From Squalus acanthias (Eukaryota), in the NCBI GenBank assembly GCA_030390025.1, contig CM059432.1, forward strand, positions 13,330,001-13,394,000: DNA of 64,000 bases. The letters are read 5' to 3'. The translations under genes and the position numbers were made by a program. Position 1 is the stretch's first letter. Each line of letters begins with the position of its first letter. This document shows positions 1 through 64,000 of the stretch, piece by piece. A model generated the notes under the pieces. The model had not been told where the DNA came from. It did not search any database and was given only the letters and a program-made list of their open reading frames with translations.

Positions 1-46
1 TGCGGATTACACGACCCCAACCCGACCCCAAGACAAAATCCAGCCC
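1..46. mobile_element. Terminal fragment of a Harbinger-type MITE (GGGCTGGATTTT TIR family), cut by the window edge
   Basis: Ends ...ACACGACCCCAACCC...CAAAATCCAGCCC, matching the right end of the TSD-flanked element at 34509-35178. Confidence 0.75.
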
Positions 47-496
47 GAGGTCTCTCCATCATATGATAACGCCCCTTCTTACAGGGACCATCGCTGCTTT
101 GGGAGGGAATGATTCTGGAACAATATTCATAATTTTCATTCCAGATGAGTCACAACCCTGCTTTTTGCAATGTAAATGATGTATATGAACAGAGAGAGAA
201 ATCGCCGAACTAACTCATAAAGCCAATGACACCCTTTTAAAAAGCAGTTTTCTCCAATCAAGTCGCACAATAAATGCAATCATTAATGCCTGAAAAGAGT
301 AGCTTACGATCGCAACATTAGAGGTTTTTCAAGATCTGTAATCAGGTTCTGCAAATAGCCGACGTGGGCTGGAACACACTTCCCCTTTTACAAATAGACC
401 CGTACTGTGCAACATCCTCTGCCAGTGTTTTACTGTGAAAAAAAGTGCCCTTAAGCACATTTTCCACAGCACAGTCCATACTTCTGGTGCAGAGAG

Positions 497-570
497 AGGA
501 TCAGCCATGATCATAGTGAATGGCGGAGCAGGCTCGAAGGGCCGAATGGCCTACTCCTGCTCCTATTTTT
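497..570 (+). mobile_element. CR1 LINE 3'-UTR fragment
   Basis: GATCAGCCATGATC...GGAGCAGGCTCGAAGGGCCGAATGGCCTACTCCTGCTCCTA is the same tail as the longer CR1 copies in the window. Confidence 0.8.
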
Positions 571-639
571 CTACGCCACATTGAAGGCGGCGATAGGCAA
601 GGAGGGTTGGCATTTTTGCTCGTCAGAGTCACTCTTCTC

Positions 640-741
640 AGAAAGCAGCAGGTAGCAAAGCAAGTGAATGCAGTTTCTGCAGTAAAGAGATCTTCCTCCC
701 AGATGAGGAAGAAATTCATCACTTTGAAGAAGTTTGCCACG
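640..741 (+). pseudogene. Degenerate Harbinger Myb/SANT exon remnant
   Basis: Translates QQVAKQVNAVSAVKRSSSQMRKKFITLKKFAT followed by GTAAGT at 742. This parallels REVAQSVSSRSMVPRTHVQCHKKFNDLTRVVR|GTGAGT in the element at 36306, and is likewise followed by CA-rich intron-like sequence. Confidence 0.6.
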
Positions 742-1311
742 GTAAGTGACCACTGTTCTTATATCTCAACAGAGCTTACCAATGGCATGCCTGCAACACA
801 CACACTCACACATACACTTTTCCCTCAACGAGATGCATACTCGCATGCAATGCTTCCCATGTCTTTACATGCCCCTTTGCTCTCTCTAACACTGACAGAA
901 GGCACCCATATTCATGTACGACACACATTTCATCTTCCGTGCAAACCTGTCACTGGTGGAGAGTGGGACCATGACACATTTCCCACCCGCACCCCCCCCC
1001 CCCCCCGCCCCGTACCCATTAGCATTTTTGTCATGAAGCACAGTGGCCAACTGCGTAGCTGTTGCAAAGTTCACGAAAAAACAATTCATCAGTCTCATGA
1101 CTGCAAGAAGAGGAAGTCCAGAATAGCAGGGAAAGGCTGAAAATTGGAGGGGGCACTGCAAATGTCAAGCCCTTGCCACGCTGGAGAGGAGCATGCAGAC
1201 AAAGAACCTTCATCTGCAGACCAGTACCCATTCTTCCATCTTTCTCCCTCCTCAAAGAATTAGTCCTTCATTCTGCAATAGGAACTGAGCTGCCATTACT
1301 ACCTCACATGC

Positions 1312-2188
1312 GTTGGCCTGAGCGGGAACACTGACGTTGGTGCGCCTATCCTGCCAATGGATTTGCAGGATCTTGCGGAGGCACCATTGGTGGTACCTCT
1401 CCAGTGCTTTGAGGTGCCTGCTGTACATGGTCCATGTCTCTGAGGCATACAGCAGGGCGGGTATCACTGCTGCTCTGTAGACCATGAGCTTAGTGCCGGG
1501 TTTGAGGTCCTGGTCTTCAAACACTCTCTTCCTCAGGCGACCGAACGCTGCACTGGCACACTGAAGGCGGTGTTGGACTTCGTCATCGACGTCTGCCCTT
1601 GTTGACAGTAGGCTCCCGAGGTATGGAAAGTGGTCCACGTTGTCCAAGGCCTTGTCGTGGATTTTGATAATCAGGGGGCAGTACTGTGTGGCGGGGGCAA
1701 CATCCCCAGCATCGAAGCTTAGACCACGCTCGATCAGCTCCGATGGACGGGTCACATTTTCCACATGCCCGATACGAGACTCCCAAAACAAGCGCACTAC
1801 TCGGAGCTCCGGCATGGCAAGAGAGCCCCAGTGGGGAGAGGAAACACTTCAAGGACACCCTCAAAGCCTCCTTGAAAAAGTGCAACATCCCCACCGACAC
1901 CTGGGAATCCCTGGCCTAAGACCGCACAAAATGGAGGAAAAGCATCCGGGAAGGCGCCGAACACCTCGAGTCTCTTCGCCGGGAGCAAGCGGAAGCCAAA
2001 CGCAGGCAGCGCAAGGAGCACACGTCAACCCAAGCACCCCACCCACCTGCCCCTTCAACCACCGTCTGCCCCACCTGTGACAGAGACTGTATTTCCCGCA
2101 TTGGACTCATCAGTCACCTGCGAACTCATTTTTAATGCGGAAGCAAGTCATCCTCGGTTCCGAGGGACTGCCTAAGAAGAAGAAGACG
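1312..2188 (+). mobile_element. RTE-clade LINE, 5'-truncated with 5' inversion (minus arm 1312-1697, plus arm 1698-2188)
   Basis: The minus arm encodes VDHFPYLGS...LLYASETW...RTNVSVPAQAN and the plus arm resumes at NIPSIEA...RHFKDTLKASLK. GAA tail; TSD ACATG(C/T)GTT at 1306-1314 and 2189-2197. Confidence 0.9.
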
Positions 2189-4783
2189 ACATGTGTTATA
2201 AGAAGTGTCTTGCAAATTTTATAAAATGATTTTCCATTGTATCTGTAGGGCCACCTGAGGATCAGCTATTCGCAGGTTCAGAGGAAAAGGGCCCAGTCAC
2301 TTCGCTTCACACTGCATCACTCATCAAGCAACCCAGTTGGAGCGAGAAGGTGCCCAACATTTCTTTACGACACTACAATGACATCACATACAAAATGACA
2401 CATTTGCATTTTGATTTGCGCCAAGGTAAAGGACGAGTCCTATGGACATTTGTAAATTTGAGCTCATTGCCGCTGTGCTTGATAAAGCCTGACCGAAGAA
2501 AAAAAATCAAACAACAGATAATGGCAGCCCATCACACGAGAGAAGAGCTCACTGGTTTAAGCTATTTGAATTATATCTCCTACTCACTAACCATAGGTAA
2601 ACAATGGCCATATACACACAGCACAGACAACAGGTACTTTCCCAAAAGAAGGGGTGAGAAAAATGGTAAAAACAACCATCTCAGGCCCCCTTAACAATGA
2701 TTGCAGAGTGGTATTGAAGAAGTCCTGGAGAATGTCACCTCTTGGGTCAAGGAGGGTGCGTGACCAAAAGAGACATGAGGAAGTGTGGGGTGAGAGGCGG
2801 GACAGCGAGGAAAGACCTTTACAAAGATGGATTCTGCTGCATCCTAACTGTCGATGATTTCAACGCCATAATTAGAAAAAAATTTGGCTCTCTCTCCCCT
2901 ACCATACCATGTCATGTCATGGAAACATAGGATCAGGAATAAGCCATTCAGACCCTCAAGCCTGTTCCATCATTCAATTAGATCATGGTTGATCTGCACA
3001 GATACCAGCTGAGGAAATGAAACATTGATTATGTTTTGCATGATACTAACTGTTTTTTAATTTTGGTTTTCATTTTCTTCAACATGTAGGCGGTGCAATT
3101 TAGGTTAGGGTGGAATCCATCACTGAAGCAGTAGTTGTTCTTAGATACTTGGAACTGGATGTTGAATCCTCAGGGCTATTTTCTCCATACACCTCCAAAT
3201 TGGTCTTGACTTTGAACCTGTCAGCCATGGCTCAGTTGGTAGCACTCTTGCCTTTGAGTCAAAAGGTTGTGGGTTCCACTCCAGAGACTTGAACATAAAA
3301 AGCTAGGCTGACACTCCAGTGCAGTGCTGAGGGAGTGCTGCACTGTCAGAGGTGCCGTCTTTCAGATGAGATGTTAAACCAAGGCCCCGTCTGCTCTCTC
3401 AGGTGGACGTAAAAGATCCCATGCCATGCCACTATTTCGAAGAAGAGCAGGGGAGTTATCCTCGGTGTCCTGACCAATATTTATCCCTCAATCATAGAAA
3501 CATAGAAGATAGGAGCAGGAGCAGGCCATTCGGCCCCTCGAGCCTGCTCCGCCATTCAATGAGATCATGGCTGATCATCCAAATTCAGTACCCTGTCCGT
3601 GCCTTCTCCCCATATCCCTTGATCCCTTTAGCTTTAAGAAATATATCTAACTCCTTCTTGAATATATTTAATGAATTGGCCTCTACTGCCTTCTGTGGTA
3701 GAGAATTCCACCGGTTCACCACTCTCTGGGTGAAGAAATTCCTCCTCATCTCAGTCCTAAATGGCTTACCCCTTATCCTTAGACTGTGACCCCAGGCTCT
3801 GGACTCCCCGGCCATCAGGAACATCCTTCCTGCATCTAGTCTGTCTAGTCCTGTTAGAATTTTATATGTTTCAATGAGATCCACTCTCATTCTTCTAAAC
3901 TCCAGCGAGTATAAGCCCAATCGACCCAATCTCTCCTCATACGTCATTCCTGCCATCCCAGGTATCAGCCTGGTGAATCTTCGCTGCACTCCCTCCATGG
4001 CAAGAACATCCTTCCTCAGATAAGGCGACCAAACCTGCACACAATACTCAAGATGTGGTCTCACCAAGGCCCTGTACAACTGCAGCAAGACATCCTTGTT
4101 CCTATACTCAAACCCTTTCACTATGAAGGCCAACATACCATTTGCCTTCTTAACCGCCTGCTGCACCTGCATGCTTACCTTCAGTGACTGGTGCACAAGG
4201 ACACCCAGGTCTCGTTGCACTTCCCCTTCTCCCAATCTATTGCCATTCAGATAATAATCTGCCTTCCTGTTTTTGACACCAAAGTGGATAACCTCGCATT
4301 TATCCACATTATATTGCATCTGCCATGCTCCTGCCCAATCACCCAACCTGTCCAAATCATCCTGGAGTTTCTCGGCATCCTCCTCACGGCACACACTCCC
4401 ACCCAGCTTTGTGTCGTCTGCAAAATGGGAGATATTACATCCAATTCCCTCGTCTAGATCATTAATATATATTGTGAATAACTGGGGTACTCGGACCGAT
4501 CCCTGCGGTACCCCACTAGTCACTGCCTGCCACTCGGAAAAAGACCCATTTATTCCAACTCTTTGCTTTCTGTCTGCCAACCAGTTCTCTATCCAAGACT
4601 GTACCTTACCCCCAATCCCATGTGCTTTAACTTTGCACGCTAATCTCTTATGCGGGACCTTATCGAAAGCCTTCTAAAGTCTAAATACACCACACCACTG
4701 GTTCTCCCTTATCTATTTTACCAGTTACATCCTCAAGAATTTCCAGTAGATTAGTCAAGCACGATTTACCTTTTGTAAATCCA

Positions 4784-7700
4784 TAGAAACATATAGAAAC
4801 ATAGAAGATAGGAGCAGGAGTAGGCCATTCGGCCCCTCGAGCCTGCTCCGCCATTCGATGAGATCATGGCTGATCATCCAAACTCAGTACCCTGTACCTG
4901 CCTTCTCCCCATATCCCTTGATACCTTTAGCTTTAAGAAGTATATCTAACTCATTCTTGAATATATTTAATGACTTGGCCTCAACTACCTTCTGTGGTAG
5001 AGAATTCCACAGGTTCACCACTCTCTGGGTGAAGAAATTCTTCCTCATTTCTGTCCTAAATGGCTTACCCGTTATCCTTAGATTATGACCCCTGGTTCTG
5101 GACTCGCCGACCATCGGGAACATCCTTCCTGCATCTAGTTTGTCCAGACCTGTCAGAATTTTATATGTTTCGATGAGATCCCCTCTCATTCTTCTATACT
5201 CCAGCGAGTACAAGCCCAATCGACCCAATCTCTCCTCATACGTCATTCCTACCATCCCAGGTATCAGCCTTGTGAATCTTCGCTGAACTCCTTCCATGGC
5301 AAGAACATCCTTCCTCAGATAAGGCGACCAAAACTGCACACAGTACTCAAGGTGTGGTCTCACCAAGGCTCTGTACAACTGCAGCAGGACATCCCTGTTC
5401 CTATACTCAAACCCGTTCGCTATGAAGGCCAACATACCATTTGCCTTCTTCACCGCCTGCTGCACCTGCATGCTTACTTTCAGCGACTGGTGCACAAGGA
5501 CACCCAGGTCTCGTTGCACTTCCCCTTCTCCCAATCTATTGCCATTCAGATAATAGTCTGCCTTTCTGTTTTTGACACCAAAGTGGATAACCTCGCATTT
5601 ATCCACGTTATATTGCATCTGCCACGCTTCTGCCCAATCACCCAACCTGTCCAAATCATCCTAGAGTTTCTCGGTATCCTACTTGCAGCACACACTCCCA
5701 CCCAGCTTTGTGTCATCTGCAAACTTGGAGATATTGGCCCGAAAATTAGACCTAAGTGCGTACTCTCGCATTTTAGGTCTCCAATTGCTGGTTTCTTGCA
5801 TGCACTGCGCAGGCGCGGGAAACCGGCACTTCGTGAATTCAAAAGGGGTCGGTTCCTAAGTGAACCGCGTGCGTGCTACAGGCTGCGCGCACGCAGTGCA
5901 CTTAGTGCTTTGAACGCGCAGGTAAGCATGGAAGATTTTACACATAAAGAAAGGAGGCGTAAGACCCTCTTTTAACAAGGTAAGTAGTTAATTAAGTATT
6001 ATTTTAAAAAATTTTTCAACAGGTTTATCTTTTTTAGAGACTTTAAAGAAAGGTAAGTTTATTTTTATAACTTTTAAAAAGATTTTAAATTTTTTCAAAA
6101 ATTTAATTTTTTGTTTAAAGTGGTTAATTTATTTAACTATACTTATTTTATTAATGTGATGGCTTTTTTAAAATTTAATTGAGGTTTAGCTGTTCTTTTG
6201 GGGGGTATAGTATTCATAGCTTTGACAGGTCTTCCTGTCAAAACTATGAATGAAAGATGGTGTGCTGCCATTGGCTCTAACTGAATCACGTGATCCCAGA
6301 GCTTGCACGAACTAATTGCGTCTCTGGGTCACGCAAGCACTGCACAGCTGCAGCCTTGAAACTAAAGTTCGTGTGGGCCCGGAGGAAAAAGGTAGGCGCG
6401 GAGTGAGATATCGCGGGGAAGCCTTACCCCCGCGTGAACACTCAGTGTTTAATTTCTGGGCCATTACATTTAGTTCCCTTATCTAGATCATTAATGTATA
6501 TTGTGAATAGCTGGGGTCCAAGGACCGATCCCTGCGGTACCCCACTAGTCACTGCTTGCCACTCGGAAAAAGACCCATTAATTCCTACTCTCTGCTTTCT
6601 GTCCGCCAACTAGTTCTCTATCCAAGTCAATACCTTGCCCCCAATCCCATGTGCCTTAACTTTACACGCTAATCTCTTATGCGGGACCTTATCGAAAGCC
6701 TTTTGAAAGTCCAAATACACCACATCTACTGGTTCTCCCTTATCTATTTTCCCAGTTACATCCTCAAAAATTTCCAGTAGATTAGTCAAGCACGATTTAC
6801 CTTTTGTAAATCCATGTTGACTTTGTCCGATCCTGTCACTGTTTTTCAAGTGCTCAGCTATTACATCCTTTATAATGGATTCCAGCATTTTCCCCACTAC
6901 CGATGTAAGATTACCGGTCTGTAATTCCCCGCTTTCTCTCTACCACCCTTTTTGAATAGTGGGGTAACATTAGCTACCCTCCAATCCATGGGTACAGTTC
7001 CAGATTCCATCGAATGTTGGAAGATGATCAGCAATGCATCTACTATTTCTAGGGCCACATCCTTAAGTACCCTAGGATGTAGATTATCAGGCCCTGGGGA
7101 TTTATCGGCCTTCAATCCTGTCAATTTCCCTAACACCATTTCCCTGCAAATACTGATTTCTTTCAGTTCCTCCCTTTCATCAGACCGTATGTTCTCCAAC
7201 ATCTCTGGGAGGTTATTTGTGTCCTCCTTTGTGAAGACAGAACCAAAATATGCATTTAATTGGTCTGCCATTTCTTTGTTCCCCATTATAACTTCCCCCG
7301 CTTCTGACTGCAAGGGACCTACACTTGATTTCACTAATCTTTTTCTCTGCACATATCTATAAAAGCTCTTAGTCAGTTTTTATGTTCCCAGCAAGCTTAC
7401 TTTCATATTCAATTTTCCCCTTCTTAATTAATCCCTTTGTCCTCCTTTGTTGAATCCTAAACTGCTCCCAATCCTCAGGGTTACCGCTTTTTCTGGCCAA
7501 TTTATATGCCCTCTCCTTGGATCTTATGCTATCCCTAATTTCCCTTGTTAGCCACGGTTGAGTCACCCTTTTTGTTTTATTCTTATGCCACACTGGGATG
7601 AACAAATTCTGTAGTTCATCCATGCAGTCTTTGAATGTATGCCATTGCCTATCCACCGTCAACCCCTTGAGTGACATTCCCCAATCAATCCTACCCAATT

Positions 7701-8137
7701 CGCGCCTCATACCATCGTAGTTTCCTTTATTTAAATTCAGGATCCTAGTCTCTGATTCAACTACTTCACTCTCCACCCTAATGAAGAATTCTATCATATT
7801 ATGATCACTCTGACCCAAGGGGCCTCATACAACAAGATTGCTAATTAATCCTTTCTCGTTACATAATACCCAGTCTAAGATGGCCTGATCTCTAGTTGGT
7901 TCCTCGACATATTGTTCCAGAAAACCATCCCGTAAACATTCTAGGAATTCCTTCTCCACAGTATTTTTACTAATTTGGTTAGCCCATTCTATATGTAAAT
8001 TAAAGTCACCCATGATGACTGCTGTGCCCTTACTGCATACTTCTCTAATTTCCCTTTTAATGCCGTCCCCAACCTCCGTATTACTGTTTGGAGGTCTATA
8101 TACCACTCCCCATGCCACTACCACTACCACAACCACT
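4784..8137 (-). mobile_element. CR1 LINE copy b nested in copy a (end of APE domain through RT to tail)
   Basis: Broken ORFs contain VYRPPNS, MGDFN, SDHNMIEF, KSPGPD, SQHGF and YLDFQKAFD. It has its own tail at 4784 and a short TCCAT duplication at both junctions. Confidence 0.9.
5736..6462. mobile_element. Non-autonomous Harbinger-type element, family A (727 bp)
   Basis: TIR GGCCCGAAAATTA / TAATTTCTGGGCC and 3-bp TSD ATT (5733-5735 / 6463-6465) interrupting the CR1 sequence GAGATATTACAT. An inverted second copy is at 41980-43621. Confidence 0.9.
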
Positions 8138-9759
8138 CCATGTTGACTTTGTCCAATCCTGTCACTGTTTTCCAAGTGCTCTGCTATTACATCTTTTATA
8201 ATGGAGTCTAGCATTTTCCCCACTACCGATGTCAGGCTTACTGGTCTATAATTCCCCGTTTTCTCTCTACCGCCTTTTTTGAATAGTGGGGTAACATTAG
8301 CTACCCTCCAATCCATGAGTACTGTTCCAAAGTCAATCAACATAACAAAAACAGATTATCTGCTCATTATCACATTGCTGCTTGTGTGAGCTTGCTGTGC
8401 GCAATTTTGGCTGCCGCATTTCCTACATTACAAATGTAACCATACTTCAAAAGTACTTCATTGGCTGGAAAGCTCTTTGGAATGTCCTGAGGTTGTGAAA
8501 AGCGCTATATAAATGCAAGTCTTTCTTTCTTTGGGCTGAGGTGGATTCCAGGGTACTTTAGAGATTGAGCATGTTTGAGCATGACCACAATGTGGTCAGC
8601 TGAATTTACATATAAATCTCACGTCCTTTTGTCTAGTAAATGGGATTCTAGAGAATTATGTCCTTTCCATCCAGCTAGATAAGTGGTGGAGAGCAAACTG
8701 CAAAAGTTAATGGGCAAAAACAATTTAGATAAAGTTGAATTTTTCACTCCCAAGATACTACTATACACTGACCTTACACAACTTCTTCAAAAAATCAACT
8801 TGAATTGATCTCTCCCTAAACTTGCAAATAATAACACTGCAAGTACACACAGCATGGAGTTGCCTGGATAATGACTATCTATAATGACAACCACTGCCAA
8901 CACAACACAAAACAAAGCCAAACGGAATAATTCCTCATATAAAATTAAACCAGCATGTTTAAAAAAAAACAAATAACAGAAATTGGACAGTGATTTCAAG
9001 ATGCAATTTAATCTGGGAGTTCAGAGGCCGGTCAAAAAGCACTCATGGTGCATGATGTCTTTTGAACCCCCCTCAAATTGCTCTGCATTTACTTCCCGGG
9101 TATCCAGAATTGTTTAGATCCACCAATTCTGCACAATTAAGATTTTCTATTGCATTACAGCCCAAGTGACATCCAACCCAGTCACTGAGTGACAACCATA
9201 TTCATACAGGGCCACATTTCCGGGCTGGTAGTATGGCAGAAGGGGAAGTGTTTGGGGGGGGGGGGGGGAGTCGGGGTTTGGTTCAACCTGAATTCTACTA
9301 ATTTGTTTTAAAGTTTACGGGAAAAAAATGAAGGAAAATAATTTTGGAAAAACGAGGAAACCGACTCTTTTCAGACTGGATGCTGCAGGAACTGACTCTG
9401 TGGAATGTTTCCTTGGAGACTCTCAACATTCCTCAAAAAAAAAATTGACCTCGAGCAGACACTCAGATTGCAAACAGCAGGACACAGCCAACTGCAAGAA
9501 ACTTCAGTGTCTGAAACTTGGGAAGAGAGACCGGTCTCGGGGAAATAATGGGCTCGGATGGATTCAGAGCACAATAAAGGAATGGGAGAGATCATCGCGA
9601 CAGCACGAACTAGCAACGGAGATACTCTGTATATAAAAAAGTAAAGCATTGCCAGGCGAGTCCCAGCAGCTGGAAACTACCAAGAGGACCCAAAACTCAT
9701 TTTTTTTTAAAGTACACAAAATAAAAGGGAAAAAAAGCAATTGTGTCCATCTTACTCAC

Positions 9760-9795
9760 CCCAAGGAGACAGACTTTTAATTCTCGGAGAGCCAT
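9760..9795 (-). CDS. RAB22A/RAB31: First coding exon of a Rab22-subfamily small GTPase (RAB22A or RAB31/RAB22B)
   Basis: Minus strand ATG GCT CTC CGA GAA TTA AAA GTC TGT CTC CTT GGG = MALRELKVCLLG, followed directly by the donor GTGAGTAAG. This is the known Rab22/31 N-terminus with its phase-0 first intron. The peptide matches RAB22A exactly, while intron 1 >9.7 kb and the empty upstream region fit RAB31. No DTGVGKSS exon was seen in 1-9759. Confidence 0.92.
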
Positions 9796-9802
9796 AATCA
9801 AT

Positions 9803-9850
9803 TTATAAGGCTTGTGTCATGCTCGTTGCAGTCTGGTTTACCCAGTTCAT
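9803..9850 (-). promoter_or_regulatory. Candidate 15-codon uORF (MNWVNQTATSMTQAL*) ending 7 nt before the RAB ATG
   Basis: ATG at 9850, TAA ending at 9803, then ATTGATT and the main ATG at 9795. Relevant only if the TSS is upstream of 9850. Confidence 0.45.
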
Positions 9851-10607
9851 GTATGAAAGTGCGCAAAGCCTCCTCTAAACCCTGCCACCAGCCAGTTCCC
9901 TCACAGCAAACGGAAACCCTTCTGCAATAACTCACAACTGCCAGCCGTCACATGATACTCCGGGCTCTCCGACGGCAGTGGTCACATTCTCACTAAAACT
10001 TAAACTCAGAGGATCGTTTCCTTCTGTTTCTTCGGTAAGTGAAGGCGATCTGGAGAGAGACGTTAATGTGCAAACAGCGCTGTAAAAAGGAAATTCTTGC
10101 ACATCGACCTTTCCAAACAATCATTCCAAGTCTGCCTAAGTTATAAATGCTTAGAGGGTAGCAGATGTCTTCAGGAGGAGATACAAGGCTGTAGATTAAC
10201 CCTCAGCTCCGGTGATTACCCCCTGTGTGTCTCTTTCTCTCAGGCAGCTTTATTACTAAATACCACGGAGTTGTTCACAGTTAGGAGCTTTGTGATGAGT
10301 TTTTATATCGTGTTGTTTTCGGTTATTGGAAAATGACATTTTTCAGCTGTGTTAGGGGTAGGGGAACACAAATCAGTGATGGTGGACAGCAGCATGTGTA
10401 CTGGATACAAAAGAAGACCGCTTTTTCGTGGCACAGTGTGCAGGTATTAGCTGGAAGAATATATTATAGTAATGCACAATGTTTATATTCTTTAGAATTT
10501 TTTTTTAAAACACACAAAATGCCAGAAACACACAGCGGGTCTGACCGTCAGTATCTGAAAATACAGGTTAACATTTAAGGTATTGACCCTCTATCAATAC
10601 CTTAAAT

Positions 10608-10730
10608 GGACTGCAGCGGTTCAAGAAGGCGGCTCACCACCACCTTCTCGAGGGCAATTGGGGATGGGCAATAAATGCTGGCCTTGCCAACGAGGCCCAC
10701 ATCCCAGGAACGAATAAATTTTTTAAAAAA
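10608..10730 (+). mobile_element. 3' tail of the CR1/L2-group LINE family seen at 15700-16510
   Basis: GGACTGCAGCGGTTCAAGAAGGCGGCTCACCACCACC...GGGCAATAAATGCTGGCCTTGCC. Confidence 0.8.
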
Positions 10731-10739
10731 AGAACTGGA

Positions 10740-12593
10740 TGTGGAACTCACTACCACAAGGAGCGGTTGAGGCGAATGGCATCGATGCGTCTAAGGGGAG
10801 GCTAAATAAGCACGTGAGGGAGAAAGGAATAGAAGGTGTAAGGGATACTCTCCTGACCCTGCGTGTCTCGTAGCCTGTGAGATTCACGCGGCTCTGTGCA
10901 GCCTGTATGTCAGTGCGGGTCTAGGCCTGGTCTCCAGCCAGTCTGGGAACACTAGACACCCCTGTGAGTGGTTCGAATCACTCTCCCTTACGGTTCTAGA
11001 CACTGGACTTAGATGCGAGAGCAGTAATGGAGATAAAACTCATGTAGACTTGGTTTGAACGGTACGAAATGGAAAATCTTTATTGCATGATACTTAAAAT
11101 TATGAAATACACGTCATATGCACAGATTAATGACAGTACAATCTTACAAACAGTTATAATCACTCTTAGGGAAACGAGGAACGACCAGCACAACGTAAAT
11201 AGGGCACACATTACAAATATCCTTAATCTTTAAACCCTCCCCTATCAATAACTATCCTAAAACTAGCTTCGTAGGACCTCGAGACTCATGCTCACCACTC
11301 GTAATAACTCGGAGAAATCCCGAATAGCTGATCGGATGTTTTTCACCGCAGCACCCACGTGTTGGTCAGGAGATCTCCTGGTCCCACTTGTTTACTGCTT
11401 CTGCTGCTCGGTCAGTCGGCTGGACCGTCCGCTGTAGTGAAGACCTCTGTTGGTGGGCTTCAAAGTTTAATCGTGGAGCACCGTTGTCAATATCACTGAT
11501 ACGATGTGTTTACACAGTCCAGTTATCATTGATGCAATATGTCTTGTTAAAGAAGAAAACTTCCTGTCGAGAAGACTTGGCTGATCGACCTACAGGCGCG
11601 GTCGGGATTTACTGACCGTGGCGATGGATAAGGTCTTCTTCTCTTCTCCTCTCATCTCATCTCATCTCATCTCATCCCGGGCCTTCGGTTCCGCTGCCAG
11701 CTACCAACATAGGTCTTTGCAACAGTCTTTTACACAGGAGCAGCCACGATGATAACAGCAACAAGCGGCAAGAGTCAAGAACACGAGGCAGGAGCAAGAG
11801 CAAGAGGCCAGAGCAAGAATCAAGAGCAAAAGAGCAAGAGCCAGAGAGAATCAAGAGAGCGAATGGACGGTTTGGGCCTGCAATTATAGTGCACAGTTCT
11901 TCCGTTTCCCGCCCAACTACAATGTCCATTCTTTTGTTTAAGGTTTGGCGCCCAAAATGTCCTGTATGGGTGATCTCTGTCCTTAATGGGTTTCGGGGCT
12001 ACTCCTGAATGTTTGAGTACCTGTTAATATTTCTCCCATTGTTGAATCGGTCGGTGTTCCCCCTGGAGGGGCCTGGGGCCCCCAAGTGTCCTGTATAACT
12101 ACCTGCTAACGGCTCTCTCATCGTAGAGCCGTTGGGAGTTTACATACTAATGTCCTTTGGATGGGCCCTTGATGGCTTTCCTTTGTACCTGGGAGACCGA
12201 TTCCAGTATCGATGTTTATACTGTAAACCCATAATGTCCTGTGTATTGTCTTCACTGTGCTGAATCGTTATCGATCTTGCAGGAATGTTTATTGGAACGC
12301 CATCTTGTCTGCCTGTTGAAAAGTCTAGAATGTTCTGTCACGCGGTGCGGCGGCCATTTTACAGGCTGCTTGTGTCCAATTTAAACCTGACAGCATTCCG
12401 CTGAAATAAAAGCTGTTTTGAACGAAACTTTGTGTTTTCTCCTTATTAAAATGAAATCGCGATAATTGCGAATTCTACAAAGGGTATGTTGATCGGGTGA
12501 GATCAAGTAAGGTGGGAGGAGGCTGGTGTGGATCATAAACACCGGCACGGACCAGATGGGCCGAATGGCCTGTCTCTGTGCTGTCGATTCTAT
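10740..12593 (+). mobile_element. Old CR1 3' fragment split by the solo LTR
   Basis: TGTGGAACTCACTACCACAAGG...GGAATAGAAGG continues as GTATGTTGAT...GGGCCGAATGGCCTGTCTCTGTGCTG after the LTR. Confidence 0.7.
10837..12479 (-). mobile_element. Solo LTR (1643 bp; Gypsy- or ERV-type)
   Basis: TGTA...TACA termini and 4-bp TSD AAGG (10833-10836 / 12480-12483) interrupting a CR1. Minus-strand TATAAT (~11887), CTCTTG-rich tract and AATAAA (~11080) indicate orientation. No retroviral ORF. Confidence 0.85.
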
Positions 12594-13392
12594 GGGGGAA
12601 TTTTAACAGCAAAGAATGAGTGGGTTTGGGAGCGGGTGGGTGGTTTAATGCGCTGAAATTGACAGCGCGTCGGGAAGCTGGCTCTAACCCGCCGACTTGC
12701 GCATTTCACACGAGCGCCTTCGGCTGCGTGTGCAAGAAACCCCCGCCGAGAGAGAGAGAGAGGCAGGTTACCAATTTAAAGCTATTAAGAGGTAGTTAAG
12801 AGGTAATTAACAGCTTTTTTAACAGGGGTTTTCAACTTTCGCTGTGGGTGCACGGGTTTCCCGAGCTTCCTGGACCTCGCCAGTTAAAGCAAGGCGAGAG
12901 CACCGCGGCAATTGAGGGGGCCGAACCAATGACAGGCAAAAAAAAATCGCAATAAGGACTGAGACCTCACACCCCTGCTTCCCTGCCTAAGTGAAAGACT
13001 TTGGCTCACAGCACTTATTCTGAGAGTTTTCTTTCAGTACTTTGCAGGTGATTTCTACAACTTTGGAGGTGACTTTCACGACATTGGAGGATTGTGCTCC
13101 TGGTCTCCACTTGACAGCTGTCATATATCAGATCAGCATGGGTGCCGCTTATGCTGTTTCACCTTGGACCTCAGATGAGGACCACAATGAGCACCAGCAG
13201 CAGCACCACCAGCAGCACCAGCAGCAGCCTTCTCCTCACAGACCTGCCGCTCCACAGGAGAGAGGGGATGAGCACAGAGGTGTACCTCGCAGGAGGCGAT
13301 ACCCTTCAGCTGCTTCCAGGTTTCCCGCGCGTTAGCGGACACCCACCCCGCCCCTCCCGCTCCCAGCGTGTCGGCAGGTAAATATTCCGGCC
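12594..13392. mobile_element. Harbinger deletion derivative retaining the transposase N-terminus
   Basis: Imperfect TIR GGGGGAATTTTAA / TAAATATTCCGGCC, TSD TAT. Internal MGAAYAV...QQQHHQQ...RRRRYP resembles the MGAA...RRAYPPRVY start of the transposase at 39929. Confidence 0.7.
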
Positions 13393-13405
13393 TATGTGAT
13401 TCCAT

Positions 13406-14170
13406 GGTCTGGAATTTTCCCCTAAAAAAGCTGGTGGGTTTGGAGCGTGGGGGCAGTTAAAGTGTTAAAACTGGGATTCCCGACCTGATCCCCCTCCAAC
13501 CCGCCCACTTCCAGTTTTAACTGAAGCGGAATGGGGCGGACGACCAACCCGCTCCCAGGGGGCAGTACATCAACTTAAATATTGTAACACTTTTTAAACC
13601 TACATTTTGAATTTAACTGCATGTGGACGGGTTCGTGAAACCCGGCAGTTAAACCGAGACGGGGACTGCTGCATCCAGGAGGTAAGTGGCTTTATACCTA
13701 CCTCCTGGTTGCAGGATCCCTAAATAACCCACCCCCCATGATTGGAGACCCCCCCCCCCCACCACCACAAAGCCTCCGATCGCCTCCCCAGCCCTCCGAT
13801 CCCCACCATGAGGCCTCCCCCTGCCAACAATCCTCCGGTGGCTGGCCCCGAACCTCTCTCCCCCTCGCCGATCCCCGGTCAACCGCCCCCACCGATCCCC
13901 GATCCTCCCCCGCAATTCCCGATCCTCCCCTGCCGTTTCCCTCCCCCTCCCGCCCCCCCCCCCCCGCGATCCCTCCCCCGCACCGACCCTCTCCGCAACT
14001 GAGGCCTACCCGCCCACAGCCATCCAGCCTCTCAGCCAATCTGGCTGGCTGCGGGCGGGAATCCGAGACCTCACATGCCAATCAGGCCCTGCCGTTAAAT
14101 TCGGCAGAGCCTGCAGGAAACCCGGCCTCCCGGGTTTCCTGCCCACCTCGGCGGACCCCAGCCCCCAAAC
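13406..14170. mobile_element. Harbinger-like MITE with right end lost and C-rich interior
   Basis: The left end GGTCTGGAATTTT...GTGGGTTTGGAGCG resembles that of the 12594 element. No matching right TIR or TSD found. Confidence 0.5.
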
Positions 14171-14480
14171 GTTAAACCGAGGCCCCCGTCTGCTCTCAGG
14201 TGGACTTAAAAGATCCCATGGCACTATTTTGAGGAAGAACAGGGGAGTTATCCCCAGTGTCCTGGCCAATATTTATCCCTCAACCAACATAACAAAAACA
14301 GATTATCTGGTCATTATCACATTGCTGTTTGTGGAAGCTTGCTGTGCGCAAATTGGCTGCCGTGTTTCCTACATTACAACAGTGACTACACTTCAAAAGT
14401 ATGTCATTGGCTGTAAAGCGCGTTGGGACGTCCTGAAGTCGTGAAAGGCGCTATATAAATGCAAGTCTTTCTTTTTCTTT
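14170..14480 (+). mobile_element. Deu-domain SINE, 5'-truncated
   Basis: GTTAAACCGAGGCCCCGTCTGCTCTCAGGTGGAC...GGCGCTATATAAATGCAAGTCTTT. Confidence 0.85.
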
Positions 14481-14497
14481 CATTAAGACTGTTAGTT

Positions 14498-14930
14498 GGG
14501 CAACACGGTGGCATAGTGGTTAGCACTGGTGCCTCACAGCGCCAGGGATCCGGGTTCGAATCTGACCTCGGGTGACTGTCTGTGTGGAGTTTGCACATTC
14601 TCCCCGTGTCTGCGTGGGTTTTCTCCGGGTGCTCCGGTTTCCTCCCACAGTCCAAAAATGTGCGGGTTAGGTTGATTTGGCTATGATAAATTGACCCTTA
14701 GTGTTAGGGGGGGATTAAATATGTGGGGTTATGGGGATAGGATAGGATATGTTAGGGGGAATTAAATACGTGGGGTTACGGGGGTAGGGTGGGATATGTG
14801 TACTGTGGGGATTAAAGCAGGGACAGGGTACTGGACTTGGATGATCAGCCATGATCGTATTGAATGGTGGAGCAGGCTCGACGGGCCGAATGGCCTACTC
14901 CTGCTCCTAGATTCTATGTTTCTATGTTTC
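14498..14930 (+). mobile_element. HE1-like V-SINE (tRNA head, V domain, CR1-derived tail)
   Basis: A box TGGCATAGTGG, B box GGTTCGAATC, V core TGTGTGGAGTTTGCACATTCTCCCCGTGTCTGCGTGGGTTT, and a CR1 3' tail ending (CTATGTTT)n. Near-identical copy at 62775-63207. Confidence 0.9.
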
Positions 14931-15699
14931 TATTAAGGTTTGCACAGTTTTGGATTGTACTAACCAGCAAGCGATGGGTTTTCCCGGATGTCGAGCAGAA
15001 CTGCAGTATTCAATCAGAAATAGGCTTTCTATAACCCTGGTGTCACTAAAGATGACATGAGGAGATAAGCTTTCTTGAAGAATCCCACTCTTCAAGCCAT
15101 CTGTACCATATTTCTGCCCTATCATAACTCCAAAGAATTGTACAGCCAAAGAACCGAGACATCACAGTCCTTATAAATTAAATGTGGGTGGATCACATCA
15201 CCGTCAATGGTTTTTTGATGACATTTTTGACTAACTTTGTCAGCTCTCGGGATAACACACCATTTATCCACCAGGAAATTATATTTTCCTGCAGCGTATT
15301 TCAAATTTTGAGGTAACCATTCTGTGCAGGACATCAGTAGGAAGAACAATGTCAAATTTGATGTAATTGGATGAAGATGAAAAACAAAATGGGCCCAAGC
15401 AAATGTCTCTAATCCAACTCTTTGTCTGCACTGTGATAAGAAGAATGACTTAGTGTTTCCTATGAGGAAGTTGCAAATCCTGTTCAACAGCCTACAGCAG
15501 GCTAACATATCAATGAGAATGTCATTTTCTGTCAAACTCTGTAAAAACATCAAAGATTAATTATTTATCTTCATCCTTAGCACCAGCAAAGGACCATGAG
15601 AGCACCATAAGTCAAATTGATTTGCCTTGAAGCACTGTTGTGACCAAACAGTAATTATAGGGATTGGGATTGTTGCAAATTTAATGTCTAGCCTACATA

Positions 15700-16510
15700 T
15701 TCTGGGCTGATAAGTGGCAAGTAACATTCGCGCCACACAAGTGCCAGGCAATGACTATCTCCAACAAGCGAGAGTCTAGCCACCGCCCCTTGACATTCAA
15801 CGGCATTACCATCGCCGAATCCCCCACCATCAACATCCTGGGGGTCACCATTGACCAGAAACTTAACTGGACCAGCCACATAAATATTGTGGCTACAAAA
15901 GCAGGTCAGAGGCTGGGTATTCTGCGGCGAGTGTCTCACCTCCCGACTCCCCAAAGCCTTTCCATTATCTACATGGCACAAGTCAGGACTGTGATGGAAT
16001 ACTCTCCACTTGCCTGGATGAGTGCAGCTCCAACAACACTCAAGAAGCTTGACACCATCCAGGACAAAGCAGCCCGCTTGATTGGCAACCGATCCACCAC
16101 CTTAAACATTCCCTCCCTCCACCACCGGCGTACCGTGGCTGCAGTGTGTACCATCTACAAGATGCACTGCAGCAACTCGCCAAGGCTTCTTCGACAGCAC
16201 CTCCCAAACCCTCGACCTCTTCAACCTAGAAGGACAAGGGCAGCAGGCACATGGGAACATCACCACCTCCAAGTCCCCCTCCAAGTCACACACCATCCTG
16301 ACTTGGAAATATATCGCCGATCCTTCATCGTCGCTGGGTCAAAATCCTGGAACTCCCTACCGAACAGCACTGTGGGAGTACCTTCATCACACGGACTGCA
16401 GCGGTTCAAGAAGGCGGCTCACCACCACCTTCTCAAGGGCAATTAGGGATGGGCAATAAATGCTGGCCTTGCCAGCGATGCACATATCCCATAAACAAAT
16501 GTTTTAAAAA
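15700..16510 (+). mobile_element. CR1/L2-group LINE (Crack/Daphne-like), 3' part of ORF2 plus tail
   Basis: ILGVTIDQKLNWTSHI...QVRTVMEYSPLAW...IQDKAARLIG is RT thumb/C-terminus. The clade assignment is an inference. Confidence 0.8.
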
Positions 16511-16894
16511 GGTACAGCGCTACAAGTCATTCCCATAAACAGCTTTGAGTGTCTTTCATTTAGGGGTGTGCCTGCATATATGGTAGCATAACACAGGAGT
16601 AGAACAATATTACCCCCTTGTGACCCGAACTGGATATTCATGTCTTCCACATGTGTGCTTCTTCAATCTCTTCAAGGTGGATTGAGAAAACACGGTAAGA
16701 CAAGGCCAGATATCAATCGTTATACTGCTTTATTTTATTGTGTGCAAACATACAGAGCAACAGTTATGATTAGATTCATTTATTTCAAACAGTACAGTTT
16801 TCTTCATCTAATAATACAAAATAATGAGAGCGCTACACTTGCCCACATCAGTGGGTCATCTTACTTGACTTAAACAGAATAACGCCTAACTGCT

Positions 16895-17050
16895 ATAATA
16901 ACAACAGAAAATGTCAGTTCTGACGAAAGGTCATCGACCTGAGACGTTAACTCTGTTTCTCACTCCACAGATACTGCCTGACCTGCTGAGTATTTCCAGC
17001 ATTTTCTGTTTTTATTTCAGATTTACAGCATCCTCAGTATTTTGCTTTTG
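16895..17050 (+). mobile_element. 156-bp Penelope-derived unit containing a hammerhead motif
   Basis: 14-bp TSD AACG(C/T)CTAACTGCT (16881-16894 / 17051-17064). The body matches the 3' end of the GIY-YIG-bearing element at 58015-58899. Confidence 0.8.
16916..16952 (+). ncRNA. Minimal type-I hammerhead motif with core mutation (GAAA>GAGA)
   Basis: AGTT-CTGACGA-A-AGGTC-ATC-GACCT-GAGA-CG-TT-AACT. Confidence 0.65.
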
Positions 17051-17219
17051 AACGTCTAACTGCTTTTCCACGTACCACTTCTGAGCCATGTCAAAGTTTA
17101 CCCTTACAGCATTCTGTTTGAAGACCTGACTGGCTTCATAACTTATGCTGGACCCAACTGGCTACCTGTGTCTTTGATTTTATTTAAATCTCCCTCTGCT
17201 CACAATCAGAAAGGAAGAA

Positions 17220-18100
17220 AAACAACAACAACTTGCATTTATACAGCACCTTTAACTTAAAAAAATGTCCCAAGGTGCTTCACAGAGGTGTAATCAAAAT
17301 AATAGACACCGAGCCAAGGAAGCGAGTATTAGGGCAGGTGACCAAAAGCTTTGTCAAAGAGAAGGGTCTTAAAGGAGGAGAGGAGGTTGGAGAGGGGGAG
17401 GGTTTAGGGAACGAGTTACAGAGCATGGGGCCTAGGCAGCTGAAGGCATGACCACCAGTGGTGGGTCGAAAGGAGGGGCGATGCACAAGAGACCAGAATC
17501 TGAGAATGAAGAGTTTGTGGTCAGGGGGCTGTGGGTGGAAGAGATTTATGGGGCTGGAGAAGGTTCCAAAACAGGAAAGCGAATGCCATGAAAGGATTTA
17601 AAGACAAGAATGAGAATTTTAAACTTGAGGTGCTTGGCCACCAGGAGTCAATACATGCCTGAGAAGATAGTGGTAATGGGCGAGTGAGGATGGTGCAGGA
17701 TAGGATATGGGCTGCAGAGGTTTGGTTGAGCTGAAGTTTGTGGAGGATGGGAGGCTAGCCAAGACAGCTGAAAAAGTCAAGTCTGGAGCTGACAAAGGCA
17801 TGGCTGAGGGGGTTCAGTGGCAAATGGGCTGAGGTTGGGGTGGAGGCAAGCAACATTATGGAGGTGGAAGTAGGTAGTCTGTGTGATGGAGAGGGTATGG
17901 AGTGGAAAGCTCAGGTCAGGATCGAATAGGATGCCGAGGTTGAAAAGTCTGGTTCAGCCTGCGACAGTGGGCAGGGAGGGGAATGCAGTCATTGGCAAGG
18001 GTACGGGGTTTGTGGCAGGGGCCAAAGACGATGGCTTTGGTCTTTCCAATGTTTGGCTGGAGGGAATTGTAAGTCATCCAAGACTGGATGGAGGACAAGC
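17220..18100 (-). mobile_element. Old L2 LINE 3' fragment
   Basis: (TTG)n tail with ATAAATGCAAG; WMTYNSLQPNIGKTKAIVFG; colinear with 18435-19281. Confidence 0.75.
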
Positions 18101-18434
18101 AAAAGTAGAGAAAAAGCTATAAGGTTCTTAAAAGCGACTTCCCAACACAATGGATGTGAGGAGTTAACCGATTGCAGAGACAGGCTATCAATTTTCTTAT
18201 TATTTAGTCTGTAGCAAAACAACATCAAGCTTAACTTATTAGCATATTAACCATTTTAGTGTCTTTTTTAACTTGTGTGAATACATTTTCCTTTAAAAAT
18301 CCAACATTTCAAATTAACTCTTCTTTTTCCAAATCCATTCTGTGAGAAAATAGTTTAAAATTCCAAACATGAGCAAAAACTTTACATTCACTTTGTTTTC
18401 AGTGAACTTTGACATAATTGTCAGCAATTATACA

Positions 18435-19281
18435 ACTACAACAACAACAACTTGCATTTATCTAGTGCCTATAAAGTAGTAAAAACATCCCAAGGCGCTT
18501 CACAGAAGCAATTATCAAACAAAATTTGACACCAAGTCACATAAAGAGATATTAGGACAGATGACCAAAAGCTTGGTCAAATAGGTAGGTTTTAAGGAGT
18601 GTCTTAAAGGAGGAGAGAGAGGCGGAGAGGTTTCGAGAGGGAATTTCAGAGATTAAGGCCCAGGCAGCTGAAGACATGGTCGCCGGTGGTGGAACGATGA
18701 AAATTGGGGATGCACAAGAGGCCAGAATTGGAGGAGCGCAGATATCTTGGAGGGCTAGAGGGCTGGAGGAGGTTACAGAGATAGGGATGCCGAGGCAATG
18801 GAGGGATTTGAAAACAAGGATGAGAATTTTAAAATCGAGGCGTTGCTGGACCGGGAGCCAATGTAACTCAGTGAGCACAGGGGTGGTGGGTGAACAAGGC
18901 ATGGCGCAAGTTAGAATACGGGCAGCAGAGTTTTGGATGAGCTCAAGTATATGGAGGGTGTATGGTGGGAGGCCAACCAGGACAGCATTGGAATAGTCGA
19001 GTCTAGAGGTAACGAAGGTATGGATGAGGGTTTCAGCAGCAGATGAGCTGAGGCGGGGCGGAGATGGGCGATGTTACGGAGGTGGAAGTTGGCAGTCTTG
19101 GTGATGGAGCGGATATGGAGTCGGAAGCTCAGCTCAGAGTCAGGTAGGACGCCAAGGTTGCGAACGGTCTGGTTCAGCCTCAGAAAGTGGCCAGGGAGAG
19201 GGATGGTGTCGGTGGCTAGGGAACGGAGTTTGTGGCAGTGACTGAAGACAATGGCTTCGGTCTTCCCAATATTTAGTTGGT
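18435..19281 (-). mobile_element. L2 LINE 3' fragment
   Basis: TPVLTELHWLPVQQRLDFKILILVFKSLH and SFKTLLKTYLF are typical L2 C-terminal motifs; (TTG)n tail. Confidence 0.85.
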
Positions 19282-19294
19282 ACTAGTTTGTATT

Positions 19295-20010
19295 TACGAT
19301 ACAGGAGTTGGCCATTCAGTCCCTCGAGCCTACTCAATCAGATCATGGCCGATCTGTACCTCAACTCCATTTACCCACCTGTGCTCCATATCACTTGATC
19401 TCCTTGCCTAACAAAAAATCTATCAATCTCAGTCTTAAAAAACTTCAATTCTCCCACCCTTCACAGCCTTTTGGGGGAGAGAAGTCCAGATCTCTACTAC
19501 CCTTTGTGTGAAAAAGTGCTTCCTGATTTCCCTCTTAGAAGGCCTGGCTCTAATTTTAAGATTATGTCCCCTCGTTCTTGATTCCCCAACAGAGGAAATA
19601 CTTTCGCTGTATCTACCCTATTGAATCCTTTCATCATGTTAAACACCTCGATCAGATCGCCCCTTAATCTTCTACACACAAGAGATTACAAACCAAATTT
19701 ATGTGACCTGTCCTCATAATTTAACCCTCTAAGCCCCGGTATCATTCTAGTGACTCTGCGCTGCACCCACTCCAAGACCAGTACATGTTTCCTGAGGGGC
19801 GGTGCCCAAAACTGAACACAGTACTCTAGATGGGGTCGGACCAAAGCTTTATACAACTGTAGCATAACTTCCACCCCTTTGTATTCCAGCCCCCTTCAGA
19901 TAAAGGCCAACATTCCGTTAGTCTTTTTGATTCCTTTTTTACCTGTCTGCTGGCTTTAGATGATTTGTGTACTTGGACTCCCAAATCTCTCTGCACCTCC
20001 ACCGTGCCTC
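19295..20010 (-). mobile_element. CR1 LINE 3' fragment (older family)
   Basis: LQLYKALVRPHLEYCVQFWAP; RRLRGDLIEVF. Confidence 0.85.
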
Positions 20011-20250
20011 CTGCCTCCCAACCAACATCCAACACAAGTCAAAAGGTTACCTCCAATTCCGTGTGCTCTCATTATGAGTACTTCTTGTAACTCTTATGAC
20101 TACTTCTTGTAAGCAGACACAATGTTTGCTGCTTTGCACGCAGATGTTACAACATTGTTTGACAGCAAAGTTGTTTCGTTATTCATTGCTTTTGGAAACC
20201 GACCACAGAATGGTTTATATTTCACCTATTGCATCATTTAAAGGGACAAA

Positions 20251-20954
20251 GAGGGAAAAATTCGGTGGTGCCCCCTCTGGGGTGCTAGCTTCGCCAGGGC
20301 GCTACTTTTAGCGCCCCTGCGCCGTAAATTCAGTGGTCGCGCCCCAAGCAGGAGGCGGGGCGCTACTGGAAGCGCTCCCCCGCATTCCTGGGGCGCTACA
20401 AGTGAATATCGCGACGCTACGTGCAACAGCGCCACGTGTGTCGGCACGTAGCGACGCGGTATTACAGGCCTCCCTCCCCTGATTAAAGGGGAGGGGCCTA
20501 GCACTGCGCGCACTAGGGCCCTGCTGGACCACTGGGGAGCGGGGTGCCGGGAAAGCAGCCCGGCACTCAAGCTGGGCTGAGCGATCGCCGCCGGCACCCC
20601 GAATAAAAAAGGGGAAGGGTACAGGTGCTGGCAGGCGGCCAAATAAAAATGGCCGCCCGACACCTGCCCTTTAACTAACACCGCCGCGGCTGCAAAAACG
20701 CCCCCCTGACCCTGTCGGACATATCGTCCGGCGGTAGTTCAGGGGGCACAACTGAAGGTTACGAGCGGGGTGTTGCGCACGGCGATGACGTCATCACCGG
20801 AGGCGCAGCGCCGCGGGGCACTACCGGCTACTGCCACCGCCAACCTCCGCGGGAGGCGTTAGCAGCGCCGCGCCGAGGCACTCGGGGCAGTGTGCCCCGT
20901 TAGCGCCCCCCGGGGGCGCTCACGGGAGGCGCAAAGAATCCCAATTTTTCCCCC
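20251..20954. mobile_element. GC-rich Harbinger MITE (704 bp)
   Basis: TIR GAGGGAAAAATT / AATTTTTCCCCC, TSD AAA. Related in inverted orientation to 33246-33935; many TAGCGCC/GGCGCTA motifs. Confidence 0.85.
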
Positions 20955-21509
20955 AAAATGTCTAGTTGTGCAGAAAGGAAAATTATAATATTAGCCATTC
21001 CACAGCAACCTTCTTGTAGGTATCATTGCAACAATATGTTTGAACATTTCAGTGTTTTTGAGCCACAATCTTTCAATGGACGTGATGTTGTAGAAATCGG
21101 TGTGCGTTGCGCCTGTTTCTCTGGCGTAAAACGGACACAAAGCATGCTTTAGCAGTGGGAAGGCCTGCGTCCAATCAGCGCAGACGTTGGTTCCGCTGTT
21201 GAATTTGAGAGTCTTGAACGTGACAAGAAAGATAAAAGATTCTCAACTGCCCATCCCCCACAGTGCTGGAATGGGATATGGCTTTACTTGACATGACAAA
21301 GACGTATGAAAACTTTAGAAAAACACAATACTGCGAGAAGCACCAGGCTGTTTTTAAGCATACAGAGCAACTGTGGCCCTAAGGCTATGATTAAAATGAT
21401 AAAACTAATACAGTGTAGATAAAAAACATACATAACATTATATATAACATACCAATGACTTAGTGGAAAAATGAGTCATCTGCTGTCTTACTAAGTAATA
21501 AGAGCAGAA

Positions 21510-21850
21510 AGTTCCCAGGTTTGATCTCCAGCCACCACTCAGTTAGCTGATTTCAGATGAGCAGTCGTTGGGGTCTTCGCCCCCAGTGGGCTAAGAAAGG
21601 GAAAAATCAGCCAGGGTTCCTGCTCCCAATCACTAATCGCAGACAGCTGCTGGAAAATATGCATGTTTGGACATCAGACGAAGGGCTGGATTCGGTTTAG
21701 CTGTGATGCCCCCCGACATTCACTGTCTCGGCAAGCACGTTAATAATGGAGAACCACTTTGGGAAGGTAGCAGAGAACTGCAGGCACTCATGAAACCATA
21801 ACCCAGCAAAGTTCAGTGTCTTAAGGACTGGAGGGGGGAAATTAACAGGG
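21510..21850 (+). repeat. Ancient SINE-like dispersed repeat (relatives at about 49660-50130, 54530-54880 and 57420-57630, minus strand)
   Basis: B-box-like CCCAGGTTTGATCTCC plus shared blocks AGTTAGCTGATTTCAG, GGGAAAAATCAGCCAGGGTTCCTGCTCC and CACTTTGGGAAGGTA. Highly diverged. Confidence 0.5.
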
Positions 21851-21967
21851 GATAGAATTTTTTTTTGAACACTTGGATGACATAAAGATAAATCTAACAA
21901 TCAAACCAGATGCTTCTGTTTATTTATCCATAATGTAAGAACTTGCAGGTTCTCTCCCATTAGGTGC

Positions 21968-23056
21968 CAGCCCAGACTCAGTTGGTAGTGCTCTCACCTC
22001 TAGGCCAAAATGTTGTGGGTTTAAGCCCCACTTCAGAGACTTAAGCGCATAATCTAGGTTACACTTCAATGCAGTATTAAGGGAGTGTTTTTCTTCTTCT
22101 TCGGCAGTTCCTCGGAACCGAGGATGACTTGCTTCCACACTAAAAATGAGTTCTCAGGTGACTGATGAGTCCAATGCGGGACCTACAGTCTCTGTCACAG
22201 GTGGGGCTGACGGTGGGTGGGGTGCTTGGGTTGACGTGCGCTCCTTCCACTGTTTGCGCTTGGCTTCCGCTTGCTCCAGGCAAAGAGACTCGAGGTGTTC
22301 GGCGCCTTCCCGGATGCTTCTCCTCCACTTTGTGAGGTCTTGGGCCAGGGATTCCCAGGTGTCGGTGGGGATGTTGCACTTTTTCAAGGAGGCTTTGAGG
22401 GTGTCCTTGAAGCGTTTCCTCTGCCCACCCGGGGCTCTCTTGCCATGTCGGAGCTCCGAGTAGAGCGCTTGTTTTGGGAGTCTCGTAGCGGGCATGCGGA
22501 CGATGTGGTCCGTCCATCGGAGCTGATCGAGTGTGGTCAAAGCTTCGATGCTGGGGATGTTGGCCTGAGCGAGAACACTGACGTTGGTGCGCCTATCCTG
22601 CCAATGGATTTGCAGGATCTTGTGGAGGCAGCGTTGGTGGTACCTCTCCAGTGCTTTGAGGTGCCTGCTGTACATGGTCCATGTCTCTGAAGCATACAGG
22701 AGGGTGGGTATCACTGCTGCTCTGTAGACCATGAGCTTGGTGCTCATGGAGTATTAAGGGAGTGCTGCACTGTCGGAGGTGTCATCTTTTGGGTGAGATG
22801 ATAAACCAAGGCCTCTGCCCTTTCAGGTGGGAGCGAGTGGCACGATTCAAAGAAGAGCAGGGGAATTTTCCCAGTGTCCTGGACAATTATCCCACAACCA
22901 ACACCTAAAAACAGATGCTGTTTTTGGAAAAATTGGCTGCTGCTTTTCCTACAGTACAACAGTGACTGCACTTCAAAAGTTCTTCATGGGTTGTAAAGGC
23001 TTTTGGGACGTCCTGAGATCATTTAAAGCGCTATATAAATGCAAGTTCTTTCTTTC
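21968..23056 (+). mobile_element. Deu-domain SINE split by an RTE insertion
   Basis: tRNA-like head CTCAGTTGGTAGTGCTCTC. The body resumes at 22750 and ends GCGCTATATAAATGCAAGTTC. Confidence 0.8.
22088..22749 (-). mobile_element. RTE-clade LINE, 5'-truncated
   Basis: ORF TKLMVYRAAVIPTLLYASETW...RKRFKDTLKASLK; 15-bp TSD AGTATTAAGGGAGTG (22073-22087 / 22750-22764). Confidence 0.92.
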
Positions 23057-23289
23057 ATTGTCCTTCCTTTTGCTTTTGGTTTTCAGTTTCTCATTCCTTT
23101 GGTGTTGGACAGTGCAGATGAAGTATCAACAGAACAAGCTCCTGCCCCCACAAGTAATGGTAGATTGAAGAGCGAGAGGCAGGAAATAATAAGGAGGAAG
23201 GTAACGCCAAAGATAAAGTGGATTAAGATGCAGAACTTGACTATGGGCGGATCTTCTTCCAGAGTTTGTTCATCTGGTGCTGAATTAAA

Positions 23290-23383
23290 AATAGCCTTTT
23301 GCCACAGGCTTTGCCAACTTACAGCCATGACTTGAAAAGAGGACCGTCCCCCTCTCCTCCACTTCTTGCACCAAGGCCTTATC
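23290..23383 (-). pseudogene. Ancient Harbinger Myb/SANT remnant
   Basis: DKALVQEVEERGTVLFSSHGCK aligns with LMEGVTARREVLFPSHGQK (~46730) and ALVGAVERRRCILFPESGR (~36720). Confidence 0.5.
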
Positions 23384-23389
23384 ATTCAA

Positions 23390-24186
23390 ACATGGTGTCA
23401 AAAACAGAAAGGCAGACTATTATCTGAATGGCAATAGATTGGGAGAAGGGGAAGTGCAACGAGACCTGGGTGTCCTTGTGCACCAGTCGCTGAAAGTAAG
23501 CATGCAGGTGCAGCAGGCGGTGAAGAAGGCAAATGGTATGTTGGCCTTCATAGCGAAAGGGTTTGAGTATAGGAACAGGGATGTCCTGCTGCAGTTGTAC
23601 AGGGCCTTGGTGAGACCACACCTTGAGTACTGTGTGCAGTTTTGGTCGCCTTATCTGAGGAAGGATGTTCTTGCCATGGAAGGAGTTCAGCGAAGATTCA
23701 CAAGGCTGATACCTGGGATGGCAGGAATGACATATGAGGAAAGATTGGGTCGATTGGGCTTATACTCACTGGAGTATAGAAGAATGAGAGGGGATCTCAT
23801 CGAAACATATAAAATTCTGACAGGTCTGGACAAACTAGATGCAGGAAGAATGTTCCCGATGGTCGGAGAGTCCAGAACCAGGGGTCATAATCTACGGATA
23901 ACGGGTAAACCATTTAGGACAGAAATGAGGAAGAATTTCTTCACCCAGAGAGTGGTGAACCTGTGGAATTCTCTACCACAGAAGGTAGTTGAGGCGAAGT
24001 CATTAAATATATTCAAGGATGAGTTAGATATATTTCTTAAAGCTAAAGGTATCAAGGGATATGGGGAGAAGGCAGGTACAGGGTACTGAGTTTAGATGAT
24101 CAGCCATGATCTCATCGAATGGCGGAGCAGGCTCGAGGGGCCGAATGGCCTACTCCTGCTCCTATCTTCTATGTTTCTATGTTTCT
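23390..24186 (+). mobile_element. Young CR1 LINE, 5'-truncated
   Basis: Uninterrupted 216-aa ORF2 C-terminus, nearly identical to 4884-5654; TSD ATTCAA (23384-23389 / 24187-24192). Confidence 0.93.
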
Positions 24187-25007
24187 ATTCAATATTCCCG
24201 TGGTACGCAAAGCACCAACACGCTGTCATATCAGGAATAACTGTAGCCTCAGCCCTTGCAAACACCGCATTAGCATTTTTCACAAGTACCAAATCTGAGG
24301 GGGAATGGTGTTGTCTTCCCCTGCTCCTGCCTAATTCTTCATAACAGCAACATAGTTATTATATACCATCCTTCCCACACCTCTACCAAGGTCCTGAGCA
24401 ATGATGTGTAAGCCCATTGCTGCTTCTACTGCAAATGCTGCCAGGCATTCCAAGCTACACCAGCCACACAACACATAGCAGCAAAGGCAAATAGAGAACA
24501 AACAATTAGGAAGGATTGCAGACTTACAGTGTAAAATATATACAATCCAAAGGCGGCCAGGCCACTGAACGCAATGTAAAAGGTCAGTCCCCAAAGGAAA
24601 GTTGAAGGTGAATTAAAACACACAATTCCCTCCCACCTTCAGCAGACTTCAACGCCTTTAGGACCTGCAGCAGGACTTCTTCTATGGAGTGAGCATCAGC
24701 CCAGTGGCAGGCTACCATGCTCGCCTGCCGCATGCCCATTCTGTGCTAATTACCTCAACCTTCAAAGAAGGACAGGTCGACCTACTGCTGGGCAGAGCAT
24801 ACTTGTGCTGTTCTACCTTTGTGCTCAATTCTTTCAATTTCTGACTGATCAAAAGAAATTTAAATATGTGTCTCTTCAACTTAGATAGAGTTGTCCATCA
24901 AACAAACAAATAAATAAACAAAACCCACAAGATGTTTGTATTTGAATTGAATGGCTTGGCTTCTCCCTCAGATCATAAAAGACATTGGCTCTGAAAATCC
25001 ACAAGCC

Positions 25008-25678
25008 TATAGAATCATAGAATGGTTACAGCACGGAAGAAGGCCATTCGGCCCGTCGAGCCCGTGCTGTATCTCTACAAGAGCACTTCAGCTAGTCCCA
25101 CTCCCCCGCCCTTTCCCCGTAGCCCTGTAAATTTATTTCCTTCAGATACTTATCCAACTCCCTTTTGAAAGCCGTGATTGAATCTGCCTCCACCACCCTT
25201 TCAGGCAGTGCATTCCAGATCATAAACACTTGCTGCGTAAAAAAGTTTTTACTTACGTCACCTTTGGTTCTTTTGCCAATCACATTAAATCTGTGTCCTC
25301 TGGTTCTTGACCCTTCTGCCAATGGGAACAGTTTCTCTCTATCTACTCTGTCCAGACCCCTCATGATTTTGAACACCCCTATCAAATCTCCTCTCAATCT
25401 TCTCTGCTTCAAGGAGAACAACCCCAGTTTCTCCAGTCTATCAACGTAACTGAAGTTCCTCCATTCCTGGAATCATTCTCATAAATCTTTTCTGCACCCT
25501 CTCTAAGGCTTTCACATCCTTCCTAAAGTGCAGTGCCCAGAATTGAACATAGTACGCCAGTTGGGGCCGAACCAGTGTTTTATACAGGTTCATCATAACT
25601 TCCACACTTTTGTACTCTATACCTCTATTTATGAAGCCCAGGATCCCGTAAGCCTTTTTAACTGCTTTCTCAACCTGC
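25008..25678 (-). mobile_element. CR1 LINE 3' fragment
   Basis: FSLKQRRLRGDLIGVFKIMRG...IWNALP; ATAGAATC tail repeats. Confidence 0.85.
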
Positions 25679-26344
25679 GCCTATGAAGACACTCCTACTA
25701 TAAGTCAATTTCCACAGAGCTTGTTTGACAGATCCTTCGTCTGTCCCAAACATGATGCCCTACTTCAGATGGTGCAAGACCAAGAGTAGGAACTCTGATG
25801 CCAGACGTTTTCACCGCCCCTGCCTGGGATCCACTTGGGATCCCTGGTGAAAGTAGGTTTACTGGCCTTCCAGCAAGCAGAATTAGACCCACCTAGGGAT
25901 CTAGGCCTAGGTCTCAGATTGGTCACTCGAAGACAAAAGCAGGAAGATGTTGGAAATTAGCCCCTTTACAAGGGAGGTGATGCTGCTGGGGCTGACGCTG
26001 CGGGTGTAAGATGATGGTCTTTACTGCTTCTCTTTGCACACACCCTGCCCCCAGCCCATGAGAGGCACCTGAGATATGTCCATAGTAGAATCAGCCCTCA
26101 CCAAGATTATTTAAGTTAGGCAATCTCCCCCAGAGCCCAGATACTGCAGCAGGGTGAACAGCAAGATTCCTGGTGGGTGGATATTGGCACAGCCATCATG
26201 ATCAGCGGTCCGTGGATTTTCAAGGCCATCAGGAAGACTTGGGCTGATTAGCACAATGGGCAGACAGGAGACAGGTTCAATTTAAAGTGGAGAAGTGTGA
26301 GGTAATGTCAGAAAGAAAAGGAATGAGTTGTGAGACTCGATGAA

Positions 26345-26781
26345 TGAAAGAAAGAACATGGATTTATATAGCGCCTTTCACAACCTCAGGATGTCCCAAA
26401 GCGCTTTCCAGCCAATAAAGTGCTTTTGAAGAGTAGTCACTGTTGTAATGTAGGAAACACAGCAAGCTCCCACAAACAGCAATGCGATACTGAGCAGCTA
26501 ATCTGTTTTTAGTGGTGTTGATTGAGTGATAAATATTGGTCAGGACACCAGGGATAACTCCCCTGCTCTTCTTCAAAATAGTGCCACAGGATCTTTTACA
26601 CCCACCTGAGAGCGCAGACAGTGCCTCGGTTTAACACGAACATCTCCCCTGAAAGACGCACCGCACTCCCTCAGTACTGCACCGGAGTGTCAGCCTGCAA
26701 TTTTGTGCTCAAGTTCCTGGAGTGGGACTGTGAACCCACAACCTCCTGACCCAGAAGCGAGTGTGCTACCCACTGAGCCAT
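26345..26781 (-). mobile_element. Deu-domain SINE, near full length
   Basis: Minus strand TGGCTCAGTGGGTAGCAC head, Deu core and GGCGCTATATAAAT tail. Confidence 0.85.
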
Positions 26782-28081
26782 TAATAAAATTGCTTTTTCA
26801 CACAGTGAATAAAGAAGGAAAAGAAATTGGAAAAAGAACCGAGTGAGATTGTGAATTTTTTTTTAATAGTCTAAAATTTTTTGTATTGCTATCTTTTTTA
26901 TAAATAACAAAAACAGGCGACTGTCAGCCCTCACTATAATGAAAATCATTCAATCAAATAATAGAGAAAAGGCCTATTAAACTGCTGCAAAAGTAAATTT
27001 GATCACATCTGTTTGCACCATAATTACAGAACTTTGTGCATTTTGCTCTGTATTGTGGTGCATTAAAATTACTTTTACTGAGTTCTTTTGTAAATTATAT
27101 ATTTCGAGTGCATTCATTTACAATAATGTGGCTTTGTTTCAGAATACTCGCATGCTTGTTCTTTGCCAGTTGCATTTCGCTGATCATATATTTTTCCAAC
27201 CATGTGGCTTCTTTTTTTAATCAACCATTTCCTGACTGCAACCTAAAATGTTCAGTTAGACAGAAAGCGTTCAACATTGCAATGCAACTCAAGTTGTAGC
27301 AGATGCAGTGTGCATCATAATTACTCAAAGCTGCAAATTAAGCAGTCAATTTTTGTGAAGTCAGCCATGTCATTGCCAGTCTCAACTGAACATGAGGTGT
27401 CCCACTATAAAGAATAAGCCTCACTTAAAAATAAACCGGAGATTCCCAGGAAATGCTTTGAGTAATAGTCATGCTCTGTACAGAAACAGGACAACAAAGG
27501 GAAGTCGATAAAACAAGACTTTGTTCATGGAAGTGTCAACATGAAAGATCTCATTCGACTCTCAAAGCTGTGACATTCACACAATGTGCTTTCCAGTGAG
27601 GCTCAGTCCACAGCAGATCCTGAGCTGATTTTTACCCTTGCCTACGTCTGTGGAGCTGAGACGAGTTGCAGTTTCCCCGCTGCTACCCTGCCTGAGGACC
27701 GTTAGCTCAGCACCGACTGGGCATGAAACCTTCAACCTTCTGATCTGTATGACTTACTAACAAACCATCTTGTGTATTTATCCCCTAAAGCCATTGGACG
27801 CGGCATGTGGTTAGATCTAAAACTGCACGCAATCGAGATCATCAATGGAAGTATCATTCCCTCTCCCAAAAAGAAAGCCTCTGCCGGGCAAAAATATTTC
27901 AGTATTTAGTTAGGGGAGACAACATGTGATCTGACTCTTCAGATTCTGGTAAATGACACGCTTTTTATATAATGGAAAATGATGTCTTTTTCAGGAACTA
28001 AGATGAACAATTTGGGGTAAAGCTTCCATTCCCAGTGCACATATCTGGAAACACATACAGTATCACAAAATATCACACCAC

Positions 28082-28231
28082 CAATGTTCCCTTTAACCTG
28101 CGCAGGCGCTCCTGGGAACCCGCGAAGCCGATTGCTGTCTCTTCAATGCAAAACAACGCATGCGCGGTAATTTGAATGGCCCGCACGACCCCTTAAAGGG
28201 GCTGCGCGAAACAAAATTACAGGGAACTTTG
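28082..28231. mobile_element. hAT-type MITE (150 bp)
   Basis: TIR CAATGTTCCCTTTAA / TTACAGGGAACTTTG; 8-bp TSD CACA(C/G)CAC (28074-28081 / 28232-28239). Confidence 0.75.
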
Positions 28232-28394
28232 CACAGCACCAGCCCATGATTTTCCATTCATTACATTTAATAGAAAATTATGGACAGAGATTGCACAATT
28301 TCACCATATGCACTTCCAGTTCGTACTGAGAGCACGGAAGTGAATTTTTTTTTTTACCACAGAGCTAGTAGGAGAGATGAATGGAGCAAGTAAG

Positions 28395-28720
28395 GAACCT
28401 ATAATTACATGTTGGTACGAATGATATAACGGATGCAAGCAATTACTGGAGAATGGTAAGCAAATTTAAGAATAAAGGAGCTAAGTTATTGATCTCTGCA
28501 TTGGTCATTAGGGGTTCTTCGGAAAGGAACAGCAGAATCATTTGTTTTAACGGGTTGATTCAAGATTTAAAGTAAAAAAGAAAAACTTGTGTTTGTAGAC
28601 AACTACATAATAGTTTCTGGAGAGGGTACGTTTTTGGGCGGGGTGGGGTACATTTGAATAAGTTAAGGGATAAAAGATTAGTTTAAAATTTCGAATGTTC
28701 CTTTGGGACGGATTTAAACC
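28395..28720 (+). pseudogene. Decayed LINE ORF1 SGNH-esterase remnant
   Basis: TTACATGTTGGTACGAATGATATA = LHVGTNDI and GGTGGGGTACATTTGAAT = GGVHLN, equivalent to HIGTNDI / DGLHLN in the CR1 ORF1 at 60300-60580. Confidence 0.6.
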
Positions 28721-29306
28721 AGTTGTGAGCTGGGTTACCGTAGCTCATGGTGTGTGAAGTTCCACTGGGAATAAGGAAGGAAGGACAGCTGACAGTAATA
28801 ACGATTTCATCTATTTCAACTCCCGGGATCAAGGTAGGATAAGTCTGTTTCCGTAAGCCTATCTGTGAAGCACCTTAGGATGTTTCTTCACATTATAGAC
28901 ACTATATAAGTACAAGATGTTGCTATATGTTGAACCATATTTTGAAATTTGCAGATGACACAAAACTTGGAAGTGTAGTAAACAATGAGGAAGATAGTAA
29001 TAAACTTCAAGAGGATATAGACGGGCTGGTGGAATGGGTGGACACATGGCAGATGAAATTTAACGCAAAAAAGTGTGAGGTGATACATTTTGGTAGGTAG
29101 AACGAGGAGAGACAATACGCACTAAACAGTACAATTTTAAAGGGGGTGCAAGAACAGAGAGACCTGGGGGTGTTTGTGCACAAATCTTGGAAGGTGCCAG
29201 GACAGGTTAACAAAGCAGTTAATAAAGCATATGGGATCCTGAGCTTTATAAATAGAAATGAGAAGTCGCACAACACCAGGTTATAGTCCAACAGTTTTAT
29301 TTGAAA

Positions 29307-29348
29307 TCACAAGCTTTCGGAGCTATCGATCGCCCCTTCCTCAGGTGA
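29307..29348 (-). ncRNA. Minimal type-I hammerhead ribozyme, intact core
   Basis: Minus strand UCAC-CUGAGGA-A-GGGGC-GAUCGAUA-GCUCC-GAAA-GC-UU-GUGA: stem I UCAC/GUGA, stem II GGGGC/GCUCC, palindromic AAGCUU in place of stem III. Confidence 0.8.
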
Positions 29349-29641
29349 AGTAAAGAGATACAGAATCGCCAAAGCATATATAGATAGAGAACAATGCATG
29401 TGTTACTTACAAAAGCAGACGACTACATTTAAATCACTCTGACTGTTTATCTGCCGAGGTGTGACAAAAGGCAATCAGGTCACATCAAAGACATAGCAAG
29501 ATACAACTGAGACAATGAGGTGGAGCCACAGGGGGTCCAATGTGTCAAAAGCCGCAGTATGGGAAACGATAAACTTTAAAATTTTTACTTTTTTACTGGG
29601 AATCACATCTGTTAACAAGCCAACGACGACTCGAGTCTGGA

Positions 29642-31290
29642 TCACGTCATGTATCGTGACATAAACCCAAGATCCCGGTTGAGGCCGTCCTCATGAGTGC
29701 GGCACTTGGCTATCAGTTTCTGCTTGATGATTTTGCGTTGTCGTGTGTTTCTAAGTCCGCCTTGGAGAACGCTTACCCGCAGATCCGAGGCTGAATGTCC
29801 TTGACTGCTGAAGTGTTCCCTGACTGGGAGGGAACACTCCTGCCTGGTGATTGTTGCGCGGTGTCCGTTCATACGTTGTCTCAGTGTCTGCATGGTCTCG
29901 CCGATGTACCATGCCGCGGTGCATTCTTTCCTGCAACGTATGAGGTAGACAACGTTGGCCGAGTCACATGAGTATGTACCATGTACCTGGTGGGTAGTGT
30001 CCTCACGTGTGATGATGGTATCTGTGTTGATGATCTGGCATGTCTTGCAGAGGTTGCCGTGGCAGGGTTGTGTGGTGTCGTGGTCGCTGTTATCCTGAAA
30101 GCTGGGTAATTTGCTGCGAACGATGGTACTTCTGAGGTTAGGCGGCTGTTTGAAGGCAAGTAGTGGAGGCGTGGGGATGGCCTTAGCGAGGTGTTCGTCG
30201 TCATCGATGACATGTTGGAGGCTGCGAAGAACATGGCGTAGTTTCTCCGCTCCGGGGAAGTACTGGACGACGTAGGGTACCCTGTTGGTTGTGTCCCGTG
30301 TTTGCCTTCTGAGGAGGTCTATGCGATTTTTCGCTGTGGCCCGTCGGAACTGTCGATCGATGAGTCGAGCGTCATATCCCGTTCTTACGAGGGCGTTTTT
30401 CAGCGTCCGTAGGTGTCCATCGCGTTCCTCCTCGTCTGAGCAGATCCTGTGTATTCGCAGGGCTTGTCCATAGGGGATGGCTTTTTTAACGTGGTTAGGG
30501 TGGAAGCTGGAGAAGTGGAGCATCGTGAGGTTGTCCGTGGGCTTGCGGTAGAGTGAAGTGCTGAGGTGTCCGTCTTTGATGGAGATTCGTGTGTCCAGGA
30601 ATGAAACCGATTCTGAGGAGTAGTCCATGGTGAGTTTGATGGTGGGATGGAACTTGTTTATGTTATTGTGTAGTCTTTTCAGTGATCCTTCACCATGGGT
30701 CCAAAGGAAGAAAATGTCGTCGATGTATCTGGTGTACAGCGTTGGCTGGAGGTCCTGTGCAGCGAAGAAGTCTTGCTCGAACTTGTGCATGAAGATGTTG
30801 GCGTATTGGGGTGCGAATTTGGTCCCCATGGCTGTTCCATGTGTTTGGGTAAAAAAATGGTTGTCGAAGGTGAAGACATTGTGGTCAAGGATGAAGCGGA
30901 TGAGTTGTAGGATGGCGTCTGGGGATTGGCTGTTGTTGGTGTTGAGTACTGAGGCTGTCGCAGCGATGCCGTCATCGTGGGGGATACTGGTGTAGAGTGC
31001 CGATACGTCCATCATGGCGAGGAGTGTTCCTGGTTCAACTGGTCCGTGGGTGCTGAGTTTCTGTAAGAAGTCTGTGGTGTCACGGCAGAAGCTGGGGGTT
31101 CCCTGTACGATGGGTTTCAGGATGCCCTCGACGTATCCAGAGAGGTTCTCACACAGGGTTCCGTTGCCTGATACGATAGGACGTCCGGGTGTGTTGGCTT
31201 TGTGTATCTTTGGGAGGCAGTAGAAGTCTCCCACGCGGGGAGTACGTGGGATGAGAGCGCGTAGGATGCTTTGAAGGTCTGGATCGAAGA
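29642..31290 (-). CDS. Penelope RT / GIY-YIG endonuclease polyprotein (N-terminally truncated, no internal stops)
   Basis: FYCLPKIHK, PGRPIVS, MDVSALYTSIP, GTAMGTKFAPQYANIFM, RYIDDIF, VSFLD, then NVVYLIRC...WYIGETMQTLRQRMNGHR. Confidence 0.9.
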
Positions 31291-33245
31291 TTTATAAATA
31301 GAGGCATAGAGTACAAAAGCAAGGAAAGTATGCTAAACCTTTATAAAACACTAGTTCGGCCCCAGCTGGAGTATTGTGTCCAATTCTGGGAACCACACTT
31401 TAGAAAGGATGTGAAGGCTTTGGAGAGGGTACAGAAGAGATTTACTAGAATGGTTCCAGGGATGAGGGATTACAGTACATGGATAGACTGGAGAAGCTGG
31501 GGTTGTTCTCCTTAGAGCAGAGAAGGCTAAGAGGAGATTTGATAGAGGTGTTTAAAATCATGAAGGGTTTAGATAGAGTAAATAAAGAGAAACTGTTTCC
31601 AATGGCTAAAGGATCGATAACCAGAGGGCACAGATTTAAGTTGATTGGCAAAAGAACCAGAGGCGACATTAGGAAAAACTTTTTTATGCAACAAGTGGTT
31701 AGAATTTGGAGTGCACTGCCTGATAGGATGGTGGAGGCAGATTCAATATGCCCTTCAAAAGGGAAGTGGATAAATACTTAAAGGAGAATAAATTGCAGGG
31801 ATATGGGGAAGTGGGACTAACTGGATTGCTCTTCGAAAGAACCGGCGCAGACTCAGTGGGCCGAATGGACTCCTTCTGTGCTGTACTATTCCATGATTCC
31901 ATTGTAAGGCATGCACAGAATTTCTTGCAATGGTTTTATGCTAAAGCTAGATGTATAAGAAATAAAATGCAGATATATGTTTCCATAGAGAATTTAGATC
32001 CAATTGGCATCTCTGAAACCTGGTTGAATAATAATGATGGGAAATATTTCCACTGGAGCGGAGAAAGCAAAGAGGAGGCTTAACAAAGCTTTTTAAAATT
32101 ATTAAGGGTTTTGATGGAATGAATGGGAGAAGACTATTTCCTTTGGCTGGGTACTCAGTGACAAGGGGTCAACCATTAAACATGTTCACTAAGAGAGTGA
32201 GGAAAGAGAGTAAGCATTTGTTTTAGACAGAGTTGTTGGAGCATGGAATGCTTTGCCACAGGAAGTGGTTGATGTAGAGATTACAGCAGAGCGGAGATCA
32301 TTCAGAATCATAACTACCCCCAAATAAATAGGCAGGAAACATCGGAAACATAGGAACATTCAGCCCCTAGAACCTGCTCCACCATTCAATTAGATCATGG
32401 CTGATCTGTATCTTAACTCCATCTACCTGCTTTTGATCCATAGCCCTTGATACCCTTGCCTAAAAAAAAAACCATTGATCTCATTCTTGAAACTTTCAAT
32501 TGACCCAGCATCCCTCAGCCTTTTGGGAAGAGAGTTCCAGATGTTCACTACTCTTTGTGTGAAAAAGTGCTTCCTGATTTCACTCCTACATGGCTTAGAT
32601 CTAATACTGAATGCAGAATGATGGGGTCTGACCAAGGCTGTACAACTGAAGCAATACTTCGTCTCTTTTCAATTCCAACCCCCTTGACAGAAGGGTCAAC
32701 ATTCCATTAGCCTTTTTGATTACCTTTTTTACCTGTGCACCGGCTTTTAGGGATTTGTGTACATGGACACCTAAATTCCTTTGCTCCTTCACAGGTTGTG
32801 GTTATTGGAGGTCAATCATCTCAGCCCCAGGACATCACTGCAGAAGTTCCTCAGGGCCGTGTCCTAGGCCCAACTATCTTCAGCTGCATCATCAATGACC
32901 TTCCTTCCATCATAAGGTCAGAAATTGGGACGTTCGCTGATGACTGCACAGTGTTCAGTTCCATTCGCAACTCCTCAGAAAATGAAGCAGTCCATGCCCG
33001 CATGCAACAAGACCTGGACGAAATTCAGGCTTGGGCTGCTAAGTGGCAGGTAACATTGGCGCCACACAACTGCCAGGCAATGACTATTTCCAACAAGCGA
33101 GAGTCTAACCACCGCCCCTTGACATTCAAAAGCATTACCTTCACCAAATCCCCCAACATCAATATCCTGGGGGTCACCATTGACCAGAAACTTAACTGGA
33201 CCAGCCACATAAATACTGTGGCAAAAAGAGCGGGTAAGGGTCTGG

Positions 33246-33935
33246 GGGGGAAAAATTCAGTTGCTTTGCGCCTCCCGTAGCGCCACCAAAGCCTCCCGCG
33301 AAATTCAGCGGGAGGTTAGCGGTGGCAGTAATAGTTAGCGACGTTGCGTCGCCGGCGATGACATCATCGCCGTGCGCAGCGCCCCGCTCGCGCCCCGGGC
33401 ACGATCTTCGGTAGTGCCCCCTGACTTACCGCCGGATGCTATGTCCGACGGGGTCAGGGGGGACATACCTGCGGCCGGGGCGGCGCTAATTAAAGGCAAG
33501 GTGCCGGACGGCCATTTTTGTTGCTGGCCGCCTGCCAGCACCTGCCTCCTCTGCCGTCCCCGGCCTCCTGACCCGCCCCCCCTCCCCCCACGGAGTGCCG
33601 GCTGCGCTCCATTAGCCCAGCACTTCTCTTGAATGCCGGGCTCTTTTGCCGGCACTCCGATCCCTGGTGGCCCATCTGGGCCCCGGGTCACGCTGCGCAA
33701 GGCCCCTCCCCTTTAAGAAGGGGAGGAAGGCCTGCAGTACCGCGGCACATAGCGCCGCGATATTCCCTCGCAGTGCCCCAAGAGGGAGGTGTGGCGCTTC
33801 CAGTAGTGCCCTGCTTCCCTCTTGGGGCGCTACCACTCAATTTCAGCTGCAGGGGCACTAAATTTTTCGGGGCACTAAAAGTAGCGCCCCGGCGAAGTTA
33901 GTGCCCCAAAGGGGGCGCGAACTAATTTTTGCCCC
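33246..33935. mobile_element. GC-rich Harbinger MITE (690 bp)
   Basis: TIR GGGGGAAAAATT / AATTTTTGCCCC, TSD TGG. Removing it restores the LINE sequence CTGGGTATTCTG. Confidence 0.9.
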
Positions 33936-34408
33936 TGGGTATTCTGCAGCGAGTGTCTCACCTCCTGACTCCCCAAAGCCTTTCCACCATCTACAAGGCA
34001 CAAGTAAGGAGTGTGATGGAATACTCTCCACTTGCTTGGATGAGTGCAGCTCCAACAACACTCAAGAAGCTCGACACCATCCAGGACTAAGCAGCTTGAT
34101 TGGCACCACATCCACCACCTTAAACATTCACTCCCTCCACCACCGGCGTACCATCTACAAGATGCACTGCAGCAACTCACCAAGGCTTCTTCAGCAGCAC
34201 CTTCCAACCGGCGACGTCTTCCACCTAGAAGGACAAGGGCAGCAGGCGCATGGGAACACCACCACCTGCAGGTTCCCCTCCAAGTCACACACTATCCTGA
34301 CTTAGAAGTATATCGCTGATCCTTCATCATCGCTGGGTCAAAATCTTGGAACTCCCTCCCTAACAGCACTGTGGGAGTACCTTCACCACATGGACTGCAG
34401 CGGTTCAA

Positions 34409-36053
34409 TCTATATTAATGACCTAGATGAAGGGACCGAATGTAATCTATCCAAGTTTGCTGATGATACAAAGCTAGGTGGGACAGTAAGCTGTGAGGAA
34501 AACACAAAGGGCTGGATTTTCATTGACCCATGGAGGCGGGTTTGGAGGCGTGTGGGGGGTTAAAATAGCGAAAACTGGCGGGCGGGCATAAGTCCGCCTC
34601 CATCCCGCCTCCACGCAATTTTCATTAAATCGTGTCTGCTGGTCCCAACTCCGCCCCGCCTCTAAGAGGCGGGATAGGCTGTTAAGGCCCTTAACAAGCA
34701 CTAAATTGCCTCTATAATGCCATTTTGAAAGGCCTTTGTGATTTTAACCCTTTTTCTACGTGAAGCACGCCTGTTCTGAACCACGAATGTGAAACCTGGC
34801 GGGAGCACATTTGGATAGCTGACTATCAGTGGCTGGCTGGCTGTGGGGATGGATGGAGAGGAGACATATCTGGGAGTGGTGGTGTAAAAATATCTGGGAG
34901 CAGACTTAGGGCTGCTGCTGCTGATTTTGCATCCAGGTCCTCTCACAGCAAAGGCCAGGCAGTCTCTGAAGACCTGCAATGCAGCAGCAATGATGACATC
35001 ATCAGAGGCGACTTTCAGACTGAAAACACTAATTGGTTCATGGGTTCCCACATGCTGGAACTCAATTGCCCAATTAGGTGAAAATTGCATCAATCTCCCA
35101 CGTCCAATTGCAGTCGGGTGGATAACACGAAAAGTGGATAACACGACCCCAACCCACCCCAGTATCAAAATCCAGCCCAAAGAGTCTGCAAAGGGATATA
35201 GATAGATTAAGTGAGTGGGCAGTAAGGTGGCAGATGGAGTATAATGTAGGGAAATGTGAGGTTATTCAATTTGGTAGGAAGAATAGAAAAAGAGAATATT
35301 TTTTAAACGGTGAGAAACTTTCAAATGTTGGTGTTCAGAGAGATTTGGGTGTCCTCGTAAAAGAAACACAGAAAGCTAGCATACAGGTACAGCATGCAAT
35401 AAGGAAGGCAAATGGCATGTTGGCCTTTATTGCAAGGGGGTTGGAGTATAAGAGTAAGGAAGTCTTGCTACAATTGTACAGGGCCTTGGTCAGACCACAC
35501 CTGGAGTACTGTGCACAGTTCTGGTCTCCTTATCTAAGGAAGGATATACTTGCCTTGGAGGTGGTGCAACGAAGGCTCACTAGATTGATTCCTGGGATGA
35601 GAGGGTTGTCCTATGATGAAAGATTGTGTAGAATGGGCCTATACTCTCTGGAGTTTAGAAGAATGAGAAGTGATCTCATTGAAACATACAAGATTCTGAA
35701 GGGGATTGACAGGGTAGATGCTGAAAGGTTGTTTCCCCTGGTTGGAGAGTCTAGAACTAGGGGGCATAGTCTCAGGATAAGGGGTGGGCCATTTAAGACT
35801 GATGAGGAGGAATTTCTTCACTCAGAGGGTTGTGAATCTTTGGAATTCTCTGCCCCAGAGGGTTGTGAATGCTGAGTCTTTGAGTATATTCAAGGCTGAG
35901 ATAGATAGATTTTTGGACTCTAGGGGAATCAAGGGATATGGAGATCGGGCAGGAAAGTGGAGTTGAGGTCGATGATCAGCCATGAATTATTGAATGGCGG
36001 AGCAGGCTCGAGGGGCCATATGGCCTACTCCTGCTCCTATTTCTTATGTTCTT
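34409..36053 (+). mobile_element. CR1 LINE 3' portion nested in the LINE tail
   Basis: YINDLDEG...KFADDTKLGG, ORF 35234-35875 and CTTATGTT tail. Confidence 0.88.
34509..35178. mobile_element. Harbinger-type MITE (670 bp), GGGCTGGATTTT family
   Basis: Perfect 12-bp TIR and TSD AAA. Removing it restores the CR1 sequence ACACAAAGAGTCTGC. Confidence 0.9.
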
Positions 36054-36666
36054 AAGAAGGCGGCTCACCACCCTCTTCTCAAGGGCATTTAGGGATGGGC
36101 AATAAATGCTGGCCTTTCCAGTGATGCCCACATCCCGGAATGAATTTTAAAAAAGCTCATAGGGCTAGAAATACATTATAGCCCAGGAATCGGCGGTATC
36201 ATTAGAAAAGTTGGAGAATTAGCGCCAGGCGCTAATGCTTTAGACTGCACGCAAAATTCGTGCTCACTGCCCAAAGAAATGATTGTAGTCCTAATTCAAG
36301 TCTTTGGGGGAAAAATTAGGTCGCGCCCCGTTTGGGGCGCAAATATTGTCTGGACGCAAATATTAGCGCCTGGCGCTAATTATCGCCACTGACTGGAAAC
36401 TTCACTTTTACCGCCCCGGGAGGTGAGTGGAGCGCTAAATCAGGCGCTGCACACCTGTCTTAAGGCGCAAAGGCCGAGCAGTGAGGCGCTAACTCAGCGC
36501 GCGAGCGCAGCGCAGGTGCTGCCAGTTAGCGAGGGAACACAGACACAATGGCGCCGGCCAGTTCTTAAAGCGGGGGGGGGGCCAATTTGCTCCCCAGCCA
36601 CACCCTGCTCATTGCAGCCTTGAATCTCGGCCTGGAGAGACCTGTGAATCCATTTTGCTGCCAAGG

Positions 36667-38539
36667 ATGGAGAGGGTGAGAGAACGAGCTCATCGCTTCA
36701 CCAAGCGGGCCTTGGATGCTCTGGTTGGCGCGGTGGAGCGCAGAAGATGTATACTCTTCCCTGAGAGTGGCAGGAGGCCTTTGCCACGCGAGTACAGAAG
36801 AGTGTGGAGGGAGGTGGCTCAGAGCGTCTCCTCCAGGAGCATGGTGCCCAGGACCCATGTTCAATGCCACAAAAAGTTCAACGACCTCACTCGGGTCGTC
36901 AGGGTGAGTGGCTTTTTCTCAATACCTCTCCATCCCTCCATCTCAACCTCACTCTATGGCCAGAGGGTCTTAAAACCCCAATGCACAACATTCATCCAAC
37001 ACCTATGGCCCTTTCATGAAACACACACACACATTCCACACTTTGCATACAGTAAGGGCTATTCACCTATGGGAGGCACATCAGGCAAGACCATGGCTGC
37101 ATACAGTAAGGGCTATTCACCTATGGGAGGCACATCAGGCAAGACCATGGCTGTATATTTACTCAGATGCTGTCCTTTTTCTTGCAGGCCAAGCTGGCGC
37201 AGCAGCAACGGACAGGTGGAGGGCGGCCTCAGCTGCAATCCCTCAGCGATCTGGAGGAGCGCGTCCACAGGATTGTGGCAAGCCGGGTGATCGGTCCCGT
37301 CGCCACTGGAGACGCCGACCCCGTTCTGGACAGCAATGGTAAGGTCATCACCTTTTGTCCTCTGTCCTTCCACTTGTCCCTCACAACACCAGCCTTTGAC
37401 ACTTTCAATTCAACTTGCTAACTCGCTGCACTTATTCCTCCCTTACTGCCACCCTGTCCTCATGCTAAAGCCACTCTTGTACCTCCCTGCTTAGAGATGG
37501 TGATTCACCAGCTGAGGAGACGGGCCCTGAAGCTGCCACTGGGAGTGAAGCTGCAGCCGAGGAGGAAGAGGAAGCTGGAGCATCAGTGCCACCCTCTCCC
37601 GAGGAAGCCCATGCCCACACTGGGAACACGCCTTCCCTGGAGGGGAGCAGGGGGGAAGGGTCTGATGAGGGTGAAGCTCCAGGACCCAGCGGGCTGCAGC
37701 AACGCCATGGGGGTAGGGAAGAACGGGGGCCTTCTCCCCAGAGGGAGAGTATGCCAGAGACTCCTACTGCAATGGACGCAGAGGAGGAGCGGCTGATCGC
37801 AGAAATGAACACCCAGGCGGTGGGCATGCACACTGAGCTCATGGGTGCAGTGGGAAGGGTGCCCGAATGCATTGAGTCACTGGCAAGGAGTGTGGAGCAC
37901 TTCGCTGTAGCACAGGCGGATGCCACACTAATGCTTAGTGCTGCAATTCAGTCACTGGCTGCCGTGATCCCATCTCTGACTGCGCTCATGCAGACTCAGA
38001 TTGAGGCCACGCGAGCACAGACTGCTGCCAACCTCGATGGTTCGTTCACATGTCCCCGGGGCTCTCACCGCGCCGCAGCAGGCCAGCAATCTGTTCTCCA
38101 GCAGATTGCTCCGGATGCTGAAGTGCTGCCCCGTGGGAGTGCCAGTGTGTCGGGCGAGCAGGGAGTTGCTGTCCTCTCTCACGATGACAGCATTCCTGCT
38201 GCCAACACTGTCACTTCTCCACTGCACTTGCCACCGCCTGTAGGACAGACTGCTGCCGCCCATGCAGAGTTGGTGCAGTCTGCAGCCGGGCCCTCCAGGC
38301 CCAGAACTGGTCGAGGCCGTCCTTCAGGGCATCTGCAGTGTCAGGGTCTGACGATCAGCAGCCTTCCACCAGCCTTGCTGCAGCCACTGAGGTCCCATTA
38401 CGGAGGAGCAGTAGGGTTAGAAGGGGGGAAGTGCGCAAGGGAAGGAGATCACCCTCGAAGGGCAAAAAGTAGGAGGTGTGAGAAAATGCTGGTCATTTTT
38501 TTATTAAAGGCCGAGGTTCATGGTCCAACTTTTGTTTAG
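36667..38539 (+). CDS. Harbinger Myb/SANT (trihelix-like) DNA-binding protein; three predicted exons 36667-36903, 37188-37338 and 37497-~38539
   Basis: MERVRERAHRFTKRALDALVGAVERRRCILF...WREVAQSV...RTHVQCHKKFNDL|GTGAGT; TTGCAG|AKLAQQQRTGGG...|GTAAGG; acidic and coiled-coil-like exon 3. The exon-3 acceptor and C-terminus are uncertain (possible late frameshift). Confidence 0.75.
37044..37151 (+). repeat. 54-bp tandem duplication in Myb-gene intron 1
   Basis: TGCATACAGTAAGGGCTATTCACCTATGGGAGGCACATCAGGCAAGACCATGGC x2. Confidence 0.9.
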
Positions 38540-38784
38540 TGTTTTGGACATTATCTCCAGGTTGTGAGAACCAGTTATGTTATTGACTGTTTTTTTGTGT
38601 TTATTTCTATGAGTTTGTCATGAGGAATTGACACACACAGAGTTTGTAAAATAAATAAGTTTCTGTATTCAAAATATACATGGTTGGTGTTTGGAATTAT
38701 TGGTGCCTTGGCCGTCTTCGGGGTTGCGTGCTGGGTTCATTGATGTTGTTAGCAATGGCAGAAGCCATTTCCACAGCAGGGGCC

Positions 38785-39929
38785 CTAGAAGCGGCTTGCT
38801 ATCAGCCGTTGACGGACGGCCCTTGCAGTTTCACCATTGTGGGCCGCCCTCCCGCCTTGGTGCTGCTGATGATCATCCTCCTCGTCCTCTTCCTCCTCTT
38901 CCTCCTCCTCCTCTGGTGGTGCTCCAAGGCCTGGTGGCATTGGCTGGGTCCTGACGATTGCCATGTTATGCAACATGCAGCACACAACTACGAAGTTGGA
39001 TACTCGTTCAGGCGAGTACTGCAGGGCTCCTCCAGAATGGTCGAGACAGTGGAACCGTTGCTTCAGCACGCCGATTGTGCGCTCAATGATGTTCCTGGTA
39101 GCTTGATGGCTCTCGTTGTACCGCAGCTCAGCAGCGGTGTTGGGCGTACGGAGCGGTGTCATCAGCCAGGTGCTCAATGGATACCCCTTGTCCTCGAGAA
39201 GCCAACCAACTGGCTGATGCGGTGCCTCGAAAAGTTCTGGCGCAGGATAAAAGCATCGTGGCAGCTGCCAGGATAGTGGGCATTGACAGCGAGTATCAGC
39301 TGTCTGTGGTCACAGACCAACTGAACATTCAAGGAATGGAACCCCTTTCTGTTCCGGAATTCCTCGGCATTCTCATGTGGAGCACGCAAAGCCACATGCG
39401 TGCAGTCAATGGCGCCCTGCACCATGGGGAAGCCCGCTATCCTCGCAAAGCCCAGAGCGCAGTCACGCTGCTTGTCTGGGGTCATGGGGAAAGAGATGAA
39501 CTGTCTCCTTTTAAAGAGGGCATTTGTGACCTGCCAGATGCAGCAATGCACCGCGAACTGGGAGATATTGGCGAGGTCCCCAGCAGCAGCTTGAAATGAG
39601 CCAGTAGCATAGAAGTTGAGAGCCACTGTGACCTTCACTGCCACCGACAGAGACGTCCTGGACCTCAGTTGAGGCTGCAGATCTGGCTGCAGCAGGTGGC
39701 AGAGCTCAGTGACCACCTCCTTGCTGAATCGCAGCCTTCGCAAACACAGCTCCTCAGACATATGAAGGTAGGAGAGCTGTTCACGATATACCCTGGGAGG
39801 GTAAGCTCTCCTGTACATACGCCTGTTGGCCCTCCTCCGTCTGGCCATCATTGCCACTCTCTCTCTGCGTCTCTGTGTCCTCCGATTCAGCTGGAGCAGG
39901 ACGACGCCCCCAGTCAGTGCAGCCCCCAT
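38785..39929 (-). pseudogene. HARBI1-like Harbinger DDE transposase with one frameshift near 39235
   Basis: MGAA...ALNFYATGSFQ...GAIDCTHV...[15 protein letters not shown]...[10 protein letters not shown], then after the shift [10 protein letters not shown]...[23 protein letters not shown]...CCMLHN and an acidic tail. Confidence 0.9.
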
Positions 39930-41979
39930 AGTCTCTTTGCAAGCAAAATTATGAAGGACAGCAACCAAAGTAGCAGCGAAGTTAGGATCAGTAGGCAAAA
40001 CTACCTCACAAAGCATTGACTCAATGCAGAAGTCTCTCTTTCTCTCTCTCCGAATCTCTCTCTCTCTCTCAGAACGAGTGGTGCAAAAATGTCAACCACA
40101 GAAAAAGACAGGAAGAGGCCCCCTTTAAATAGCACCCCCCCCAGCCCCACAGCGATTGATAGCGTTCCAGTCTTCCGGTCATTGGATGCGCCAGGCGGTA
40201 AGGCAGGGGGCGCCACTCAATTTCCGCTCCGGGGCGCCACAAGGGCGTTGCACCATGGAATGACGTCACAATCTGCGCGCGCAGGTGGTCGCAGCGGTAA
40301 AGTTTAGCGCCGCCGCACAATGTCTAGTTAAGTTCCCAAGCGGCGCAAACATCGCTGCGCCCGGGCGTTAGCGGCTTTGCGCCCCATTAGCGCCCTCTTA
40401 AGGCGCTAACGGGAGGCGCAACCAACTGAATTTTTACCCCTTTAAGCCCAAGCTCATTGGTGTTACACTCAAAGGGTGGACCAATATCAGGTGCAGCCTA
40501 ATCGCAAGTCATGATTGCCACAGGCTTTTTTCAGTACTTACATTGATGCTGCAGAACCTCATTCTCAGCATTGCTGGCTGTGCAGCTGCCTCAGCAAGCA
40601 GCAGCAGCATGTCAAGGAGAAGGAGCCGGAGGACTGAAGCAGGTGTACTCATGGCAGATCCACGCCCCAGGGAGAGAGCCCGCAGATTCTGCGATCAAGC
40701 ATTGGAGGCGGTGGTGTTCGCTGTGGAGAGATGGAGGGCGGTGCTCTACCCGGCAAGTGGCAGGAGGCTCTCGCCGCAAGTCTTCCGCACCATGTGGAGG
40801 AAGGTAGCCCAGCACGTCTCGGGCAGCACTGTGGTCCCCAGGACCCACACACAGTGCAGGAAGAAATTTAACAACCTCACTTAGGTGGTTAGGGTGAGTG
40901 AATGCTTCAAGAAATGCTACATACCGCTATCTGTACCACAATCTTCATACACTGCCCAAAGCACCACACCCCCAGCACTCACCCACCAACAATCTCCACC
41001 TACCAACACTCACACGCACATCTCACACCTTGCACACAATGACAGCTATTCAGGCAGGCACATCTCCCAAACACATCGCTCCACACTCACTCATACACTT
41101 TCTTCCCTCTTGCAGGCCAAGGTGGCTCACAACAGGAGGGAGCAGGAGCGCACAGGCGGGGGACAAGCCGACACCCAACCACTGTCTGCGCTGGAGAATC
41201 GAGTGCTGCAAATCATTGGGCGCCAGGTGGTGGGCACCGTGGCCACTGGCAATGTTGACCCCCTTGTTCATCCCTACTCCTTCTTCTCACATCCGACTTC
41301 CCCTTCACCCCACAAGCATTTCGCACTTTCCAGCTAATCTTGCTGTCTCCATGTATTTCTCCCTTCCTGTCCCCCACCCCTCACCTTAACCCGACTCTTG
41401 TGCCTTTATGCTTTCAGATAATGAGCAAGCACCTGAGCAGCCTGTCCCTGAGGGCACCGTTGACAGTGAGGCGGGAGAAGAGGAGGAGGAAGAACACACC
41501 ACGTCACTGCATGTCTCACCCGCAGGCACCAGCTCAGATACTGGCACTACGCGTTCTTTAGAGGCTGGTATAGTAGCGGGATCTGCACAGGGTGATGCAC
41601 CGGGAATGAGGGGGCTGCAGCAAGGCCAGGGGGAAAGGGTAGCTTGGGGGCCAGCTCCCCAGAGGGCGAGTTCGTGCGCGAGTTCTGCTGCACAGGACTC
41701 AGATGATGACCTCGATGGGGAGGCGTTTAGAAGAAGGGTGATGGGCATGCACACGGAGATGATAGGTGCAATGGCAAGGGTGCCTCTCGACAATGGTAAG
41801 GAGCGTGGAGGAGTCTGTCTCCAACATTGCACAAGGCTCTGCGCACACCATGGAGCCCATTATTTCTAGTCTGCAAAGGACGGTAGACTCCGAGAGAGAC
41901 CGTGGTGACACAGACCTGGTGCCGCGTGTGATGGGCAATCTGGCAGCTTCCATTGCAGCACAGGCAGAAGCGACACAAT

Positions 41980-43621
41980 GGCCCAGAAATTAAAGACTGA
42001 GGGGGAAAAATTAGGTCGCGCCCCATTTGGGGCGCAAATATCGTCTGGACGCAAATATTAGCGCCTGGCGCTAATTATCAGCACTGACTGGAAACTTCAC
42101 TTTTACCGCCCCGGGAGGTGAGTGGAGCGCTAAATCAGGCGCTGCACACCTGTCTTAAGGCGCAAAGGCCAAGGAGTGAGGCGCTAACTCAGAGCGCTGG
42201 CGAAGCTCATGTAATGTCAGTCAGCAATGGAACACACACACAATGGCACGGGCCAGTTCTTAAAGGGGATGGTTAATCTTGCTTTCCATCCACATCCTGT
42301 TCATTGCTGCCTTGAATCTCGGCCTGGAGAGACTTGCACATCAAATGTGCTGGAAAGAACAATGGAGAGTACCAGGCAAAGAGCTCAGAGTGCAGCTCCC
42401 ACAGTCTCTGCTAAATCGATACAAGGAATGGCAAATCAAAATGAACCTGCAAAGTGCTGCTCAGTACCCAAAACTCCTTCACACAACGTTGAATCTCTCC
42501 AGAAGTCTCTCCCTCTCTCTCTCAGAATGCGTAGTTCAAAAATGCCACCAACAATAAAAGACAGGAAGAGGCCCCCTTTAAATAGCGCCCCCCCCCCAGC
42601 CCCACAGCGATTGATAGCGTTCCAGTCTTCTGGTCGTTGGATGCGCCAGGCGGTAAGGCAGGGGGCGCCACTCAATTTCCGCTCCGGGGCGCCACAAGGG
42701 CGTTGCACCATGGAATGACGTCATAATCTGCGCGCGCAGGTGGTTGCAGCGGTAAGTTTTAGCGCCGCCGCACAATCTCTAGTTAAGTTCCCGAGCGGCG
42801 CAAACATCGCTGCGCCCGGGCGTTAGCGGCTTTGCGCCCCATTAGCGCCGTCTTAAGGCGCTAACGGGAGGCGCAACCAACTGAATTTTTACCCCTGAGT
42901 GTTGACGCCGGGGTAAGGCTTCCCCGCGATATCTCACTCCGCGCCTACCTTTTTCCTACGGGCCCACACGAACTTTAGTTTCAAGGCTGCAGCTGTGCAG
43001 TGCTTGCGTGACCCAGAGACACAATTAGTTCGTGCGAGCTCTGGGATCACGTGATTCAGTTAGAGCCAATGGCAGCACACCATCTTTCATTCATAGTTTT
43101 GACAGGAAGACCTGTCAAAGCTATGAATAATATACCCCCCAAAAGAACAGCTAAACCTCAATTAAATTTAAAAAAAAAGCCATCACATTAATAAAATAAG
43201 TATAGTTAAATAAATTAACCACTTTAAACAAAAAATTAAATTTTTGAAAAAATTTTAAATCTTTTTAAAAGTTATAAAAATAAACTTACCTTTCTTTAAA
43301 GTCTCTAAAAAAGATAAACCTGTTGAAAAAAATTTAAAATAATACTTAATTAACTACTTACCTTGTTAAAAGAGGGTCTTACGCCTCCTTTCTTTATGTG
43401 TAAAATCTTCCATGCTTACCTGCGCGTCCAAAGCACTAAGTGCACTGCGTACGCGCAGCCTGTAGCGCGCACGCGGTTCACCTAGGAACCGCCCCCTGTT
43501 GAATTCACGAAGTGCCGGTTTCCCGCGCATGCGCAGTGCATGCTGGAAACCGGCAATTGGAGACCTAAAACGCGAGAGTACACAGTGCGTACTCTCACGT
43601 ATTAGGTCTAATTTTCGGGCC
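41980..43621. mobile_element. Family A Harbinger-type element (inverted relative to 5736-6462) containing the B derivative
   Basis: GGCCCAGAAATTAAAGACTGA...[insert]...GTGTTGACG...TAATTTTCGGGCC, colinear with the reverse complement of 5736-6462. The TSD is imperfect (AAT / ATC). Confidence 0.88.
42001..42895. mobile_element. 895-bp internal-deletion derivative of Harbinger B
   Basis: About 330 bp of the left end and 400 bp of the right end closely match 36306-40440; TSD TGA (41998-42000 / 42896-42898). Confidence 0.92.
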
Positions 43622-43869
43622 ATCGTCTTAGTGCTGTGATGCAGTCTATGCTTGGTGGCATCCAATCTCAGACTGCTCTCATGCAGTCTCAGCTTGATGC
43701 CACGCAAGCTCTGACTGTTGTCATCATGGCTGGGTCTACCACCGTTGATCGGGGCTTTCATGGTGTCGCAGCAAGCCAGCAATCTGTGCTCCAACAGATT
43801 GCTAGGGATGCTGAGGTGCTGCCCCGGGAGAGTGGCAGTAGGTCAGTGGAGCAGGAACCTGCTGTCCTC

Positions 43870-44761
43870 CCAAGCGATCAAGGCAGTGGAACTGTTGCTT
43901 CAGCAGGCCGATGGTCTGCTCGATGATGTTCCTGGTGGCAGCACAGCTCTCATTATATGAGTGCTGAACAGGAGTGTTGGGGTTGTGGAGGGGAGTCATG
44001 AGACAGGTGGAGAGCAGATACCCCTTGTCTCCGAACAGCCAGCCGCGAGCTTGATGTGGTGGCTGGAAGAGTGCTGGCACAGGATGAAGGCATCGTGGCT
44101 GCTACCAGGAAAGTGGGCATTCACATTGAGGATTCGCTGTCTGTGGTCACACACCAACTGCACATTAAGTGAGTGGTCGCCTTTGCGGTTACGGAAGATG
44201 TCAGGATTGTTATGCAGTGCCCGCAAAGCCACGTGGGTGCAGTCAATGGCGCCCTGCAGCATGGGGAATCCCGTTATCCTGGCAAAGCCACATGCACGCT
44301 CATCCTGCTTCTCTCTGGTGATGGGGAAGGAAATGTAGTCCCTTCTCCTACTGCAGAGAGCCTCTGTGACCTCCCGGATGCAGCGATGGACGGCAAACTG
44401 CGAAATGTTAGCTATGTCTTATGTTGCAGACTGGAAGGATCCGCTGGCGAAGAAATTGAGGGCCGTGGTGACCCTGACTGCCACTGAGAGAGCCGTGGTC
44501 GCCCTGATCTGAGGCTGGAGGTCTGGTTGCAGGAAGGTGACAGAGTTCTGTGACCACCTCCTTGATGAAGCGGAGCCTTCTAATACACTGCTCCTCGCTT
44601 AATTAGAGGTAGGAGAAGTGCTCTCGGAGGGTAAGGCCTCCTGTTGAGAGCCCTGATGGCCTCCTCCTCCCCCTGGGCACATGTTCCAGTTTTTGTCGCT
44701 GACTCCGTGCCCTCTACCGTAGCTCCTGGAGGGCGAGGTCGACTGCCAGTACAGCCCCCAT
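43870..44761 (-). pseudogene. HARBI1-like transposase of Harbinger C, frameshifted and 3'-deleted
   Basis: MGAVLAV..., QGAIDCTHVALR...SLNVQLVCD...PGSSHDAFIL, WLFGDKGY...IIEQTIGLLKQ. Confidence 0.85.
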
Positions 44762-45760
44762 TAATGTAACCAAGGGTAGCAGTTTGATTTTTTTAAGATT
44801 AAATGTAACTACTTTTTAGTTGCCACAACACTCCTGATACTAAATAACCTTGAAATTACAGAATGAGACTGTTGGACTATGTGAAACTGACAAGAAAGCA
44901 CTGAAACTCCACTAACCTACAGCTGCGACTCATTACTGATGATCTCTTTAAATAACGTCCCTGGAGCCGGCTTCCTGGTGCTTCACATCAGCTCTCCCTG
45001 TCGCTGTTTACTCCAGGTGCTAAGGTAGGTGATGAGAATCAATTTTTCAGATCGGGCACTCAGTGAGCGTCGCATGCTCACTGACGTCACGATCCACTTG
45101 GCGTTGAGGCTCCCGGCGATAACTGCGAGCTCCGGCGTTGGGGCGGGGTGGGGGTTTTGGCTTGCGGCATTGGAGTCGCCTCGCCCCGGCGATAATGCTC
45201 TAGTGCCCCAGTAGCGCCATCTGCTGGCGCTAATGGGAGGCACTAAGTTACCGAATTTTTCCCCCATTGTCTCTCACCATGAAGAAAATATTCCAATTAA
45301 ACATGTTCACTAAGAGAGTGAGGAAAGAGGGGAAGCAATTTTGTTTTAGACAGAGTTGTTGGAGCATGGAATGCTTTGGCACAGGAAATGGTTGATGTAG
45401 AGATTACAGCAGAGCGGAGATCATCCAAAATCATACTACCCCAAAATAAATAAGCAGGAAACATAGGAACAGGAGTAGACCTGTTCCACCATTCAATTAG
45501 ATCATGGCTGATCTGTATCTTAACTCCATCTACCTGCTTTTGATCCATATCCCTTGATACCCTTACCTAAAAAAAACATTGATCTCATTCTTGAAAATTT
45601 CAATTGACCCAGCATCACTCAGCCTTTTGGGAAGAGAGTTCCAGATGTTCACTACTCTTTGTGTGGAAAAAATGCTTCCTGATTTCACTCCTACATGGCT
45701 TAGATCTAATACTGAATGCAGAATGATGGGGTGTGACCAAGGCTCTACAACTGAAGCAAC

Positions 45761-46120
45761 TCTCTCTCTCTTAGGCAGTCCCTCGGAACCGAGGATGACT
45801 TGCTTCCACATTAAAAATGAGTTGTCAGGTGACTGATGAGTCCGATGCGGGACCTACAGTCTCTGTCACAGGTGGGGCAGACGGTGGTTGAAGGGGCAGG
45901 TGGGTGGGGTGTTTGGGTTGACGTGCGCTCCTTGCGCTGCCTGCGCTTGGCCTCCGCTTGCTCCCGGCGAAGAGACTCGAGGTGTTCGGCGCCTTCCCGG
46001 ATGCTTCTCCTCCACTTTGTGCGGTCTTGGGCCAGGGATTCCCAGGTGTCGGTGGGGATGTTACACTTTTTCAAGGAGGCTTTGAGGGTGTCCTTGAAGC
46101 ATTTCCTCTGCCCAACACTT
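45761..46120 (-). mobile_element. RTE-clade LINE 3' end
   Basis: CNIPTDTWESLAQDRTKW...CPTCDRDCRSRIGLISH; 13-bp TSD CAA(C/T)TGAAGCAAC. Confidence 0.9.
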
Positions 46121-46391
46121 CAATTGAAGCAACAATTCCTCTCTTTTCAACTCCAACCCCCTTGACATAAGGGTCAACATTCCATTCAGCTTTTTGATTA
46201 CCTTTTTGTACCTGTGCACCGGCTTTTAGTGATTTGTGTACATGGACACCTAAATTCCTTTGCTCCTTCACAGTTCTTAGCCTCTCACCATGAAGAAAAT
46301 ATTCCAATTTTTATTTCTCGGACCAACAGTGGATAACCTCACATTTCCCAAATTAAACTCCATCTGCCATGGTTTTGCCCACTCACATAAT

Positions 46392-48449
46392 GGCCACGAT
46401 TTTGCTGACCTCGGCGGGTTCGGTGCGGCCGGGCTCGGTGGTGGCTCCCAGCCCCGCTGCTGGCTCCAGCCTGCTCTGTGAGATGATTTTTCATTGATAG
46501 GGCTTGTTAAGCCCACCCAGTGCGTTTCCCAGCCAATTGAAGGAAGCGGGTCTGATGACGTCTTTCGATGACGCGGCATCAGCCGGTTTCCTTAAAGGGA
46601 CCATGCGCAAAGTTAGTTTGACATTTGTGCTGTCAGTGTTCTACAGCATTGAGGTGCTGCAAACACTGACGAGCACTGCACAGAGGTGCACGGCTGCACC
46701 CAGGCTCTCCCATTGCTCCCTCCATAAGCTTATGGAAGGAGTCACAGCACGCAGGGAGGTTCTCTTCCCTTCCCATGGGCAGAAGAGAACTCCCCAGGAG
46801 ATCAACACAGCCTGGTTGCACATTGCACAGGAGGGCACACGCAGGGATGTCATCAGGAGGTCCAGGCTGCAGTGGCGCAAACATTTCAATGATCTCAATA
46901 GATCACAAAACTTTACTGCAAAGCCACACTCAACCTCATCCTGCTGTGCCACTCATCACATCCCTATCACTCTGCCTTCCCTACCCTACTCCTGCACATC
47001 CTTACTCACACCAACTTATCTTGCACCTCCACCCATCCCTCTCTATCTACATTATCACTTCCCCATCTCACTAGCCACCCCTCACACTCACCCTCATCCT
47101 AGTCCAATCATACCAACTAACAACACATATGGGTAGGCACTTGGGGGTGTTTTAGCCAATGTTTATGTGAAGTTTCTGTTAATGTGCTGTCAAACATTGA
47201 AATCTTTATTTTCAACACTTTGCGTTCTTGGACAGATTTGTGTGCACCTTTGGAAGTGGCTTAGTGAGTTGCAGTGAATGGTGAGACATAACGGTAACCC
47301 CCCACAATGGTCATGAATGTGAAAGGAATGGCTTGGGCATTATAGGGATGCTTTATGGTGTTGGTGTGGGGTGGTGCCAACCTGGCGCATCATGTGGCAG
47401 CCAGGCTGTACAGCATCAAGTGAAGTAAATCTGGCCATGGTGAGGCCATCCCTGGCCTCCTGGGCAGCAATGTGGTCGAGAGCTGATGCCCTCTGTCCTG
47501 TGCAGCATCAGTTGATTGTGGAGAAGGTTGGCGCTCTTGTTGTTGGTGCTGCTGGTGTGCCTGGTGCTGCTGGTGTTACATAGAAACATAGAAGATAGGA
47601 GCAGGAGTAGGCCATTCGGCCCCTCGAGCCTGTTCCGCCATTTAATGAGATCATGGCTGATCATCCAAATTCAGTACCCTGTCCCTGCTTTCTCCCCATA
47701 TCCCTTGATCCCTTTAGCCTTAAGAAATATATCTAACTCCTTCTTGAATATATTTAATGAATTGGCCTCAACTGCCTTCTGTTGTAGAGAATTCCACAGG
47801 TTCACCACTCTCTGGGTGAAGAAATTCCTCCTCATCTCAGTCCTAAATGGCTTACCGCTTACCCTTAGACTGTGACCCCTGGTTCTGGACTCCCCCGCCA
47901 TCGGAAACATCCTTCCTGCATCTAGTCTGTCTAGTCCTGTTAGAATTGGTGTTGGGGCTGATTGTGGTGGGATTCTGAGGACCAAGGTGAGATAGTTTCA
48001 AGGGCAATGATGCTGATGTAATAGATGGCAGATGAGGTTGAGATGACAGATGCGATCTGTCAATGGTGAGCGAGGTTGTTCCAATGAGGTGACATTGGAT
48101 AGAGGGTTTAATCCAAACACTTGCAACCCGCATAAAGCTCAATCTGTCTTCCAAATGCAGTAAGCAACAGCTTCTGAGCTTGGAAAGTGAACAGCTGTGA
48201 GATGGGAGCTTTTATACCACATTTGCAGCTGTCAAGTAAAGAGATCATTTCATGGCGACACGTCTCCCGACCTGCTTACCTGACGTGATCCCTGAGCAGC
48301 GTGGAACCTATGGGCGACCTCGTAAAATGTTACGGTCAGCTCAAAATTCTCTTTAACAAGCTGTTAACAAGCTCTTAATCACCTAAATTGCCTCCCCCGC
48401 CGCTTGGTGTCGGGTCTAATCAGCAATGACCCCCCAAACAATTCCTCCC
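46392..48449. mobile_element. Decayed Harbinger D (Myb exon on + at about 46680-46905; probable transposase 5' remnant on - at about 47370-47580)
   Basis: APRLSHCSLHKLMEGVTARREVLFP...AWLHIAQE...WRKHFNDLNRS. It interrupts a CR1 (CTCACATAAT | AGTCTGTTAAC) with flanks AAT/AGT; TIRs are weak. Confidence 0.65.
47580..47946 (-). mobile_element. Short young CR1 3' end inserted in Harbinger D
   Basis: Nearly the same sequence as 3495-3860. Confidence 0.9.
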
Positions 48450-49260
48450 AGTCTGTTAACGTCCCTTTGTACTTCCTGCTCCTACCAACACAGCTTACTG
48501 TGCCTCCTAACTTAGAGTCATCTAAAAACTTAGATATGCAACTCTCTATTCCTTCTGTAGGATTACCCATTAATAGTTCCGTTCAATTTACTGTGGTTAA
48601 TTTATTTTTCATCCCTTCAAAGTTTGCCTTCATTAAATTTAAAACCTTGGTTTGTGACTCTTCTTTCTCCCTCACAAACCTAATATCAAATTCAATCATA
48701 TTATGGTCACTATTTGCAAGATATACTCTTACTGTCTGATTGTTAGCTAACTCTGGCTCATTACTCATCACCAAATCTTGTATGGCCTGTCCCCTTGTTG
48801 ATTCTAAAACATATTATTCTAGAAAACTGTCCCAAATACATTCTAGAAATTCATTACCTTTACGACTTGAGCTGTTCTGCTTCTCCCAGTCTATGTGAAA
48901 ATTAAAATTGTACATTTTATCCAAATTGTTTTTGCTACATGCTTCCCTGATCTCTGTATTTATACATCCCCACTACATCATTACTTTCAAGAAGTCTGCA
49001 GGCAACTCCTACCAGACTCTTGCCCCCTTTGCTATTCTTTAACTCTACCCATAGTGTTTCCACTGTCTGATCGACCTGACCGAAATCTCTTTCCTCTACT
49101 GTTATAATTGTGTCTTTTATCAATATTGCTAATTCCTCTCCTTTCCCAATGTCCCTGTCCATTCCAAAGATCCTATAGCCTGCAACATTTATCTCTCAAT
49201 CATGCCCAGCTCAGTAGCCAGGTCTCTGTAATGGCTATTACATCATACCCTTAAGCTGAA
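48450..49260 (-). mobile_element. Old CR1 ORF2 fragments (RT and APE)
   Basis: ISKFLDDSKLGG; ANSDHNMIEFDI; ETLWVELKNSKG. Confidence 0.75.
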
Positions 49261-50752
49261 TTTGTAGTTCACACTCATGTATCAGGAATGCTGGATGAGA
49301 GAGCCAACAACACTGACGGAAGCCTCCATCCTGGCTGCCTTCCTCCTGACATCTATCTTGATGTCACAGCTCAAGTCCTTGGCTGCCTCTACTTCCTTGA
49401 GCCAGAGGCAATTGTATTCATTTTCACATTGAACCATTGATGTATCAGTGACGGATTTCCTAGAGGTAGCTTGAACAATATGTTTGTCTTTCTACTCTAT
49501 GCAGGACCTCAGACTGCTAGTCCGGCTTATATACCTCTGTTTGGGGTTGAGTCGCTGGCCATTCAGCAAGTCCTTGCCCAAAGCACATGTGAAGACTGGT
49601 TCTAGATAAGACACTGCATCTAGTAGAAAGAATAGAGGCAATAAATTAATTTTAACTCAGAATCTTTTTTCTCCTGCTTCCCCGTCCTCTTTCCTGAAAG
49701 CACAGAATCCTGCTGGGATACGGGATCATGGGTGCCAGAAGCTCGACAGTACCTCACCCAAGTGGCCTGTCTTCATCCATGATCACATTGGAAAATATTA
49801 ATTGTAATGGACAGGAAACCATGGGGAGCGTGCCTGCGATTTCTCAGTATCTGTTCCCGGTGAGCATGGTTCCACACTGTGAGTGTGATTTTGTAAAATT
49901 GGCCCTTAATGTGTCAGTAGGTTATTTGACCTTGAACCTGTCCTGCCCTCACCCAATATCCACGCATGCATATTTTCCCTTAGGATAGTGATTGAGAATG
50001 CGAACCCCCCATTTAATGTTTGCCCTCCCTAGCCCGGGTACTGAGGCTAACTGCAGCATGCCAACTGCCACCCCAGTGGAAAACAGCTAATTCAGCACTG
50101 AGTGAAAATAAAACCAGGAACCTTGCTGGTTTATATAGCTAAGATCCACTGACGCACAAAGCAGTCAAGGAATTCTAACTCAGATGTTTAAGTTTACTTA
50201 TGTGTTTGACCCTGAAAATAGATTAAATGTCACTTTTACAAGTTTGGGTCAGACGTAGATATTCTCTGGTGTCCACTGGTCACTCCCGTAAGTGATCCGA
50301 GTGTCTTACATCGAGGAGTGTACCCGTGCTACCCCATGTCTAATTATACTGTGACATAACCAAGGGCTGTAACAAATGTACTACATTGCGATCTGAACTG
50401 GAAGTAATGTCTTTCACATGTGCTCTCACACGTACTTCTTCAATCTTTTAAAAGGTGGACGGAAAAACACATCAGCGGGTCGAAGCTAGATATGAACCAT
50501 TAAGCTGCTTTATTTTACAGGCAGCAAGTGACCAGGCAGGGGTGAAATTGGTCTACGCCACTGGAAAAGAAAATTGGGTAACAGTGTAAAAGAGGCTGTC
50601 GATTTGCTTTAACCGTGTTTTGTACGACTGGTGTAGACCAATTTCACTTCCACGGACTAACAGTTATAAACAAACCTCACTTTTTCCACTCAGTTTTACT
50701 GTTCTCCTCAAAAAATTACAAAAAATAATAAACTACATGACATAGAGCCACA

Positions 50753-51592
50753 GGGCTGGATTTTGTGAATGGAGACGTGCTGGAGGCGGGACTGCTGCTT
50801 GCCAGGTCTCAGTTCCGCCTCCATCATGTTCTGGCCAACCATCAGGATTTTCCCCTGATTGACCTTGTTAAGCCTGCCCAGCAGGCTCAGCAGGCCAATT
50901 AGGGGGGAAGTCACTGACAGAGCACGTCAACATCTGACGTGCTATCTGTCAAGTCTTCTTGAAAGAAGAAATGTCAGCGTTTGACAACTCTGTGAAGCTG
51001 TCAAACGCTGACATTCTGTGTAATTTGATGAGCCCTTGTGTTCAGGACTCATCAAACCTTTCAACTTTGTAGAAGCAGATGACTGTTGGTTCGGAGGATC
51101 CAACAGCCAGTCTGTGAAATCTACAACGATGATGTCGGGACTCCAGAACCACCGCGGCTGAAGGCTGAAGGCAGAAACAAAGGTAAGTGAACATTTTCTA
51201 ACACTTAACACTCACCTCACATACTTACCACTCCACACTTGCACCCATCACTCACCTCTACATCTCACTTTCAGGCCCCTCCGACGCCCGCAGACCTCCT
51301 ACTCGACTCCTTCAACCTGGCGGGGTTCTCTGAGGTCGGGAAGCCTTCACCTGAAAAGGTAAAATGGGACTAATCCTTTTTTCTGCCTGTTAATGTTAAC
51401 AGCCAGAAAAAAGGATTTAATCCCTTTACCGCCTCGAGGAGACGGGACCCGAAGCAGGACATCTTCCTGCCTCCTGGCAAAAGGGCACAGAGGCGGGATG
51501 GGGGCGGGTTTGCCATCCGCCCCCACTTTCTGCAACTTTACCGGCAGTCCTGCCTCCATGCCCGCCTCCTCGGGGCTGACAAAATCCAGCCC
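50753..51592. mobile_element. Harbinger-type MITE (840 bp), GGGCTGGATTTT TIR
   Basis: TIR GGGCTGGATTTTGT / ACAAAATCCAGCCC with flanks ACA/ATA; inserted in a CR1 tail repeat. Confidence 0.8.
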
Positions 51593-52175
51593 ATAGAGTC
51601 ATACGGCACAGAAGGAGTCCATTCGGCCCATCGAGTCCGTGCTGGCTCTCTGTAGAGCAATCCAGTCAGTCCCATTGCCCTGCTCTATCCCCGTAGCCCT
51701 GCAAGTTTATTTCCTTCAAGTGCCTATCCAGTCTCCCCTTGAAAACATTGAGTGTCTCCGCTTCCACCACTTCCGTCAGCAGCGAATTCCAGGTCCTCAC
51801 CACTCGCTGCGTAAAAAAGTTTTCCTCACATCCCCCCTGTATCTCTTGCCCAAAACCTTAAATCTGTGTCCCCTAGTCCTTGTACCATCAACTAGTGGGA
51901 ACAGCCATTCCCTGTCTAACCTATCCAAACCGTCATAATCTTGTACACCTCTATCAAATCACCCCTCAACCTCCTTTGCTCTAATGAAAACAAATCCAGC
52001 TTCTCCAACCTGCCCTTGTAGCTAAGATCCCCCATCCCCGGAACCATTCTGGTAAATCTTCTCTGCACCCTCTCAAGGGCCTTCACATCCTTCCTAAAGT
52101 GCGGTGATCAGAACTGGATGCAATACTCCAGTTGTGGCCTAACCAGCGCTTTATAAAGGTTCAGCATAACATGTC
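51593..52175 (-). mobile_element. CR1 LINE 3' fragment
   Basis: MLNLYKALVRPQLEYCIQF; tail CATAGAGT repeats. Confidence 0.8.
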
Positions 52176-52974
52176 CCTTTTGCGGGCTGAATTGCTTGAT
52201 TTTGGCATCACCTTTTTGTCTAGACAACTTCGAACTGCAAAAATTGTCGACCTGCAACTTCGCTTCTCGACCCTGGCCTTCCCCTCGCAGTCCCCTGTTT
52301 AAAACCTGACTGAATGCCCACGTGTCACTTTTCTCTTTTTCCCTTCCTGCATTCACAGGAAGTAGTAGAGCATTGACTCCAACTCCTACCCTATTCGGGG
52401 ATTCACCAGTAGTCCTGTCAACCAAACTGATTACCGCCTCTCCCAAGAGCATATTGGGCTCAGATAAATAGAATCATCCCAACTTCAATAGATGTGGATG
52501 TTTGTTAGGCCACTTGTGATGAGACAATAAATTGTTTATTGCCCCTGGTCATTCTGGAAAACCGTAAAGATAGTTGACTCAATAACACGCCAAGCCCCCA
52601 TTCTTCCCTCCACTATCTCAGTGGCGCCAGACGATGGCTTTTTAAAACTGTGCAAACCCACCGAATTTTACCGAATTTTAAAACACCACACTTAAACATC
52701 ATTCATTTCGAAACCTTTCCATGAAAATAATGATCAAAAAACCTGAAATGTGACAGTCACCTAAAGAAATTTATGTCCGGATTATATATTTAGAGACTTC
52801 GGTCACTTTGTCCCAGGAGGTGGTTTCTAAATGTTGATTTGATCTTATTTTAATAAAAAAATGCTTTTTATTTAACAAATTTGCATTTTCTTTGTCATGT
52901 ATTGTCTTCTGACCTCCTATTGAAATTAAATCAATAAATTAATTAATTTCTTGATAAATTAATTGCATTAAAAG

Positions 52975-53600
52975 AAAATAAATATTTGAATTTATATAAC
53001 GCTTTTCATGACCTCAAGACATCCCAAAGCGCTTTACAGCAAATGAAGTACTTTTTGAAGTGTAGTCTCTGTTGTAATGTGGGAAACGCAGCAGCCAAAT
53101 TGCGCACAGCAAGCTCCCACAAACAGCAAAGTGATAATGACCAGATAATCTGTTTTAGTCATGTTGGTTGAGGCATAAATATTGGCCAGGACGCCCCTGC
53201 TCTTCTTCGAAATAGTGCCGTAAAATCTTTCACGTCCACCTGAGAGGGAAGACGGGGCCTTGGTTTAACGTCTCATCCAAAGGACAGTACTTCTGAGGGG
53301 AAGCACTCCCTCAGTACTGCACTAGCGTGTCAGACAAATTTAGTGCTCGAGTCAGCCGCAGCTCAGTTGATCGCACACTTGCCTGTGAATCAGAAGCTTG
53401 TGTGTTTAAGTCCCACTCCAGAGATTTGAGCACAACAGTGACTCCACTTAAAAAGTACTTAATTTGCGGTAAAGCGCTTTGGGATGTCCTAAGGACATGA
53501 AAGACACTATATAAATACAAGTCTTTTCTTTTTTTCTTTTCTTTTAAGTCTCTGGAGTGGGACTTGAAGCCACAACCTGCTGACTCAGAGGCGAGACTGA
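52975..53600 (-). mobile_element. Cluster of Deu-domain SINE copies and fragments
   Basis: Deu core at 53190-53330, with additional head and tail pieces to ~53600. Confidence 0.75.
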
Positions 53601-53662
53601 GCTGAATGTTTAACTTCAATATCAAACGATAGTTGATAAGTGCACAAAACATGCTTGCACGA

Positions 53663-54155
53663 TCTTCTCTTCTTAGGCAGTCCCTGGGAACCGAGGATGA
53701 CTTGCTTCCACATTAAAAATGAGTTCTCCGGTGACTGATGAGTCCAATGCGGGACCTACAGTCTCTGTCACAGGTGGGGCAGACGGTGGTTGAAGGGGCG
53801 AGTGGGTGGGGTGCTTGGGTTGACGTGCGCTCCTTCCGCTGCTTGCGCTTGGCTTCCGCTTGCTCCCGACGAAGAGACTCGAGGTGTTCGGCGCCTTCCT
53901 GGATGCTTCTCCTCCACTTTGTGCGGTCTTGGGCCAAGGATTCCCAGGTGTCGGTGAGGATGTTGCACTTTTTCAAGAAGGCTTTGAGGGTGTCCTTGAA
54001 GCGTTTCCTCTGCCCACCTGGGGCTCTCTTGCCGTGTCGGAGCTCCGAGGAGAGCGCTTGTTTTGGGAGTCTCGTATCGGGCATGCGGACGATGTGACCC
54101 GTCCATCGGAGTTGATCGAGCGTGGTCAAAGCTTCGATGCTGGGGATGTTGGCCT
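53663..54155 (-). mobile_element. RTE-clade LINE 3' end
   Basis: QANIPSIEALTTLDQLRWTGHIVRMPDTRLPKQ...CPTCDRDC...HRRTHF. Confidence 0.9.
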
Positions 54156-55232
54156 GTGAGTGTTGCACTATACTCGTAATGCAGTTCTTCCCATCACTCC
54201 AGTCTCACTGCGCTAATGCACTGTACACAAAGAGTATCACTGTGCTCCTGTGAACATGTGATGCTGTCACTTATGAGTCGCTTCACAGTTTTTTCAAATG
54301 CCAACTCAAAATGACAATTATGGAGATTTTCTGTCAAACTCTGAAGGTGTTTATACACTGACAGTGTTCTGCCGGCATTCGGCCCTCTGTCTTCCTACCA
54401 CTGATGCCACATTACACTAAAAGGGAGTTGAATGTCTAATGCTTGGCTTTCGGTGGATCCTGATAATGTAGATTAGAGGTGTGTTAGAAGTGTGCCTCTT
54501 CCTATTGGTAAACGGGACATATATTTTAGCCCCTCAAATCTTCTCCCTTCCTTCCCCTGCCCTTTTGAAGGTGTTGGCTCCCTCACTGTGAACTGGTTCC
54601 ACGGGCAGCAGTCACGCTCTGGTACCTCATCCAAATGGCTGTTGTTCATGTGTGAACTTTGACAGTGAATGCCAGCAGGCTATCTGACTATGGAGGAGAT
54701 CACAACTGAGCCTAACCCTGTCTTCGCTCAGCTTACACATTCACACGGTTCCAGCAGTCAGAAATGGGAAGTCTGGTCAACTTTCCCTTCCTTAATTGTA
54801 GGCCACCGTGACCAGTAGTGGTACCCTTGCTGCGGACTCAGCTATCTCAGCACTGGTCAGACATCGAAACTGGGGCTTCCCTGGTCTGTCGGGCTCAGAG
54901 ACAGGGACTTCACTTCTGAGTCATTGGAGGACCAAATCTCATCTTTTTGAAGGTCTTTGTGAAAAGCAGTGTTTTGGTGTATCACCATTATTGGTGCTCC
55001 ACCATACTGCACCATAGATGGACTAATTGCAGCTTCTCCAAATGATGGGTTTACAATCTCAACCATACCATACGGGGAAGCATAGAATGGAGGCTAGATA
55101 GTTACCTTGAGAAAGTAGAATCTAAAGACCCAAGGCCTCAAGGGTACTCCGTCCCACCTCTACCATCTGGCTCAAGAGCGGCACTGGCACAGACTTAAGG
55201 CTAGTTTGCCTTTTGAAGCAGGGAAAGATGTC

Positions 55233-56888
55233 ATAGAATCATAGAATGATGCAACACAGAATGAAGCCATTTGGCCCATCGTGCCTATGCCGGCTCTTTG
55301 GTAGAGCTATCCAACTAGTCCCACTTTCCCGCTTTGTCCCCATAGCCCTGCAAATATTTTCCCTTCAAGTATTTATCCAATTCCCTTTTGAAAATGACTA
55401 TTGAATTTGCTTCCACCGCCCTTTCAGGCAGTGCATTCCAGATCACAACAACTCGCTGTGTACAAAAATGTTTCCTCGTGTCTCCCCTGATACTTTTGCC
55501 AATCACCTTAAATCTGTGTCCTCTGGTTACCAACCCTTCTGCCACTGGAAACAGTTTCTCCTTATTTACTCGATCAAAACTGTTCATGATTTTGATCACC
55601 TCTGCCAAATCTCCTCTTAACCTTCTCTACCCAAAGGCGAACAACCCCAACTTTTCCATTCTTTCCATCCCTGATACCATTCTAGTAAATCTCTTCAGCA
55701 CCCTCTCTATGGCCTTGACATCCTTCCTAAAGTGCGGTGCTCAGAATTGAACACAATACTTCAGCTGGGGCCTAACCAGTGTTTTATAAAGGTTTAGCAT
55801 AACTTCCTTGCTTTTGTACTCCATACTTCTATTAATAAAGCCAAGGATCCCATATGTTTTTTTTAACAGCCGTCTCAACTTGTCCTGCCACCTTCAAAGA
55901 TTTGTGTACATACACCCCCAGGTCTCTCTGTTCCCCTTTAAAACTGTATCATTTAGTTTATAATGCCTCGGTTCATTCTTCCGACCAAAATGTATCACTT
56001 CACACTTCTCTACTTTAAATTTCATCTGCCATGTGTCTGGCCCATTTCACCAGTCTGTCTATGTCCTCCTGAAGTCTGTTACTATCCTCCTCATTGTTGA
56101 CTACAGTTCCGAGTTTCGTGTCATCTGCAAACTTTGAAATGATGCCCTGTATACCCAAGTCCAGGTCATGAATATAAATATCAAAAAGAGCAGTGGACCC
56201 AATACCGCCCCCTGTAGGACACCACTGTATACTTCACTCTAGTCTGAAAAACAACCGTTCACCACCACTCTCTGTTTTCTGTCCCTCAGCCAATTATGTA
56301 TCTACAGCCACTGTCCTTTTATTCCTATGGGCTTTAATTTTGCTAACAGGTCTATAATGGGGTACTTTCCTACATTACAACAATGGCTACACTTCAAAAA
56401 GTACTTAATTGGCTGTAAAGTGCTTTTGGGACGTCCGGTGGTCGTGAAAGGCACTATATAAATGCAAGTCTTTTTTTTTCTTTGTCAAATGCCTTTTGAA
56501 AGTCCATATACACAACATTAATCACACAACCCTCATCAACCCTCTCTTGTTACTTCATCAAATTACTCAATCAAGTTAGTCAAACATGATTCTCCTTTAA
56601 CAAATCCATGCTGACTTTCATTTATTAGTCCATACTTTTCCAAGTGCCAATTAATTTTATCCTGGATTACTGTCTCTAAATGTTTCCCCACCACCGACAT
56701 TAAGCTGACTGGCCTGTAGTTGCCGGGTTTATCCCTCGCTCCCTTTTCTAAACAGGGGGGTAACATTTGCAATCCTCCAGTCCTCTGGCACCACCCCCAG
56801 ATCCAAGGAGGATTGGAAGATTGTGGCCAGAGCCTCTGCAATTTCAACCCTTACTGCCCTCAGTAACCTAGGATGCATCCCATTCGGA
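55233..56888 (-). mobile_element. CR1 LINE RT-to-tail fragment with a SINE tail inserted at about 56368-56480
   Basis: PGNYRPVSL...SQHGFVKGESCLTNLIE; TRGHRFKVIGK...IWNALP. Confidence 0.85.
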
Positions 56889-58014
56889 CCCCCCCACCCA
56901 CCCACCATAGAGGAGAAGATCTGGTGGTATTTGTAATTACATCATAAACCTATTGACAAGACTACAACCAATTCTTAGTTTTGTCCCATTACATTAAATC
57001 AGAATCGATTATTAAATTTTTGAACGTTAAAACTCTGCACAGCTGGCTTCCAAAATAAAATAAATCCTGATCCACTTTAATGAGTGAAAGCTAAAACAAT
57101 ACCTCAACGCTCGTTAGCAGGTGTGTGTGTATTCCCTCATCAAACATCATTGAAGAGTGTCAGAATGCAGCACAGGCCATTATTACTCTGATGTGCTGTG
57201 CTGCAATGTTCCAGTTGACACGTTTCCAATCTTGGCTATGGTGCAAGGGAGGAGTGAAGCCAAGCTTCCTTCGAGGGTTGGAAAATTGGCTGGTTATGGG
57301 TTTTTTTTGGCAGAAGCTTGTGAAAAGGTTTCAGCTTGGAAATAGAGAGTGGCTCATTGAGATCTAAACAGAAAGCGAGGGGGGAATAGGGCAAAATATG
57401 TTTTTAATTTAATTTTGAACGCTTTCTCCCTCTCCCTCCAGGTTTCCCCTTCAAGCCTGAGGGCAGCGACTCATGATAGAATTTGGTTCCATGATCCATG
57501 GGCACCCCCAGGACTTCCAATGCTTTGCCCGTTCTTCATGTGTGAACCTCGACCGTGAGTGTTGGTTGCTATTTGACTGTAGGAGGGGTCACTGTCAGGC
57601 CTGATGACAGCCTCACTCAATATCACATCAATTTCAGAGGACCGGCATCAACAAAGGAATTGATAGGCATTCACATGTAGGGGGAAAATGTATAAACATT
57701 AGACAGTGCCACAGGCGACGGCTAATTTCCTTCATTACCAGTGATACTGCTAACCGGCAGTCGAGCCCAGCCCTGGAAAACAGCCTACTGAGGTGGTTCA
57801 ATACTCCTCTAGCAGCAGTCACACTGCAGCATTTATACTGCAGTGTTGTCATTGAAATTGGAGCTGCGATTGGTGGCAGTGCTGTAATATAACTTAGAAT
57901 TACATAAAGTCTACAGTACAGAAATAGGCCATTAAGCCCAACTGGTCTATGCGGGTGTTTATGCTCCACACGAGCCTCCTCCCTCCCCTCTTCATCTAAC
58001 CCGACAACTAGGGT

Positions 58015-58899
58015 ACAAGAGCAAAATACTGCGGATGCTGGAAATCTGAAACAACAACAGAAAATGCTGGAAATACTCGGCAGGTCAGAGAGAGAAACAG
58101 AGTTAACGTTTCAGGTCGATGACCCTTGGCCAGAACTGGAAAAAATTGGAGAAGTGGGGCAGGGAAAGGGAGGAGGGGAGGAAAGAACAAAAGGGAAGGT
58201 CTGTGATAGGGTGGAAGGCAGGAGAGATTGAAAGACAAAAGGGATGATGGTGCGAGGCAAAAGGAGATGGTAATGGGACAAATTAAGAAATAAAAGATGA
58301 GTCTAGATGAGGTGTAATTGGTACTGGCAGAATCATCAACAGCTGCCATGTGAGGGAAGAAAGAAAACAAAGGGATCGAGGTTATGGTCTGAAATTGTTG
58401 AACTCGCTGTTGAGTCCAGAAGGCTGTAAAGTGCCTAATCGAAAGATGAGGTGCTGTTCCTCGAGCTTACATTGAGCTTCGTTGGAACAGTGTAAGAGGC
58501 CAAGGACAGAGAGATCAGAGTGGGAGTGGAGCGGAGAATTAAAGTGACAGGCGACCGGTAGCTCGGGGTCACCCTTACGGACTGAACGGAGGTGTTCCAC
58601 ATTTACACCTCATCTAGAGTCATCTTTTGTTTCTTAACTTGTCCCATTACCATCTCCTTTTGCCTCGCACCATCATCCCTTTCATCTTTTAATCTCTCCT
58701 GCCTTCCATCCTATCACAGACCTTCCCTTTGTTCTTTCCTCCCCTCCCCCGCCCCACACTTGCTTAAAAATTTGTTACTTCTCCAACTTTTTCCAGTTCT
58801 GACGAAGGGTCATCGGCCTGAAACATTAACTCTGTTTCTCTCTTCACAGATGCTGCCTGACCTGCTGAGTATTTCCAGCATTTTCTGCTGTTGTTTCCA
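58015..58899 (-). mobile_element. Penelope-like element 3' end with an inverted partial repeat (minus 58015-58600, plus 58601-58899)
   Basis: GIY-YIG C-terminus EHLRSV...PVACHFNS...EEQHLIFRLGTLQPSGLN; a hammerhead motif in each arm; 11-bp TSD ACAAC(T/A)AGGGT (58004-58014 / 58900-58910). Confidence 0.85.
58795..58831 (+). ncRNA. Minimal type-I hammerhead motif, core intact
   Basis: AGTT-CTGACGA-A-GGGTC-ATC-GGCCT-GAAA-CA-TT-AACT. The mirror copy at 58101-58137 (-) has a mutated CUGGCCA box. Confidence 0.7.
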
Positions 58900-59009
58900 A
58901 CAACAAGGGTGTTAGGTACAACATTTTTGGTAACTGGCCAACCTAATACCTGACATAAAAAGAGAAAATACTAAAAATTCTCAGCAGGTCAGGCACAAAA
59001 GGCTTCACA

Positions 59010-59466
59010 GAGTTCAAAAACAGCGCGAGAGCGGGAGAAACCGGAGTTCAAAAACAGCACGAGAGCGGGAGAAGCCAGAGTTCAAAAACAGCACGAGAGC
59101 GGGAGAAGCCAGAGTTCAAAAACAGCACGAGAGCGGGAGAAGCCAGAGTTCAAAAACAGCACGAGAGCGGGAGAAGCCGGAGTTCAAAAACAGCGCGAGA
59201 GCGGGAGAAGCCGGAGTTCAAAAACAGCACGAGAGCGGGAGAAGCCAGAGTTCAAAAACAGCACGAGAGCGGGAGAAGCCGGAGTTCAAAAACAGCACGA
59301 GAGCGGGAGAAGCCGGAGTTCAAAAACAGCACGAGAGCGGGAGAAGCCGGAGTTCAAAAACAGCGTGAGAGCGGGAGAAGCCGGAGTTCAAAAACAGCAC
59401 GAGAGCGGGAGAAGCCGGAGTTCAAAAACAGCACGAGAGCGGGAGAAGCCAGAGTTCAAAAACAGC
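59010..59466 (+). repeat. 34-bp tandem array (13 full units plus a partial) at the CR1 5' end
   Basis: Unit GAGTTCAAAAACAGC(A/G)CGAGAGCGGGAGAAGCC(G/A); head-to-tail with no spacers. Confidence 0.92.
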
Positions 59467-59686
59467 AGCGGTGGCGGCAGAGCAGACCTAGGAGGAGCGG
59501 CGAGACGGCGGTGGTACCAACTCAGCACCGGCAGAATTTTCAAAGAGTGACGTCAGAAGTCAAAAGTGACGTTGGCACAAGAGGAGGGAGCTGATTGGTG
59601 AGTAGCTGGTAAGTGTTTATACTTGGCTTTCTGAAAGTTTTTAGTTTATTCCAGCTAGGTTAGCAAATAGTCTGTTAAGTAGAGTT

Positions 59687-60640
59687 ATGGCAGGGCAGCT
59701 CACACCCATGGAATGCACATCCTGTGCCATGTGGGAAGTCCTGGACACCTCCCGTGGTCTGGACGACCACATGTGCGGGAAGTGTCGCCAGCTTCAGCAG
59801 CTCGAGCACCGGGTTATGGAGCTTGAGCGGCGGCTGCAGTCACTGCTGTGCATCCGCGAGCTGAGAGCTACGTGGATAGCACGTTTCGGGAGGTGGTCAC
59901 CCCGCACTTTAAGAATGCGCAGGCAGAGAGGGAATAGGTGACCACCAGACAGAAGAGGAGGACCAGGCAGGTAGAGCAGGAGTCCCCTGAGCCCATCTTG
60001 CTCACCGACCAGTATTCGGTACTGAGTACTGGTGAGGGCGATGGTTCCTCTGGGGAGTGCAGCCAGAGCCAAGTCCACAGCACCATGGAAGGCTCAGCTG
60101 CACAGGGGGCAGCGGGGGGAAGAGGAGAGGGAGAGCAATAGTGGTAGGGGATTCAATAGTTAGGGGAGCAGACAGGCGTTTCTGCGGCTGCAGACGTGAC
60201 TCCAGGATGGTATGTTGCCTCCCTGGTTCCAGGGTCAAGGATGTCACTGAACAACTGCAGGGCATTTTGAGGGGGGAGGGTGAACAGCCAGAGGTTGTGG
60301 TCCATATCGGTACCAACGACATAGGTAGAAAGAGGGATGAGGTCCTGCAGGCAGAGTTTAGGGAGCTAGGAAAGAGGTTAAAAAGCAGGGCCTTAAAGGT
60401 AGTAATCTCCAGATTACTACCAGTGCCACGTGCTAGTGAGTACAGAAATAGGAAGATAGAGCAGATGAATGCGTGGCTGGAGAGATGGTGTAGGAGGGAG
60501 GGCTTTGATTCTTGAGGAATTGGAACCGTTTCTGGGGGAGGTGGGACCTCTACAAGCCAGACGGGTTGCACCTCAACGGGAACAGGACCAATATCCTCGC
60601 GGGGGGTTTTGCTAGTGCTGTTGGGGAGGGTTTAAACTAG
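59687..60640 (+). pseudogene. CR1 ORF1: zinc finger / leucine zipper plus SGNH esterase (frameshifted)
   Basis: CTSCAMW...CGKCRQLQQLEHRVMELERRL; IVVGDSIVRG; VVHIGTNDIG; DGLHLN. Confidence 0.88.
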
Positions 60641-60761
60641 CTTGGCAGGGGGATGGGAACCAGAGGGTAGAATCAGAAGGGAGAAAAGCTAAGCTGGAAA
60701 TAGAAGATGGGGTTCAGGTGAAGGGGTATTTAGGAAGGCAAAGAGAAAGGAGAAGGCAATC

Positions 60762-63700
60762 GTGCAGGGCAACGACAGGGGTAACGATAACCAGAATGTA
60801 TCAGGAAGGGGCAGAGCGTACAAACATAAGAGTGCACCAGAAAATAGAGTCAGAGTAAGCAAAAATGATAAGATAAAATTAAAGGCTCTTTATCTGAATG
60901 CATGCAGCATTCGTAACAAGATAGATGAGTTGACGGCACAAATAGAAATAAATGGGTATGATCTGATAGCCATTACAGAGACGTGGTTGCAAGGTGACCA
61001 AGGCTGTGAACTGAATATTCAGGGGTATTTGACATTGCAGAAGGATAGGCAGAAAGGAAAAGGAGGTGGGGTAGCTCTGTTAATAAAGGATGAGATCACT
61101 GCAGTGGTGAGGAATGATATTGGCTCAAAAGCTCAAGATGTAGAATCAGTTTGGGTGTAGATAAGAAATAGTAAGGGTAAGAAGTCATTGGTGGGAGTAC
61201 TTTATAAGCCCCCTAACAGTAGCTATATTGTAGGACAGAGTATAAATCAAGAAATAATGGGGGCTTGTAAGAAAGGCACTGCAATAATCATGGGCGATTT
61301 TAATCATCATATAGATTGGACAAATCAAATTGGCAAGGGTAGCCTTGAGGACGAGTTCATAGAGTGTATTTGGGATGGTTTCTTATAGCAATACGTTGAG
61401 GAACCAACCAGGGAGCAGGCTATTTTAGATCTGGTAATGTGTAATGAGACAGGATTAATTAATGATCTCAAAGTAAAGGATCCCCTAGGAAAGAGTGATC
61501 ATAGCATGGTAGAATTTCAAATTCAGTTTGAGGGTGAGAAACTTGGGTCTGAAACTAGTGTCCTAAACTTAAATAAAGGCAATTACAAGGGTATGAGGAC
61601 AGAGTTGGCTAAAGTGGACTGGGAAAATAGATTAAAGGGTAAGACGGTAGATCAGCAGTGGCAGACATTTAAGGAGATATTTAATAAATCTCAGCAAAGG
61701 TATATGAGAAGGATGCACCATCCGTGGCTAACTAAGGAAGTTAAGGATGGTATCAAATTGAAAGAAAAGGCATACAATGTTGCGAAGATTAGTGGTAGGC
61801 CAGAGGATTGGGACATTTTTAGAAACCAGCAGAGGATGACTAAAAAAATTATAAAGAGGGAGAAGATAGAGTATGAGAGTAAACTAGCAAATAATATAAA
61901 AACAGACAGTAAGTGCTTCTACAGATATATAAAAAGGAAGAGAGTAGCTAAAGTAAATGTTGGTCCCTTAGAGGATGAGACTGGGGAATTAATAATGGGA
62001 AATAGAGAAATGGCAGAGACTCTAAACAATTATTTTGGATTGGTCTTCACGGTAGAAGACACTAAAAACATTTTAATAACAATAGATAATCAAGGGGCTA
62101 TAGGGAGGGAGGAACTTAAAACAATCTCTATCACTACAGAAAAAGTACTAGGCAAACTAATGGGGCTAAAGGCCAACAAGTCCCCTGGACCCGATGGCCT
62201 GCATCCTAGGGTCTTAAAAGAAGTGGCTGCAGAGATAGTGGATGCATTGGTTGTAATCTACCAAAATTCCCTAGATTCTGGAGAGGATTGGAAAACCGCA
62301 AATATAATGCCACTATTCAAGAAAGGAGGGAGACAGAAAGCAGGAAACTATAGGCCAGTTAGCCTAACATCTGTCATTGGGAAAATGCTGGAATCCATTA
62401 TTAAGGAGGTAATAGCAGGACATTTAGAAAATCATAAGACAATCAAGCAGAGTCAACATGGTTTTATGAAAGGGAAATCGTGTTTGACAAATTTGCTAGA
62501 GTTCTTTGAGGATGTAACAAACAGGGTGGATTAAGGGGAACCAGTAGATGTAGTGTATTTGGATAAGGTGCCACATAAAAAGTTACTGCACAAGATAAGA
62601 GCGCACGGGGTTGGGGGTAATATATTGGCATGGATACGGGATTGGCTAACTAACAGAAAACAGAGAGTCGGGATAAATGGGTCATTTTCCGGTTGGCAAT
62701 CAGTAACTAGTGGGGTGCCACAGGGATCAGTGCTGGGGCCTCAACTATTTACAATCTATATTAATGACTTGGATGAAACATAGAAACATAGAATCTAGGA
62801 GCAGGAGTAGGCCATTCGGCCCGTCGAGCCTGCTCCACCATTCAGTACGATCATGGCTGATCATCCAAATCCAGTACCCTGTCCCTGCTTTAATCCCCAC
62901 AGTACACATATCCCACCCTACCCCCATAACCCCACGTATTTAATTCCCCCTAACATATCCCATCCTATCCCCATAACCCCACATATTTAATCCCCCCCTA
63001 ACACTAAGGGTCAATTTATCATAGCCAAATCAACCTAACCCGCACATTTTTGGACTGTGGGAGGAAACCGGAGCACCCGGAGGAAACCCACGCAGACACG
63101 GGGAGAATGTGCAAACTCCACACAGACAGTCACCCGAGGTCAGATTCGAACCCGGGTCCCTGGCGCTGTGAGGCACCAGTGCTAACCACTATGCCACCGT
63201 GTTGCCCGAGGGACCGAGTGTACTGTAGCCAAATTTGCTGATGATACAAAGATAGGTGGGTTAGCAAGTTGTGAGGAGGACACAAAGAGTCTGCAAAGGG
63301 ATATAGATAGGTTAAGTGAGTGGGCAAAAATTTGGCAGATGGAGTATAATGTGGGAAAATGTGAGGTTATCCACTTTGGAAGGAAGAATGAAAAAGCAAA
63401 TTATTATTTAAATGGAGTGAGACTACAAAATGCTGCGGTACAAAGGGACCTGTAGGTCCTAGTACATGAAACACAAAAAGTTAGCATGCAGGTACAGCAA
63501 GTAATTAGGAAGGCTAGTGGAATGTTGGCCAATTGCAAGGGGTACGGAGTATACAAGTAGGGAAGTTTTGATGCAACTTTACAGGGCGCTGGTGAGACCG
63601 CACCTGGAGTACTGCGTACAGTTTTGGTCTCCATATTTAAGGAGGGATATACTTGCATTGGAGGCAGTGCAGAGAAGGTTCACTAGGTTGATTCCTGGAA

Positions 63701-64000
63701 TGAAGGGGTTGACGTATGACGAAAGGATGAGCAGGTTGGGCCTATACTCATTGGAGTTTAGAAGAATGAGAGGTGATCTTATTGAAACATATAAGATTCT
63801 GAGGGGGATTGACAGGGTAGATGCTGAGAGGATGTTTCCCCTAGTGGGGGTATCTAGAACTAGGGGGCATAGTTTCAGAATAAGGGGTCGCCCGTTTAAG
63901 ACGGAGATGAGGAGGAATTTCTTCTCTCAGAGGGTCGTGAATCTTTGGAATTCTCTACCCCAGAGAGCTGTGGAGGCGGAGTCATTGAATATATTCAAGG
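60762..64000 (+). pseudogene. CR1 ORF2: APE endonuclease plus reverse transcriptase (disrupted)
   Basis: [60 protein letters not shown]. Confidence 0.9.
62775..63207 (-). mobile_element. HE1-like V-SINE inserted in the CR1 RT
   Basis: Near-identical reverse complement of 14498-14930; it interrupts GACTTGGATGA|AGGGACCGAG. Confidence 0.9.

Follow-up and report, generated by a model that had tools for sequence, protein, structure and literature searches.

Minimal hammerhead ribozymes (min-HHRs) in the pLTRs of metazoan Penelope-like elements (PLEs) are a kind of motif that was described in 2014 by Cervera and De la Pena (PMC4209133). In their consensus (Fig. S3), a U-rich flank is followed by stem I, CUGANGAH, G..C, GAAA, a palindrome, UH, the other strand of stem I, and an AU-rich flank, and an unpaired base between A9 and G10.1 is a hallmark of these motifs. 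A double-hammerhead model was proposed for them, and in Schistosoma, dimers and trimers, but not monomers, cut weakly in vitro (PMC4209133). Work by Luense et al. on PLE hammerhead dimers is summarized in a review (PMC6765202). For PAc, a Poseidon element of Anolis carolinensis, cleavage depended on protein and was dispensable for insertion in vitro, no read ends were seen in RNA-seq, and the main template was unprocessed RNA (PMC11167929, Frangieh et al., 2024). The same study places the PLE tail between two reverse-transcription start sites. A CX2-5CxxC linker between the reverse transcriptase (RT) and the endonuclease marks the Neptune and Nematis clades (PMC8557442). Finally, non-LTR retrozymes carry type-I hammerheads that are related to those of PLE pLTRs, and retrozyme hammerheads were reported in the one cartilaginous-fish genome sampled (bioRxiv 10.64898/2026.07.22.740005).

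We analysed a stretch of 64,000 nucleotides from Squalus acanthias (the window), in which a sequence-only reading had proposed an intact minimal hammerhead at the 3' end of a young Penelope element. The motif is almost certainly a min-HHR. We are also confident that a minimal type-I hammerhead in the pLTR of a Neptune-type PLE, cutting as a dimer, is the best explanation for this locus. The features are collected in Table 1.

Table 1. Features of the element and of its hammerhead motif, in window coordinates.
Feature	Positions	Strand	Basis
PLE ORF, 5'-truncated, 549 aa: reverse transcriptase, CX4CxxC linker, GIY-YIG-type endonuclease	29642..31291	-	RVT_1 (E 2e-08) and alignment
Whole insertion, 2034 bp, one copy in the window	29257..31290	-	Ends of the duplication
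12-bp AT-rich target-site duplication at the 3' end of the element	29245..29256		Exact repeat
12-bp target-site duplication bordering the element's 5' end	31291..31302		Exact repeat
3' terminus of the element; other copies run on into an optional PLE 'tail'	29257..29295	-	Loose ends
Decayed LINE-type reverse-transcriptase relic, left part	28900..29256	+	Translation resumes from 31303
Same LINE relic, right part	31303..31900	+	Follows 29256 in empty-site contigs
Minimal type-I hammerhead motif, whole	29307..29348	-	Direct reading; sole descriptor match; top match of model R1; consensus of PMC4209133 Fig. S3
Stem I, 5' strand (pairs with 29307-29310)	29345..29348	-	Direct reading, 4 Watson-Crick pairs
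Stem I, 3' strand	29307..29310	-	Direct reading, computed pairing
Core box C3-A9, CUGAGGA (CUGANGA, N7 = 29340)	29338..29344	-	Direct reading
Extra unpaired A between A9 and G10.1	29337	-	Direct reading
Stem II with 8-nt loop (29324-29331)	29319..29336	-	Direct reading and folding
G12-A15.1 GAAA (29318-29315), 2-nt palindromic spacer, U16.1 (29312), U17 (29311)	29311..29318	-	
Predicted scissile bond, 3' of U17	29310..29311	-	Hammerhead numbering and NUH rule
AAUAAA, candidate polyadenylation signal, begins 10 nt past the predicted cut	29296..29301	-	

The closest named relatives of the ORF are shark proteins (Heptranchias perlo, 92% identical, and Scyliorhinus torazame, 86%). We consider the window copy to be 5'-truncated because full-length relatives have about 880 amino acids and the window ORF aligns with them only from about residue 335. 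The upstream second pLTR is absent from this truncated copy. The C-terminal endonuclease domain aligns with homologues that are annotated with PF01541 (P0024, P0037); the Pfam GIY-YIG model gave no match on the window ORF itself (P0001). In the linker, C410 and C415 are invariant and C418 is present in at least 90% of the 20 aligned proteins. Going by this linker, the element would be a Neptune-type PLE, with the qualification that Nematis shares the linker.

The insertion has clear boundaries. Copies of the family were read from four contig runs (X5, X6, X7, and X9), and contigs under-report divergent copies. Loose ends occur before 29256 in runs X5, X6, and X7 and before 29259 in X5, and the empty insertion site is seen in contigs of X5 (103) and X7 (40). 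The element interrupts an older LINE relic on the opposite strand, whose frame continues across the site. We take this relic to be CR1-like. As the insertion runs through the predicted cut to 29257, the template RNA was evidently uncut at that site (or re-ligated).

The element had been called young, which holds in a relative sense only: its frame is open for 549 codons without a stop, but it is 5'-truncated and carries 10 private amino-acid substitutions (departures from the residue common to at least 75% of the close homologues, with 8 compared). One of these is E523K, at a position where Glu is kept in 5 of 5 homologues and which presumably corresponds to the metal-binding Glu of GIY-YIG enzymes. 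A PDB sequence search with the endonuclease region gave 0 matches, and the putative role of E523 is drawn from the alignment. Compared to the majority letter in X5, the window differs at at least 6 places in 464 nt, a rough figure from summed contig depths. Judging from these sequence comparisons, the copy is modestly aged and probably non-autonomous.

No second copy of the element was found within the 64-kb window. To look for host genes, we scanned 20 of the longer ORFs; each had either a domain of transposon type (RT, Myb-like, DDE) or no domain at all, and short exons would escape such a scan. At 36493-40091, a Myb/SANT-like ORF on the plus strand faces a DDE_Tnp_4 ORF on the minus strand (Pfam), a two-gene layout that we take to be a Harbinger-type DNA transposon. 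An unrelated, decayed Penelope-type relic lies at 58048-58897 (endonuclease fragment with 36% identity to P0006, E 9e-5) within a long inverted repeat whose arms are 93-95% complementary. The plus-strand arm of this relic contains a degenerate minimal hammerhead (C3 at 58799, 12.4 bits, E 2) with a broken palindrome, and the other arm has a mirror hammerhead near 58115 with an altered core box. The minus strand at about 17000-17045 resembles the outer end of the relic at 58 kb and has core-box-like words without stems; it is probably another relic of that family.

The motif sits on the sense strand of the PLE, 298 nt past the stop codon and 54 nt short of the element's terminus. Reading the minus strand directly, we confirmed both boxes (CUGAGGA and GAAA), the 4-bp stem I, and the 5-bp stem II that had been proposed, as well as AAGCUU (29316-29311) and the downstream AAUAAA (29301-29296). 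All 11 of the 11 fixed core positions are canonical, U16.1 is present, and H17 is U (non-G); minor variants at N7 and U4 of the core box occur among the family copies. Stem II pairs 29336-29332 with 29323-29319, includes one G.U pair (29334/29321), and is closed by G10.1-C11.1 (G29336-C29319). The motif fits the published consensus (PMC4209133) and, with a Neptune-type ORF 298 nt upstream, its identity as a minimal type-I hammerhead at a PLE 3' end is supported. The predicted cut at 29311|29310 likewise agrees with that consensus, with standard hammerhead numbering, and with the NUH rule for hammerhead cleavage sites (PMC11875169). The description of the motif as intact is accurate for its sequence, as the core is canonical, but it says nothing on activity, and the window holds no partner copy.

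The sequence-only reading also placed AAGCUU where stem III would be. A palindrome is indeed present there, but only AGCU (29315-29312, 4 bp) can serve, and pairing over all 6 bp would block the core. In a hammerhead core, A14 and position 17 must stay unpaired; as these are the outer letters of AAGCUU, the working palindrome is AGCU. The longer palindrome exists only because H17 is U, which is common in the published list of min-HHRs (PMC4209133).

The possibility that, in a window rich in repeats, a short descriptor picked up the motif at random is, we believe, negligible. A descriptor for minimal type-I hammerheads had 1 match on both strands of the 64 kb at all four stringencies. When three of these stringencies were applied to 300 dinucleotide shuffles, just 1, 2, and 4 of the shuffles had a match. 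We also built a covariance model, R1, from 15 motifs from other loci and none from the window (these training motifs, one of them a close relative, had been selected with the descriptor, so R1 depends on it, though not on the window). R1 ranked the motif first of 5 matches in the window, with 23.9 bits and E 0.014 by a rough calibration, and the next match had 14.5 bits. Three observations would fit a chance match. First, Rfam gave no match at the gathering score across the whole 64-kb window, and at E ≤ 10 in 28800-29800 it gave 4 matches with no hammerhead family among them. The Rfam hammerhead models presumably expect a real stem III. Second, the folding z-scores are unremarkable (−1.0 for the isolated 42-mer, −0.92, and +1.53). 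Third, a loose 13-nt pattern with one mismatch allowed is expected 1.4 times by chance. An Infernal-type search had been suggested as a check on the motif, and it succeeded with the purpose-built model but not with the Rfam hammerhead families. The shuffles, the ranking by R1, and the strand bias and the looser test in related loci that are described below jointly rule out a chance match.

To compare with related elements, we kept 80 PLE reverse-transcriptase loci of 101 that were confirmed in a protein-alignment scan of metagenome contigs. The descriptor had 29 sense matches in these loci (23 downstream of the protein match, 6 upstream, and 0 inside) and 2 antisense matches. The window motif is placed like 23 of the 29, as it too lies at the 3' end of a PLE in sense orientation. 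No descriptor match was found in 51 of the 80 loci, and 16 of the 80 have less than 300 nt behind the protein match. A looser test that demanded only the core and stem II gave 41 sense matches versus 4 antisense matches and 1.7 per shuffle round. Stem I is also present in 30 of these 41 sense matches (7 identical copies included), and although a palindromic spacer was not demanded, 29 of those 30 have one; this was seen 0 times in 30 shuffle rounds. R1 had 20 matches at E ≤ 1 in 38 of the 80 loci, all of them sense (8 are training rows and 1 is an identical copy). Locus L045, whose RT is 52% identical, has a near-identical motif, on an inverted piece, followed by AATAAA; it differs at N7, in the loop, and at H17, which is A there and C in L001. 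Among ten motifs with a 2-nt spacer, 96% of cells pair and both-sided changes are present in 10 of 11 pairs, with the rows having been chosen by a descriptor that demands pairing. We therefore rejected covariation counts on this distant-element alignment as evidence, as they are circular. An exact 23-nt search of the metagenome contigs for the 3' end of the family itself gave 0 matches.

Some of the related loci carry two motifs. In L013, equal-scoring hammerhead-like matches lie at both contig ends (66-106 and 5877-5917) and were missed by the strict descriptor; they probably represent a pair of pLTRs whose motif is a variant one. L064 (2562 and 2725, 163 nt apart) and L077 (1537 and 2724) each have two like-oriented hammerheads behind a single RT. 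Those in L064 form a naturally occurring cis pair on which the dimer could be tested.

Within the element's own family, variants that reach 3% of depth in one or more runs affect at least 6 places of the motif (loop 2, two in stem II, the bulge, N7, and U4). At one of the two stem II places, the G.U pair becomes A-U in 29, 37, 5, and 56% of depth in the four runs. The second breaks a pair unless it is matched by an unlisted change, and contig tables do not link changes. All 6 of the 6 indels listed within the motif fall in loop 2, and among the variants listed for the 8 places at 29311-29318, none reaches 3%. The pair-keeping change in stem II and the loop-only indels suit a constrained fold, as far as such sequence variation can indicate. 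In the comparison of core with flanks that the sequence-only reading had called for, variation was seen at 1 of 11 places in the core, 21 of 293 places upstream, and 1 of 50 places downstream, which is not a significant difference (P = 0.57; these are listed variants from contig data, with little power).

Three other features of the family came to light. First, the change of U4 to C (29343) is present at 0.1-8% of depth across runs and marks a subfamily at 6-8% in three of the four (X6, X7, and X9); a loose end in X6 joins U4-to-C with N7 = C (29340) and a different stem II. Second, loop 2 (29324-29331) holds a 6-nt palindrome, and copies without 4 nt of the loop exist, which suggests that the palindrome arose by a small duplication. 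Third, the 50 nt behind the hammerhead (29257-29306) are at least as invariant as the core, with 1 of 50 places varying. Depth is also highest over them in each of the four runs, so several subfamilies have this end in common. Depth increases toward the 3' end, which we did not interpret as cleavage because other subfamilies share that end. Also, all four runs are contigs, which cannot reveal RNA ends.

How might the motif work? As 2 nt separate A15.1 from U16.1, stem III should be unable to close in cis. Following the double-hammerhead model (PMC4209133), we propose that two copies would pair head to tail through AGCU (from A15.1 to U16.1) and exchange stem I strands, and that either copy would then cleave its partner 3' of U17 (29311|29310). 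This cutting would be slow and would probably need the help of protein. For the family, the use of such cutting would be to release unit RNAs from tandem or read-through transcripts. The solo, truncated window copy would be a passenger, having no cis partner and an endonuclease without the conserved Glu. The likeliest reading, on this model, is that the motif is catalytically competent but slow and would matter, if at all, in tandem source elements. It probably cleaves in vitro as a dimer or with protein, with some room for doubt, and meaningful cleavage from the window locus in vivo is very unlikely.

Computed energies do not favour the active dimer. With ViennaRNA, the active dimer has −21.7 kcal/mol, compared to −24.2 for two monomers, −24.3 for the blocked 6-bp form (2.6 kcal/mol more stable than the active dimer), and −33.5 for an extended duplex, and the stem III probability is 0. 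The active dimer is the minimum-energy form in none of 9 related natural motifs either, so we discarded cofolding as a test of the dimer: it does not discriminate. The isolated 42-mer forms stems I and II (pair probabilities in stem I of 0.65-0.99); in longer contexts, the probability is 0.02-0.36 for stem I and 0.44-0.60 for stem II. We also rejected the notion that loop 2, being self-complementary, sets this copy apart: compared with L045, the off-pathway duplex gains about 3 kcal/mol from it, and all of the relatives form similar duplexes. The energies do agree with the weak cutting of dimers and trimers in Schistosoma (PMC4209133) and with the dependence on protein in Anolis (PMC11167929).

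A related possibility is that a single motif is brought into its active form by the element's own protein, bound near the 3' end, so that neither the palindrome nor a second copy would be needed. Cutting by the PAc hammerhead required PAc protein and was lost in core mutants (PMC11167929); also, thermodynamics alone, as computed here, disfavours the active dimer. However, a 2-nt spacer should not allow stem III to close in cis, and the palindromic spacers in 29 of 30 cases are required by a dimer and not by a monomer. We consider an assisted monomer to be unlikely, and it is not strictly opposed to the dimer, as the protein could chaperone the dimer.

It could also be that the motif is kept as a fold or a protein-binding signal, or that it hitch-hikes, and that cutting plays no role in the life cycle. 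Cutting is weak in vitro (PMC4209133), core mutants of PAc left insertion in vitro unaffected and no RNA ends were found at its cut (PMC11167929), and Naiad elements thrive without canonical hammerheads, for which the authors raise parasitism (PMC8557442). The window insertion, too, was apparently copied from uncut RNA. On the other hand, distant elements with unrelated stem sequences have in common the catalytic boxes, U16.1, a base other than G at position 17, and the palindrome. This recurrence of catalytic features argues for selection for catalysis at some stage and is hard to explain otherwise, so we view the absence of any role as fairly improbable, if the least so of the alternatives to slow cutting by dimers.

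A more speculative idea is that the hammerhead is not a processing tool but a dose-sensing off switch, that is, a brake on copy number. A cut between the stop codon and AAUAAA would strip the polyadenylation signal and the priming end from the element RNA. Because two copies must pair to cut, it is conceivable that solo truncated copies supply the partner in trans, and in an abundant family they would then destroy the RNAs that active elements produce. Consistent with this, 6 of the 24 related motifs left after removal of redundancy have AATAAA within 35 nt past the predicted cut, versus 1.1 expected from composition, as do 4 of the 9 motifs of the 2-nt-spacer class (the 35-nt limit was chosen post hoc, and 7 identical copies were dropped to arrive at the 24). 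The window insertion derives from uncut RNA, and in mammals, according to a review, the Clec2 hammerhead cuts off a polyadenylation signal in this manner. Against the idea, 18 of the 24 related motifs lack the AATAAA signal, the trans interface would be only 12 bp in three short helices, activity was low even in tandem constructs (PMC4209133), and no cut ends were found for PAc (PMC11167929). We regard an off switch as a long shot.

Returning to slow cutting by dimers of a min-HHR, how does this locus compare to the described systems? The window motif agrees with the min-HHRs of PMC4209133 in its type-I topology, its core boxes, its short stem I, the unpaired base between A9 and G10.1, and the G10.1-C11.1 pair, and also in having a palindrome for stem III, a location in a terminal repeat, and flanks that are U-rich on the 5' side and AU-rich on the 3' side. 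Most of the min-HHR copies in that study are solo and truncated, as is the window copy. Stem II is 5 bp, compared to 7-8 bp in the Schistosoma motifs, which is within the range of Fig. S3. The motif from the turtle Chrysemys picta has the same spacer, U17, and downstream AAUAAA. No shark entry was found in the available parts of Fig. S3 and the supplement of that paper, and our literature search found no report of a shark Neptune-type hammerhead; Luense et al. may list shark motifs.

The element resembles PAc in having a hammerhead in the pLTR, an AT-rich target, and an uncut RNA template, and in both families, some copies lack the optional 3' tail (PMC11167929). In contrast, PAc is a member of the Penelope/Poseidon clade with a motif that overlaps the start codon (PMC11167929), while the window ORF has the Cys linker of Neptune and Nematis. 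The 5' truncation of the window copy would hide any overlap of the motif with the start of an ORF. The Neptune EN+ PLEs have a single ORF with RT and, at the C terminus, a GIY-YIG domain (Craig et al., 2021, PMC8557442), as does the window element, which differs from the clade in being truncated and in carrying E523K. Non-LTR retrozymes consist of tandemly repeated, non-coding units that each contain a hammerhead (bioRxiv 10.64898/2026.07.22.740005), whereas the motif here stands alone and is joined to a coding PLE. With one motif, a coding ORF, and no second copy of the element in the window, we rejected a non-LTR retrozyme as an explanation.

The window motif is thus an ordinary further example of an already known kind of PLE hammerhead, and as a shark Neptune-type motif it extends the recorded host range at most. 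With its clean ends, its 12-bp duplication, and its apparently uncut template, the window copy is a tidy data point, on a question that is no more testable here than in Anolis.
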